Shown here piece after piece: positions 1-64,000 of a DNA stretch of 64,000 nucleotides. A program made the position numbers and the translations under genes. The stretch lies in assembly GCA_963710605.1 (NCBI GenBank), contig CAVQBA010000005.1, forward strand, positions 32,001 through 96,000, given 5' to 3'. A model generated the notes under the pieces. That model was not told the origin of the DNA. It ran no database searches and was given only the letters and a program-made list of their open reading frames with translations. Position 1 is the stretch's first letter. Each line of letters opens with the position of its first letter. Source of the DNA: an uncultured cyanobacterium (GTDB lineage Bacteria > Cyanobacteriota > Cyanobacteriia > Cyanobacteriales > Cyanobacteriaceae).

Positions 1-809
1 TCGATTTAATGGCAGAGCAAATTAAAGATTTAAAAAACGGCAAAGGTATTGATAAACCTATTTATAACCATGATAATGGTAAGTTAGAAGGTCCTGAGAG
101 AGTCGAACCTAACAAAGTAATCGTAATCGAAGGTTTACACCCTTTATATGACAAAAGAGTTAGAGATTTAGTTGATTTTAGTGTCTATCTTGATATTGGT
201 GAAGAAGTTAAGATTCAATGGAAAATTCAACGTGATATGGCAGAGCGTGGTCATACTTACGAAGATGTACTTGCTTCAATTAATGCGAGAAAACCCGATT
301 TTACAGCTTATATTGAAGTTCAAAAACAATATGCTGATATTGTGCTTCAAGTATTACCAACTGAATTAATTGAGGATAAAGAAGCTAAAATACTTAGAGT
401 TCGTTTAATTGAAAAAGAAGGTATCGAACATTTTGATCCTACCTATTTATTTGACGAAGGTTCAACAATCGATTGGCGTCCTTGTGGACGTAAATTAACC
501 TGTGCTTATCCCGGTCTAAAAATGTATTATGGACCTGATAACTACATGGGTAATGAAGTTTCCATCCTTGAAATTGATGGTCAATTTGATAACTTAGAAG
601 AAATTATTTACGTTGAAAGTCACTTAAGTCGTACAGGTACTAAATACTACGGCGAGATGACTGAACTATTACTCAAACATAAAGATTACCCCGGTTCTAA
701 TAACGGGACTGGTTTATTCCAAGTTTTAGTTGGTTTAAAAATGCGTGAAACATATGAAGAATTGACTGGTACACTTTCTAAGCCAAATTCTGAAATCGCT
801 CAAGTGTAA
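1..809 (+). CDS. prk: phosphoribulokinase, 5' part outside window
   Basis: KPIYNH, EGLHPLYD, QRDMAERGH and GSNNGTGLFQ motifs of cyanobacterial PRK. Confidence 0.96.
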   Translation, partial: DLMAEQIKDLKNGKGIDKPIYNHDNGKLEGPERVEPNKVIVIEGLHPLYDKRVRDLVDFSVYLDIGEEVKIQWKIQRDMAERGHTYEDVLASINARKPDFTAYIEVQKQYADIVLQVLPTELIEDKEAKILRVRLIEKEGIEHFDPTYLFDEGSTIDWRPCGRKLTCAYPGLKMYYGPDNYMGNEVSILEIDGQFDNLEEIIYVESHLSRTGTKYYGEMTELLLKHKDYPGSNNGTGLFQVLVGLKMRETYEELTGTLSKPNSEIAQV

Positions 810-843
810 TTTTTTCTTATTTCCAAAAATCTTAAAAAAAAGT

Positions 844-885
844 TGTGGCTAATTATTTTATGACGAGTAATTAGTCACATTTTTT
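844..885 (+). terminator. intrinsic terminator after prk
   Basis: TGTGGCTAATTA / TAATTAGTCACA stem followed by T-run. Confidence 0.7.
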
Positions 886-1304
886 ATGCTATAACACTTC
901 TACAAATACCTATATAACAATAGTTTTAGTGTTTTTATCTATCGTAACTATAATAGCGACTACTATAAAAATTATTATTGAAAATTGTTGCTATCTAATT
1001 AAAATATGTAATATTGTTGAAAATTTAAAATTATTGTTTTTAGCTTAATTTCAAATTAATCAGTTGATTCGTAGTTTAAAGGTCTGTGTTGAGTAGATTA
1101 TGGTTTATCAATTCTATTACCTATCTTCTAAACCATAAAAAAATTTAAGGTTGATAATTATTTTTATTCATTATTACTAAATATTCTCAATTATTGTTAA
1201 TTAGTTATTAATAATTAATCCTAAATTTTTATTTTATTTTTTACAATATAGATATTATTTAACTATAATTAAATAATAAATAATAAAAGCTAATTAAACA
1301 GTTA

Positions 1305-2222
1305 TTGATGTTGAGAGATAATCGTCAAAAAGTACGTCAGGTTTTGCTTATAACTTTAATACTTAATATTGTGGTATTAGCTTTAAAACTGATAGTAGGA
1401 ATTATAACTGGTTCTCTAAGTTTGCAAGCTGATGCTTTGCATAGTGTTACTGATAGTGCTAATAATATTTTAGGTTTAGTAACTAATCAACTGTCCTCTC
1501 CCGAACCAGACAAAGAACATCCTTATGGGCATCAAAAGTTTGAGGCAATTGGGGCTTTAGGTATTGCCGCTTTTTTAGGGATTGCTTGTTTTGAGATACT
1601 TTCTCATGCGATCGAGCGTATTTTTGGTGAGCCAACATCAATTACTGTTAATCCTAATGAATTATGGTTATTAGTGATTGTTTTAGGAATTAATATTTTT
1701 GTGGCTTTTTATGAGCGTCGTATTGGCACAAAGTTGGGTAGTCAAATTTTAATTGCTGATGCAACTCATACGATGAGCGATGTTTGGATTACGATCGCTG
1801 TTTTGTTCGGTTTAATTGGTATTTGGCAATCACAAATCTGGCAGATACCTCAGTTACAATCTCTTGATTTATTTTTAGCTTTTCCTGTCGCTTTTCTTGT
1901 TTTAAAAAGTGGTTGGGAAGTCTTAAAAACAAATTTACCTTGGTTAGTAGATGAAATTGCGATCGCTCCTGAGTCTATCCATCAAGTAGTCATGTCTGTA
2001 CCGGGAGTAATTAACTGTCATGATATAGCTTCAAGAGGATTAATCGGCAGACAAGTATTTATTGAAATGCACTTAATCGTTGAGAATACTGATGTTAAAA
2101 CAGCTCATGATATAACAGAAGAGGTAGAAGATAGATTAGAGGCTAAATTCTCTCCTGTAAGAGTTTTGATTCACATCGAACCAATAGAATATAGTTCAGA
2201 ACAAATATTTTTTGAAGGATAA
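1305..2222 (+). CDS. cation diffusion facilitator (CDF/FieF-like) transporter
   Basis: SLSLQADALHSVTD, HPYGHQKFE, TM helices, C-terminal HIEP. Confidence 0.92.
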   Translation: MMLRDNRQKVRQVLLITLILNIVVLALKLIVGIITGSLSLQADALHSVTDSANNILGLVTNQLSSPEPDKEHPYGHQKFEAIGALGIAAFLGIACFEILSHAIERIFGEPTSITVNPNELWLLVIVLGINIFVAFYERRIGTKLGSQILIADATHTMSDVWITIAVLFGLIGIWQSQIWQIPQLQSLDLFLAFPVAFLVLKSGWEVLKTNLPWLVDEIAIAPESIHQVVMSVPGVINCHDIASRGLIGRQVFIEMHLIVENTDVKTAHDITEEVEDRLEAKFSPVRVLIHIEPIEYSSEQIFFEG

Positions 2223-2229
2223 ACAATAG

Positions 2230-2297
2230 TTGAGAATTGAGAGTTGAGAATTGAGATGAATCCCTGCTTCGCACGTCTTCGGTGAGAATTGAGAATT
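2230..2297 (+). repeat. heptamer tandem repeat (TTGAGAA)n interrupted by a ~26 nt GC-richer insert at 2257-2282
   Basis: direct reading. Confidence 0.8.
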
Positions 2298-2384
2298 ACT
2301 TGATGGTCATAATAATTTTTTCGGTATTTAAAGAAAGATACGTAAAATAAAATTTGAATGTTTTCGTTTGACGATCGATCGAAA

Positions 2385-2666
2385 TTACTTTACCATAAAG
2401 ATCATCTTTTGATTGCAGACGTTTATAATTAGCGTGCCTATTTTTTCAACATCTTCTTCACTGATACCAACGATGACTATTCTTTCGTCTTGAGGTTGAA
2501 GTGGTTTTCTGGTAACAAAAGCATCATAAGCGAATAATTCGATCGGTTGTAGCAACCCTAAAAAGCGAATGAAGATAATTGTGATAGCGACAATGGGAGT
2601 GGCAATCATAACAATACGCCAACGCCAAAAAAACGATCGTATTAATGAAAATTTATTACTATCCAC
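2385..2666 (-). pseudogene. truncated CHASE2-domain sensor, N-terminal fragment only
   Basis: LRFLGLLQPIELFAYD...DERIVIVGISEEDV is the typical CHASE2 start; similarity ends after ~80 aa. Confidence 0.75.
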
Positions 2667-2677
2667 AATTACGTAAG

Positions 2678-2728
2678 GGAATAGGGAATAGGGAATAGGG
2701 AATAGGGAATAGGGAATAGGGAATAGGG
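2678..2728 (+). repeat. STRR-type heptamer array (GGGAATA)x7
   Basis: direct reading. Confidence 0.9.
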
Positions 2729-2789
2729 GATATTTTGAGTAATATAGTTAATTAAAATAAGAATGAGACAATTTAAGTATCTTTTCTTT

Positions 2790-2847
2790 AAGTTTAATTT
2801 ATTAAACGGTATCTATTAGCCTTGTAATTTATACCCAAGGCGGGGTT
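2790..2847 (+). repeat. dispersed double-hairpin repeat, family A copy 1
   Basis: GTTTAATTTATTAAAC...TTAGCCTTG-N-CAAGGCGGG; 5 copies in window. Confidence 0.85.
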
Positions 2848-3010
2848 AAAATTCAAGTAGAGACAAGGCATACCTTATCTTGTACAGGGTTTTGAAACCT
2901 TAAAAATATATCAAAAATATACAATCTATTTGACATTGGTACTTACAAACTAATAGCTAACAGCTAAATGCTAAAAGCCAAAACTTAATTATTTACGATC
3001 GTTTAAATCT

Positions 3011-3418
3011 TTACTCAGTCACAAAAACAACATTATTTTCTACTTTAACTTGATATTTATCTAAATCAGTAATAGCCAAACCTTCAATCAAAGTACCATC
3101 TTGTTGAAATTTAGATTGATGACAAGGGCAAATAAACATATTTTCAGTTTTCTGCCATTCAACCAAACAACCTGCATGGGTACAAGTTGGGTTAACAGCG
3201 AGTAAGCAATCCTCTTGGGTTTGAGTGACTAAAACCTCACCAATTTCTAAATCTTCATTTAATAAAAAACCCTGAGTTTCTAACTCCTCAACTGTACCAA
3301 CCAGATAAAATTGAGCTGAGGAATCGGTTTGAGCAAAAATAGCAGATTTAGGTTTAAAAATCTTAGCTAAAAATACTCCGAAAATTCCCCAACCGATAAA
3401 ACTACGTCTTTTGATCAT
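3011..3418 (-). CDS. small Rieske [2Fe-2S] protein (PetC3-like) with twin-arginine signal
   Basis: KRRSFI; CTHAGC and CPCHQSKF motifs. Confidence 0.88.
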   Translation of the reverse strand: MIKRRSFIGWGIFGVFLAKIFKPKSAIFAQTDSSAQFYLVGTVEELETQGFLLNEDLEIGEVLVTQTQEDCLLAVNPTCTHAGCLVEWQKTENMFICPCHQSKFQQDGTLIEGLAITDLDKYQVKVENNVVFVTE

Positions 3419-3433
3419 GATTATGCTAAATAC

Positions 3434-4516
3434 CTAAGAAGTCATCGCTGAGGCATTAGTTTTTGCAAAAATCATTCTTCCTGCGGAAGTTTGTAAAGCA
3501 GAAGTTACAGTAACTCGCAATTCTTTACCTACATGATCATTTGCATCCTCAACAACAACCATTGTACCATCTTCTAAATAGCCAATACCTTGAGATGCTT
3601 CTTTTCCATGCTTAAGGATTTTTAAATCAATATAATCCCCTGGTAAATAAATCGGGCGTACTGCTTGAGCTAAATCATTCACATTCAAGATGAGAATTTT
3701 TTGTAAGCTGGCGACTTTACTCAAATTAAAATCGTTAGTAATTAATGTTGCATTAATTTCGTGAGCTAGATGTAATAATCTTGCATCTACTGTTTGAATT
3801 TCTTCGTATTCAGCAGGATGAATTACTAAAGTATCGGGATATTCTTCTTGCATTTGATTCAGAATATCTAATCCTCTTCTTCCTCGTACTCTTTTTTGAT
3901 CATTTGTCGCATCAGCTAATTGTTGTAATTCGTTAAGAATAAATTGAGGGATTAAAATTTGTCCTTCAATAAATCCTGTGGCTAGAAGTTGTTGAATTCT
4001 ACCATCGATAATACAACTGGTATCAAGTATTTTAGTAGCTACAGGTGTTAATGTACCTTCTGCGACTAACATTGATTCGATACTATTAGGATTAATCAAA
4101 CGTAAAAAAGTACGTCCGTGGGTATCGGCTAAAGAAACTCCTAAAACCGTAAACATTATGCTACCTAAAATAGCAATTAACGGTTTGATGAAACTGAAGT
4201 TGTCGGGAATAGGTAAAAGAAAAATGGGGGCAAGTAACAGATTTGCTAATAACAAACCAAGTACTAAACCAATCGCTCGTGTAATAATAATTTCGATCGG
4301 TGTTTGACGAATTTGAACTTCTAAACGCCTATAAGTAGTTTGAGCAACCAAGCCACTGGCTAAACCAAGTATAGAGGCAAAACCTGCCGCTAACCATCGT
4401 AATGCCTGCATATTAGAAATTTGATCTTGAATATCTGATGGTAAGACAGAGACGATGTCAAAGCCTACTCCACCAAAAGCTAAAACAAAAATGGCAATAA
4501 TAATTATATCAATCAT
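3434..4516 (-). CDS. membrane PIN/TRAM domain protein (YacL/Ycf81-like)
   Basis: KILDTSCIIDGRI, RGRRGLDIL, GYLEDGTMVVVE, LQTSAGRMIF. Confidence 0.92.
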   Translation of the reverse strand: MIDIIIIAIFVLAFGGVGFDIVSVLPSDIQDQISNMQALRWLAAGFASILGLASGLVAQTTYRRLEVQIRQTPIEIIITRAIGLVLGLLLANLLLAPIFLLPIPDNFSFIKPLIAILGSIMFTVLGVSLADTHGRTFLRLINPNSIESMLVAEGTLTPVATKILDTSCIIDGRIQQLLATGFIEGQILIPQFILNELQQLADATNDQKRVRGRRGLDILNQMQEEYPDTLVIHPAEYEEIQTVDARLLHLAHEINATLITNDFNLSKVASLQKILILNVNDLAQAVRPIYLPGDYIDLKILKHGKEASQGIGYLEDGTMVVVEDANDHVGKELRVTVTSALQTSAGRMIFAKTNASAMTS

Positions 4517-5181
4517 AAAAATCAGATCCTCAATTTAGTAGGATTGTGAGATAACTTATTATATTATTTATCTCATGATTAATTTGTTAACTAAAGTTAA
4601 CCTATAATCTATTCTAGACAATTGACAATTAATTGTTTACTTAAACAGTATCGAATCAAATTTAAAATATTGGCTAAGTACATATAAACAAAGGTTTGGC
4701 GAAATTTTTATTTAATGATTGTTAGTTAAACTTATGTGTAGTTGATTAAGTTAAAATTATCAATAGTCGGATCATAATTAACTATTAATAATCAATAATA
4801 GTCATTAACAAAACTTATATTTTCTCTTTGTTTTAATCTCATTAAAGTAAAGTATAATTCTGCCGTTTTTTCTAGCCTTAAATATTTTTATTAAAGATAG
4901 TAATTTTCTTTTCTTTCTTTGAGACAGTAATTTTTTGATTGTATTGATTAACTATTTTGACATGAAGTAAATGTTAAAACGTTATGGTTGGCTATAATTA
5001 AATATATTTGGTTCATTGGGTTGTCATCTTATTTATTGTGATTTTAGATGACAATAAATTGCCCAGTTACGATCGAGTGCTTGCCGACGTATCCTGCGAT
5101 CGTAATCAATTTATTTATAACTCTACTGATTCAGACTTTCAATATTAAAATATTTTCTGAGAATTTTTCCAATTTTAAATT

Positions 5182-6171
5182 ATGGATTTAGTTAATTTAC
5201 AAAGTACTTTAGATAATATTTCTTTTGCCGTACTTTTTATCACTATGCTTTGCTATTGGGTAAGTACTGCTTTTCCCAATTTAACTGTCTTAGCTAAATT
5301 AGGTACGACAGGTTTTATCATTGCTAATTTATCAATAGGCTCATTACTAATTGCTCGTTGGATAGAAGGAGGTTATTTCCCGATTAGTAATCTTTATGAA
5401 TCTTTATTTTTCCTCACTTGGGGTATAACAGCAGTTCATTTAATCGCCGAAAACATGACAGGTAGTCGGTTAGTTGGTGTTGTTACCAGCCCCATTGCTA
5501 TGGGTATTACTGCATTTGCGGCCTTATCTTTACCCGTAGATATGCGATATAGCGAACCATTAGTACCTGCTTTAAAATCTAATTGGTTAATGATGCACGT
5601 TAGCGTCATGATGTTTAGTTATTCAGCTTTAATGGTTGGTTCTTTAGTAGCGATCGCTTTTTTGGTTATGACTCAAGGTAAAGAAGTTCAACTCAGAGGT
5701 AGCTCAGTTGGCACAGGAGCGTACCGTAACGTTAAAAACCTTAAATTCAATTACGAAAAAGAAAGTATTCCTCAGGTAGCAAATAACGGTAATACAGCAG
5801 TTTTAACACAACCTGAGGTAGAAGAAGTAGTTACTTTGTCTCCTGAACGTTTAAATTTGGTTGATACCCTTGATAACATTAGTTATCGGATTATCGGTTT
5901 AGGTTTTCCTTTACTAACGATCGGGATTATTTCTGGTGGTGTTTGGGCAAACGAAGCATGGGGTTCGTATTGGAGTTGGGACCCTAAAGAAACATGGGCA
6001 TTTATTACTTGGTTAGTATTCGCCGCCTATTTACACGCTCGGATTACAAAAGATTGGCAAGGAAGAAAACCCGCTTTTATTGCCGCCGCTGGTTTTGTCG
6101 TCGTTTGGGTTTGTTATTTAGGAGTCAACTTATTAGGTAAAGGTTTACATTCTTACGGTTGGTTTTTCTAA
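5182..6171 (+). CDS. ccsA: system II cytochrome c biogenesis protein CcsA/CcsB (Ycf5)
   Basis: [19 protein letters not shown] (WWD motif), GLHSYG. Confidence 0.96.
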
Positions 6172-6206
6172 CAATTAAAAGTAATAGAAAATGACCAATA
6201 TATACT

Positions 6207-6231
6207 GTAGAGACGTTGCAGTGCAACGTCT
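6207..6231 (+). repeat. GTAG-type REP palindrome; related copies at 2857-2885, 19341-19362, 20086-20114, 51067-51094, 60264-60287
   Basis: GTAGAGACGTTGCA-G-TGCAACGTCT. Confidence 0.75.
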
Positions 6232-6340
6232 TTTTATTTAATATCTAAGTAAAAAAGCGATCGTATTTGCTTTAAATCTAGCTTGCCTAACATTTAAAAT
6301 TTAAAACCTAAAACCTAACACTTAACATTTAATTATTACC

Positions 6341-7030
6341 GTGCAATTTGATGTAATCACCCTATTTCCTGAATTTTTCAGTTCACCTTTAAGCTGTAGT
6401 TTGCTGGGTAAAGCAATATCGAAAGGAATTGCTCAAGTTAATTTAATTAATCCGAGAGATTTTGCTAATAATAAACATCGTCAGGTAGATGATGAGCCTT
6501 ATGGCGGTGGTGCAGGTATGGTATTAAAAGCTGAACCAATTATTACTGCTGTAGAATCAGTAGCTAATCTTCAACCACGAGAAGTTATTTTACTTACTCC
6601 TCAAGGAGAAAAACTAACTCAAAGCTTATTAAAACAATTCGCAACTAACTATCAACAATTGGTTTTAATTTGTGGACATTACGAAGGAATTGACGAACGA
6701 GTCCAGAATATTGTCACTAAAGAAGTTTCTCTCGGTGATTTTGTTTTAACTTGTGGTGAAATACCTGCTTTAACTTTAATCAACGGTGTGGTTAGACTTA
6801 TACCCGGTACTGTCCGTAACGCTCAATCTTTATATGCTGATAGCTTTGAAGATGGTTTACTTGATTATCCTCATTATACTCGTCCTCGTGTTTTCCGTGA
6901 TTTAGAAGTACCGCCTGTTTTACTTTCAGGAAATCACGCTCATATTGCCAAATGGCGTTATGAACAACAATTGGCAATAACTGCCCAAAAACGCCCCGAT
7001 ATGATCGAAAAATATAATCAGGAAAATTAA
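6341..7030 (+). CDS. trmD: tRNA (guanine37-N1)-methyltransferase
   Basis: VDDEPYGGGAGMV, CGHYEGIDER, SLGDFVL, YPHYTRP. Confidence 0.96.
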   Translation: MQFDVITLFPEFFSSPLSCSLLGKAISKGIAQVNLINPRDFANNKHRQVDDEPYGGGAGMVLKAEPIITAVESVANLQPREVILLTPQGEKLTQSLLKQFATNYQQLVLICGHYEGIDERVQNIVTKEVSLGDFVLTCGEIPALTLINGVVRLIPGTVRNAQSLYADSFEDGLLDYPHYTRPRVFRDLEVPPVLLSGNHAHIAKWRYEQQLAITAQKRPDMIEKYNQEN

Positions 7031-7118
7031 TAATTAAGTTCACTTGTTTTAAGTACTTTTATTTATTACTTATTACTTATTGCTTCTTACTTGCCTTTTA
7101 CCTTTTGCATGAGTGCCT

Positions 7119-7173
7119 ATTCCCGATTCCCGATTCCCCATTCCCGATTCCCCATTCCCTATTCCCCATTCCC
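7119..7173 (-). repeat. heptamer array (GGGAATN)n overlapping the thiS 3' end
   Basis: direct reading. Confidence 0.85.
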
Positions 7174-7383
7174 TCCGCCGACGATGGTAACCACTTCAAG
7201 GCGATCGTTATTCTCAATAATCGTTTCTTGCCAATATTGACGATGTAAGATTTCTCCGTTATATTCAAGAGCGATTAAACGAGGATTAAAATTTAATTGT
7301 TGCAGTAGTTTAGGTAAAGAAATAGATGGAGGACAATTATGAGATTCCCCGTTAACAGTAATCTGAATTTGAGTTGCAGTCAT
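7159..7383 (-). CDS. thiS: thiamine sulfur carrier ThiS; ends GGG-NGE
   Basis: ITVNGE, ALEYNGEILHR, DRLEVVTIVGGG. Confidence 0.9.
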   Translation of the reverse strand: MTATQIQITVNGESHNCPPSISLPKLLQQLNFNPRLIALEYNGEILHRQYWQETIIENNDRLEVVTIVGGGNGE

Positions 7384-7943
7384 AAAAAATAATTATTACT
7401 TATTTTGATATTTAGATTGTGTATCGATCGTTCAATTCAAAAGTTGTACCTACACTTCAAAGTTTTTATTTATTAGTAGATTTATCTTAAAATATCACAT
7501 CACCAGTCATTATTCGTACATTTATATTGTTGGTATTAAATATAAAATCAAACTTTTTAGATTTACATTTGCTTAAAAATTTTGCCCATATTATACTTAA
7601 TCTTAACATCGGGAAAAGTTTATGTTTTATTAATTTTTGAATTATAACGCTGTAATAGATGTACTTACAGACTCATTTAAGTATAGTTAATAACTTTAGT
7701 TCGGAAAAAAACTGAGAAAAGTGTGACAATTTGTTAAAAAATCTGTTAAAAATATAGAAGGTGGATAAAACAACAGTTCAATCCTCGCTTTAACTAGGGT
7801 TAGAATAACAACTAACTCATGCTATATTAAGAAAAGTTAATTGTTAACAACTAATTGTTGCTTAATGGCAGTTCAGTCTCCAATAATAAAATAAAGAGAC
7901 TTAAAAAAAGTAAAATTTGACAAGTTAAAATTAAAGAAACATT

Positions 7944-9002
7944 ATGACCATTGCAGTCGGACGTGCTCCGTCAGAAAGAGGTTTATTTGATGCTCTTGAT
8001 GACTGGCTCAAAAGAGACAGGTTTGTCTTTGTTGGTTGGTCTGGAATCTTATTATTCCCTTGTGCTTACTTAGCATTAGGTGGTTGGTTAACAGGTACTA
8101 CCTTCGTAACCTCATGGTACACTCATGGTTTAGCTAGTTCTTACTTAGAAGGTGCTAACTTTTTAACTGTAGCAGTATCAAGCCCTGCTAACGTATTCGG
8201 TCACTCCTTATTATTTTTATGGGGTCCTGAAGCACAAGGTGATTTAACTCGCTGGTTTCAAATCGGTGGTTTATGGACATTTGTCGCACTTCATGGTGCT
8301 TTTGCCTTAATCGGCTTCATGTTGCGTCAATTTGAGATTTCTCGTTTAGTCGGGATTCGTCCTTATAATGCGATCGCTTTCTCAGCTCCTATCGCTGTAT
8401 TTGTCAGTGTTTTCTTGATGTATCCTTTAGGACAATCAAGCTGGTTTTTTGCTCCTTCATTTGGAGTAGCAGGAATCTTCCGTTTCATCCTCTTTTTACA
8501 AGGTTTCCATAACTGGACACTAAATCCTTTCCATATGATGGGAGTAGCAGGAGTATTAGGTGGTGCATTATTATGTGCAATTCACGGTGCAACCGTAGAA
8601 AACACCTTATTCCAAGATGGTGAACAGGCAAACACATTCCGTGCGTTTGAACCAACACAAGCAGAAGAAACTTATTCAATGGTAACTGCTAACCGTTTCT
8701 GGTCTCAGATATTCGGTATTGCTTTCTCTAACAAACGTTGGTTACACTTCTTTATGTTGTTTGTACCCGTAACAGGTTTGTGGATGAGTGCGATCGGTAT
8801 CGTCGGTTTAGCATTTAACTTAAGAGCATATGATTTTGTATCTCAAGAGTTAAGAGCGGCAGAAGATCCAGAATTTGAAACATTTTATACTAAAAACATC
8901 CTATTAAACGAAGGGTTGCGTGCATGGATGGCACCACAAGATCAACCCCATCAAAAATTTGAATTCCCTGAGGAGGTACTTCCACGTGGTAACGCTCTCT
9001 AA
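7944..9002 (+). CDS. psbD: photosystem II D2 protein
   Basis: MTIAVGRAP...[10 protein letters not shown]. Confidence 0.99.
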
Positions 9003-10353
9003 TACAGGCGGTCGTGACCTACCATCTACCGGTTTTGCTTGGTGGTCTGGTAATGCTAGACTTATCAACTTATCTGGTAAATTGTTGGGTGCTCACGTCG
9101 CTCACGCAGGTTTAATTGTCTTCTGGGCAGGAGCAATGACCTTATTTGAAACAGCCCACTTCATCCCTGAAAAACCCATGTACGAACAAGGGTTGATTCT
9201 TTTACCTCACATTGCAACCTTAGGTTGGGGTGTAGGTGCAGGTGGTGAAATAGTAGATACATTTCCTTTCTTCGTCGCTGGTGTACTTCACTTAATTTCT
9301 TCGGCGGTTTTAGGATTCGGTGGACTTTATCACGCTTTGCGTGGCCCTGATACTTTAGAATCTGATTTCTTTGGTTACGATTGGAAAGACAAAGACCAAA
9401 TGACCAACATTATTGGTTATCACCTAATTCTTTTAGGTTGTGGTGCTTTATTACTCGTATTCAAAGCGATGTTCTTTGGTGGTGTCTATGATACATGGGC
9501 TCCTGGTGGTGGAGATGTCAGACTCATTACCAACCCAACTTTAAACCCTTCAGTTATCTTTGGTTATTTACTTAAAGCACCATTTGGTGGAGAAGGTTGG
9601 TTTCTTAGTGTTAATAACATGGAAGATATCATCGGCGGTCACATTTGGGTTGGCTTAATTTGTATCGCAGGTGGTGTGTACCACATTCTAACCAAGCCTT
9701 TTGGTTGGGTTCGTCGTGCATTCATTTGGTCTGGTGAAGCTTATCTTTCTTATAGTTTAGGTGCTTTATCCTTAATGGGATTCATCGCTTCTACTATGGT
9801 TTGGTACAACAACACCGCTTATCCTAGTGAATTCTTTGGCCCTACAGGTGCAGAAGCATCTCAAGCACAAGCATTAACTTATTTAATCCGTGACCAACGC
9901 TTAGGTGCTAATGTAGGTTCTGCACAAGGTCCTACAGGTTTGGGTAAATACTTAATGCGTTCTCCTACCGGTGAAATCATCTTTGGTGGAGAAACCATGC
10001 GTTTTTGGGATTTCCGTGGTCCTTGGTTAGAGCCTTTACGTGGACCTAACGGTTTAGACTTAGACAAAGTAAGAAACGATATTCAACCTTGGCAAGTACG
10101 TCGTGCGGCTGAATACATGACTCACGCTCCTTTAGGTTCATTGAACTCTGTAGGTGGCGTTATTACTGACGTAAACTCCTTTAACTATGTATCTCCTCGT
10201 GCATGGTTAGCAACTTCTCACTTCGTATTAGGCTTCTTCTTCTTAATCGGTCATTTATGGCATGCAGGAAGAGCTCGTGCGGCAGCGGGTGGTTTTGAAA
10301 AAGGTATTGAGCGTGAAACAGAGCCAGTATTAGCAATGCCAGATTTAGACTAA
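8986..10353 (+). CDS. psbC: photosystem II CP43; GTG start overlapping psbD
   Basis: [32 protein letters not shown] precedes GTG at 8986, as in canonical psbDC. Confidence 0.98.
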
Positions 10354-10406
10354 TTTTAATTTAGTTTTTTACTAGTTGAAATCTTAATCTTAATCGGATA
10401 GAAAAG

Positions 10407-10438
10407 AGTCTCTACTTAAATGTAGGGGCTTTTTTTTT
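10407..10438 (+). terminator. intrinsic terminator after psbC
   Basis: AGTCTCTAC / GTAGGGGCT stem plus T-run. Confidence 0.8.
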
Positions 10439-10462
10439 GGATATGTAAACCACCCCTAACCC

Positions 10463-10509
10463 ACGGGGCGTTGACAAGCATCTGAAATAAATTCAGATAA
10501 GGTGCCCCT
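10463..10509 (+). mobile_element. 47-nt structured mini-element (family E) inserted in a C/G-run hairpin repeat
   Basis: ACGGGGC..ACAAG-stem-GAAATnnATTC-stem..GCCCCT; compare 31051 and 36917. Confidence 0.7.
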
Positions 10510-10817
10510 CCTCCTTTAAAGCGGGGGGAAATCTATTTAACTGTTCAAAACAACTTGTTTACTGCTATGTTGACGCTTTGGACAAACACTTATAAATAAA
10601 GTTTGTAGTAATGACTTTAGTCATTGAATTATTAAGAATTAAAATAAAGTTACCATAAATTTTTTCGCTCAATACACGATAGTCAAGATTTTATTATAAG
10701 TAATTAAACGAACCGTTATATTATTTACAGTTAGTAAAATTAAAGATAATCAAGTTAAAGCAGACTATAAATAGTATTTAATAGTTAAATAAGTAAAAAA
10801 GTTGTTGTATGTAGAAG

Positions 10818-13800
10818 ATGAAGAAATATTTGTTTGTTTTGTTGATGATATTTGGAATTTGTCTGACTAATTTACTACCTATTTTTGGTCAAACTATATC
10901 TACAGATAATATTGTTCAGCCTGTTATCTTAACAAATGAGGTGGAAGAATATAATTTAGCTTTTAATTTAGAATACTTAGAAGATAAAAACAAAACATTA
11001 ACGATCGATAATATCACTTCTAATCAATCATCCTCAAAATTTATTCCCAATCAAAAATATGTCCCTAATTTAGGTGTAACTAATTCAGCTATATGGGTTC
11101 GTTTTACTGTAACTAATAATAATAGTTCAAGGCAAAAATGGCAATTAATTTTAAAAGATTCTCGTGTAGGAGAAATTGAAGTTTATATTCCTCAAAAAAA
11201 CAATCAAAATTTTACAATCAAAAAAACTGGTAGATATTTGCCTTTTAAGACTAGAGAGTATAATCATCGTTATTTTATCTTTGATTTACCTTTAGATTAT
11301 CAAGAAGAAAAAACTGTTTATTTAAGATTATATTCTCGATCGATTATGATTTTTCCTTTAATAATTACTACTCTAGATAATTTTTTATTAGGAGATCAAA
11401 TCAATCTTTTTTTGTTAGGAATGGCTCTGGGAATTTTTTTGATAGTTAGTCTTTATACTCTTTCTTTATCTATTGTTTTAAAAGAGCAAGATTATTTTGA
11501 CTATACATTACTAAATTTTATGACTTTGATGCACAAAACTTGTATCATCGGTTTTTATCAACAATATTTATTTCCTAATTCAACTAACGAATTTGAATTA
11601 CAAATTATATCAGCTTATCTAATTTTGTTAGCTCTAATAAAATTCACTAATAGTTTTTTAGAATTAAGACAAAGTAACAAACTTATTTATCGTGTAAATT
11701 CGTTTCTCATCATAATTTGTATTGTTTGTTTTATTTTAGGATTTACTATTTTTAATGATTATATTAGTATAATTATTTCGTTTTTATCTATCATTGTTTG
11801 CGGATTTGTATTATTGATTAGTCTGATTAAATTAAAACAGAAATACCTTCCTGCTAGATATTTTTTCTTAGGAATGCTTGCCCCTTTAATCGTAATAACT
11901 CTATTTAATCTAAGCATTTTACAAATTTATGAAAACAACATTTTAGCTTTAAGAGGTTATCCGATTGTTAAAATTATTTCAATGTGTTTATTTAGTTTTG
12001 CTTTAGGAGATAAAATTAAAATTATTAAAAATGAAAAACAAAAAGCGGAACAAGAAATATTAAAAAATACGCAGTTATATCAACAATCGATCGAAGAAAA
12101 AAATATTATTCTTGAGCAAAGTAAAAATCAATTGAATCAAATACTAGAATCTTTACCCGTTGCTGTTGTCGTTCATAATTTAGATGGCACGATTAAATAT
12201 ATGAATCAAACTAGTCAAAAGCTGTTAAATAAACCGATTAATCCTAATCTAAAAGCACAAAATTTATCCTATGAATATAACGTTTATATTGCGGGGACAA
12301 ATCAAATTTATCCGACATCAGATTTGCCATCAAACAAAGCATTAAAAGGAGAAAAAATTATTGTTGATAATATAGAAATTCATCGAGAAAATGATCTAAT
12401 TACCTTAGAAGTAAATGCAACTCCTATTTATAACAAAAAAAAACAAATTCAAAGTGCGATCGCTGTATTTCAAGATATTACCAAAAGAAAAGAAGCCAAA
12501 CAATTACTACAAGAATATAACCAAAAATTAACGAATGAAGTTAATAAAAGAACAGAGGAATTAGCTATTGCTAAAGAAAAAGCTGAAATAGCTAATAAAG
12601 CTAAAAGTGTTTTTTTAGCTAATATTAATCATGAATTACGAACTCCTCTTAATGCTATTTTAGGTTTTACTCAAATAATGCTCCGCTCTTCTGAATTAAT
12701 TGAGCCTGAAAAAGAATATGTCAAAATTATTAATCGTAGCGGTGATTATTTACTTAAATTAATTAATAATGTTCTCGATTTAGCCAAAATAGAAGCAGGA
12801 AAAACAACCCTCAATAACCAACCAATTAGTCTCAAAAGGCTTTTAATGGAAGTGAAAGACTTTTTTGCTCTTAAAGTCCAAGAAAAAGGTTTAGAATTTA
12901 ATTTAGAACTATCTGACGATATTCCTCAGTATATTGAGATAGATGGAATTAAGCTACGCCAGATATTGATTAATTTATTAGGTAATGCGGTTAAATTTAC
13001 TAATGAAGGTAAAATCGGCTTAAAAGTAACAGCTAACCAATCAAACTTAGAAAGTGAAAAAATAATTTTAATTTTTGAAGTTGCCGATACCGGGTTTGGT
13101 ATAGCAGAAGATGAATTAGACATAATATACGAACCTTTCACACAAGCAACAGCAGGTAAATATCATCAAAAAAGCACGGGATTAGGATTAGCAATTAGCC
13201 GTCAATATATTCAATTAATGGGAGGAGACATTAGTGTTACGAGTAAAATCGATCGAGGTACAACTTTTATTTTTAATTTACCTAGTAAGCAAGCATTACA
13301 ATCGATTGAAGAAGAATATAAACCTTCTTTATCAGTAAAAGGTTTAGCTGAAAGTCGATACAAGTATAAAATATTAATTGTTGACGATCGATTATTTAAT
13401 TCTCAGCTAATAGTTAGTTTACTTGAGCCGATCGGCTTTGAACTTAAAACTACGGAAAATAGTAAAAAAGCATTACAAATATTCTCCTCATGGCAACCTC
13501 ATTTGATTTTTGTCGATATAAGATTGCCAATTTTAGAACAATTAGAAATATTTAATTCACAATTTCAATCTTCTAATAAATACCACCGTGCAGTAATTAT
13601 TGCGATGACTCGTGATGTTTTATGGCAAAAGCAAGAGTATATTTTCCAATCAAAATGTGACGATGTTTTGTGTCAGCCAATAACCGAAGACAAAATATTT
13701 ACAGTAATAAAAAAACATCTGGGTGTTGAATATATCTATGAAACAGTTTCTGAATCTGAAAACGTCTTACTGATAAAAAAAGAATTTCCCGAACAAATGT

Positions 13801-13997
13801 TAAAGCAAATGCCATCACAGTGGCTATCTCAATTATATGAAACTTGTCTAATTTTAGATGAAAGCCAATTTCAAAAGCTAGTGGCTCAAATTCCGCCAAA
13901 ATATCAAGTATTGAGTCAATATTTAACTGAACTAGTAGATTTGATTAAGTGGGAAGAAATTATCGTCTTGATTGAGAAATATTTACAAAATAATTAA
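10818..13997 (+). CDS. hybrid sensor histidine kinase (7TM-DISM, PAS, HisKA, HATPase, receiver)
   Basis: SAIWVRF 7TMR-DISMED2 segment, TM helices, FLANINHELRTPLN, NAVKFT, TGLGLAI, ILIVDD. Confidence 0.92.
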   Translation: MKKYLFVLLMIFGICLTNLLPIFGQTISTDNIVQPVILTNEVEEYNLAFNLEYLEDKNKTLTIDNITSNQSSSKFIPNQKYVPNLGVTNSAIWVRFTVTNNNSSRQKWQLILKDSRVGEIEVYIPQKNNQNFTIKKTGRYLPFKTREYNHRYFIFDLPLDYQEEKTVYLRLYSRSIMIFPLIITTLDNFLLGDQINLFLLGMALGIFLIVSLYTLSLSIVLKEQDYFDYTLLNFMTLMHKTCIIGFYQQYLFPNSTNEFELQIISAYLILLALIKFTNSFLELRQSNKLIYRVNSFLIIICIVCFILGFTIFNDYISIIISFLSIIVCGFVLLISLIKLKQKYLPARYFFLGMLAPLIVITLFNLSILQIYENNILALRGYPIVKIISMCLFSFALGDKIKIIKNEKQKAEQEILKNTQLYQQSIEEKNIILEQSKNQLNQILESLPVAVVVHNLDGTIKYMNQTSQKLLNKPINPNLKAQNLSYEYNVYIAGTNQIYPTSDLPSNKALKGEKIIVDNIEIHRENDLITLEVNATPIYNKKKQIQSAIAVFQDITKRKEAKQLLQEYNQKLTNEVNKRTEELAIAKEKAEIANKAKSVFLANINHELRTPLNAILGFTQIMLRSSELIEPEKEYVKIINRSGDYLLKLINNVLDLAKIEAGKTTLNNQPISLKRLLMEVKDFFALKVQEKGLEFNLELSDDIPQYIEIDGIKLRQILINLLGNAVKFTNEGKIGLKVTANQSNLESEKIILIFEVADTGFGIAEDELDIIYEPFTQATAGKYHQKSTGLGLAISRQYIQLMGGDISVTSKIDRGTTFIFNLPSKQALQSIEEEYKPSLSVKGLAESRYKYKILIVDDRLFNSQLIVSLLEPIGFELKTTENSKKALQIFSSWQPHLIFVDIRLPILEQLEIFNSQFQSSNKYHRAVIIAMTRDVLWQKQEYIFQSKCDDVLCQPITEDKIFTVIKKHLGVEYIYETVSESENVLLIKKEFPEQMLKQMPSQWLSQLYETCLILDESQFQKLVAQIPPKYQVLSQYLTELVDLIKWEEIIVLIEKYLQNN

Positions 13998-14059
13998 TAA
14001 TTGAATATTTTTATCAAAAAATCAGGGGTTTTAAACCCCGAATCTCCCCCCTTCGGTAA

Positions 14060-14113
14060 GCAGGGCTGTTTCGTTCTCGGAAGAAGAAAATAGCTAGAAG
14101 CTATTACTACTCG
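14060..14113 (+). mobile_element. IS-end/MITE-like fragment (family F), shared with 40821-40895
   Basis: GCAGGGCTGTTTC(G/A)TTCTCGG...AAATAGCTAGAAGCTATTACTACTCG occurs at both loci in opposite orientation. Confidence 0.65.
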
Positions 14114-14158
14114 AAAGATTACTTTTTTTAACTATTTTCACTGTTATCTATTATCTGT

Positions 14159-15037
14159 TTACTCTTCACTCTCAATGACTTGTTTAAGTAGTTGAGATTC
14201 AATAGAAATATGATCGTAATTACCAAATATTTTTAATGATTTACTAAAGTCTTTTAATTGAATTAAAGCCGATTGAATTGGTTGCTCATAAGAATCCCCT
14301 TCTAAATCGATGAAAAATAAATATTCACCTAAACAATGCTTGTTTGGTCTAGATTCTATTTTAGTTAAATTAATCGATCGATCGGCAAAAATTTGTAATG
14401 GTTTAATTAATACCCCAGGCATATTTTTTTCAAAAGCTAAACCCAAAGAAACTAAATGTCCGTGATAATGTGGCTCACGAGTAACTACCCAAAAACGGGT
14501 AAAGTTGTCAGCATAATCATTAATATTTTCAACTTTAATCGGTAAATCATATAATTGTGCCGCTCTGACTGAGGAAATCGCCCCTGCGGTTGGTTCTTGA
14601 TTAAGATGATGTAAAGCCTCTGTTGTCGAATTAGTAGCAACTACAGAAGCATTAGGAAGGTTGAGAGCCAACCATTTTTGACATTGTGCTAAAGCTTGAG
14701 GATGAGAGTAAACGGTTTTGATACCTGAAAACGATCGACCACGAGACAAAAGATTATGAACAATCGGAATAGTCAAAGATTGTTGAATATGTATATTTTC
14801 TAATTCCCACAAAGTATCAAGAGTAATCATTACAGTACCTTCAATCGAATTTTCGATCGGCACAACTGCAATATCAGCTTTACCTTGAGCAACAGTTAAT
14901 AATGTTTGAGAAATACTCGTTATTGGGATTAAATCCGTATCAACATTATCCTTTTGGGCGAGAATTTGAGCATAACATAAAGTTGCCAATTCCGAATAAG
15001 TTCCTTTTGGTCCTAAATAGGCGATCGTTTTTCTCAT
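14159..15037 (-). CDS. pheA: prephenate dehydratase
   Basis: IAYLGPKGTYSE, PIENSIEG, SHPQALAQC, TRF, KIESRP. Confidence 0.95.
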   Translation of the reverse strand: MRKTIAYLGPKGTYSELATLCYAQILAQKDNVDTDLIPITSISQTLLTVAQGKADIAVVPIENSIEGTVMITLDTLWELENIHIQQSLTIPIVHNLLSRGRSFSGIKTVYSHPQALAQCQKWLALNLPNASVVATNSTTEALHHLNQEPTAGAISSVRAAQLYDLPIKVENINDYADNFTRFWVVTREPHYHGHLVSLGLAFEKNMPGVLIKPLQIFADRSINLTKIESRPNKHCLGEYLFFIDLEGDSYEQPIQSALIQLKDFSKSLKIFGNYDHISIESQLLKQVIESEE

Positions 15038-15112
15038 CTAACTCTGATCTAGATTTTCCTCAGACAATTATTATATCAATCTATTGAATAATTAACTGAC
15101 GTTACATAGTTA

Positions 15113-15240
15113 GGGAATGAGTAATGAGTAAGGAGTAAGGAGTAAGGAGTAAGGAGTAAGGAGTAAGGAATATTAATTGTTAATTGTTAATTGTTAATTG
15201 TTCATTACTCTTAACTCTTAACTCTTAACTCTTAACTTTT
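15113..15240. repeat. mixed heptamer arrays (GAGTAAG)n, (TTGTTAA)n, (TAACTCT)n
   Basis: direct reading. Confidence 0.85.
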
Positions 15241-15254
15241 AAGCCCTTTGTTGA

Positions 15255-15955
15255 CTATGACTTTTGTTTTTGGGCGAGTGGATCGGCAATATAATTGAAA
15301 TTTTCATCACTATTCCAAGGGCCACGCTCGTCTTTAGCACCATTAGTAGATAAATTATAATAAATATCTACTGTTTCATCAGGTTGAACATTACCAAAGA
15401 AAGGCTCATCGAGTTTACCCAATGAATCAAGTGCTTTCATGAACATTTTGGTGTGAGAAATTTCACGAGTTAGCAAATGTACTAAAGTTTCTTTTGTTCC
15501 CTCATCAGGGGCTATTTTGATTAGTTCTTCGTAAGTTTGACGAGCACCTGCTTCAGCACCTATATTAGCTCGTAAATCCCGAACTACATCACCACCTTCG
15601 TTAAGATAACTAGCAGTCCAAGCCGAACCTTGAGAATCTAGAAAGTGTGGTCCTACACCTCTGAGGGCGAACAAAGTACTTTTAAAAGCATCTGTTTGAT
15701 CGGCATTTTTGGTATGAACTTCAATCAATTTACCGATCATTTCTAAATGACTAAATTCTTCGATCGCAATATCCTGCAACATATCTTTAATACCAGCATT
15801 TTCTACATGAAAAGACTGTACCCAATATTGTAGAGCGGCGGTAAGTTCACCAGTTGCACCACCGAATTGTTCTAATAGTAATTGAGCAAAACGAGGATCT
15901 GGCGTCTTTTGACATTTACGGGTTTAGTGATTAATTCTTTTTTATGAAAAAACAT
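15255..15955 (-). CDS. manganese catalase family (KatB-like); frameshifted near 15905 as sequenced
   Basis: MFFHKKEL from ATG 15955, then PDPRFAQLLLEQFGGATGELTAALQY in another frame joining ORF 15255-15782 (EEFSH, REISH). Confidence 0.88.
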
Positions 15956-16389
15956 TATTTCTCTGTTTTGAAGTGTTTATTTGTAAGCTACTTATGAGCT
16001 ACTTATTTAAAATATTAATAAGTTTGTTCTTAAACACTATGGTTCAATAGTTAGATATACGTTTTTTTACTTAAGTACTTTTTAATGAAATCTAACCTGA
16101 GAAATACTTATTTTTCTAGATGACAAAATTTAAAAATTATCAGTGTTTTTGAATAAAGTAAAAAGTGTAGTTCAATAGTAATAGGGCAAATAAACTCTAG
16201 AAATTAATCCTAGTAAAGACAGCCCTTTATGAATCTAGATCTTGTCAATACAATTGTTGCAAGAGATTAAATCTCAGATTTACCAAAAAATTGACTTAAA
16301 GGCTTCCTCTTAAAAGAAGAAAAAAAGAAAAGATATTTTTTAGCTTTCAATCTTATTCTCACTTCAAAACTAAAGATAATCTTACTCTA

Positions 16390-17745
16390 TTAACTATTTA
16401 CTAAACTCATTGCTTCTCCTGTCAAGCTAAATGCTCGAACTTGAGTAATTTTAACAGGTACAACTTTGCCTTTAAGTTCATTAATATCTCCTGCAAAAAA
16501 AGTGAGTCGATTACCTGCGGTTCTACCGACTACTTGAGTGGTATTCTTAGGATTACCATCTTCAACTAATACTTGCTCGATACGTCCTAAATATCTTTGT
16601 GATCTTTCGACGGCTTTAGACGATACTAAATGATTTAGCCTTTGTAAACGATCGTTTTTATCTATTTCACTAACTTGATTTGACCAAATTGCCGCAGGAG
16701 TATTCGGGCGTGGTGAATAAGAAGCAGTATTAAGTAAATCAAAACCAATTTCCTCAACTAAACTTAAAGTCTTTTGAAATTGCTCCTCAGTTTCTCCAGG
16801 GAAACCCACAATAGCATCACCACTAATCGACGCATCGGGCATATATTCACGAATTTTAGTGATAATACTTTGATAACGCTCACGAGTATAACCCCGTTTC
16901 ATTTCCCTGAGAATGTCGTTATCTCCTGATTGAAAAGGTATATGGAAATGTTCGCAAACTTTAGGTAACTCATAACAGGCTTTAATCAAACGCTCAGTAA
17001 AATAACGAGGGTGAGAAGTAGCAAAACGAATCCTTTCAATACCCTCCACATCATGAATATAATAAAGTAAATCGGTTAAAGTATGTTTATGTCTGCCTGA
17101 AACTGTACTACCTGGTAAATCTCTACCGTAAGCATCAATATTTTGTCCGAGTAAAGTTACCTCCTTAAAACCTTGACGAGCAATTTCTTCGATTTCGGCT
17201 TTAATTACTTCTGGAGTACGAGACTGTTCAACTCCTCTTACATTAGGAACTACACAATAACTACATCTTTCATTACATCCATAAATAATATTAACCCAAG
17301 CGGAGACATCACTCTCACGACGAGGTTTAGTAATATCTTCATAAATATGAATTGGTTCGGTAGCCACTACCTGAGAGCCGTTAAAGACTTCTTCTAACAA
17401 ACTTTCTAAACGATTAGCGTGTTGGGGCCCCATAACTAAGTCTAATTCTGGTACTCTAGTTAAGAGCTTTTCTCCTTCTTGTTGAGCAACACATCCAGCC
17501 ACAATGAGGGTTAAATCAGCTTCTTTATGTTTTCTCACAGCTTGTCTGCCTAAGTAGGAATAGACTTTTTGTTCGGCGTTATCTCTGATGGTACAAGTGT
17601 TATAAACTAAAACATTAGCTTGATTAACGTCTTCGGTAAATTCAAATCCCATTGTTTCGAGGATACCTGCCATTCTCTCGGAATCGGCTTTATTCATCTG
17701 ACAGCCGAAAGTAGTTATATTATAAAAACGTTGCTTATTGGTCAT
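16390..17745 (-). CDS. miaB: tRNA-2-methylthio-N6-dimethylallyladenosine synthase
   Basis: [20 protein letters not shown] radical SAM motif, TRAM domain. Confidence 0.96.
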
Positions 17746-18117
17746 AATTTAAAATAAAAGTTTTTCTAGTATCAGTATTTTTTCTCTTTCTAAACTGAGT
17801 CACTATTTCTAAGTTCGAGTTATTATTGAGGTCGAAATTCAATCTTCAATCTATTATAAAGAGCATTTAATTTTTAAGAGACGATCGTTATTAAAAAAAT
17901 TTATAGTTATTATTAATAATTAAAACTTTACAATTGATAATTACTCATTGTTCACTGTTCATTGTTAATTGTTCATTGTTAAAACGGTATTTTGTTATAA
18001 CTCTTAATAAAATAGACCCTTTATAAGGGAAAGATTTTGCTAAACTGTAACATAACTCGACGTTCTAAATTAGAAAGAACTTAAGAGCAAAGAAATTTTT
18101 ATATCTACATATATACT

Positions 18118-19194
18118 ATGGTAACAACAGTTCAAAAGCCAGAATATGATGAACTTCGTCCGGGTGTAAAAGCACCAGCAAAAGAAACCATTTTAACTCC
18201 TCGTTTTTACACTACGGATTACGAGGAAATGGCGAAAATGGACATGAGCGTCAATGAAGATGAATTAAGAGCCATTATCGGTGAATTAAAAGAAGACTAT
18301 AACCGTCATCATTTTGTTCGTAATGAAGAATTTAATCAATCATGGGAACATTTTGATGCAGAAACTCGCCGTTTATTTGTCGAATTTTTAGAACGCTCTT
18401 GTACTGCCGAATTTTCTGGTTTCCTATTATATAAAGAGTTAGGCAGACGTTTAAAAGGAAAAAACCCTCTTTTAGCAGAAGGTTTTAACTTAATATCTCG
18501 TGATGAAGCACGTCATGCTGGTTTTTTAAACAAAGCATTGTCAGATTTTAATATGACTTTAGATTTAGGATTTTTAACCAAAAGTCGTAGTTATACTTTT
18601 TTCAAACCCAAATTTATTTTGTACGCTACCTATTTATCGGAAAAAATTGGTTACTGGCGTTATATTACTATTTTTCGTCATTTAGAACAAAATCCTGAAA
18701 ACACAATTTACCCAATTTTTAAATTCTTTGATAATTGGTGTCAAGATGAAAATCGTCATGGTGACTTTTTTGATGCAGTGCTAAAAGCACAACCTTTTTT
18801 CTTAGATGATTGGAAAGCAAGATTGTGGTGTCGTTTCTTTTTACTTTCTGTCTTTGCGACTATGTATCTTAATGATTTACAAAGAGCAAGTTTTTATGCC
18901 TGTCTCGGGTTAGATGCTAGAAGTTATGATAGAGAGGTAATTGAAAAAACTAATAATACCGCAGGAAGAGTATTCCCGATTATTTTAGATGTCAATCATC
19001 CTGCTTTTTACGGTAGTTTAGAAAAATGTGTTACTAACTGTGAAAAGTTAAGAGCGATCGATGCTTCTAATAGTATTGCACCTATAAAGATATTACGTAA
19101 AGCACCTCTGTTTTTATCTAACGCAACTCAATTTGTTCGTTTATATTTCCTCAAACCAATTAAAACCGAAGCAAAACAAGGTTGTGTTTGCTAA
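18118..19194 (+). CDS. acsF: Mg-protoporphyrin IX monomethyl ester oxidative cyclase
   Basis: [24 protein letters not shown] and DENRH di-iron motifs. Confidence 0.96.
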
Positions 19195-19215
19195 AAAGAT
19201 TAATTAGCTATTTCA

Positions 19216-19246
19216 ATCCCCCCAACCCCCCTTTGTAAGGGGGGCT
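19216..19246 (+). repeat. C/G-run hairpin repeat (family D); other copies 21765-21793, 23211-23242(-), 40684-40716, 58096-58130; degenerate or nested ones near 10450, 14044, 29870, 36903, 53240
   Basis: ATCCCCCC(A/T)ACCCCCCTT-N3-5-AAGGGGGG. Confidence 0.85.
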
Positions 19247-19287
19247 TACTTAATGTAAATATTACTTATGATAAATAAACATTGTGA

Positions 19288-19324
19288 AACCCTACCCTAA
19301 ATATTTAAGGGAGGGCTTTTTTTT
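19288..19324 (+). terminator. probable terminator downstream of acsF
   Basis: imperfect ACCCTACCCT / AGGGAGGGC stem plus T-run. Confidence 0.6.
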
Positions 19325-19469
19325 GATTTAATTTTAATAAGGTGGGCGGTGCATCGCCCTACATTTGTAGTTATAAACTATCAACTTCAAATAATGAAGT
19401 TTTAATGATTAATAGCTTGAAGTAAGCTACTTTTACTTAAATTACTAAGTCTATTTTGACAGACTAAGA

Positions 19470-19949
19470 CTAATTATTTGCTTTATTTTCGGCGTTTAAC
19501 ATTTTGTCTTCTTCAGTACCTAAATTTACTTTAAATACTTTGTTTTTTGCTTCTTCTAATTTAGGTAAAGTTAAGACTAAGACACCATTATTGTAGTCTG
19601 CGTTTACTTCATTATTTCTAATAGCTACAGGTAGATTAATTGTTCTTTCAAAATGCTCGTAATTAAGCTCAGAAATATAGTAACCATTACCTTTGTCTTC
19701 GGTTTTGTTTTCAAATGTACCGACAATCTTGACATTATCACGAGTTACACTTACATCTAAATTGTCTTTGTCTATACCGGGTATTGATACTCTTAATGTT
19801 AGGTTGTCATCGTGATCAGTTAATTCTACTGCTGGTTTGAAAACTGTTGTTTGAGAATTATCCCATGTCGCCATATCTTCGAGCAAACGATTCATTTGAC
19901 GGTGTAAGCTGTTGATTTCGTATAAAGGATTAAAGCGTACAATAGCCAT
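19470..19949 (-). CDS. hspA: small heat shock protein (Hsp20)
   Basis: MAIVRFNP...QMNRL, PAVEL, ADYNNGVLVLTLPK. Confidence 0.93.
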   Translation of the reverse strand: MAIVRFNPLYEINSLHRQMNRLLEDMATWDNSQTTVFKPAVELTDHDDNLTLRVSIPGIDKDNLDVSVTRDNVKIVGTFENKTEDKGNGYYISELNYEHFERTINLPVAIRNNEVNADYNNGVLVLTLPKLEEAKNKVFKVNLGTEEDKMLNAENKANN

Positions 19950-20141
19950 AATTTATTTTCTCCTTGATGTTTTTTCTTAGTTGATTTATTTAACTTTCGT
20001 TGTTATTTATATATTTACATATTCATTTTTTAGCTGAGGGGAGAAAACCGATTAAAAAACGATCGAGTTTACCGTAAAAATCAAAGTAGGGGCGTAGCAC
20101 TGCTACGTCCCTACATTATGTAAAATTAATTGCCAATTATT

Positions 20142-21632
20142 TTATAGTATTGGTGCCGATAAACGAGAGACTTTAGCAGATAACTTGAACCAAAAAGATC
20201 GTTTCCGATATTGTTTAAGATCGACTAACATTGAACAGTTGAGATCATTTTTAAACATTTTCTCGACGCTTTCGACTAAATCGTGAGATGTCGTTTGATT
20301 TTGTGAAGGTATTGTCTTGTTCGCCAGATGTGAAGAAATTGCGAACGTCATCGCCTCAAAGTTAAGAAAAAAAGAGCGATTGTCGATATTTATTGTGCCG
20401 ACACCTGCTATTTTACGATCGCATAAAATAATTTTTTGGTGCATAAAGCCCGATCGATAACGATAAATTTTGATACCTATATTTTGTAATTCGGTGTAAT
20501 AGGAAAAAGAACAAAGGTAAACTAGTAAATGATCTGGTCTGTCAGGTAAAATAATTCTAACATCAACACCTCTAAGAGCGGCTAACTTTAAAGCATTGAG
20601 AGTCGTATTATCGGGGACGAAATAAGGCGTAGCAATCCATAACCTATCTTCAGCTAAATTAATTAAATTAAGATAAAATAATGTACAAACATTTAATCTA
20701 TCCGCAGGTCCAGTTGTTAGTACAAATGCTGTTTGGTTATATCGGTGGTCGTTGACGATCGACCAAGATACATCAATAACATCTCTAGTTGCCCAATACC
20801 AATCTTTAAGGAATGTTCCCTGCAAAGACTGAACAATAGTACCCTTAGCTTCAAGATGAGTATCTCGCCAAGCACCGAAACGAGGAACTTTACCCAAATA
20901 TTCATCACCAATATTTAAACCACCGACAAAACCAATTTCTCCATCAACAATAATAATTTTACGATGGTTGCGAAAGTTTAGTTGAAAACGATTACCTCGA
21001 CCTTTAGTACTACGAAAACTCTTAACAGCTATACCATTTTTGCGTAAAGAATCGACATAACTATGGTTTAGTTTATAAGAGCCTAGTCCATCATACAGTA
21101 CATATATTCTTACTCCTTCTTTAGCTTTAGCGATTAAAGCATCTTTAAACTGATTGCCTATTTCATCGTCATGGATAATATAAGATTGTAGTAAAATATA
21201 ATTCTTAGCAAGAGCGATCGCTTTGAGCATATGAATAAAAGTTTGCTCACCATCAATTAATAGTTCGATCGCATTATTATGAGTAAAAGGAAGATCGCTT
21301 ATTTTTTTAATTAATCGATCTAAGGTTGTTAACTCTTCAGGTAATTCTGCTTTAAAATATAGTATTTGGCGATAAACATCATGTAATGTATCTTGATGCC
21401 GATAATATACTCGACGCATGGCTTCGCTATAGCCTTGAAATTGACTTCTACCAAAAATCCAATATAAGGGTACAGCTAACCAAGGAAAAGTTATCAAAGA
21501 AATCGCCCAAGCGACTGCACCTCTAGAAGAGCGAACATTCATTACCGCATGGATAGCATTAATAACACCCAAAGTATGAACCACGAATAAGACGATGCTG
21601 TAGATTGGCAAAAATTTGATTGCAGAAATCAT
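20142..21632 (-). CDS. cls: cardiolipin synthase (phospholipase D family)
   Basis: two HKD motifs (NHRKIIIVD, MHQKIILCD), N-terminal TM pair, WRDTH, TPYFVP. Confidence 0.88.
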   Translation of the reverse strand: MISAIKFLPIYSIVLFVVHTLGVINAIHAVMNVRSSRGAVAWAISLITFPWLAVPLYWIFGRSQFQGYSEAMRRVYYRHQDTLHDVYRQILYFKAELPEELTTLDRLIKKISDLPFTHNNAIELLIDGEQTFIHMLKAIALAKNYILLQSYIIHDDEIGNQFKDALIAKAKEGVRIYVLYDGLGSYKLNHSYVDSLRKNGIAVKSFRSTKGRGNRFQLNFRNHRKIIIVDGEIGFVGGLNIGDEYLGKVPRFGAWRDTHLEAKGTIVQSLQGTFLKDWYWATRDVIDVSWSIVNDHRYNQTAFVLTTGPADRLNVCTLFYLNLINLAEDRLWIATPYFVPDNTTLNALKLAALRGVDVRIILPDRPDHLLVYLCSFSYYTELQNIGIKIYRYRSGFMHQKIILCDRKIAGVGTINIDNRSFFLNFEAMTFAISSHLANKTIPSQNQTTSHDLVESVEKMFKNDLNCSMLVDLKQYRKRSFWFKLSAKVSRLSAPIL

Positions 21633-21730
21633 TTTAGATCTTAGTTACTAGCATTAATAATATAGACCGTTATTCGAGTATAAAATGCGTTTTTTAATAA
21701 ATATATACCACTGCAACATGATTTGTTATC

Positions 21731-21838
21731 TATAGCAGTAAACCAGATAGGCATGGAGATTATCGATCCCCCTAACCCCCTTATAGAAGGGGGAACATTC
21801 TCCAAATAAATGTCCTAATTAAGTGATTCTTTACTATA
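21731..21838. mobile_element. TATAG...CTATA MITE-like shell with D core; supplies the last codons and stop of the EEP gene
   Basis: ends TATAGCAG... and TGTCCTAATT...ACTATA, degenerate inverted repeats. Confidence 0.55.
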
Positions 21839-22693
21839 GTTTTTGTTTAGGCACAATTCCACAAAAAGAGGATTATGATCTGAAGAAGAGACATTATCTA
21901 TAACTTTGGTAGTCTGTGGCTTAGGAGTTAGTCCACGATAGAAAATATAATCTAACGGTGGAGACAACAAAAAGTTTTTAATTTTTTTATTATCTTCTGC
22001 GGAAAAAGATACACAAGTTAAATTTAATCTAGCTGACATTTGTGATAACATTTGCCAACGAGATTTATTCCATGTATTGAAATCTCCTGCTAAAATAACC
22101 GCCCCCTGATGTTGATTAATTACTGACTCAATTTCTTGTAGCTGAGTGGTGAATTTATCTAAACTGACAAAATTGATTAAATGAGTATTGACAGCTAATA
22201 AACTTTCAGAGTGATGCTTTTGGCTATTATCTAAATTCTTGTCTAAAGCATATTTGGTAAATAAAGAAACTTTAGGGGTATTAATTAATGGCTCGTTATG
22301 CTTAGTAATTATCGCTTGACTAGAAATACGATCGCCTTTAGTAGCAATCAAAATTCCTGAATAATTATTTTTAGAAGTATCGATAAAGTTAGGTGCAAAA
22401 GCCCAACTCATTTGAGCTAATTCAGCAATTTCTTCAACCCCAACAGATAAAGCAACTTCTTGTAAAAAGATTTTGTCTGGTTGATATTTTTCGACAATGG
22501 CTAAAAAATCTCGACTCCAGTTGCGATCGTTATTATTTTTAGCAACATTCCAATTCAAAACTTTAATTGAAGTTAGATTTAGACTAGGGTTTGAGTAGCT
22601 ACTATGAATTATCGTTTCTGGTACTTGTTTAAATCGATCGATTAGATTCCATTGACTTAAATCAAATGATTTTTGTTCTTGTTTTTCAACCAT
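21815..22693 (-). CDS. endonuclease/exonuclease/phosphatase family protein (YafD-like)
   Basis: LNWNVAK, FLQE, NTHLINF, AGDFNTW, LDYIFYRG, SSDHNPL. Confidence 0.9.
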   Translation of the reverse strand: MVEKQEQKSFDLSQWNLIDRFKQVPETIIHSSYSNPSLNLTSIKVLNWNVAKNNNDRNWSRDFLAIVEKYQPDKIFLQEVALSVGVEEIAELAQMSWAFAPNFIDTSKNNYSGILIATKGDRISSQAIITKHNEPLINTPKVSLFTKYALDKNLDNSQKHHSESLLAVNTHLINFVSLDKFTTQLQEIESVINQHQGAVILAGDFNTWNKSRWQMLSQMSARLNLTCVSFSAEDNKKIKNFLLSPPLDYIFYRGLTPKPQTTKVIDNVSSSDHNPLFVELCLNKNYSKESLN

Positions 22694-22928
22694 ATCGCAA
22701 GTTCTTAACTATCTAATTTAAAAGCTAGATCTTCTAAATTTAAAGAATCTCGATCAGCCTATGGCTGCCACCCTTGGCGATCGTCTAACTATTGAATTAT
22801 ATCAAGTTTTTAATTGTCGTCAGCTAACAGAATTAGTAGTAGAAAAATTGATGATAGGTAAGGGTTAAGTTATCGTCGCTTTAATTAAAAATGAAAAAGT
22901 ATTAATAGTGGTGAAATGTGAAGATCTT

Positions 22929-22984
22929 AACCCGCCTTGCAATCAATTGACAAGGCTAATAGATACCGTTTAATAAATTAAACT
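22929..22984 (-). repeat. family A copy 2
   Basis: CCCGCCTTG-N-CAAGGCTAATAG...GTTTAATAAATTAAAC. Confidence 0.85.
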
Positions 22985-23034
22985 CAAATCAAATCCTAAA
23001 AATTGTCTCACCTTTATTTTAAACGAGCATATTT

Positions 23035-23202
23035 GTAGGTTGGGTTAAGCCTCAAAAAATTTAATAGATCAATAATAGATCAAAAAAGCGAAACCCAACA
23101 GCCAAGGCGGAAAATATGAAAAAGGTTAATGATGGGTTACTGCACTCGTTATTAATGATTTGGTTGAAGTTAATAATTGATAAATGCTATCGCCCATCCT
23201 AC
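23035..23202. repeat. pair of long-loop GTAG REP-like hairpins in inverted orientation; similar unit at 36197-36262
   Basis: GTAGGTTGGGTT...AACCCAAC and GATGGG...CCCATCCTAC. Confidence 0.65.
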
Positions 23203-23245
23203 TACTAGTAAGCCCCCCTTACGCAAGGGGGTTGGGGGGATCTAT

Positions 23246-24585
23246 TTATTGTTTTAAACTGTCTATCTCAGATAAAGAACGATCGGCATAGGCTTGATAA
23301 CGATCGCGTTTACTACGTATTTTACGATCGAATTTAGGGATAATGCCAAAATTAGGAGGCATCGGTTGAAAATGCTTAGGCGAAGCCGTAGTAATAAATT
23401 CAACTAAAGCACCCATCATCGTTACAGGGGGTAATGTTATCGGAGACAAACCAAGTGCTACTCTAGCGGCATTCGTACCAGCTAACCAACCACCAGCGGC
23501 GGCGGCGGTATAACCTTCGGTACCAATTAGTTGCCCTGCGGCGAGAAGAGTATCACGGTATTTAAACTGTAAGGAAGAATTTAATAATTTCGGTGTATTG
23601 AGAAAAGTGTTTTTGTGCATTACGCCCATACGTACAAACTCAGCATTCTCTAATCCTGGAATGAGACGAAAGACTCTTTTTTGCTCTCCCCATTTTAGAT
23701 TAGTCTGAAAACCGACCATATTCCATAGTTGCCCTGCTTTATCCTCTTGTCTAAGTTGTACCACTCCATAGGGGCGTTTATCTTTATTTTCTGGTGCTTT
23801 AAAATCACCCAAACGAGCATCAAACAAACCCACAGGTTTAACAGGGCCATATCTCATGGTGTCTTCTCCCCGTTGAGCTAATTCTTCGATCGGTAAACAA
23901 CCTTCAAAAAAGTTAGAACTTTCTCTTTCAAAGTCTTTTAACTCAGCTTGTTCGGCTTTACATAACTCTTGCCAAAAATGTAGATATTGTTCTTTATTCA
24001 TCGGGCAATTCAGATAAGCGGCTTCTCCTTTGTCGTAACGAGAGGCAAGAAAAGCTATCTCTTTATTAATTGATTCGCCGACAATAATTGGACTAGCGGC
24101 ATCAAAAAAGTTAAGGTAATCCATCCCTGTTAAGTTTTGTAACGAACCCGCTAGAGTTGGGACTAGTTAATGGTACCTGTTGCCAAAACGATAATTCCAT
24201 CGGTTGGTATCTGCTTGAGTTCTTCTCTTTTAAGGGTGATTAAAGGGTGATTAGCGATCGTTTGGGTCAATTCATGAGAAAAAACACCTCGATCGACTGC
24301 CAAAGCTCCTCCTGCGGGGACACGATGTTTGTCGGCAGTGTGAATTACCAATGAATTTAAACGGCGTAATTCTTCGTGTAAAAGTCCAGCGGCTCGATCG
24401 ACTCCATCGGCACCAAAAGAGTTACTACAAACAAGTTCGGCTAATTCTTCACTATGGTGAGCAGGGCTTTTTTGGTGTGGACGCATTTCGTAGATATTGA
24501 CTTCAACACCTGCTTGAGCAATTTGCCAAGCGGCTTCAGTACCAGCTAATCCACCACCAATAACAGTCACAGAATTATGATTCAT
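23246..24585 (-). CDS. trmFO: tRNA (uracil54-C5)-methyltransferase TrmFO; frameshifted at ~24159-24177 as sequenced
   Basis: [37 protein letters not shown]; removing two extra bases restores ATGPLTSP. Confidence 0.93.
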
Positions 24586-24706
24586 TATATTTTATCTTCT
24601 TGAAAATTGCTGAATATCAAACGTTAAGAAAAACTATGATAACTTAAATTACATTTGTAATGATGACGATCGATTTCCGACTCAGAATAAATTATCAATT
24701 ATCAAT

Positions 24707-25084
24707 TTACTTACTACTACTTTTTTTGAGTAAGTATTTAATTGTTTTTAGCAATTCCATCGTTTTAAAGGGTTTAACGATATAAGCATCTGCCCCTTGT
24801 CTAGTTGCCCAGTGAACATCAAAGTCTTCACTTTTGGTCGAACAAATTATCACCGGTACATTTTCACTTCTAGGATTGCTTTTTATCCACCGACACAATT
24901 CGTAGCCGTTCATTTCTGGCATGACTACATCAGTAATAACTAGATTAAAACTTTCTTTCTCCAGAATTTTAGTCGCCTCTAACCCGTTGACAGCTTCTGT
25001 TACGCTTATTTTAAATTGCTTAAGAGCTTCGGTAATAACTTCTCTGGGAGTATGATTATCATCGACAACTAAAATTTTAATCAT
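24707..25084 (-). CDS. single-domain CheY/PilH-like response regulator
   Basis: ILVVDD, TDVVMPEMNGYELCR, GADAYIVKPF. Confidence 0.9.
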   Translation of the reverse strand: MIKILVVDDNHTPREVITEALKQFKISVTEAVNGLEATKILEKESFNLVITDVVMPEMNGYELCRWIKSNPRSENVPVIICSTKSEDFDVHWATRQGADAYIVKPFKTMELLKTIKYLLKKSSSK

Positions 25085-25176
25085 GACTGGATGAATATTT
25101 TAAAGATTAGAAGCATTGGACTAACTAATCGCTAATAATAAAATAAATAATAATATTAAACTATAAGTTAGTATAA

Positions 25177-26166
25177 CTAAAAATGCTGATAAGTTTTTTG
25201 TTGATTTAATAAAACTTTGGGTTGCTTGTTTTGTCTGTTGATAATTTGGACGGTTTTAAGTGCCTTTATTTCGCCGATAATTTGGCTATCTTTACCTAAT
25301 AATTTTAATATCTTATCAGCGATCGTGGGTGATAAACACAAGACTAGTTCAAAATCTTCTCCTCCATACAATGCCCACTCTAAGGCTGTATCTTGATTAG
25401 TAATCTGGGTTAGTTCGGTGGCGATCGTTATTTGCTCTAAATTAATCGTTGCACCGACGTTACTTTTTTGGCATATCTGTATAATTGCATCAGCTAAACC
25501 ATCACTACTATCCATCCCCGTAATTACTGCATTAGGAAAATACTCTGATATTTGTTTAATTACGTCTAAACGAGGAAGAGGATACTGATGAGCAAAAATA
25601 ACCTTTTCTTTGGTTTGACTGTTAATTTGACTATATTTATCGGGCTGAAGCAATATTTCTAACCCTGCTTTAGATAAGCCATGTTTACCTGTAATCAAAA
25701 TTAAATCGCCAACTTGAGCGGTATGACGATAAATAATCTTTTGTGGTTTTACTTCTCCTAGGGCGGTAATAGCGATTGTATTAGTTGCGGATTTAGTTAT
25801 ATCTCCACCGACAATGTTTACATTATAGGGCTTTAGGCATTGTTGCATTCCTCGATAAATTGCTTCTATCCAATCAATATCAACATCAGGAGTTAGAGAT
25901 AAACCGACTGTTATACCTAAAGGCAAACCACCCATTGCGGCTATATCCGATAAATTAGCGGTGACTGCTCGATAACCGATCGATTCTGGCGGTGTGGTAC
26001 GATGACTAAAATGGATATTTTCGACTAAAACATCAGTAGTCACAATTAATTTTTCACCTTGAGTAAGATCAAGAATTGCTCCATCATCACCATTTTTATC
26101 ACGATCGCAATATTGATTGATAATCTCTAATAATTTATGTTCGCCAATATCTTTTAATGTGACCAT
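25177..26166 (-). CDS. thiL: thiamine-monophosphate kinase
   Basis: GDDGA, TTDVLVE, NLSDIAAMGG, DSSDGL, GGEDFEL. Confidence 0.95.
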   Translation of the reverse strand: MVTLKDIGEHKLLEIINQYCDRDKNGDDGAILDLTQGEKLIVTTDVLVENIHFSHRTTPPESIGYRAVTANLSDIAAMGGLPLGITVGLSLTPDVDIDWIEAIYRGMQQCLKPYNVNIVGGDITKSATNTIAITALGEVKPQKIIYRHTAQVGDLILITGKHGLSKAGLEILLQPDKYSQINSQTKEKVIFAHQYPLPRLDVIKQISEYFPNAVITGMDSSDGLADAIIQICQKSNVGATINLEQITIATELTQITNQDTALEWALYGGEDFELVLCLSPTIADKILKLLGKDSQIIGEIKALKTVQIINRQNKQPKVLLNQQKTYQHF

Positions 26167-26238
26167 AATGAGTGTTAATTACTATTTTTCGCTTTATATT
26201 AGTTAGTGATTGATTACTATTAAAATTTTATTTTGATC

Positions 26239-27003
26239 ATGTGGAAAAAGCCACCATTACTACCCCAAGAATTTAGTTTGAATGACGAAGAAGTTAATAT
26301 TTGGTTATTAGATATTAATGCGTTTAAACATAGTTTAGATTTCTTTACTTCTATTTTATCAACAGATGAAGTTGCTAGAAGTCAACGATACAAATTTGAA
26401 AATCTACAACAAAATTTTATTATCAATAGAGGATTTTTACGCTCTATTTTATCTCGATATTTATCCTGTGATAGTCAAGATATTCAATTTGATTATAATG
26501 AGAAAGGAAAACCTTTTTTAAGTCCGCCACAACAGCAGTTTTTAAAGTTTAATTTATCCCATAAAAACCAATATACTGTTTATGGAATAAGTAAGATAGA
26601 TTTAGGTATAGACTTAGAAACGATCGATGATAATGTTCAGGTTAAAGATATAGCTAAACGTTTTTTTACTGAAGATGAATATAATAATCTTTGTCATTTA
26701 CCTATTACTGAGCAAACTGAATACTTTTTTAAATTATGGACAGCAAAAGAAGCATATTTAAAAGCGATCGGTCAAGGTATATCCGCCGGTTTAGATAGTA
26801 TAAATTTTATTAAACAAATTAATAACTTTACTTGGAAATTTGAAATTTTAAATAGTCTAAATACTGAGCAAAGTTTATGGAAAATAAATACCAAAAAAGT
26901 AATCAAAAACTATTTTTTAAGTATTGCAATTAAATCAACTAAAAATATTAAATTTAACTATTATCAAGTAGATAATTTAGATGAAATATTATCTAAAAAG
27001 TAA
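26239..27003 (+). CDS. Sfp/HetI-type 4'-phosphopantetheinyl transferase
   Basis: GKP, FNLSH, GIDLE, WTAKEAYLKAIG. Confidence 0.92.
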   Translation: MWKKPPLLPQEFSLNDEEVNIWLLDINAFKHSLDFFTSILSTDEVARSQRYKFENLQQNFIINRGFLRSILSRYLSCDSQDIQFDYNEKGKPFLSPPQQQFLKFNLSHKNQYTVYGISKIDLGIDLETIDDNVQVKDIAKRFFTEDEYNNLCHLPITEQTEYFFKLWTAKEAYLKAIGQGISAGLDSINFIKQINNFTWKFEILNSLNTEQSLWKINTKKVIKNYFLSIAIKSTKNIKFNYYQVDNLDEILSKK

Positions 27004-27035
27004 AAAAAACGCTTTCATTTTATTTAGCCAAACTA

Positions 27036-27602
27036 ATGAAAAATATTGAAAATACCGAACAACTACAATATTTAGTTGCTTCGGGTGCAAAAATAAAATA
27101 TATCTATTTTTGGGGACATCAACAGCCAAATAATACTGTAACTAAAGCCTGTTTTAGTCAATGGTATGAATCGCCATTCCAGATAGAAGATATTGTTTAT
27201 CCTACCGCAGAACATTACATGATGGTACAAAAGGCAGAATTATTTAATGACTCCTTTATTAAAGAAAAGATTTTGCAATCTCAGCACCCAGCAGAAGCAA
27301 AAAAATTAGGGCGTAGTGTTAAATCATTTAAGCAAGATATTTGGAAAAAAAATCGAGAAAAAATTGTCTTTGCGGGTAATATGGCTAAATTTAGTCAAAA
27401 TCCTCATCTCAAAGATTTCTTGTTAGGTACAAACGATCGTATTTTAGTAGAAGCTAGTCCGAATGATAGAATTTGGGGTATCGGTTTAGTGGCAGATAAT
27501 CCTGAAATAGAAAATCCTTGGAAATGGAAGGGGTTGAATTTACTAGGGTTTACTTTGATGCAAGTCAGAAATCAATTAAAAACTGCCTCAATTCCAACTT
27601 AG
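27036..27602 (+). CDS. NADAR (YbiA-like) family protein
   Basis: FSQWY, TAEHYMM, KKLGR, LVEASPNDRIWGIG, GLNLLG. Confidence 0.92.
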   Translation: MKNIENTEQLQYLVASGAKIKYIYFWGHQQPNNTVTKACFSQWYESPFQIEDIVYPTAEHYMMVQKAELFNDSFIKEKILQSQHPAEAKKLGRSVKSFKQDIWKKNREKIVFAGNMAKFSQNPHLKDFLLGTNDRILVEASPNDRIWGIGLVADNPEIENPWKWKGLNLLGFTLMQVRNQLKTASIPT

Positions 27603-27741
27603 AGTTGATGTGATAAAGCGTTGAATTAATATAATGTTCAATTTTAGTTAAATAATTGGTGATAATTGAAAGATTAAACGATCGTATTCAGTTAAGATAA
27701 AATCAAGATTAAATATTTATTGAGCATCAAAAAATACTGTT

Positions 27742-28026
27742 ATGGTAAAAGCAATTTGGAATGATACCGTTTTAGCCGAAAGTGATAATTGTGAAAAAGT
27801 AGAAGGTAACTATTACTTTCCACCTGATACAATCAAATCCGAATATTTTCAAGATAGCGATACTCATACAACTTGTGGTTGGAAAGGAGTAGCAAGTTAT
27901 TACACAGTTAAAGTAGATGGGCAAGAAAACAAAGATGCCGCTTGGTATTATCCTACACCGAAAGAAAAAGCCAAAAACATAGCCAATTATGTTGCTTTTT
28001 GGCGTGGCGTAAAAATTGAATCATAA
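27742..28026 (+). CDS. DUF427 protein
   Basis: VEGNYYFPP, TCGWKGVASYY, AAWYYP, VAFW. Confidence 0.9.
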   Translation: MVKAIWNDTVLAESDNCEKVEGNYYFPPDTIKSEYFQDSDTHTTCGWKGVASYYTVKVDGQENKDAAWYYPTPKEKAKNIANYVAFWRGVKIES

Positions 28027-28070
28027 CTTTTAACTCTTAACTCTTAACTCTTAACTCTTAACTATTTTGC

Positions 28071-29240
28071 ATGGCTTCACAAAATCGTAATTGGCTTAGT
28101 CGTTTTTCAACATGGTTTCAATCTCGGTGGGCAATTCCTGCTTATGGTGGTTGGGTATTAATAGGTATTGCGATTAGTTTTTTTGGGGCGGCAACTAATA
28201 CAATGGCAGGATGGCTTTATGTACTAAGTGGGATGTTAATTTCTTTACTTGGTCTTAATTTTATCAGTTCGATCGCTAACTTAAAAAAGATTCAAATCCA
28301 AAGATTACCCACAAGTCATATTCACGCCCAAGATGAATTAGCTTTACAATTAATTGTTAAAAATCCAACTAAAAAAAGTAAAATTTTAATACAAGTAATC
28401 GATCGTCTTCCTGCTAAATTAGGACAATCTATTACCCATACCATCGAAGAAATTCCCTCTTATGATGAAGTCAAACTAACTAAATATGTAAAGGCTGAAA
28501 CTAGAGGTATTTATCATTGGAATGATGTGGTTTTAAAAAGTGCCGCACCTTTTGGTTTGTTTTCTTGTATTCGTCATCGTCAAGTAAAAAGTAAAGTGGT
28601 TGTCTATCCTCAAATATTACCGCTTCATAATTGCCCGTTGATTGATGATATTGGTGCGGAAGAAACCCAAAGAAAATATAGTCAAAAAAACTATCAAAAC
28701 TCCACTGAAGGCATTACCAAAAGTTTGCGACAATATCGTTATGGAGATGCTATGCGGATGATTCATTGGCGTAGTAGTGCCAAATTAGGCGAATTACAAG
28801 TAAGAGAATTAGAAACTATTACAGGAGGAGAAGAAGTTGTTATTTGTTTAGATAATTCTTCGCAATGGGAAGCGGATTTATTTGAAGAAGCAGTTAAAGC
28901 TATCGCTTCGATTTATTTTTATGGTAGTCGTCAGCAGTTACCGATTAATTTGTGGATAGCGGATGTAGGATTAATTCATGGTAATCAGGTAATCTTAGAA
29001 ACACTAGCAGGAGTTAATTATGGTAATGTAATGAGCGAGAAAATTCCTGATTCTCCTGTAGTTTGGTTTTCGGCTGATACTGATAAGTTAGAAGCTTTGG
29101 TTAAAGGTAGTCGTTATTTTCTCTTTCCAACATCCACACAAAAACTATCGCCAATCGATAGTAACTCTTATCAAGGAATTGTTTATAGTAGCGAAATGTC
29201 TTTAATTAATCAATTGCAAAAACCGTTGTCTAATTTATAG
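28071..29240 (+). CDS. DUF58 domain membrane protein
   Basis: RGIY, APFGLF, LRQYRYGD..IHWRSSAK. Confidence 0.88.
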   Translation: MASQNRNWLSRFSTWFQSRWAIPAYGGWVLIGIAISFFGAATNTMAGWLYVLSGMLISLLGLNFISSIANLKKIQIQRLPTSHIHAQDELALQLIVKNPTKKSKILIQVIDRLPAKLGQSITHTIEEIPSYDEVKLTKYVKAETRGIYHWNDVVLKSAAPFGLFSCIRHRQVKSKVVVYPQILPLHNCPLIDDIGAEETQRKYSQKNYQNSTEGITKSLRQYRYGDAMRMIHWRSSAKLGELQVRELETITGGEEVVICLDNSSQWEADLFEEAVKAIASIYFYGSRQQLPINLWIADVGLIHGNQVILETLAGVNYGNVMSEKIPDSPVVWFSADTDKLEALVKGSRYFLFPTSTQKLSPIDSNSYQGIVYSSEMSLINQLQKPLSNL

Positions 29241-29278
29241 ACAAAATAGAAGAAATTATTGATTCTTCAGTAGATACA

Positions 29279-29821
29279 TCAAGCCTTGTCAAGGGTAAAA
29301 TAAAATGTTGTTCCTTTTTTGGGTTTAGATTCTAGATAAATTGTACCTTGATGACGATCGATAATTTTTTTAACGATCGTTAATCCCGCACCCGTACCAC
29401 CATTATATTTACGTTGAGAGTGCAAACGTTTAAAAATCTTAAATATTGATTCAAAATGTCTAGGGTGAATTCCAATACCGTTATCTTTGACTTGTATCAG
29501 CACTTTTTCTTGCTCATCAGTAGATTGATTAGCCGAAATTACAACCCACTTTTGTTTGTTATCGTTATATTTAAAAGCATTACTGATAAGATTAGTAAAA
29601 ACTTCCTCAATCAAAATTCGATCGGCTTTAATTGTCGGTAAAGGTAATGGTATTTTAATTTGACAATTTTCCCAGAGTGAATCTATTTCAGATATTTTAC
29701 CTACTTCAGCGATTAATTGATTAAGATCAATTTTTTCAGGTTGCAAATCATACTTACCTAAACGAGAAAACCTTAATAAAGACTCAATTAGTTGCTCCAT
29801 TTTTTCGGTCAAAACAACCAA
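29279..29821 (-). pseudogene. C-terminal remnant of a Cph1-like histidine kinase (no His box, no sensor)
   Basis: LLRFSRLG, NLISNAFKYN, DNGIGI, IFKRLH, GTGAGLTIV; frame starts after the H-box, directly beside a MITE. Confidence 0.75.
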
Positions 29822-29831
29822 TGTATGTTTA

Positions 29832-29948
29832 TATAGTCGAATGAATTTGTGATTACTTATACTTTCGCCAACCCCTCGTGTTTCTCCCCTTGAAAAGAGG
29901 AGACTTTCACTAAGACAAAAAGTGCAGTTATAAATTCATTTAGCTATA
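29832..29948. mobile_element. MITE-like element with ~25 bp imperfect TIRs and degenerate D core
   Basis: left end TATAGTCGAATGAATTTGTGATTAC vs reverse complement of right end TATAGCTAAATGAATTTATAACTGC. Confidence 0.75.
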
Positions 29949-29993
29949 GTTAATGAAAAAGAATAACTTACTATTTAATATTTTGAGACTATT

Positions 29994-30956
29994 ATGACTA
30001 AAATTTCTTTAATCAAAGCTAATTCTTATCAACTTCAAAACCTACGTAATAGTTTAGAAGAATTATTAGCACCTTTAGGCGGTATCTCGGCATTTGTTAA
30101 AAAAGACGATTGAGTTTTGCTTAAACCGAATCTGTTAACTGGTTCAAAACCAACCAAAGAATGTACTACTCGTCCTGAAATAGTTTATTGTATTGCTCAG
30201 ATGGTAAAAGAAGTTGGTGGTAAACCTTTCTTGGGAGATAGCCCGGCTTTTGGGAGTGCCATGGGTGTGGCTAAAGCTAATGGTTATTTGAGTTTGTGTG
30301 AAGAGTTAGATTTACCCATCGTCGAATTTAGTGGTAACAAGTACACAGTAGATAATCAAAATTTTCATCATCTGAGATTATCGAAAGAAGCGATGGAAGC
30401 GGATGTCGTGATTAATCTCCCCAAAATCAAGTCTCATATACAGTTAACTATGACAATGGGGGTAAAAAACCTTTTTGGTTGTGTACCGGGTAAAATGAAG
30501 GCGTGGTGGCATTTAGAAGCAGGAAAAGATGTCGATCGTTTTGGTGAAATGTTAGTGGAAACTGCTCGTGCGATCGCTCCTAATCTCACTATTATTGATG
30601 GTATTATCGGTCATGAAGGGAATGGCCCTAGTGGTGGTGAACCTCGTGATTTAGGTCTTTTAGCCGCTTCTGATAACGTATTTGCGATCGATGTTACCAT
30701 GGCTCGTATTTTAAATGTCGAACAGCATTTAGTACCGACTTTAGTCGCTCAAAAAAAATTAGGTTTATCAATGGAAATTGAAGAGATTGATTTTCCTCTA
30801 TTACAACCGCAAGATTTAGCTATCTCAGATTGGAAACTGCCTGAAGCATTAATGCCGATCGATTTTGGTTTGCCTAGAGTATTCCGCTCTACATTCAAAC
30901 ATCTTTATATTCGTTTTATAAAAGAGCCGTTATCCAATTATGCAGTTAATAAATAA
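29994..30956 (+). CDS. DUF362 domain protein; in-frame TGA at 30111-30113 as sequenced
   Basis: MTKISLIKANSY...FVKKDD*VLLKPNLL, INLPKIKSH, GVKNLFG, EGNGP. Confidence 0.88.
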
Positions 30957-31019
30957 TTAGAGGAAAGAGCAAGGAGAAATGAGAAGATAAGGATTAATAT
31001 TCTCAATTCTCTTTATACC

Positions 31020-31169
31020 TATAGCAAAGGGCAAGGGGCAAGGGGCAAGGACGGGGCTTACAAGGTGCGGAAATAGATTCCGCACACAGCCCCTCGGCAA
31101 AGGTAGAATACTTATAGATTAATAGTTTTGGTTTTTACATTTGTCCTAACCAACTCATTCTCTGCTATA
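31020..31169. mobile_element. TATAGC...GCTATA shell with (GGGCAAG)n heptamers and nested family E element
   Basis: direct reading. Confidence 0.6.
31051..31094 (+). mobile_element. 44-nt family E mini-element
   Basis: ACGGGGCTTACAAG-GTGCG-GAAATAGATTC-CGCAC-ACAGCCCCT. Confidence 0.75.
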
Positions 31170-31237
31170 TAGTTTGAATTTGTAATATTTAACTCTTAAC
31201 TCTTGACTCTTAACTCTCAACTCTTAACTCTTAACTC

Positions 31238-31471
31238 TTAACCGTTGAGCCAACCAGCACTTAAAACAACGGTTAGACTAATAAAAGTTAGACTCAAAAT
31301 CCAAGTAACACGATTGAGAGTTGCTTCAGCACTTTTAGTACTAGTGAATAATTGAGCTTGTCCACCAATTCCACCTAAACCGTCACCTTTAGGAGAATGT
31401 AATAAAACTACAAGAATTAATAATACACAGGAAACTGACCAAACAATTTGTACGATTTGATATGCTGTCAT
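31238..31471 (-). CDS. secG: preprotein translocase subunit SecG
   Basis: VLLHSPKGDGLGGIGG...KSAEATLNRVTW. Confidence 0.95.
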   Translation of the reverse strand: MTAYQIVQIVWSVSCVLLILVVLLHSPKGDGLGGIGGQAQLFTSTKSAEATLNRVTWILSLTFISLTVVLSAGWLNG

Positions 31472-31641
31472 AATTGAATAGTATTTTTTATATTAACTCA
31501 ACTATTATATCGACAAGTGCGATCGTCACAACTAGTTAAGGTAAAATAACTAATAATACTTCGGTGTAACTAATCTATAAATTTATTATTGATATTTATT
31601 ACTAATTACCTACTATTTGTTACTTTACCTAAAAGTTGTAA

Positions 31642-33240
31642 TTATAAAGAAATACTCACAGGAGTACGATTACTTTTAACTTGATAACTTTGTTTTTCGA
31701 GTAAAGAAATACCTGTCATTTCCTCAGGTTGAGCTAAGCGTAAAATTTCTAAAATAGTGGGAGCAACATCAGCTAATTTACCATCTTCTCTTAATTTAAC
31801 ATCGCCACCATGACCAACTATTTTACGCTCTTCGCCTTCAATAATAATTAAAGGTACTTGATTAGTGGTGTGTGCTGTCCATGGATTACCATTTTCATCA
31901 GCCATATATTCAGCGTTACCATGATCGGCTGTAATAATTGCTGTACCACCTGCTTGATTAATTTTGGTGATTAATTTTCCTAAACAATTATCAACGGTTT
32001 CAACAGCTACTTTAGCGGCTTCTATATTTCCTGTATGCCCAACCATATCGGGGTTGGCGTAATTTACGATTACCATCGAATAAATACTTTTATCGATCGC
32101 TTTACAAGTAATATCTGTTAATTCAACCGCTGACATAGCAGGTGCTTGGTCATATGTTGAAACCATTGGGCTAAAGACTAATTCTCTGTCCTCTCCTTCT
32201 AGAGGTTGTTCTAAACCACCATTAAAGAAATAGGTAACGTGAGGATATTTTTCAGTTTCCGAAGCCCGAAATTGTTTTAATCCAGCGTCGGCAACTACTT
32301 CTCCGAGAATATTAGTCAGGTGTTGTGGTGCAAAGGCTACTTCAACTGGTAAATTAGGATCATATTGAGTAAATGTAGCAAAATGAAGGTTATTTATTTT
32401 TTCTCTCTCGAAACCATCAAATTCATCCATCATCAAAGCGTAACACATCTGTCTAGCTCGATCAGGACGGAAATTATAAAAGATAATACCATCACCTTCT
32501 TCGATTAATCCTTCAGCCACACGAGTTGGCTCAACAAACTCATCGTAAACTTCTTGGGCGTATGATTCTTCTAATATTTGAGTGGCACTTCGAGAATCGA
32601 TCGAACTTTCTTTGGTATATAAATCATAAGCTTTTTGGACACGATCCCAACGACGATCTCTATCCATAGCGTAGTAACGTCCACAAACAGTAGCTATTTT
32701 ACCTACACCTATTTTTGCGATGTGTTCTTCGATCGTCTTGACAAATTTTACTCCATCAGCAATATTTGTATCTCTACCATCAGTAATTAAATGTACACAA
32801 ACTTCTTCAATACCTTGTAACTTACTTAAATCTAATAACCCGACTAAATGATCAATATGAGAATGAACACCACCATTAGAGCATAAACCAATCAAATGTA
32901 GCTTAGTTTTTGATTGACTAACATTTTGACAAATTTCTTTTAAAACAGGATTTTCAAATATACTTCCATCTTCTACAGCATCAGAAATTCTGACTAACTC
33001 TTGAGGTACAATACGTCCTGCACCTAAGTTCAGATGTCCTACTTCTGAATTTCCCATTTGTCCATTAGGTAATCCTACTTGCTTTCCAGATGCGTGAATT
33101 AATGTACTTGGGTATGCTTTAAATAAACTATCCATAATCGGTGTTTGTGCTAAAGCGATCGCATTACTGTTATCATTTTCCCGATAACCCCAACCATCTA
33201 AGATGACGAGTACAACTGGAGCTATGGCTGTGTTACTCAT
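31642..33240 (-). CDS. gpmI: 2,3-bisphosphoglycerate-independent phosphoglycerate mutase
   Basis: ILDGWG, MGNSEVGH, GRYYAMDRD, NPDMVGHTG, TADHGNAE. Confidence 0.97.
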   Translation of the reverse strand: MSNTAIAPVVLVILDGWGYRENDNSNAIALAQTPIMDSLFKAYPSTLIHASGKQVGLPNGQMGNSEVGHLNLGAGRIVPQELVRISDAVEDGSIFENPVLKEICQNVSQSKTKLHLIGLCSNGGVHSHIDHLVGLLDLSKLQGIEEVCVHLITDGRDTNIADGVKFVKTIEEHIAKIGVGKIATVCGRYYAMDRDRRWDRVQKAYDLYTKESSIDSRSATQILEESYAQEVYDEFVEPTRVAEGLIEEGDGIIFYNFRPDRARQMCYALMMDEFDGFEREKINNLHFATFTQYDPNLPVEVAFAPQHLTNILGEVVADAGLKQFRASETEKYPHVTYFFNGGLEQPLEGEDRELVFSPMVSTYDQAPAMSAVELTDITCKAIDKSIYSMVIVNYANPDMVGHTGNIEAAKVAVETVDNCLGKLITKINQAGGTAIITADHGNAEYMADENGNPWTAHTTNQVPLIIIEGEERKIVGHGGDVKLREDGKLADVAPTILEILRLAQPEEMTGISLLEKQSYQVKSNRTPVSISL

Positions 33241-33647
33241 AATAATTTATCCTGACAATCAAAAATGTTAAAATAGTGGCAATTTTTTGATGATAACACT
33301 GATGTCTAAATAGTTAAAGTTTTTTTTGAGCTTTACATGACATTTGCCTAATAATAGCTAATTAACTATTATTAATACTGATATAATTGTTTAGTTTTGC
33401 TAATAACAATTCGTTACTTTTTCCGAGAATAAAAAATAGAGAACTAGCTTAAAACTTCTTACTCTCTATATAAAATATAGAATAAGTTAACATAGTGATT
33501 ACGTATATTTATCTTAACTATCGTCTTGGTCAGCCTTTAATGTCTTGGTAGATTAAAACTCGCCGTCTGTTAACCGCTTACGTCTGTCGTATTACTAGCG
33601 GGCTTCTGACCACAATTATCAATTACTAATTATTAATTATCATTCCC

Positions 33648-35573
33648 ATGTCGATTAAAACTCCTGTAGAATTTCAAGACGAATTTGACGTAATTATTAT
33701 AGGTGCAGGACATTCAGGTTGCGAAGCGGCTTTAGCAAGTGCCAGACTTGGTTGTCGTACTATGATGTTAACTTTAAACCTCGATCGTATTGCTTGGCAA
33801 CCTTGTAACCCTGCTGTTGGTGGTCCTGCCAAATCTCAACTTACCCACGAAGTCGATGCTTTAGGGGGAGAAATCGGTAAAATGGCCGATCGTACCTATC
33901 TACAAAAAAGAGTACTCAATCTCTCTAGAGGACCTGCTGTATGGGCATTAAGAGCTCAAACAGATAAAAGAGAATACGCCGCCGTGATGAAAAATATTGT
34001 CGAAAACGAACCTAACCTATCTCTACGGGAGGGGATGGTAACGGATTTAGTTTTAGGCAAAAACGATGAGGTTATCGGGATTCAAACTTATTTTGGCACT
34101 TGTTTTAAATGCAAATCTGTGGTATTAACTACAGGTACATTTTTAGGCGGTAAAATCTGGATTGGTGGCAAATCAATGGATGCAGGAAGAGCGGGAGAAT
34201 TCGCCGCCATTGGTTTAACCGATACCCTTAACGAATTAGGTTTTGAAACAGGCAGACTGAAAACAGGTACTCCCGCCAGAGTCGATCGACGTACCGCTGA
34301 TTACAGCAAAATGGAAGTCCAACCTGCGGATACCGAAGTACGTTGGTTTAGCTTCGATCCTGAAGTTTGGGTAGAAAAAGAACAAATGAATTGTTATTTA
34401 ACTCGTACTACCACCGCAACTCATAAATTAATTAAAGATAACTTGCACTTATCGCCAATTTATGGTGGTTTTATTGATTCAAAAGGACCTCGTTATTGCC
34501 CTAGTATTGAAGATAAAATCGTTCGTTTTGCGGATAAAGATAGTCATCAAATATTTATTGAGCCAGAAGGTAGAGATATTCCTGAATTATATATTCAAGG
34601 TTTTTCAACGGGTTTACCTGAAAATATCCAACTAGCAATGTTGCATACTTTACCGGGTTTGGAAAACTGTGTCATGTTACGCCCTGCTTATGCGGTGGAA
34701 TACGACTATTTACCTGCAACTCAATGTTATCCGACTTTAATGACCAAAAAAATTGAAGGATTGTTTTCGGCTGGACAAATTAATGGTACGACAGGATACG
34801 AAGAAGCGGCGGCACAAGGTATTGTTGCGGGTATTAATGCGGCTAAATTTGCTCAAAATAAAGAGATGATTGTTTTTTCTCGTGAGCAAAGTTATCTAGG
34901 TACTTTGATTGATGATTTGTGTACAAAAGATTTACGTGAGCCTTACCGAATGTTAACATCACGATCGGAATATCGTTTGATTTTACGTTCTGATAATGCT
35001 GATAGACGTTTGACTCCTTTAGGTAGAGAAATTGGCTTAATAGACGATTGACGTTGGCAATTGTTTGAATCTAAACAAAAAAATATCATCGCCGAACAAG
35101 AAAGACTCTATGAAACAAGAATTAAAGAAAAAGAAGAAGTAGGGATAAAATTTACTCAATCTACAGGTGAAAAAATTAAATGTGCGATTACTTTATCTGA
35201 ACTATTACGTCGCCCTGGTGTTCATTATTCTAATTTAGAAGAACATAATTTGGGTAATCCTGAACTAAATAAAGCCGAAAAAGAAGGTGCAGAAATAGAG
35301 ATAAAATACTCTGGTTATATCAAACGTCAAGAAACTCAAATCAGAGAAGTTAGTCGTAACAATAATCGTAAATTAGCCGAAAGTTTGGATTATATGTCGA
35401 TTGAAACTCTTTCGATGGAAGCAAGAGAAAAACTGAATAAAGTAAAGCCTCTAACGATTGGGCAAGCATCAAGAATTGGTGGTGTAAATCCTGCTGATAT
35501 TAATGCTTTATTGATTTATTTGGAGGTAAATGGCAGACAACGCAAACAGCAATATAGTGCTTCTAATAATTAA
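33648..35573 (+). CDS. mnmG: tRNA modification enzyme MnmG (GidA); in-frame TGA at 35049-35051 as sequenced
   Basis: [45 protein letters not shown]; the two ORFs share one frame. Confidence 0.95.
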
Positions 35574-35597
35574 CTATTCCCCAATCAACAATTAATT

Positions 35598-36155
35598 ATG
35601 GTTACTACTGTTAAATCTGGTTTAAATTTAGAAGAGTTTTTACAACAACCCGAAACAAAACCTGCTACAGAATTTATTGACGGAAAAATTAGACAAAAAC
35701 CGATGCCTCAAGGACAACATAGTAGAATACAATATAAAATCTGTGCGGTTATAAATAAGGTAACCGAATCTGAGAAAATAGCTTGTGCCTTTCCTGAATT
35801 ACGTTGTAATATCGAAGGACGTTCTCTTGTACCAGATGTAGTTGTCTTTTCTTGGTCGAGAATACCTTTAACTGAAGAGGGAAAAATAGCTAATCGTGTT
35901 GATACATATCCAGATTGGTGTATTGAAATTTTATCTCCAGAGCAAAGTTTAACTCTGGTATTGGATAAATTATTATTTTTGTCGCAATCTGGGACTAAAT
36001 TAGGCTGGTTAATTAATCCTGAAGAAGAGGCTATTTTTGTAATTTTTCCTGAGCAGAAAGTACATTTATTTAAAGGCGATCGTGTTTTACCAGTATTAGA
36101 AAATATTGATTTAAAGTTAACGGTGAATGATATTTTTAGTTGGTTAAAATTTTAG
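35598..36155 (+). CDS. Uma2 family endonuclease
   Basis: PETKPATEFIDG, FPELRC, PDWCIEILSP, GWLINP. Confidence 0.92.
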   Translation: MVTTVKSGLNLEEFLQQPETKPATEFIDGKIRQKPMPQGQHSRIQYKICAVINKVTESEKIACAFPELRCNIEGRSLVPDVVVFSWSRIPLTEEGKIANRVDTYPDWCIEILSPEQSLTLVLDKLLFLSQSGTKLGWLINPEEEAIFVIFPEQKVHLFKGDRVLPVLENIDLKLTVNDIFSWLKF

Positions 36156-36284
36156 TAAGTTTTAGTTTTTTAAAGGGATATAACGATCGTTTCTCTGTAG
36201 GTTGGGTTGAACTAAAAAATCTTGAAGAAATAATGAATACATTAAAAAAAAGAAACCCAACACCTAACTCTGGCTAAAGTTCAT

Positions 36285-36340
36285 AACCCACCTTGAATTT
36301 AAATTCAAGGCTAATAGTGATCGTTTAATAAATTAAACTT
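36285..36340 (-). repeat. family A copy 3
   Basis: CCCACCTTGAATTTAAATTCAAGGCTAATAG...GTTTAATAAATTAAAC. Confidence 0.85.
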
Positions 36341-36344
36341 AATA

Positions 36345-36803
36345 TTAATCTTTTTTACTAGCACTAAGTAAACGAGGTAAAGTCTTCTGATATTTTCTGA
36401 GTCTTTGATAATCTCGCTCGGTAGGATGAGGAAGACGATTCATATCCATGTTGTCTCGCATATCAGCAATTTTAACCTGTAAGGCTAACGGATTAGACGT
36501 TACTCGATCGATATAATCATTGTAATCTTCTCCTTGACGTTTGGTAATCGCATCGATCGCATTTACTATCTGGGGAGGAAAACCTAAATCGACTAAAGTA
36601 TCAAGGGTTAGATCGGAATCTTCTACAGTATCATGAAGTACAGCGACAATTTTTGCTTCAACGGTTTCTAGACTATTCATCACTCTCAAGGGATGTTCGA
36701 TGTAAGGTTTACCTGCTTTATCTAGTTGCCCTTGGTGAGCATCTTTAGCAATTTGTTGGGCTTTCTCTAATAAAGTTTCTAAATCTAGAGGAGATAATGT
36801 CAT
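36345..36803 (-). CDS. stand-alone HD-domain protein (small alarmone hydrolase-like)
   Basis: AHQGQLDKAGKPYIEHP, LHDTVED, VKIADMRDN. Confidence 0.85.
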   Translation of the reverse strand: MTLSPLDLETLLEKAQQIAKDAHQGQLDKAGKPYIEHPLRVMNSLETVEAKIVAVLHDTVEDSDLTLDTLVDLGFPPQIVNAIDAITKRQGEDYNDYIDRVTSNPLALQVKIADMRDNMDMNRLPHPTERDYQRLRKYQKTLPRLLSASKKD

Positions 36804-36848
36804 TGTCTGTTGAGTTTGAGATTAGCTATTTATGGGTTACGGATAAGT

Positions 36849-37032
36849 TATACCAATTCAAATAAAATTGGCAGTAGTTGTTACAGGTAAGTCCCCCAGT
36901 CTCCCCTTTCAAGGGGAGGGGCTGTCACCTGAATTCATTTCAGGTGCTTGTAAGCCCCGTGAGATGCCGAAGGCAGAGGGGTCGGGGATTTAGGGGGATT
37001 AATCTGTCTTTTTATTTTTTGAATTTAGTATT
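36849..37032. mobile_element. TATACC-ended MITE-like shell containing a D repeat, itself interrupted by a family E element (36917-36960, minus)
   Basis: TATACCAATTCAAATAAA...TTTTTTGAATTTAGTATT imperfect TIRs. Confidence 0.65.
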
Positions 37033-37175
37033 ACTAATAAATTTATTAAAGTCAATCAATATCCATATCTATTCTATTCAAAAAACGATCGTATCTATTT
37101 CAAAGGTAATAATCAATCATATTTGAAAAAAAGCTAAAATTGATTTTAATAATAGCGAACTTTAAAAAAATAAAA

Positions 37176-37829
37176 ATGAAAATTAAGCATCCTATTAATC
37201 TTCATAAGGGTTTAACTGCGATCGTGGTTTTGTCTTTGATGATCGTTTACAATAACTTCAGTATGGTTGCTTGGACTTATCTTGCTCTTCATGGTACTTA
37301 TGGTATTTTATGGTTACTCAAAGATCGTATTTATCCTGATAAACAATGGGAACAAGAAATACCTTTCATATTAGGTATTGTCGGCTTTTTTGTTGTCTGT
37401 TTGTATTGGGTAGCCCCATTTATACTCATTAGTAGTGGAAATGAGGCTTCGCCACCTTTAATTGCCATTGCTATTAGTCTTAATATTTTTGGTGTTTTTC
37501 TTCATTACAGTAGCGATGCTCAAAAATATTACACTCTTAAATATAAATCTGGGTTAATAGATGAAGGTTTTTTTGCACGTTGTCGTAACACTAATTATCT
37601 TGGCGAAATAATGATTTATCTCAGTTTTGCTTTATTAGTACAACATTGGTTACCTTATGTGATTTTAGGATTATTTGCTTGTTTTATTTTTATTCCTAAT
37701 ATGTTGAAAAAAGACAAATCTCTTTCTCGTTATCCCGAATTTGAACAATACAAACAAAATTCTGGGTTGATATTACCTCAACTATTAAACAACAATTCAG
37801 AATCAACATCCTCCGCTCAAGAAAGTTAA
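37176..37829 (+). CDS. DUF1295 / steroid reductase-like membrane protein
   Basis: YLALHGTYG, SDAQKY, RNTNYLGE; ATG at 37176 preferred. Confidence 0.8.
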   Translation: MKIKHPINLHKGLTAIVVLSLMIVYNNFSMVAWTYLALHGTYGILWLLKDRIYPDKQWEQEIPFILGIVGFFVVCLYWVAPFILISSGNEASPPLIAIAISLNIFGVFLHYSSDAQKYYTLKYKSGLIDEGFFARCRNTNYLGEIMIYLSFALLVQHWLPYVILGLFACFIFIPNMLKKDKSLSRYPEFEQYKQNSGLILPQLLNNNSESTSSAQES

Positions 37830-37838
37830 GTAGATAAA

Positions 37839-38696
37839 ATGCAAGTTAGTCATATTTTTCTTTACCCGATCAAATCTTGTCGGGGAATTAGTTTAAACAA
37901 AGCCCAAATTAAACCTCAAGGTTTGACTGATTACGAACAACAAAAAATATACGATCGACAATTTATGTTAGTAGATGAAAAGGGTAAATTTATTACCCAA
38001 AGACAATATCCTCAACTAGCAACTATTAAAATAGAAATCAATAATAACAACCTATATTTAAGTAGTGAAGAAAATAATATAGGTACTTTTGAGGTAATTC
38101 CTAGTAACGAAGGGGAACAAATAAAAGTAGATATTTGGCGAGATAAAACGATCGCTATTGACCAAGGAGATGAAGTTGCAAATTGGTTTAAACAAGCTTT
38201 AAAAATAAATATTAATTGTCGTTTGGTTCAACAATCCGATGCTCATATTAGGGCCATTAATCCTCGTTATAGTATTAAACGAAATCAACCTGTTAGTTTT
38301 GCCGATGGGTTTCCTTTTTTATTATTAAATACTGCTTCTATAGACGATTTAAATAAACGTTTGAGTGTTAAATATCCCGAAGATAAAATACAAATAGACA
38401 TCGATCGTTTTCGTCCTAATATAGTAGTGGAAACGGACGAACCTTTTATTGAAGATAAATGGAAAAAAATTATCATCGGTGATTGTAGATTTGCTGTCGT
38501 CAAACCTTGTAGCCGTTGTATCATAACTACAACAGACCAATCTACTGGTCATAGAAACGAACTAAAAGAGCCATTACTAACTTTAAGTAATTATCGTAAT
38601 ACCTCTGAAGGTATCATGTTCGGACAAAATGCGATCGCCATCGATCGAAGTACTATTAATTTAGGAGATATAATCAGTATAATTGATAATTTATAA
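37839..38696 (+). CDS. MOSC domain protein (YcbX/mARC-like)
   Basis: YPIKSC, DRQFM, FADGFP, RFRPNIVV, KPCSRCIITT. Confidence 0.92.
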   Translation: MQVSHIFLYPIKSCRGISLNKAQIKPQGLTDYEQQKIYDRQFMLVDEKGKFITQRQYPQLATIKIEINNNNLYLSSEENNIGTFEVIPSNEGEQIKVDIWRDKTIAIDQGDEVANWFKQALKININCRLVQQSDAHIRAINPRYSIKRNQPVSFADGFPFLLLNTASIDDLNKRLSVKYPEDKIQIDIDRFRPNIVVETDEPFIEDKWKKIIIGDCRFAVVKPCSRCIITTTDQSTGHRNELKEPLLTLSNYRNTSEGIMFGQNAIAIDRSTINLGDIISIIDNL

Positions 38697-38848
38697 TTGA
38701 TAATTTATAATTGATAATTGATGTTTTCAAATAAACAAAATAATTAGAACTTAAGTATTAGCAATCAGTTTAAAATTGAGGAATAAAAATTTGAGTTTTA
38801 ATAATAATTATTTAAGCTAAAAATAAAATATTTTCGCTATTTTCAATT

Positions 38849-38906
38849 AAGTTTAATTTATTAAACGAATTATATGAGCGATGACAATGATAATTCAAGG
38901 CGGGTT
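38849..38906 (+). repeat. family A copy 4 (second stem degenerate)
   Basis: AAGTTTAATTTATTAAACG...CAAGGCGGGTT. Confidence 0.75.
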
Positions 38907-39012
38907 TAAGACTTAAGTTTGAATATTATTATTACTCTCTCAATCAAGATTAAAATGACTATATAACGTAAAATAAAACTTACTACTTTATCATTAATAA
39001 TTAGTTGAAAGT

Positions 39013-39159
39013 TTACTTTCCAGCACAAGGATTTTTGGACGCACAAGGATTTTTACCAGCACAGGGGTTGTTAGATGCACATGGATTAACACTGACAATA
39101 GCTTCTTTTTGAATATTTGTTTTAACGGTAGGAGATATTATCGGTTTTACGGCTAACAC
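39013..39159 (-). CDS. 48-codon frame ending in four NPCAxx repeats; probably the C-terminal remnant of an NPCA-repeat protein
   Basis: hand translation ...SVNPCASNNPCAGKNPCASKNPCAGK*, with synonymous variation between repeats. Confidence 0.6.
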   Translation of the reverse strand: MLAVKPIISPTVKTNIQKEAIVSVNPCASNNPCAGKNPCASKNPCAGK

Positions 39160-39280
39160 AATTCATCATGTTGAAGTAGCTGGGTATGAGCCTGTGGTTA
39201 GTTTTAATATCTCTGGTATCACTGACTATGATTCGAGGTATGAATTCGATCGTCATCAGCAAACAGCGATTAATTTTTAG
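39113..39280 (+). pseudogene. C-terminal remnant of a cysteine-dioxygenase-like cupin
   Basis: hand translation LTVGDIIGFTANTIHHVEVAGYEPVVSFNISGITDYDSRYEFD; no in-frame start upstream. Confidence 0.6.
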
Positions 39281-39473
39281 GTAATTAATTCAGCAAAAAT
39301 TATAATTTTTCTTTTTAATAGACCGAACCGACGTGTTTTGATAAGATTTAGAATATGCAATGCAATGGTTTTAATAAATTCAATGGTTAATGTCAGGCTT
39401 TGCCTAACATAATCGATAATTTAAGACAAACTTAATTTTACTTTAAGAAAATAAGGAGTATATTTAAAATTAA

Positions 39474-40643
<1,170 letters not shown>

Positions 40644-40711
40644 ATCTAAATATTATTATTTAGCTAAATTAAATTAAAATATCGATCCCCCCAACCCCCC
40701 TTACAGAAGGG

Positions 40712-40895
40712 GGGCTTTTTCATTCTTAAATTTTGTCATTTTTATCACTAAGAAATAGCAGTAAACGTAGCTGTTTTTTTCGCTTTAGTAAAAATACAAT
40801 GTAACCAACGAGCGATCGATCGAGTAGTAATAGCTTCTAGCTATTTACTTTGAGCTTCTAGCTATTTTCGGCTACCGAGAATGAAACAGCCCTGC
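40712..40895. mobile_element. putative MITE (family F) within or beside D repeats
   Basis: GGGCTTTTTCATTCT ... AGAATGAAACAGCCC (1 mismatch); right part matches 14060-14113. Confidence 0.55.
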
Positions 40896-41070
40896 CCTTA
40901 CAGTACAGAAGAGGGGCTTTTTTGTCGATTTATACTCAAGGCGGATTAGACGATCGAGTTTTAGTAGTATTTTTTGAAAGTGGTCTGATTTTTATCGCAA
41001 ACTGAGGTTGATTATGTTTACAATTATGATGGGTTTATGCTTCGCCCTACTCCTTTTTGCTCGGTAAATT

Positions 41071-41925
41071 ATGAATTTTTTTGCTTTTCAATTTCAATCC
41101 CCAGGACCAATTTTATTAGAAATAGGACCAATTACCTTACGTTGGTATGGCTTATTAATTGCTTGTGCTGTTTTAATTGGTGTCAATGTCTCGCAATATC
41201 TGGGTAAATATCGTAATTTAGATCCTGATACTATTAGTGATTTAGTTGTTTGGTTGGTTGTTGGGGCAATTCCTTGTGCTAGGATTTATTATGTTTTATT
41301 TCAATGGCAGGAATATTCACAACGCCCTGAGGATATTATCGCTATTTGGCAAGGTGGTATTGCTATTCATGGAGCAATTATTGGTGGAACGATCGCAGCG
41401 ATCATTTTTGCTAAATTTAATAAGTTATCTTTTTGGCAAATTACTGATGTGATTGCACCTTCATTAATTTTAGGTCAAGCGATCGGTAGGTGGGGTAATT
41501 TTTTTAATTCGGAAGCTTTTGGCAGACCAACTGATTTACCTTGGAAAGTCTATATTCCTCCTTTTCATCGTCCTATACAATATATTGACGCTGAGTTTTT
41601 TCATCCCACTTTTTTATATGAATCTTTATGGAATTTGTTAGTATTTGCACTTTTGATGTCTCTATTTTTTTGGGGTGTTAGAAATCAAAACAAATTGAAA
41701 GTAGGTACGATCGCTTTTGTTTATTTAATTAGTTATAGTTTGGGTAGAGTTTGGATTGAAGGTTTTAGGATTGATAGTTTGATGTTAGCTGATTTTCGGG
41801 TTGCTCAGTTAATTAGCTTGAGTGCGATCGTTTTTGGTATCTTAGGTTTAGTTTGGTTGTATGTTTGGAAAAAACCATTACCAGATACTTATCAAGCTCA
41901 TCGTCGTCATCATCTCAAAGATTAA
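41071..41925 (+). CDS. lgt: prolipoprotein diacylglyceryl transferase
   Basis: [36 protein letters not shown]. Confidence 0.96.
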
Positions 41926-42309
41926 TAACCAAAGCAAGCACAGAGACTCGTGGAAAAGCACTAATTAATCACAAATTGCACTTAGGTAGGCTGATAGATT
42001 TTTTTGAGAATACGTCAAAAAAGCCCTTCTTATTTCAAATAAAGATAGTATTTCTAGTGTTATACAATAAGTACTATTGAACTACGATTGTCACCATGAA
42101 TATTGATTACTTTAAGTACTTTAATTAATTTTCTCGTGATTGAATTTAAACAAATTAAATTTTGATCGGTAGATAAACTAAAAAAAGTAGGTTACTCTAA
42201 TATGTCAGGTTAAAATCAAAAAAGACTTTTTAATCGAAAAAATAATTAATCTTGATTAAAATCTTTTTGAAATTAACTCAAACGTGAATCAATTTGGTGA
42301 GTAAGAATC

Positions 42310-43323
42310 ATGGCAGTTCAATTACAGCAAGCTTTATCTGTTGGTAGTTATATATTTGCACAAAGACTACAAGGTAAAAAAAAGTTCCCTTTAGTCTTAA
42401 TGCTAGAACCATTATTTCGCTGTAATCTGGCTTGTCCGGGTTGCGGAAAGATACAACATCCTTTCGAGATACTCAAACAACACTTATCTCCTGAGCAATG
42501 TTTTAAAGCAGTAGAAGAATGTGGTGCACCCGTTGTCTCTATCCCCGGAGGAGAGCCTTTACTTCATCCTCAAATGGGCGAAATAGTTAAAGGATTAGTA
42601 GAAAGAAAAAAATATGTTTATCTTTGCACTAACGGTATATTGTTAGAAGAAAAATTAAATTTATTTGAACCATCTCCTTATCTAACTTTTAGTGTACATT
42701 TAGATGGCTTACAAGAAATACATGATCAGTGTGTTAACCGAGACGGAATATTTGACAAAGCAGTTAAAGCAATTAAAACGGCTAAGGCTAAAGGATTTAG
42801 GGTAACAACCAATACGACTATCTTTGAAGGTACTAAACCTGAAGATATGCAAGAGTTTTTTGATTTTCTGGGAACACTTGATACTGATGGAATGATGATT
42901 TCACCCGGATATAGTTATGAATGGGCGCCAGATCAGGAACATTTTTTAAAAAGAGAACAAACTAAAACTTTGTTTAGAGCAATACTTAATCCTTGGAAAA
43001 CAGGTAAAAAACGTTGGAATTTTAATCATAATCCTCTTTTTCTCGATTTTTTGATGGGTGAGAAAGACTATGAATGTACTCCTTGGGGAAGCCCTAGTTA
43101 TAGTGTCTTAGGTTGGCAAAAGCCTTGCTATCTTCTTAATGAAGGACATTATGATACTTTTCAAGAGTTGTTAGATAATACCGATTGGAGTCAATACGGT
43201 AATAAAAGTGATAATCTTCAATGTGCTGATTGTATGGTTCACTGTGGCTACGAGCCAACTGCGGCTGTAGATGCTTTTAAACTAGAAAACACAGGTAGAG
43301 CAATATCTAGTTTGTTTGGTTAA
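42310..43323 (+). CDS. hpnH: adenosyl-hopene transferase (radical SAM)
   Basis: [36 protein letters not shown]. Confidence 0.95.
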
Positions 43324-43554
43324 AATAAAGTGTTTTTCAGGTGAACAGATCATTAATCATCAATAATTTGTTTACCTGTATTGGAAATTATTATTTAACT
43401 ATTTATTATGAGCATTTTATATTCTTAGTGAAGTATTTTAATCTGTTAGCAAAGATACAAAATCAAATTTTCTTTTTTTTGATCACAGATAAAGAATAGA
43501 ATAGATATATATTCTGTCAAAAGTAATCATTGTCACATTTATCTATTAATTATT

Positions 43555-43920
43555 ATGACTACAGTATTACTTGTCGAAGATAGTATGCCGACAAGAAAAA
43601 TGATGAGTAAATTATTAGTCAAACAAGGTTTTAAAGTAGAAGCGGCGATCGATGGGATTCAAGCTCTAGAAATATTACCAACTATCGATCCTGATTTAGT
43701 TATTTTAGATATTGTGATGCCAAAAATGAATGGTTATGAATTATGTCGTAAAATAAAATCTAATCCAAAAACTAAAAATGTACCTGTAATAATCTGCTCG
43801 GCAAAAGCAGAAGATTTCGATCGTTATTGGGGAATAAAACAAGGTGCTGATGCTTATATTGCTAAGCCATTTGAAGATAAAGAGTTAATTGCGACTATTA
43901 GGCAATTTATTAAACAATAG
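43555..43920 (+). CDS. pilH: CheY-like response regulator of the taxis cluster
   Basis: receiver with FDRYWGIKQGADAY; lies upstream of cheW and MCP genes. Confidence 0.8.
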   Translation: MTTVLLVEDSMPTRKMMSKLLVKQGFKVEAAIDGIQALEILPTIDPDLVILDIVMPKMNGYELCRKIKSNPKTKNVPVIICSAKAEDFDRYWGIKQGADAYIAKPFEDKELIATIRQFIKQ

Positions 43921-44316
43921 TTATTAATTTGCTGGTTGTCAGATAATTATGCTTAACTAAATTATTTACAGAAGTAAAACTTGAGCCAATGCTAATGAAA
44001 AACTAAATCCAAATAAAGATTCAAATAGTTGTCCTTTTTCAATTAAATAATCATCTTAATCTAACCAAAATGCCAGAAAGTAATTCTGTTTTATTCCTCA
44101 AAACAAGAAAATGTTTAATCTCAATGGGTTTTGAATCTAAGTGAAACATTTTTTCTCAACTGATAAATAGCTTCAAATCTACACATCATCATCAGCAATT
44201 TTAAATAAGTTAGCACTAAAAAACAAAATTTAATAACTTAACTAGTCGATCAAAAAAGATAATTAAACTATTATTACGAGTAAATCAATATTATTAATCA
44301 TAATATTTTCAACGAT

Positions 44317-44859
44317 ATGGTAGATAATCAACAATATTCAGATTCAGACAATAACTTGAGTGGTTCTTTAAATATAGAACAACAAGTAACAGAAGAAGTT
44401 CAAGCACCAGAAGGTGAGTTGCATCTTCGCTTTGTTTTACCTTCAGGAGATGAGTTTGCTTTACCTGCATTCGGTATCAGGGAAGTAATGCAACAAGAAG
44501 CTGACCGAATTACATCTGTACCTAATGCGTCACCTTTATTATTAGGAACAATTAATCTAAGGGGAGAAATTATTTGGGTAGCAGATTTAGGGCAATTTTT
44601 AGGCTACCCTAATATGTTAAATACCGATCGTGCTGAAATACCCGTAATTGCTGTAGAAGAACAAGAAACTATTTTAGGATTAGCGGTAGAACAGCTAGGA
44701 GCGATCGAATGGATTAACCTAGAGACAGTACAATTAGCTCGTAATGCTCCTGATCATGTAGCTCCTTATATTCAAGGAGAATGGATTGATGAAAATAGTA
44801 GTTATGTCCGATTATTAGACCAAATTGCTATTTTAAGGTCTGCTCGTTGGGTAGCATAA
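44317..44859 (+). CDS. pilI: CheW-like protein
   Basis: PEGELHLRF, LLGTINLRGEIIWVADLGQFLG, RSARW. Confidence 0.88.
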   Translation: MVDNQQYSDSDNNLSGSLNIEQQVTEEVQAPEGELHLRFVLPSGDEFALPAFGIREVMQQEADRITSVPNASPLLLGTINLRGEIIWVADLGQFLGYPNMLNTDRAEIPVIAVEEQETILGLAVEQLGAIEWINLETVQLARNAPDHVAPYIQGEWIDENSSYVRLLDQIAILRSARWVA

Positions 44860-44915
44860 AATATATTAATTATTATGATAAAAAACTACAATTAGTTAGA
44901 AAAATAGAGGACAAA

Positions 44916-47705
44916 ATGGTATTAGAAAATGATTATGACGACAAATTTCAATTAGCTAGATCGGCTTATTTAGAAGAAGATTTAGAGCAAGCGGCTGATA
45001 TAATTGATGAAATGACACAACAGTACCCTGATGATCCTAGCGTATTGTTATTAAAAGGACATATTCATTCAAAACATCAAGAATACGATCTAGCTACAAC
45101 ACAATATCAAAAAGTACTGAATCTAACTGAACAAGAAGATCTAACAAAATTAGCAGTAGAAGCCCTCAAGCAAATTGAAAATGTAGTTCCAAACTATTCA
45201 GAAGAAATAAATGAGAATAATGATAGTGATAATGACTATGATAGTGAACTTTTTTCTTTAGATGAGATAGAAGAGCCAGATTTTCAAGATGACATAGAAG
45301 AATTAGAAGATGAAGAATCTAACGATGGCTGGACTGAAAGTATTCAATTTGAGAATATAGAATGGGATGCCGAAGACTTAGAAGAAGAAGAGCTAGAAGA
45401 TCCTACCCTACAACAAAATACACCTTTAAGTAATAATTACGATCGACAACCTTCATCCGCTCAAATTGAAACTGAAGATGCCGAAGAAAATGATACTGCT
45501 GTCAATATTTTACCGATAACGGCAACCAATGATGAGCAATTACAAATCAATGAAGATGAAGCAATTGACGATATTTTTGTCGAATTAGATCCCACTGATT
45601 TTAATTATGATCAAATAAATAATCAACCAGATGATTTTTCGACTGATGATATTGAAGATAATAGTGCACCTACATTTGTAGTTTCTTCTGAAGAACCAGA
45701 ACTTAGAGACTTAGAAGAAATACTTGGGGCAGATAATAACAATAGGTTTTCTGATTTAGATGATGACCCCGCAGACTATAGTTCAGAATTAAGACCGTTA
45801 GATTACAACACAGATAATTTTACACAAGAATCTGATCCTGTTTATCAAAACCAACAAAATCAGGATCAAGAAAATGATCAACCGTTAGTTTTAGATGGAG
45901 AAGATGATTTTTTCTTCGCTCCAGATGAGTTAGACGATATTCCTGATATTGATGCGGAAGAATTACCTGTCTCGAGTATTTTTACTAAAGATAGCCAAGA
46001 AAAGAAAAACTTTAGCAATGGCAATCTAGAGCAAACTAATAAGACTCTTAGTGAGCAAGAAAATGTTTTTGATAATGATTTCGATAATGAAATAACGGGT
46101 AGTTTTACTTTTGACACTCAAAAAATAAATCTTGATTTAGACGAGGACATTAGCTCATCTTCATCTTTCTCTCAAATTTCAGGATTAGGCACAGGTTTAC
46201 AAATAAATCCCGAAGTAGATATAAACCAGGGTAAACTCGCTAATTATTTTAATTTATCTCTATTTAATAAACAGTTAGTTAATGGAGGTATAACAGCGAT
46301 CGTTACGTTTTTAGTTGTTTTGATTGTTAGTTTATTTCAAAATGCAAATAACAATACCGTAGTAGAAGAAGTTACAACCGAAACCGAGGCTGTAGAAGAA
46401 GTAGTACCAACTACAGATTACAGCTCTTTAGGAGAAAATTTGATTTTAGCTTTACTTGCTAGTTTAGCTAGTGGTGGAACAGTACTTGCTTTAGGTTTAC
46501 TAATGAATAGACATATCAAACGTTATATCAACGAATTACGAAATCAGTTTGAATCTATTTATCAAGGTAATTATGAAGTAAAAGTAAATATTTACTCTCA
46601 AGACGAATTAGGAACTTTAGGGGCAGGATTTAATCAAATGGCGAAGATGATTAATACCACCACCACAGAAGCTCGTAAACGGGCAGAAGAAACAGAAAGA
46701 GCTAGAGAAGACTTACAACGTCAGGTAATTCGTCTCCTAGATGATGTAGAAGGAGCGGCTAGAGGAGATTTAACCGTCCAAGCAGAGGTAACCGCTGACG
46801 TATTAGGAGCTGTAGCAGATGCCTTTAATTTAACTATCACTAATCTGCGTAAAATTGTTAAACAAGTACAACAAGCGGCGATACAAGTAAACAAAGCGAG
46901 TGCGGATAGTGAAGTTTTTGCTCGTAATCAATCTAGTGATGCGTTGAGAATGGCAGAGGAATTAGCCGTAACTCTTAACTCGGTACAAATGATGACTGAT
47001 TCAATTCAACGGGTAGCCGAAAATGCTCAAGAAGCGGAGGAAGTTGCTCGATCGTCTAGTGTTACTGCTCTTAAAGGTGGTGATGCGGTAGAAAGAACGG
47101 TGTCAGGTATTTTACAAATTAGAGAAACGGTTTCTGAAACTACTCGTAAGGTAAAACGTTTAGCTGAAGCATCTCAACAAATTTCGACGATCGTTGCTGT
47201 TATTTCCCAAATTTCTTCTCGAACCAACCTTCTGGCTTTAAATGCTTCTATTCAAGCGGCTAGGGCAGGAGATGCCGGTCGTGGATTTGCGATCGTTGCT
47301 GATGAAGTCCGTCAGTTAGCCGATCGTTCAGCTAAATCATTACAAGAAATTGAACAAATCGTTTTACAAATTCAAACAGAAACAGGCTCGGTTATGACGG
47401 CGATGGAAGAAGGTATCCAACAGGTGAGAGATGTAACCGAACGTTCCGAACAAGCAAAACGATCGCTAGAAGATATTATTCAAGTATCTAATCGTATTGA
47501 CGCTCTAGTACGTTCAATTACCGCTGATACCGACGAACAAAGAGAAAACTCTCGTGGTGTAGCTAAAGTAATGCAGGCAGTAGAATTAACCGCTCAAGCA
47601 ACATCTCAAGAATCACAACGAGTAGCTGGTTCGTTACAAAACTTAGTGGGAATTGGTAAAGATTTGATCTCTTCGGTAGAACGTTTTAAAGTTGATGATC
47701 ATTAG
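44916..47705 (+). CDS. pilJ: methyl-accepting chemotaxis protein (TPR, long acidic region, TM, HAMP, MCP)
   Basis: TNLLALNASIQAARAG..GRGFAIVADEVR; AGAGGA precedes ATG 44916. Confidence 0.9.
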   Translation: MVLENDYDDKFQLARSAYLEEDLEQAADIIDEMTQQYPDDPSVLLLKGHIHSKHQEYDLATTQYQKVLNLTEQEDLTKLAVEALKQIENVVPNYSEEINENNDSDNDYDSELFSLDEIEEPDFQDDIEELEDEESNDGWTESIQFENIEWDAEDLEEEELEDPTLQQNTPLSNNYDRQPSSAQIETEDAEENDTAVNILPITATNDEQLQINEDEAIDDIFVELDPTDFNYDQINNQPDDFSTDDIEDNSAPTFVVSSEEPELRDLEEILGADNNNRFSDLDDDPADYSSELRPLDYNTDNFTQESDPVYQNQQNQDQENDQPLVLDGEDDFFFAPDELDDIPDIDAEELPVSSIFTKDSQEKKNFSNGNLEQTNKTLSEQENVFDNDFDNEITGSFTFDTQKINLDLDEDISSSSSFSQISGLGTGLQINPEVDINQGKLANYFNLSLFNKQLVNGGITAIVTFLVVLIVSLFQNANNNTVVEEVTTETEAVEEVVPTTDYSSLGENLILALLASLASGGTVLALGLLMNRHIKRYINELRNQFESIYQGNYEVKVNIYSQDELGTLGAGFNQMAKMINTTTTEARKRAEETERAREDLQRQVIRLLDDVEGAARGDLTVQAEVTADVLGAVADAFNLTITNLRKIVKQVQQAAIQVNKASADSEVFARNQSSDALRMAEELAVTLNSVQMMTDSIQRVAENAQEAEEVARSSSVTALKGGDAVERTVSGILQIRETVSETTRKVKRLAEASQQISTIVAVISQISSRTNLLALNASIQAARAGDAGRGFAIVADEVRQLADRSAKSLQEIEQIVLQIQTETGSVMTAMEEGIQQVRDVTERSEQAKRSLEDIIQVSNRIDALVRSITADTDEQRENSRGVAKVMQAVELTAQATSQESQRVAGSLQNLVGIGKDLISSVERFKVDDH

Positions 47706-47788
47706 TATTAAATAGCAAAGAGCAAAGATAAGATGAAGGATGAAATATTAATCATCAATTCTCAGTTGATAAATGGCGTTAGTTCATA

Positions 47789-48573
47789 ATGAATAAATTA
47801 TATAAACAATTTTCGACCTTATTTGAACGTTTATCAGCTGGAATTTTTTTAACTGGGCAAATTATAGTTCACATTCTACAAGCTAAAATTTATCGCCTTA
47901 ATACTATCCAACAAATGATATTTGTGGGCCAGCCTCAATCGCCATCGCTATCATCACAGCCGCTTTTGTCGGAATGGTTTTTACGATTCAAGTAGCTAGA
48001 GAATTTATCTATTTTGGAGCAACTACAGCAGTAGGGGGTGTTTTAGCGATCGCTTTAACTCGTGAGCTTGCTCCTGTTTTAACCGCAGTTGTTTTAGCAG
48101 GAAGAGTCGGTAGTGCCTTCGCCGCAGAGCTTGGTACAATGAAAGTCACAGAACAAATTGATGCTCTTTATATCCTCAAAACTGATCCGATTGACTATTT
48201 AGTTATACCCAGAGTCTTAGCTTGTTGTTTTATGTTACCTGTATTAACGATCATTTCTTTGTTAGTTGGTATCACCGCAGGCTTAGTGATTGCTGATTCA
48301 CTTTACGACATTTCCACAACTATTTTTCTCGAATCGATACGTAACTTTTTAAAGGTATGGGATATCTTCGCTTGTGTGATAAAATCAATGATTTTTGGTG
48401 GCGTTATTGCTATTATTGGTTGTAATTGGGGTTTAACTACTACTGGTGGGGCAAAAGGAGTCGGTAAATCTTCTACCGCCGCCGTTGTAATCTCTTTGAT
48501 TGCTATTTTCATCCTGAATTTTATTCTCTCTTTACTTATGTTTCAGGGTACAGGTGGCGGTGTGATTGGGTAA
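47789..48573 (+). CDS. mlaE: MlaE/TGD1-family lipid ABC permease; one base missing at ~47928 as sequenced
   Basis: RELAPVLTAVVLAGRVGSAFAAELGTMKVTEQIDAL; adding one base restores VGPASIAIA. Confidence 0.88.
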
Positions 48574-48645
48574 TGAGTAATGAGTAATAAGTAAGGAGTA
48601 ATGAGTATTAATTGCTAATTACTAATTGCTAATCCCTAATCCCTC
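48571..48645. repeat. heptamer arrays (TAATGAG)n and (TAATTGC)n
   Basis: direct reading. Confidence 0.75.
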
Positions 48646-48729
48646 ATCTGTTCACTGTAATTGTTGAGTTTTGTAAATTTCAGTTACAATAGCCTATAGT
48701 TTAGGCATTTTTTTACTTTCGTTGTATAT

Positions 48730-49959
48730 ATGATTAATAATTCATTACTGATAGCTAGTGCGATCGCACTTTTATCTGTTATCTGGGTAGAAATAGTGAG
48801 AGATACTTATCATCTTGTCTCTCATTTATGGCAGCCATTATATCGATTACATTCTTGGCATCATCGTATTTTTAAACCTGATTTGTCAGTTAAAAACGAA
48901 ACTATTTATCGTCAAGCAAATTGGTATAATGACTTACCTGAATCTTTAGTCATGTTACTTTTTAGTTTTGCTTATGTCTTTTTTATCTTTTCTCAAGGTT
49001 GGGTAATACCAGAATATCAATGGTTAGTGTGGGCAGGCTCTTTTTATACATTAGCATTTAGTTTAGGAGCGATCGCTCGTGGAGTCGGATTTCCTTACGC
49101 TGATGCGATTACCGATGTTACTCATCGTCAAGGAGAATTTGCGGATATTCCGGCTAACTTTTTGGTTAATCGTACTTACCATTGGCGACATCATTTTGAC
49201 GATCAAGATGCTTATTTTTGCGGTACATTAAGTTTAGTCGATCGAATTCTAGGTACTGCTTTGTCTTTAAAAGGAAAAAAAATTGCCGTTACCGGTGCAA
49301 GTGGTACATTAGGGCAAGCTTTAATCAAACAACTACACAGAAAAGGGGCAAAAGTTACTGCCTTAACTTCTCGCACCGAACCATTATCAATTAATGTTGA
49401 TGGTAAACAAATCGAGATTAATACTGTTACATGGCAAACAGGGCAAGAATCTTTATTAAAAGATATTTTTGCGAAAACTGATATTTTGATTATTAATCAT
49501 GGTATTAATGTTCACGGACAAAAAACAGCCGAAGCGATTGAAAAGTCGTATGAAATCAATACATTTTCTGGTTGGCGTTTACTTGAATTATTCCTGACAA
49601 CAGTTAAGACAAATAAAGAAAAAGCGACTAAAGAAATATGGGTAAATACCTCAGAAGCAGAAGTAAATCCAGCTTTTAGCCCACTTTACGAAATGAGTAA
49701 AAGAACAATGGGAGAGTTAGTTACCATGAAAAGAATTAATGCTCCTTGTATTATCAGAAAACTAATTTTAGGACCATTTAAAAGCGATTTAAACCCTGTT
49801 GGTGTTATGTCTGCTCAATGGGTAGCTAAACAAATAGTCAATTTAGCAGTTAGAGATTTTCGAGATATCATTGTTACTATTAATCCTTTAACTTATTTAC
49901 TTTTTCCTCCTAAAGAATTAATAACTAATATTTACTTCAAATTGTTTACTAAAGAATAA
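48730..49959 (+). CDS. mgdE: bifunctional sterol-desaturase-like / SDR protein; monoglucosyldiacylglycerol epimerase
   Basis: His boxes (HSWHH, HWRHH), VTGASGTLG, WVNTSEAEV..SPLYEMSK; architecture of cyanobacterial MgdE. Confidence 0.82.
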   Translation: MINNSLLIASAIALLSVIWVEIVRDTYHLVSHLWQPLYRLHSWHHRIFKPDLSVKNETIYRQANWYNDLPESLVMLLFSFAYVFFIFSQGWVIPEYQWLVWAGSFYTLAFSLGAIARGVGFPYADAITDVTHRQGEFADIPANFLVNRTYHWRHHFDDQDAYFCGTLSLVDRILGTALSLKGKKIAVTGASGTLGQALIKQLHRKGAKVTALTSRTEPLSINVDGKQIEINTVTWQTGQESLLKDIFAKTDILIINHGINVHGQKTAEAIEKSYEINTFSGWRLLELFLTTVKTNKEKATKEIWVNTSEAEVNPAFSPLYEMSKRTMGELVTMKRINAPCIIRKLILGPFKSDLNPVGVMSAQWVAKQIVNLAVRDFRDIIVTINPLTYLLFPPKELITNIYFKLFTKE

Positions 49960-50185
49960 AAACCATATTTATAGAACTGGTTTTTGCCTCATAAATATTA
50001 TTGAAAAATACTAGTTTAATTAATAAACATATTATTAATTACTCTTTAATAAATAAGAAAATAGAAACATTATTAAAAGACGTTATTATTAGTTATTTTG
50101 TTGATTAATCCCTAAAATAATTCACGATCGAAAAAAAACAAGCTAAAGTAGAAGTATTAAGTTTTATAACGTAAGAGGTTAGTAA

Positions 50186-50995
50186 ATGCTAGAACTTTAT
50201 CAATTTGAATTATCTCCATTTGCCGAAAAAGTAAGATTAATTCTTGACTATAAAGGCTTACCATACAAAAAAGTAGAAGTTACCCCCGGTATTGGGCAAT
50301 TAGAACTTTACAAAATCTCTGGGCAAAGACAAGTGCCTGTTTTAAAAGACGGAGATGTCGTCATCGCTGATTCTACTCAAATTGCGATGTATTTAGACCA
50401 AAAATACCCAGAAAAGCCTTTGATGCCTATTGATGGGGCGGCAAAAGGGCAATGCCTTTTAATCGAAGAATGGGCTGATGAATCTTTTGCTACTAAAATA
50501 CGTAAATCTTTGATTGGTGGTTTGAATCAATATCAAAATTTCCGTACTTCCTTGTTACCAAATAATACACCAGATATCTTAAAGACTGTTGTTGGTGCTA
50601 TTCCTTCAGAATTATTAACTGCTGTTGGTACAGGTGTTGGTATGGGTAATAATATTTTTAAAGATGCCCAAAAAAACGTTAAAAAGGATTTAGATTCTTT
50701 AACTTTGATTTTACAAAGCCAACCTTATTTGACAGGTGATGAGCCAACTTTAGCTGACTTTACCGTTGCTTCTTTGACTACATTACTCAAATTTCCTATT
50801 ATTGCTTATTTTGATTTACCGATTGATTTAGAAGGTAAAGGTATTCCTGATATTGCTGATAATAGTGCCTATGAGTTTTTCTTTGCTTGGCGTGATCGTC
50901 TTTATGCTGAATATCGTCAACCTATCGATAAATCTATTGGTGGTAACTTTGGTGGCGGTAGTGACATTCCACCAACAACGATCGTAATTGAATAA
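50186..50995 (+). CDS. glutathione S-transferase family protein
   Basis: LYQFELSPFAEKVRLILDYK, QVPVL, DSTQI, PTLADF. Confidence 0.92.
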   Translation: MLELYQFELSPFAEKVRLILDYKGLPYKKVEVTPGIGQLELYKISGQRQVPVLKDGDVVIADSTQIAMYLDQKYPEKPLMPIDGAAKGQCLLIEEWADESFATKIRKSLIGGLNQYQNFRTSLLPNNTPDILKTVVGAIPSELLTAVGTGVGMGNNIFKDAQKNVKKDLDSLTLILQSQPYLTGDEPTLADFTVASLTTLLKFPIIAYFDLPIDLEGKGIPDIADNSAYEFFFAWRDRLYAEYRQPIDKSIGGNFGGGSDIPPTTIVIE

Positions 50996-51341
50996 TTTAT
51001 TATACAATCATTAAATCTATTTTTAGTAATTTAACTACAATATTTATTACTATTATGATTTGTTTAGTAGAGATAGGGAATTCCTTGTCTCTGCTAATTA
51101 ATTTTGCCATAATCATTCATTTTATTCTTTCTTTTTCTCTTTTTCTCAACTAAACTCGAACGTACTATTGAGCTAAAAATGATCGACTATTTTACTTACT
51201 TTCAAAAAAACCTTATAAGTTACTCAATAATAAAGCCGAAAACTAGTTGATGTTTGACAGATATTGTGAACCCAAATTTTGGATTTAAAGAGTTTGTTTA
51301 TCTATCTCCCTCTCTCTTGTGCTCCATCTTCCTCTCTTTTT

Positions 51342-51416
51342 CTCTGCGTACTCTGTCTTGAAAAGTTGTTCATGGGGGAGACCCCCAAGACCACACTTTT
51401 CGCTGCGTACTCTGCG
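51342..51416. repeat. small structured insert flanked by CTGCGTACTCTG direct repeats
   Basis: AAAAGT..TGGGGG-AGA-CCCCCA..ACTTTT nested stems. Confidence 0.65.
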
Positions 51417-51508
51417 GTTAATTCTCTTCAAAATCCATAAATGTCTCAACCCGCTTATTAACTACTATATAATATATTTCACGTAATATTTATCATCTAA
51501 ATTGATAA

Positions 51509-52189
51509 TTAATTAGATGATATTTTGTTCTTCTTAAAAGAATCGGGTTTAATTAACCATACTCCTAAGTAGAAAAAAGGTGTATCGAAAAGGGCAAAAA
51601 ATAACTTAAATAAAAATCCGTTAATAAATAATGAAGGTAATTTATCGATCGTAATTACACCAAATAAACCGATAATTAATAATACTAAACCAGTATCAAT
51701 AATTTGTGATACTATAGTTGAGCCATTATTTCTTAACCATAAATACTTACCCTTCGTCAAATTTTTCCAAAAGTGAAATAAACGAATATCAATTAATTGA
51801 GCGGTTAAATAAGCAATCAACGAAGCAATTACCGCAGGAGTAAATGAACCAAAAACTTGATTAAAGGTAACTTGATCAACTGTTGACCATTCAGTAGCAG
51901 GTAAATAGTTAGCGATCGAGATTATAATCAAAATAACCAGACTACTCACAAAACCCGCAATTACTAATTGATTAGCTTTTCCTTCTCCATATATTTCTGA
52001 AATTAAATCAGTACATAAAAAAGTGATTGGATAAGGAATAATTCCTACTGATAGTTCTAAGTTTAGATTAAAAAAAGAAAAAGTAAAAAACTTTTGAAAA
52101 ATTAAATTAGAACAAATTAAACAAGCAATAAAAATGGAAACTAAAATTAAAAATATTTGTGATTCTTTCTTTTCTTCTTGTAAATTCAT
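51509..52189 (-). CDS. queuosine precursor transporter (YhhQ family)
   Basis: YPITFLCTDLISEIYG, AQLIDI, WLRNNGSTIVSQIIDT. Confidence 0.9.
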   Translation of the reverse strand: MNLQEEKKESQIFLILVSIFIACLICSNLIFQKFFTFSFFNLNLELSVGIIPYPITFLCTDLISEIYGEGKANQLVIAGFVSSLVILIIISIANYLPATEWSTVDQVTFNQVFGSFTPAVIASLIAYLTAQLIDIRLFHFWKNLTKGKYLWLRNNGSTIVSQIIDTGLVLLIIGLFGVITIDKLPSLFINGFLFKLFFALFDTPFFYLGVWLIKPDSFKKNKISSN

Positions 52190-52485
52190 CTTAAAAAGCG
52201 TTTTGTTAAATACAGTAATTAATAGTATTTTTTAGTTTTAGTTTAGTTATACAGAAAAATAATGAATAATTTACTAAATATTAAATAAGAACAAAGTTCG
52301 GCAAATGTTTTTGTAGATTGAGGATTTGATAGCGAGATTGCTGTGGTATTACAAATACGTGGTTTAATTGGTCATTATCTCATTAATCTTCTCAATCAAC
52401 GAGAACTTAAGTAAAAAGAAATAGCTAAATCAAATTAGATACTATTATTTACTATAGAACTGTATTTTATTGTTATTAAGTTATA

Positions 52486-53199
52486 TTATTTAGATTTATT
52501 TCTTATTTTAATTTGACGATAAAATTGAGCTAACTTATCATTAGGGATACCCAAATAATAACCACTAATCATCAATTGATTAATTAAGGTAGTTTTAAAT
52601 AAGCCTAATTTTTCCCAACGTCTAGCTGATGTAGTTACGGCTTCTGAAGTTAAATAAACTGTACCCTTTTTTTGCAATTTTTTAATTAAAGAAAAATCTT
52701 CCATAATCTTTAAATTATTAAAACCATTTACATTTTCAAATTGCTTTTTAGTGAGGAAAATAGCTTGATCTCCATAAGGTAAAGATAAAAATTGCGATCG
52801 AAATGTCACTAGTTTTTCTAACCAACGATAGATTGGTTTTTGACTATCAATTTGTAAACGAAACGCACCTGCTACAAAATCTTTTTTGCTAATTATTTTA
52901 GCTATTATTTGCGGAAAGTCTTCAGGTAAAAAAGTATCCCCATGTAAAAATAATAAGATATTTCCACGAGCTTCTTTTGCTCCTAAATTCATTTGATAAC
53001 TACGACAAAGTTTAGGAGAACAAATAACTTTTAAACCTAAATTTTCAATTATTTCCACTGTTTTATCGTTACTACCGCCATCAACAAAAATAATTTCTAC
53101 TGATGGATATTTAATCAATTTATCGATAGTTTGAGTAATAACTTTTTCTTCATTAATTACAGGAATAATAATAGAAATAGATTCTTTTTTAGTAATCAT
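52486..53199 (-). CDS. GT2 glycosyltransferase (TIGR04283-like)
   Basis: SIIIPVINEE, VDGGS, QMNLGA, FLHGDT, PYGDQAIF, MEDF, TSARRW. Confidence 0.88.
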   Translation of the reverse strand: MITKKESISIIIPVINEEKVITQTIDKLIKYPSVEIIFVDGGSNDKTVEIIENLGLKVICSPKLCRSYQMNLGAKEARGNILLFLHGDTFLPEDFPQIIAKIISKKDFVAGAFRLQIDSQKPIYRWLEKLVTFRSQFLSLPYGDQAIFLTKKQFENVNGFNNLKIMEDFSLIKKLQKKGTVYLTSEAVTTSARRWEKLGLFKTTLINQLMISGYYLGIPNDKLAQFYRQIKIRNKSK

Positions 53200-53206
53200 A
53201 AAATTA

Positions 53207-53368
53207 TATAGCAATTATCACCATTATGAAGGACAAAAAGATCCCCACGTGGTCCCTAACCAACAAAAGCGAAGCATCCTTACTCCTCCCCCTTACGAAG
53301 GGGGATAAGAGGGGGATAGGGGACTTGAAAATAATTAATATACACTCATAATTATGGGAAACGCTATA
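53207..53368. mobile_element. TATAGC...GCTATA MITE with nested inverted D repeat; sibling of 58063-58171
   Basis: shared ends TATAGCAATTATCACCATTA and TATGGGAAACGCTATA. Confidence 0.8.
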
Positions 53369-53420
53369 GTCATTTTAATTAAGATTAAGACAGTAAGAAC
53401 AATACTAAACTAAAGTATTA

Positions 53421-53478
53421 AACCCGCCTTGAACTGTCGTGCAAGGCTAATATCCTGTTCGTTTAATAAATTAAACTT
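53421..53478 (-). repeat. family A copy 5
   Basis: CCCGCCTTG-N-CAAGGCTAATA...GTTTAATAAATTAAAC. Confidence 0.85.
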
Positions 53479-53627
53479 AAAGTTAGATGTAGTACTCGTG
53501 TCTTATTTTAAGTTAAAACAAATATACTAATTGATAAGATAGCATTATTTAATGATATTAGTACGTTTTGATCCCCTTAAAGTATTCTTAAAAAAGGAAC
53601 TTACAGAATAAAACTATTAACTATTAA

Positions 53628-55765
53628 CTATTTGACGATTTCGCCAAAATCAGCTAAAACACGGCTATTATTACGTAATAAACCTAATAAATTTAAGCGA
53701 TTGGTTTTGATTGCTTCATCTTCTGCCATGACTAAAACACTATTTTCACCATCAAAAAAGTTAGAGATAATCGGATTGATTTCTAATAGTGCATCGACTA
53801 AAAGTTGATAATTACGATCGTCTTTTGCTTTTTGAGTAATCGGTGCTAATTTTTGTAAAGCTTGATAAAGTGCTTCTTCAGCAGTCGAAGTAAACAAATC
53901 AGAATTAACTACTCTAAGGGGATTTAATTGTTGTTTATCTAAACTACCTTTATCGGCTAATTTAGTCGATCGATTTACTGTGGCATATATTTGTCCTAAC
54001 AATCCATTACTACGAATTGATTGTAAAAATAAAGCTCGATCACGAACATCAAGTAAATTAGTTAAAGCACGATTAATATATTCTTTATCGTTATTACTTC
54101 CTAAAACAGCATTGACTAAATCATAATCAATTTTTAACTCGTCTTGTAAAAGAGTATTAATTCGTTGTAAGAAAAAAGCTTGAATTATTTCTAACGGTGA
54201 AGATTTATCAGAATGAGAAGCAGTAAAATCTTGACACGATTGAGTTACCAATTCTTGTAGGTTGAGATTAAGATTTCCATGCCAAACAATATTGATGATA
54301 CCATTAGCCGCTCTTCTTAACGCAAAAGGATCACTAGAGCCAGTTGGCAACATACCTAAACCAATGATACCAACGATCGTATCAAGTCGATCGCTAATTC
54401 CCACAATTTGCCCATTAATTGTATCGGGCATAATATCTCCTGCATTTCTAGGTAGATAATGTTCAAAAATACCTTTAGCTACAGTAGCAGACTCACCACT
54501 AACTAGGGCATATTTTTCGCCCATAATTCCTTGCAAATTAGGAAACTCATACACCATTTGGGTAACTAAATCTGCTTTACACAAAGAAGCGGTGCTATCT
54601 ACTTCATTAGTTTGTGCTTCATCTAAATTTAATTGTTCGCAAATTTGCTGACTAATACTGATGATACGGTTAACTTTATCGTGAATTGAACCTAAATCTT
54701 CTTGAAAGGTAACATTTTCCAATTCAGGTAAATAAGTTTCTAAATGTTCATCACAATCAGCTTGATAGAAAAACTGAGCATCAGCTAATCTAGCTCTAAT
54801 TACTTTAGCATTACCCGTGGCGATAATCTCTGACTTGTCAGGATCGCCATTAGAAATAGTGATAAAGTAAGGCATCAGTTTGCCATCGTCGTCTCTAACA
54901 GGAAAATAACGCTGATGCTTAACCATTACCGTAGTAATTACTTCTGCGGGTAAGTTTAAATATTCGGCTTCAAATTTACCTAAAACAGCAGTCGGAAATT
55001 CAACTAAGTTAGTCACCTCAGTCAATAAATCAGGATAAATGTCTGCTTTACCACCAACTATATCTGCTAAATTTTTGATTTTATCTTTGATCAGATGACG
55101 ACGATTAGCAACATCAACTAAAATAAATGCTTTTTCTAACTCTAAAACATAATCATTAGCGTGGTTAATTTCAATGTCTTCTGGATGAAGGATGCGATGC
55201 CCACGACAAATACGATCGCTTTTTAAAACACTACTACCAGAGATTAACTCAAAAGGTAGTACTTCGTCTTCCCATAAAGAAATAATAGTCCGTATCGGAC
55301 GAGGAAAACGAACATCTCCATCACCCCACCGCATAAATCTTCTTCCTTCTAAACCATCAATCCATTGAGGTACTAATGAAGTTAAAATTTCACTTGTTTT
55401 CTGCCCTTTAATTTTTTTATCAACAAAAACAAACTCTCCTTTACTTGTTTCTTTAATTTGAAAATCATCAAGAGAAACACCTTGTTTACGAGCAAAACCT
55501 TCGGCGGCTTTAGTTGGTTTACCGTCTTTAAATGCAACCTTAATGGGTGGCCCTTTATTTCTTCTTCTCGATCGAGTTGCTGGTTTTCTAAACCTTCTAT
55601 GTATAATGCTAAACGTCTAGGCGTGCCATAAAACTTAATTTGATCAGGATGCAAAAACTGTTTGGCTAAATCTTCTCGCACACATTTTTGCCATTGAGAT
55701 ATAGCACTATCAATAAAATCAGCAGGTAGTTCTTCAGTACCAATTTCTAGAAGGAAGTTAGGCAT
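53628..55765 (-). CDS. glyS: glycine-tRNA ligase beta subunit; one base missing at ~55550 as sequenced
   Basis: [43 protein letters not shown]; adding one base restores KGPPIKVAF. Confidence 0.95.
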
Positions 55766-55844
55766 ATTATCGTTACATTTACAATCGTTTTCGTTTCTTT
55801 CTCATTATCAACTATTGCTAATCAATAATCAACAGTTAGAATAA

Positions 55845-56003
55845 TTGACAATTGACAATTGACAATTGACAATTAATATTTTCTACTTATTACTTATTAC
55901 TTTTTACTTCTACTTTCCTATTCCCTATTCCCTATTCCCTATTCCCATTCCCCATTCCCTATTCCCTATTCCTCATTCCCTATTCCCTATTCCCTATTCC
56001 CTA
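55845..56003. repeat. heptamer arrays (TTGACAA)n, (TTACTTA)n, (TTCCCTA)n
   Basis: direct reading. Confidence 0.9.
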
Positions 56004-56010
56004 GTTGCGG

Positions 56011-56291
56011 TATAATTATTAGTTAGGATGATCGCCTCCTTCTTCCACATTTTAGGCTCGATCGATCGTATTTGTCGGCTTCAATAGGTCGTACATTTAG
56101 GTTAGTCGAAGTATAAATTTAGAGTTAGATGAATTGATTCTGAGTGACTTAAGTCGGGTTATCTTCTCTTAAAAAAGAGATTTAATTACGCTAGTTATTA
56201 AGAATTTTTTGCCAACAAAAGCCCGAATGTGAAGGAGGTGTTTAGTCCGATAGCACTAATTTGTACACATCTATCTATTGTGAATTAGTGC
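56011..56291 (+). promoter_or_regulatory. TATAAT -10 box and putative long structured leader or ncRNA upstream of the baeRF gene
   Basis: long-range imperfect inverted repeat 56033-56079 / 56211-56240; 9-bp hairpin 56253-56291. Confidence 0.5.
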
Positions 56292-56330
56292 GTTTCAAGA
56301 ATTAAATAGTCCGTTGACAAAAAAACTAAC

Positions 56331-57536
56331 ATGACATCAGTAAATATAAAATCATTTTCACAGTCTGCTTTAAAAGAATTAGCAGAATCCCAGACTCAGT
56401 CTCCTTGTCTTTCGCTATATATGCCAACTGTAATGGCTGGACGAGAAACTCGTCAAAATTCAATTCGATTTAAAAATTTATTAGGGCAATCGGAAGAAAT
56501 TTTGAATGCAGAAGACGAAAACACTAGTAAAAAAATGCTCAAGTCTTTGGAAGCTTTGATCGATGACAATGACTTTTGGCAACATCAATCTGAAGGGTTA
56601 GCTGTTTTTTGTTCCCCAGAAGGAATAGAGTGCTATCAAGTGCCTAGTACTTTTCAAGAAGTAGTGATGGTAGGCAATGGTTTTTATCTTCGTCCTTTAA
56701 TTCCGCTTTTACTAGAAGCTAAAGAGTTTTTTGTACTTTCCTTAAGTCAAGGAAAAATTCGTCTTTTTAATAGTATGACTAATCAGGGGCAGGAGATTGA
56801 TTTAGGAGATGAAGAAGAGTTTCCTACTAGTGTAGAATCTGCATTACGTTTTGATGATCCAGAAGCACAACTTCAATCTCATTCAAGCGGTGGTACTTCT
56901 AGTGGTGATTCGGCGGCAATTTATCATGGGCAAGGAGTTGCTGGTACTGATAATAAAGAAGAAATTGAGCGATTTTTTCAAATAATTCACCCAAAAATTG
57001 AAGGGATACTCAAAGATACAAATGCTCCTTTAATACTTGCAGGTGTAGATTTTCTTCAACCTATTTATCGATCGGTTAGTAATTATCCTAAAATTCTTGA
57101 ATCAAGTATTAGCGGTAATGTCGAGCATTTAGGAATAGAAGAAATTTGTCAACAAGGATGGGATATTGCTAGTGAATTTTTCCAACAAGAGCATCAACAA
57201 GTAATTGAACAGTTTAAACAACAAAAAAATACTAACCCTGAGCTTTGTGCTCAAACTTTAGAAGAAGTAGTTTTTGCCGCCCTTGATGGTTTAGTCGATA
57301 GTTTACTTCTTGTTTCTACTGATCAAAAACAACAATGGGGGCGTGTTGATAATATTAAAAGACTAATTGAAATCGAACAAGAGCCTAAAAATGATTCTTC
57401 TGTTGAAGAGCTTTTGAATCTTGCCGCCGTTAATACTTTTAGTAAAGGTGGTAATGTTTATCTTGTGTCTGAGGAAGATGATGTCTCTATTGAAGGGGCG
57501 GCGGCTCTTTTAAGAGGTCCTGTAATGGTTCGTTAA
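56331..57536 (+). CDS. bacterial archaeo-eukaryotic release factor homolog (baeRF3/baeRF7-like)
   Basis: CLSLYMPT..GRETRQNSIRFKNLL, DFWQHQSEGLAVF, PLILAG, LLNLAAVNT..GGNVY. Confidence 0.82.
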   Translation: MTSVNIKSFSQSALKELAESQTQSPCLSLYMPTVMAGRETRQNSIRFKNLLGQSEEILNAEDENTSKKMLKSLEALIDDNDFWQHQSEGLAVFCSPEGIECYQVPSTFQEVVMVGNGFYLRPLIPLLLEAKEFFVLSLSQGKIRLFNSMTNQGQEIDLGDEEEFPTSVESALRFDDPEAQLQSHSSGGTSSGDSAAIYHGQGVAGTDNKEEIERFFQIIHPKIEGILKDTNAPLILAGVDFLQPIYRSVSNYPKILESSISGNVEHLGIEEICQQGWDIASEFFQQEHQQVIEQFKQQKNTNPELCAQTLEEVVFAALDGLVDSLLLVSTDQKQQWGRVDNIKRLIEIEQEPKNDSSVEELLNLAAVNTFSKGGNVYLVSEEDDVSIEGAAALLRGPVMVR

Positions 57537-57632
57537 TCAAGACAATAATACAATTAACTATTGTCTAATGAATCTTTGAAACCAAATCCTACTTTTCAAA
57601 GTACAACAATAACTAAATCTAATTAAGAATAA

Positions 57633-57656
57633 AACCTCTTGCTTCGTACAAGAGGT
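57633..57656. terminator. hairpin between convergent genes
   Basis: ACCTCTTG-CTTCGTA-CAAGAGGT. Confidence 0.55.
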
Positions 57657-57732
57657 AAAAAAATACTTTCAAAGGAGTTTCAATCTTCTTTTTTTTAGTT
57701 GAAGAGGCAATTATTGAATGATTTTGATCGTT

Positions 57733-58023
57733 TTAGTTTGTTAATGTAATAAGCACAAATGGTTGGACAATAATAGTGGGAAATTGTTGAGTTGGGTTTT
57801 GATTCCATTGACTTAATTGCTCAGCAGTTGGTTTTTGTAATAATTGTTCGCTGATCCAATTTTGAACTTGATCAGCTTTGTTTTGAGCGATCGCATAACC
57901 AGCATCAATCAAATCTAGTGGCGGATAAACGATAATTAAACTATCTTTTTGAGCATGAGGAATTAAATCTTTCCAATCAATAGGGGCAGTTTGTTCTTCT
58001 AACCTAGTTCTAATATCAGACAT
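57733..58023 (-). CDS. DUF2288 family protein
   Basis: WKDLIPHAQKD, LDLIDAG, IVQPFVL. Confidence 0.85.
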   Translation of the reverse strand: MSDIRTRLEEQTAPIDWKDLIPHAQKDSLIIVYPPLDLIDAGYAIAQNKADQVQNWISEQLLQKPTAEQLSQWNQNPTQQFPTIIVQPFVLITLTN

Positions 58024-58062
58024 CAATCAATTATATTTATTTTAGTTCCACATTAAATAGTA

Positions 58063-58171
58063 TATAGCAATTATCACCATTACGAGGTACATATCGATCC
58101 CCCTAAATCCCCCTTGTTAAGGGGGACTTGTCGATCGCTAACTGTACTTCACAAGTATGGGAAACGCTATA
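58063..58171. mobile_element. TATAGC...GCTATA MITE with D core
   Basis: TATAGC...GAGGTACA / TGTACTTC...GCTATA imperfect TIRs. Confidence 0.8.
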
Positions 58172-58414
58172 TACAGATAATAGTGAACAGTAAATAGATA
58201 ACAGGTGATAAGTAATAGGTCAACAAAGGGCAAAAGGAAAAGGGTAAAGGGCAAAGGGTAAGAGGCAAAAGTAAAAAGTAAAAAGTTATTTATTGTCAAT
58301 TGTCAATTCTTTTTCATCCTTCATCCTTTTGGTATAGTTAATCTATATTAATTTAGATTGAATATTGAGAATATATAATCGATAATTGATAGTTAATAAT
58401 GAAAAATGATAACT

Positions 58415-59149
58415 ATGAGTGATATTACCGTTGTTTTAATTGAAGATCACGATTTGACTCGTATCGGTTTGGTAGCGGCAATTAATCAGTTTGATAATAT
58501 CAAAGTGGTAGGAGATGCGGCTAATGGTAATGATGGTTTGAAAGTTTTGACCCAAAATCATCCTGATATTGCCATCATTGATATCGGTTTACCTGATATT
58601 GACGGGATTGAATTGACTGAGAAATTTAAACAGTCTCTAGTTCAAAAAGAAAAACAGACTAAAGTGATCATTTTGACAATGCACACTCAAGAAGACTCTG
58701 TCTTGGCTGCATTCGCCGCAGGTGCAGATTCTTATAGTTTGAAAGATGTTAGTTTAGAAAATCTTAATCAAGCAATTAAAATTACTTACGAAGGGGATTC
58801 TTGGATTGATCCGGCGATCGCACGTGTTGTTTTGCAACAAGCGAAAAAAATTAAACCACTTAATCCGATAGAAACTCAATTAGAAATAGATCCTTCTTTA
58901 AGTAGTCGTGAAATAGAATCATTAGATCCAGAATCCCAAAAAATTGTTGATAATTTTCCTCTCACCGATCGAGAATTAGAAGTATTAGAATTAATTGTCG
59001 CTGGTTGTAACAATGCTCAAATAGCAGAAAAACTCTTCGTCAGTGTTGGTACTATTAAAACCCATGTTCGCAATATTTTAAATAAGTTATGTGTTGACGA
59101 TCGTACTCAAGCGGCTGTTTGTGCCTTACGTTCTGGTTTAGTAGAATAA
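58415..59149 (+). CDS. NarL/LuxR-family response regulator
   Basis: IEDHDLTR, DIGLPDIDG, LTDRELEVL..GTIKTHVRNILNKL. Confidence 0.93.
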   Translation: MSDITVVLIEDHDLTRIGLVAAINQFDNIKVVGDAANGNDGLKVLTQNHPDIAIIDIGLPDIDGIELTEKFKQSLVQKEKQTKVIILTMHTQEDSVLAAFAAGADSYSLKDVSLENLNQAIKITYEGDSWIDPAIARVVLQQAKKIKPLNPIETQLEIDPSLSSREIESLDPESQKIVDNFPLTDRELEVLELIVAGCNNAQIAEKLFVSVGTIKTHVRNILNKLCVDDRTQAAVCALRSGLVE

Positions 59150-59256
59150 CATTATTGAGACTTCGAGCCATAGTCGTTGAAGAATTATTGATTAGTTAAG
59201 ATAAAATCGATGTGAGGGATGAGGTGAAAATTAACATTTAATAAACACGATAGATT

Positions 59257-60242
59257 ATGAATTTGACTCAAAAGTCTTCTACTTTGTTTAAAGATTTACG
59301 CAATGATATTCAGCCTTTGATGGTTGTGAATCCTTTATACGGATTAGCAAGAGTGTTTGTTTTAGGTTCGCTTTCTTTACTATTAACTGACTTAGCGTGG
59401 ACATCTTTTTTTAATAATTTGTTAGTTTTTAGTATTTTTACTTTTTTAACGGCTATATCTTATGCTTTTTTGTTAATTTGTACTCATGATGCTATTCATC
59501 ATACTTTGACAGGATGGGTTTGGTTTGACGAAACAATTGCTAGAATTATTTCTTATCCTATTTTGTCGGGAGTAGGTACTTATTCTGAATTACATCATCT
59601 TCATCATGGTTGGAATGGGATTAATTTAAACGATCCAGAAAGAGTACAATTAACTCAATCAGAATACGAACGATTACCTTTACTCAGACAATGGTATTAT
59701 CGTCATCAATGGTTTGTAGATATATTTATCGTCGGCTCTATTGGTTTAATTATTAAAAATTTTGTCAAAGGATGGAAGCATCGAAACGATCGTCCTCGTT
59801 TACCCTTACAATTAACGATCGATATTTTAGGTATAGTAGTTGTTCATAGTATTTTATTAGCTTTGGTAATCTCTCAAAATCAGTTGTGGCGTTACTTATT
59901 ATTTTGGTTGATTATCGATCGAGTAATAGGTGCGATATTGCAAACAAGAGATCATTTAGAACATTACGGTAAATGGAAAAGGTAGGAGGGCAACAACTAA
60001 CTCAACTTTATGCGACCAGAAATTTGCAAGTTAATCCGATCGTTGGCTGGCTGATGGGAGGATTAGATTATCATGCGGTACATCATGCTTTTCCCCAAAT
60101 TCCCTTTTATCAATTATCAAAAGCTTATCTAATTGTTCAAAACTCTTTACAAAAACATGATTTACCATTAATGGATGTTCAAGGTGGTTACATCAAAACA
60201 GCTTTAGAATTAAGTAAAACACCTAGCTTGATTGAAGGCTAA
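59257..60242 (+). CDS. fatty acid desaturase family protein; frameshift in A-run 59977-59980 as sequenced
   Basis: His boxes HDAIH, HHLHH, and HAVHH in the second frame. Confidence 0.85.
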
Positions 60243-60321
60243 ATTAAGGGTACAAATCAACATCAGGGTGCAAGCCATGCACCCCTAAGACATCTAAAGT
60301 CAATAGTTAACTATTGATCGA

Positions 60322-60597
60322 TTAGCCACCAGCTACAGCAGGAACAATACTAACTTCATCGCCATCATTTAACTTAGTATCGACATTGTCTAAAAAGCGA
60401 ATATCTTCACTATTGACATAGAAATTTAAGAAGCGACGAGGATTACCTTGCTCATCACAAAGACGAGATTTAATCCCTGGGCAATCATTTTCTAAAGCAT
60501 CAATTAATTCTTGAATTGTATCGGCAGAACATTCGATCGTTGCTTTGTCTTTGGTGAATTTTTGTAAGGGAGTGGGAATTAATACTTTAACAGCCAT
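60322..60597 (-). CDS. MoaD/ThiS/CysO-family ubiquitin-like sulfur carrier
   Basis: [19 protein letters not shown]-terminal PAVAGG; ATG 60597 preferred. Confidence 0.9.
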
Positions 60598-60726
60598 GAT
60601 TTTTGATAAAGATTGATTTTTAATAAAGTTAACAGACAAAAAAAAACTAACTAGAAGTTAGTAATTGATGATTGATAATGAGTAACTAATAAAATTCATT
60701 ACTCATTATTCATTATTCATTATTCC

Positions 60727-62031
60727 TTAAACTAGTACTTGTTGCCACTCTAAACGATCGAGTGTACGAGAGCGTTCTAAAGCACGTTCAAAACTATCTA
60801 ATTTAGGTTCAATAACTAAAGGCTCGCTAATATGTCCTTGTACTGCTTCTTGAGTTTTTAAACCATTACCAGTGATATAAACAACTGTTTTTTCATCAGG
60901 ATCGATTTTACCCGCTTCAACTAGTTTTTTCAAGACAGCAATAGTTGTACCACCTGCGGTTTCAGTAAAGATACCTTCAGTTTCAGCTAGAAGTTTCATT
61001 CCTTCGATAATTTCAGCATCAGTAACTGATTCGATATTACCATTGGTTTTACGAGCAATATCTAAAGCGTACATTCCGTCTGCTGGATTACCAATAGCGA
61101 TCGATTTAGCGATTGTATTTGGTTTAACGGGAGTAACAAAATCTCTGCCTTCTTTGAATGCTTGAGCGATAGGAGAACAACCTTCAGCTTGAGCACCACT
61201 AAAACGAACAGGTTTATCATCAACTAAACCAACTTTGACAAATTCTTGGAAACCTTTATGTATTTTGGTAAATAACGAACCAGAAGCTAAAGGTGCAACA
61301 ATATGATCAGGTAATTCCCAACCTAATTGCTCAGCTACTTCAAAACCTAATGTTTTAGAGCCTTCAGAATAATAAGGACGTAGATTGATATTCACAAAAC
61401 CCCAACCGTAGCTGTTACCAACTTCACAACAAAGACGGTTAACTTGATCGTAGTTACCATTAACTGCCATCAAAGTTGGATTGTAGATTAATGTACCCAA
61501 TATTTTCCCAGCTTCTAAATCAGCAGGAATAAATACACAACAGTCTAAACCAGCATGAGCGGCGATCGCCGCAGTAGAATTAGCTAAGTTACCAGTACTA
61601 GCACAAGATACTGTGGTAAAACCTAATTCTTTAGCACGAGTTAAAGCGACGGAGACTACTCTATCCTTAAAGCTAAGAGTAGGCATATTAACAGCATCAT
61701 TTTTAATATAAAGATTTTTCAAACCCAAACGACTAGCTAAGCGATTTGATTTAACTAAAGGAGTCATTCCTGTACCTACATCGATCGGATTTTCGCTTTC
61801 TACAGGCAAAAATGCTTTGTAACGCCAGATTGAATTAGGACCATTTGCAATACTTTCACGAGATACCTGTGCTTTGATTGCGTCATAATCATAAGCTACT
61901 TCTAAGGGTGCAAAGGTTTCTTCGCATATATGACGAGCTTCTAGAGGGTATTCAGTACCACCTTCTTTGGAAACCAATTTAGTGAAAGTCGGTTTAAATT
62001 TGTTGCTGGTTTTCTCAATCGCTTGAGTCAT
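60727..62031 (-). CDS. thrC: threonine synthase-like PLP enzyme
   Basis: PTLSFKDR, CASTGNLA, EGSKT, ITGNGLKT. Confidence 0.88.
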   Translation of the reverse strand: MTQAIEKTSNKFKPTFTKLVSKEGGTEYPLEARHICEETFAPLEVAYDYDAIKAQVSRESIANGPNSIWRYKAFLPVESENPIDVGTGMTPLVKSNRLASRLGLKNLYIKNDAVNMPTLSFKDRVVSVALTRAKELGFTTVSCASTGNLANSTAAIAAHAGLDCCVFIPADLEAGKILGTLIYNPTLMAVNGNYDQVNRLCCEVGNSYGWGFVNINLRPYYSEGSKTLGFEVAEQLGWELPDHIVAPLASGSLFTKIHKGFQEFVKVGLVDDKPVRFSGAQAEGCSPIAQAFKEGRDFVTPVKPNTIAKSIAIGNPADGMYALDIARKTNGNIESVTDAEIIEGMKLLAETEGIFTETAGGTTIAVLKKLVEAGKIDPDEKTVVYITGNGLKTQEAVQGHISEPLVIEPKLDSFERALERSRTLDRLEWQQVLV

Positions 62032-62106
62032 TATGTTCTCCTTGTGTACTTAACTCGTAAAAGTTGTTAGTTTGAAATTAATCTTTAAAAATGCCTGTTG
62101 AAAATT

Positions 62107-62135
62107 AGTATAACAACTTACATTTCTTTTAGCAA
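62107..62135 (-). promoter_or_regulatory. sigma70-type promoter for the thrC operon
   Basis: TTGCTA-17 nt-TATACT on the minus strand. Confidence 0.55.
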
Positions 62136-62137
62136 AT

Positions 62138-62162
62138 ATACCCGACTATTTTAGTCTGGATT
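62138..62162. promoter_or_regulatory. Rrf2 (IscR type-1-like) operator
   Basis: ATACCCGACTATTTTAGTCTGGATT vs IscR type 1 consensus ATASYYGACTRWWWYAGTCRRSTAT. Confidence 0.65.
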
Positions 62163-62330
62163 ATAATTCTGTTTAGTTAAGATTACTCTTTTGCTTCTTT
62201 ATCAAACAGAGTTGTTTTGTTAAAAAAAAAGAGTTAAATAGATAATTTAGATGAAGTTGATTGACACTAACCCCTGTAAGTACTGAGTATCATCTCACCG
62301 CTAAAATTACTTACTCGACCACATCAGAGG

Positions 62331-64000
62331 TTAAAGTATTCGACAATTCTCAAATTTGGAAAATACTTGTTTTAATACTTCTAAATTAAATGGTTTGGTA
62401 ATATAATCATCCATCCCTACATCAAAACAAACTTGACGATCGTTTTCCATCGCATTTGCAGTTAAAGCGACAATATAAGGTTGTTTATCTAAATTTTGAC
62501 GAATCCATTTAGTTGCTTCTAAACCATTTAATTGAGGCATTTGCATATCCATTAAAATAAGATCATAAAAGTTATTTTGAACAGATTGAATTACCTCAAT
62601 TCCATTTTTGGCTGTATCAGCTTTATAGCCAAGTTTTTTTAAAGATAACAAAGCTACTTTTTGATTAACTAAATTGTCTTCAGCTAAAAGAATTTTAAGT
62701 AGGAAATGTTGAGAATGTTGATTGTCTTTATTATTAGGAAAAGACAGTGATTTTGGGCTAATTGATTTATTTTCAGACTCAGACAAATTCTCAGCAATAC
62801 TGCTAGGAAAACTTAGGTAAAAAGTAGAGCCGACATTCAATTCACTTTCTAGCCAAATTTTACCATTCATCATCTGAGCTAATCGTTGACTAATATTTAA
62901 TCCTAATCCTGTACCACCATAATTACGAGAAGCAAAACTACTCACTTGCGAAAAAGGGCGAAATAATAAATGTTGGTTTTCTGGAGAGATACCAATTCCT
63001 GTATCTTTGATAGTTAATAAAACAATCTGCTCAGATTTAGTTGTTTTTTCTTTTTGAGGTAAACTGGTTGTTTCGATTTCTGCTGTAATTGTTATTTTTC
63101 CTTGCTCAGTAAATTTAATTGCATTACCAATCAAGTTGATTAAAATTTGCCTGACACGAACAATATCTCCTTTTATATAAGTAGGAAAAGAATTATCGAC
63201 ATTAAAAATTAATTCTAGTTTTTTTCGTTCGATCTCAAATTGAAACAAACGAAAAACATTATTGATTATCGCCACCAGATTAAAAGATTTATCTTCTATT
63301 TTTAAGCTTCCAGATTCAATTTTTGCCAAATCTAAAAGATCATTGATAATAGTTAATAAAACATCAGCACTACCTTGAATCGTCTCGATAAAATCTTGTT
63401 GAGTATTATTCAAAGCCGTTTCTTGTAATAAATTTGTCATGCCAATAATACCGTTCATCGGCGTTCTAATTTCATGACTTATCATGGATAAAAAGTCACT
63501 TTTGGCTTGATTAGCTAATTCGGCTTCTTGCTTTTTTTTCTCCGCTATTTTGCGAGACTTAAGTAAACTTAGTTGGCTTTTTTTTAGTTTTTCCAGATTC
63601 ATTTCCCATCGATCGTATTGCCTTACAGCTGCATTTTGAGAGGCTTCGAGTAATTGAGTCAGTGTGTTTATTTGTGAGTATAATTCTTCTTTTTCTTTTT
63701 GAGAATCTAATTTTTGATTCGGTAATTGTGGGGAATTTTTTGTTGAGATAAATACTTGTGAGGTAGAAGTAAAGGGTAGAATTGCACTTTTGACACTTAA
63801 TGCTAGTAAGCTAAATAGTTGTGCGACGTTATAAGAGATTTTTACTCGTGAAAATATAATAATACTAAATAAATTACCATCAGATATTAACCCGCCAAAA
63901 CCTAGTACAGATTTAACTTTGAAAGGAATTATAAAATTATCTTGAGCGGGAATAAAAGGACTATCAACGGCTGAAGGAACATAAAAAACATTATATTTTT
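62331..64000 (-). CDS. hybrid histidine kinase; start lies beyond the window end
   Basis: [33 protein letters not shown]; frame stays open upstream of 63602 ([17 protein letters not shown]). Confidence 0.9.

Follow-up and report, generated by a model that had tools for sequence, protein, structure and literature searches.

A gene of the baeRF release-factor type lies in the 64,000-nucleotide stretch of cyanobacterial DNA analysed here (the window). It is preceded by about 300 nt whose two distant, complementary arms resemble the 3' end of 16S rRNA and a Shine-Dalgarno (SD) sequence. The original prediction was a ribosome-sensing leader or non-coding RNA coupled to a ribosome-binding factor. 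The question raised by this locus is whether the leader is a functional element of the gene and, if so, of what kind.

The baeRF protein

The gene is monocistronic and begins without an SD sequence.

56331..57536, + strand: baeRF family 7/3 protein, 401 aa

The proposed baeRF/Balon-type identity was borne out, at some evolutionary distance. The protein matched Pfam family 7 (PF18849; 132.8 bits against a cut-off of 27.2, E 1.4e-38) and family 3 (PF18845; 113.3 bits against a cut-off of 31.5, E 2.1e-32). NCBIfam NF052287 aligned with residues 19-384 over profile positions 5-349 of 361 (136.7 bits, E 1.3e-39); because this score lies below the equivalog cut-off of 330 bits, the protein is a distant Balon relative and not an equivalog. 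Similarity to the solved Balon chain 8rd8_B was full-length (E 1.7e-9; residues 12-379 against 3-352), 8RD8 and AOC03_06830 being identified as Balon in PMC10901736. In the phmmer alignment, the HP of Balon stands opposite G-R in the baeRF protein. GGQ is absent, but the catalytic-loop region has an HGQ motif (YHGQG, residues 196-200) that 31 of 42 aligned homologues share.

Protein homologues were found at four loci in species genomes, all in other phyla and at no more than 36% identity, and at five loci on metagenome contigs (up to 38%); all were too distant to supply an orthologous leader. The distribution of the gene is laterally patchy. The GC content of the coding sequence (0.359) is close to that of its neighbours (0.34-0.35) and thus gives no compositional sign of recent transfer.

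Locus and inserted segment

The spacer before the baeRF gene is 565 nt long. Leader and gene together occupy one inserted segment that is missing from two relatives of the same family (L061 and L065), in which glyS and the DUF2288 gene are separated by 208 and 137 nt, respectively. Homology of the window to both relatives ends near 55832 on the left and restarts within the DUF2288 gene on the right. A search for repeats flanking the segment, direct or inverted, was negative.

55833..57732 (~1.9 kb): segment without counterpart between glyS and the DUF2288 gene in the two relatives, comprising heptamer repeats, leader, baeRF gene and 3' spacer
55843..55879, + strand: (AATTGAC) x4.6 heptamer array, from the tandem-repeat search
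55884-55909: (TACTTAT) x3.7, directly before the (CCTATTC) array
55917..56003: (CCTATTC) x12.6 heptamer array, from the tandem-repeat search
57634..57656, - strand: terminator-like hairpin with T-run, serving the convergent DUF2288 gene and not the baeRF gene
57733-58026, - strand: DUF2288 gene, convergent with the baeRF gene

No tRNA or tmRNA was found. Run X1 gave four short contigs, in which a related strain carries parts of the leader and of the gene.

Predicted fold of the leader

By predicted folding, the ~300 nt directly upstream of the baeRF gene is an unusually well-folding sequence, with the + strand favoured. RNA of the + strand from 56020 to 56335 gave a minimum free energy (MFE) of -83.6 kcal/mol (z -4.10), and none of 100 shuffled sequences was as stable. 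For the sub-region 56024-56245, z was -3.60 and one of 200 shuffles folded as well. The - strand of the leader reached only z -1.24, an asymmetry of ~24 kcal/mol and 2.9 z units in favour of the coding strand. The clamp described below holds two G-U pairs, which become C-A mismatches on the opposite strand.

56029..56052, + strand: 5' arm of the clamp, UGA.CGCCUCCUUC(UUCC)ACAUUU, pair probabilities 0.62-0.999
56053..56224, + strand: central domain, AT-rich, in which the HIP-like CGATCGATCG is part of a local hairpin; predicted pairs poorly supported
56225..56244, + strand: 3' arm of the clamp, GAAUGUGAAGGAGGUG.UUA, containing the SD-like GAAGGAGGTG and ATGTGA
56253..56291, + strand: perfect 9-bp hairpin GCACUAAUU / AAUUAGUGC, arms 56253-56261 and 56283-56291, 21-nt loop

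The long stem had been proposed to run through both arms in full, and its outer 16 bp are indeed favoured. The ensemble forms the outer clamp alone, with pair probabilities of 0.62-0.999 for CGCCUCCUUC:GAAGGAGGUG and 0.65-0.93 for ACAUUU:GAAUGU; the inner third, TTTGTCGGC/GCCAACAAA, contains a C-A mismatch and has a probability of ~0. The perfect 9-bp hairpin at 56253-56291 was present as described. It lacks a U-tract, and no terminator was called at this site. The baeRF start codon lies within an unpaired A-rich stretch of the predicted fold, so that the real start would not be masked by structure.

Chance complementarity in an AT-rich spacer was considered as an account of the pairing. On the + strand, CCTCCTT and AAGGAGG (the 7-nt cores) lie 20-400 nt apart in six places, against ~5 expected (an estimate from their counts), and the mean z of intergenic windows in this genome is -1.0. 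When 55 windows of 316 nt were drawn at random from its ORF-free gaps, one had z at or below -4 and five at or below -3, so that ~2-9% of random intergenic windows fold comparably. Against pure coincidence, the helix extends to 10 + 6 bp, the shuffles rarely or never matched its stability, and only 11 of 896 long gaps, this one among them, contain a GC-rich helix of 10 bp or more that joins distant stretches of near-unique sequence. We regard coincidence as most improbable.

In the central domain, 10 of 151 positions differ in the related strain of run X1, against 2-3 of 151 in the coding sequence. Of the X1 substitutions listed at MFE-paired positions, three of four break the pair.

Transcription start and upstream reading frame

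The TATAAT and the 19-codon upstream open reading frame (uORF) noted previously are both present, and a second candidate promoter lies further upstream.

55852-55879, + strand: predicted alternative sigma-70-like promoter, TTGACA (55852-55857), 16-nt spacer, TAATAT (55874-55879)
56011..56016, + strand: TATAAT, candidate -10 box without a -35 box
56028..56087, + strand: 19-codon uORF MIASFFHILGSIDRICRLQ with its stop codon, traversing the 5' arm

TATAAT at 56011 was not listed by the promoter scan since a -35 box is absent. The hexamer occurs 79 times in the window against an average of 128 in shuffles, and is thus rarer than the chance mean. Taken as a working -10 box on the strength of its sequence, it would place the transcription start near 56021-56026, 3-8 nt before the clamp, and the uORF, which has no SD, would be almost leaderless with a start near 56023. 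The alternative promoter matches 10 of 12 consensus bases, a consensus match alone, and its TTGACA boxes are created by the (AATTGAC) array.

From the clamp to the ATG, no terminator-like site was called on the + strand, and read-through into the baeRF gene is therefore expected. An independent small RNA of ~270 nt, bounded by the TATAAT promoter and the hairpin at 56253-56291, with baeRF expressed separately, would agree with the compact, stable + strand fold and with the perfect hairpin at its 3' side. The hairpin, however, has a 21-nt loop without a U-tract after it, and it was not among the called terminators; no promoter-like site was called between 56292 and the ATG; and the leader has neither an Rfam match at E <= 1 nor a homologue in 140 relatives. 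A separate small RNA is accordingly considered very unlikely.

16S-like and SD-like sequences

The 5' arm had been described as one base off the 16S 3' end. GATCGCCTCCTT at 56030-56041 does match the end of the genome's own three 16S genes (...GGATCACCTCCTTA) at 11 of 12 positions, and the only other genomic copy of this 12-mer lies antisense within a coding region. The perfect SD claimed for the 3' arm at ~90 nt from the start, overlapping an ATG-TGA, was likewise found, at 91 nt.

56227-56232, + strand: ATGTGA start-stop, overlapping the SD-like run
56231-56240, + strand: SD-like GAAGGAGGTG, 91 nt before the ATG at 56331

Within the SD-like run, 9 nt are perfectly complementary to the 16S tail of this genome, and no ATG, GTG or TTG follows GAAGGAGGTG within 2-15 nt. 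The likeness of the 5' arm to 16S rRNA is not independent of the pairing, because any sequence that pairs with an SD must resemble the 16S tail. The 16S-like 12-mer is probably just the complement of the SD-like purine run, not a ribosome-sensing device.

A masked ribosome-landing site was considered as an explanation for this arrangement. The SD-like 3' arm would be a STAB-SD-type stabiliser or standby site, shut by the 16S-like 5' arm and opened by 5'-arm processing or uORF translation, which would couple a hibernation-type factor to translational status. The arrangement has features that such a site would have: a perfect 16S-tail complement far from the start and without a start codon of its own, a uORF that exactly traverses the 5' arm, and a ribosome-related downstream gene. 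In the predicted fold, the SD run is released when the 5' arm is forced open, at a cost of ~16 kcal/mol. As STAB-SD shows (PMC4113751), 30S subunits can attach to an orphan SD within a leader, and 5'-to-3' decay can be blocked by such SDs. Closed, the orphan SD is predicted to be paired with a probability of 0.62-0.999, and the arm:arm duplex (-20.3 kcal/mol) outcompetes that of the 3' arm with the 16S tail (-15.6 kcal/mol). The 9-mer AAGGAGGTG has 30 genomic copies, 29 of which lack a following start codon with an ORF (at least 40 aa), and 34 SD/anti-SD palindromes lie in unrelated spacers. The uORF shows neither an SD nor conservation, the arrangement recurs in 0 of 37 homologue leaders, and Balon does not bind the anti-SD. 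A masked landing site is unlikely on this evidence.

A related described case is the STAB-SD of Bacillus thuringiensis cry3A, a 5' UTR SD ~100 nt from the start that is complementary to the 16S 3' end and does not initiate (PMC4113751). A STAB-SD must be accessible to 30S at the processed 5' end of the mRNA, whereas the SD here is predicted to be buried in a -20 kcal/mol clamp and the host is a cyanobacterium.

Some leaders of ribosomal-protein genes mimic the rRNA site of their protein, and tisB has a standby site masked by the 5' end. The leader shares with these the concept of an rRNA look-alike or masked landing site before a translation-related gene. Unlike in the rRNA-mimic leaders, what is copied here is the anti-SD tail, with which Balon makes no contact, and the look-alike is not conserved. 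According to PMC10901736, Balon touches the decoding centre (h44 A1492, H69 A1913), ~10 A from the mRNA channel, and not the anti-SD tail; copying of the anti-SD would thus not be expected of an autoregulatory rRNA mimic. The predicted ribosome-sensing leader found no support, given the lack of conserved pairing upstream of the 37 homologues (all at or below 42% identity), the genome-wide dispersal of SD/anti-SD hairpins and the contacts of Balon.

A full translation-status switch appears quite unlikely. In such a switch, the near-copy of the 16S tail would shut the SD-like site, uORF translation or removal of the 5' arm would open it, and free 30S subunits could dock ~90 nt before a start codon that has no SD, stabilising the mRNA or loading it, so that synthesis of the hibernation-type factor would track ribosome availability.

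Searches for counterparts

Conserved pairing upstream of homologous genes had been suggested as a check. No counterpart of the leader was found upstream of 37 homologues, all at or below 42% identity, and the covariance model gave 0 matches in 47 loci; at such identities true orthologous leaders are possibly absent from the data. The homologues also shared no conserved upstream neighbour; four upstream ORFs were examined, and they encode DUF2267, FGGY_C, a protein of no family and NTP_transferase.

A DNA search of 60 relatives returned only chance-level matches of 20-58 nt, in five genomes, and a single-sequence covariance model found no counterpart in 140 relatives. Two weak covariance hits among these 140 (22.2 and 18.8 bits) were rejected as chance; they contained many non-canonical pairs and deleted domains, and had no baeRF neighbour. 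The arm pattern, searched in 185,579 species genomes, gave 57 scattered single matches and 0 pairs. Leader DNA had no match among plasmids and phages. The Rfam scan that had also been proposed gave no family match for the leader (56011-56330) at E <= 1; over 55300-58500 two matches were returned, both outside the leader and far below the gathering score.

Upstream regions of 32 homologues were folded. Five reached z <= -3 with unrelated hairpins, so function cannot be concluded from a good fold by itself. On the comparative evidence, the leader is at present an orphan structure of uncertain function.

Palindromic repeats and the possibility of a relic

Hairpins of the form CCCCTCCTT...AAGGAGGGG, with cores CCUCCUU:AAGGAGG, are scattered over the genome in 34 copies, of which 32 lie outside ORFs. 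These palindromes, CCCCTCCTT-(1-5 nt)-AAGGAGGGG(TTAGGGGTGG), lie in unrelated spacers and carry the same 7-nt stem cores as the leader arms. They delimit two elements, 179 and 228 nt long, a size range (~180-230 nt) that recalls the inverted repeat of the leader. The genome also has MITE-like families of ~200 nt, one with the terminal inverted repeat GGGCTGTTTCAT. The 16S likeness is explained by this common hairpin theme, and looks like a by-product of it. Anti-SD/SD complementarity in a cyanobacterial spacer should hence be compared with the palindromic repeats of the same genome before a ribosome-related reading is adopted.

The leader differs from the palindromic repeat in being single-copy, in having arms 190 nt apart and not 1-5 nt, and in its flanks. 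An nhmmer profile of 27 oriented palindrome copies did not hit it.

The leader may nevertheless be a functionless relic, its ~215-nt inverted repeat being decayed repeat DNA of one-off MITE-like or palindrome-derived origin. At 216 nt and with imperfect terminal inverted repeats, it resembles a MITE, and the genome supplies both the ~200-nt families and the palindromes with the arm cores. By eye, the 3' arm with its flank, AAGGAGGTGTTTAG, resembles AAGGAGGGGTTAG of the palindrome family, and the genome holds 302 copies of the HIP-like CGATCGATCG. A relic would also agree with a fast-evolving central domain whose pairs are not kept and with a structure conserved nowhere else. On the other side stand the single copy, missed by the palindrome profile and without a paired match in the species genomes, the lack of plasmid or phage matches, and the strand asymmetry, which favours structure at the level of the coding-strand RNA. 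The inverted arms are imperfect and no clean target-site duplication was seen. A MITE with many unlinked copies, the alternative originally named, did not fit, since one full-length copy was found in this genome (84.9% complete). A relic is almost as likely as the long 5' UTR preferred below.

A long 5' UTR as the preferred reading

By analogy with the lrtA leader, the sequence is best read, with a probability of roughly 0.4, as a long 5' UTR, specific to this lineage, whose clamp lies near the 5' end. The leader would be co-transcribed with the gene from the -10-only promoter at 56011, giving a 5' UTR of ~310 nt, or of ~445 nt if the TTGACA/TAATAT promoter at 55852-55879 is used instead. The 16-bp outer clamp (56029-56052 with 56225-56244) would close the weakly constrained AT-rich domain, with the 9-bp hairpin next. 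Lying within a few nt of the 5' end, the clamp would serve as a 5'-proximal structure module of a generic kind, protecting the mRNA and perhaps damping its translation.

To our knowledge, the regulation of Balon-family factors is essentially unknown, and lrtA is the sole cyanobacterial hibernation-factor gene to have been studied; it is controlled via a long structured leader. If functional, the present leader would add a second instance, of independent evolutionary origin, in which a hibernation-type gene is controlled through its leader, and would give a handle on the timing of Balon-like protein production.

According to PMC4956104, the structured lrtA leader (312 nt, with a -10-only promoter) stabilises the transcript and hampers translation. 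The lrtA genes of Synechocystis PCC 6803 and Synechococcus PCC 7002 resemble the present case in being cyanobacterial hibernation-type genes with a -10-only promoter (a candidate one here), a leader of ~310 nt and extensive predicted structure. They differ in that lrtA encodes a RaiA/HPF protein (an HPF-type hibernation factor) and the gene here an aeRF1-like Balon relative; the leader shows no similarity to the upstream region of the genome's own hpf. The authors of that paper suggest that the real ribosome-binding site of lrtA may be hindered, whereas the start here is predicted to be open.

Against a long 5' UTR stand the lack of conservation, the dissimilarity to the hpf upstream region, a central domain that diverges faster than the coding sequence and loses pairs, and the comparable folds seen in some random intergenic windows and homologue upstream regions. 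The strength and strand bias of the fold, the firmly paired clamp, the expected read-through, the open start, the predicted 5' end just before the clamp, the shared inserted segment and the lrtA precedent speak for it. Also in its favour, pieces of both the leader and the gene were found in the second, related strain of run X1.

The baeRF gene and its locus

The gene behind the leader (56331-57536, +; ORF call, 401 aa) was correctly called baeRF in the original prediction. Its product matched Pfam baeRF family 7 (1.4e-38) and family 3 (2.1e-32), solved chain 8rd8_B (E 1.7e-9) and, almost full-length, NCBIfam NF052287 ("AOC03_06830 family ribosome hibernation factor"; 136.7 bits, cut-off 330). 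Extracts of PMC10901736 give both AOC03_06830 and 8RD8 as Balon. The sub-threshold NF052287 score and the 8rd8_B match place it in the Balon family as a distant member rather than an equivalog. An HGQ motif (YHGQG, residues 196-200, window 56916-56930) was located at the GGQ-loop position of aeRF1. Of 42 aligned homologues, 31 retain it; where the motif is missing, its Q is mostly H. An N-terminal P-I-R-F-K-N motif is strongly conserved among aligned homologues, and the HP motif of Balon aligns to G-R. The alignment hints that this clade may retain a catalytic-type loop, in contrast to Balon; its members may act in ribosome hibernation or in peptide release.

The gene is monocistronic, with a divergent glyS on one side and a convergent DUF2288 gene on the other. 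It has no intrinsic terminator that could be recognised; a terminator-like hairpin and T-run at 57634-57656 is present on the - strand only, for the DUF2288 gene.

Homologues were detected in 15 of 60 relatives and, across the phylum, in 70 of 400 genomes, with identity of at most 42% throughout, and in none of 19 same-family genomes. Two same-family relatives have glyS directly next to the DUF2288 gene (spacers 208 and 137 nt), and homology to the window stops at ~55832 and picks up again in the DUF2288 gene. Segment ~55833-57732 (repeats, leader and gene) is thus an insertion in this genome or a deletion in the relatives. glyS was absent from the 1.5-kb flanks at DUF2288-match loci of the other 16 relatives, GC content gave no sign of recent transfer, and no repeats flanking the segment were found.

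glyS itself (window 53628-55765, -) is split across two reading frames with a break near 55550-55556, residues 1 to ~72 lying in one frame and the remainder in another; it is a single continuous ORF in relatives. The split is either a 1-nt assembly indel error or a real frameshift, and may partly account for the low completeness estimate of the genome (84.9%).

Sequence features and fold of the leader

All sequence features originally described for the leader were present at the coordinates given for them.

Features of the leader, read from the sequence and its translation
56011-56016, +, TATAAT, candidate -10-only promoter
56028-56087, +, uORF of 19 codons, product MIASFFHILGSIDRICRLQ*
56030-56041, +, 12-mer GATCGCCTCCTT
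56231-56240, +, SD-like run GAAGGAGGTG, overlapping ATGTGA at 56227-56232
56253-56261 with 56283-56291, +, perfect 9-bp hairpin (inverted repeat I11)

TATAAT, the 12-mer and the 9-mer AAGGAGGTG say little by themselves. The window holds 79 copies of TATAAT, under the shuffle mean of 128; the only second genomic copy of the 12-mer is antisense within a coding region; and just one of 30 genomic copies of the 9-mer is followed by a start codon that opens an ORF of 40 aa or more.

The + strand RNA (56020-56335) folded at -83.6 kcal/mol (z -4.10; 0 of 100 shuffles equally good) and its 222-nt core (56024-56245) at z -3.60. The - strand RNA reached only -59.4 kcal/mol, z -1.24. Of the long stem originally proposed, the outer clamp alone holds up in the ensemble: modelled pair probabilities were 0.62-0.999 for CGCCUCCUUC:GAAGGAGGUG and 0.65-0.93 for ACAUUU:GAAUGU beyond a 4-nt bulge, and ~0 for the inner TTTGTCGGC/GCCAACAAA.

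Background was taken from 55 random 316-nt windows in ORF-free gaps of at least 330 nt in the same genome (mean z -1.0, sd 1.35); one reached z -4 and five reached -3. Long-range helices, counted when they spanned 100-320 nt with 10 or more contiguous pairs and 6 or more G-C, were present in 56 of 896 such gaps, mostly from repeat families; just 11 gaps, the leader's among them, held one of near-unique sequence. The fold is therefore real, roughly in the top few percent for this genome, yet not unique. Chance is a very improbable explanation of the structure.

16S likeness and repeat families

The three 16S genes of the genome end in ...GGATCACCTCCTTA, so the 12-mer is identical to them at 11 of 12 bases. 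A palindromic repeat, CCCCTCCTT-(1-5 nt)-AAGGAGGGG(TTAGGGGTGG), whose stem is an anti-SD/SD pair, has 34 genomic copies, for example at C2:59537, C4:226927 and C7:443637 of the source genome. It forms the centre of a dispersed ~100-nt repeat and is followed by TTAGGGGTGG. As 32 of the 34 copies lie outside ORFs, anti-SD/SD complementarity is a common spacer theme in this genome, unlinked to ribosome genes. Because a profile of the palindrome family did not detect the leader, derivation from that family is only a possibility. Two ~200-nt elements are bounded by such palindromes. Many spacers of this genome also hold a MITE-like family with TIRs ending in GGGCTGTTTCAT and arms ~170-240 nt apart (for example C4:138468, C4:479611 and C2:28020).

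In PMC10901736, Balon occupies the decoding centre, staying ~10 Å away from the mRNA channel, and makes no contact with the anti-SD tail; this speaks against mimicry of 16S as a means of autoregulation. The original observation was largely correct; the ribosome-sensing role built on it is not supported, and its key cue is explained by the palindromes.

Copies and conservation

One full-length leader copy is present in the genome. No match was found in plasmids and phages, and a scan of genome_contigs for the arm pattern returned 57 scattered matches, all of them single, with no pair. The leader is thus not a MITE family, for which many unlinked copies had been envisaged. The proposed Rfam scan returned nothing in the leader at E <=1, and no tRNA or tmRNA was found.

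No DNA counterpart exists in 60 relatives, where five genomes gave matches of 20-58 nt only. Spacers upstream of 37 homologous genes ranged from -16 (short-ORF overlap) to 855 nt; CCTCC and GGAGG both occurred within 400 nt upstream in five. Among 32 upstream regions long enough to fold, five had z <=-3, with hairpins unrelated to the leader. A covariance model of the leader element found no match in 47 loci and two chance-level matches in 140 relatives, neither close to a baeRF gene. The expected conserved pairing was thus absent upstream of the 37 homologues, all of at most 42% identity.

Contigs of X1, a public sequencing run, differed from window 56079-56229 at 10 positions (93%; the clamp arms lie outside the covered part) and from CDS pieces 57096-57246 and 57436-57586 at 3 and 2 per 151 nt (98% and 98.7%). 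These matches indicate that a closely related strain with the same leader and gene exists in another sample. Four X1 substitutions were listed at MFE-paired central positions, and three break the pair. A functionless inverted-repeat relic is a possible explanation, only slightly less likely than the long 5' UTR favoured below.

Proposed mechanism

We favour, tentatively (probability about 0.4), a long 5' UTR that is specific to this lineage and carries a protective clamp close to its 5' end, because of the buried SD-like run, the open start, the missing + strand terminator and the lrtA precedent. We infer all functional steps. Transcription from the -10-only TATAAT would place the clamp 3-8 nt from the 5' end. 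The clamp duplex is predicted at -20.3 kcal/mol, against -15.6 kcal/mol for its 3' arm with the genome's own 16S tail; being the stronger, it would normally bury the SD-like run. The true start has no SD and lies, in the predicted fold, in an unpaired A-rich stretch. No + strand terminator was found between structure and gene. A masked STAB-SD (the orphan SD stabiliser of Bacillus thuringiensis cry3A, from extracts of PMC4113751) or standby site, toggled via the uORF or processing, is unlikely. A separate sRNA is more improbable still.

The closest precedent for the long 5' UTR is lrtA (PMC4956104): this hibernation gene has a -10-only promoter, and its structured leader of 312 nt stabilises the transcript while hampering its translation. 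The leader described here has no sequence similarity to the region upstream of the genome's own hpf (lrtA-type) gene. The finding is modest: an orphan, well-folding leader before a Balon-like gene, and no new class of element.

Heptamer arrays lie side by side at 55843-56003: (AATTGAC) x4.6, (TACTTAT) x3.7 and (CCTATTC) x12.6. One same-family relative (L061) carries (TCATTAC)n at the equivalent position in its glyS spacer, and the genome's hpf gene (contig C7) has TATAAT and then a (GAGAATT) x7 array ~420 nt upstream.
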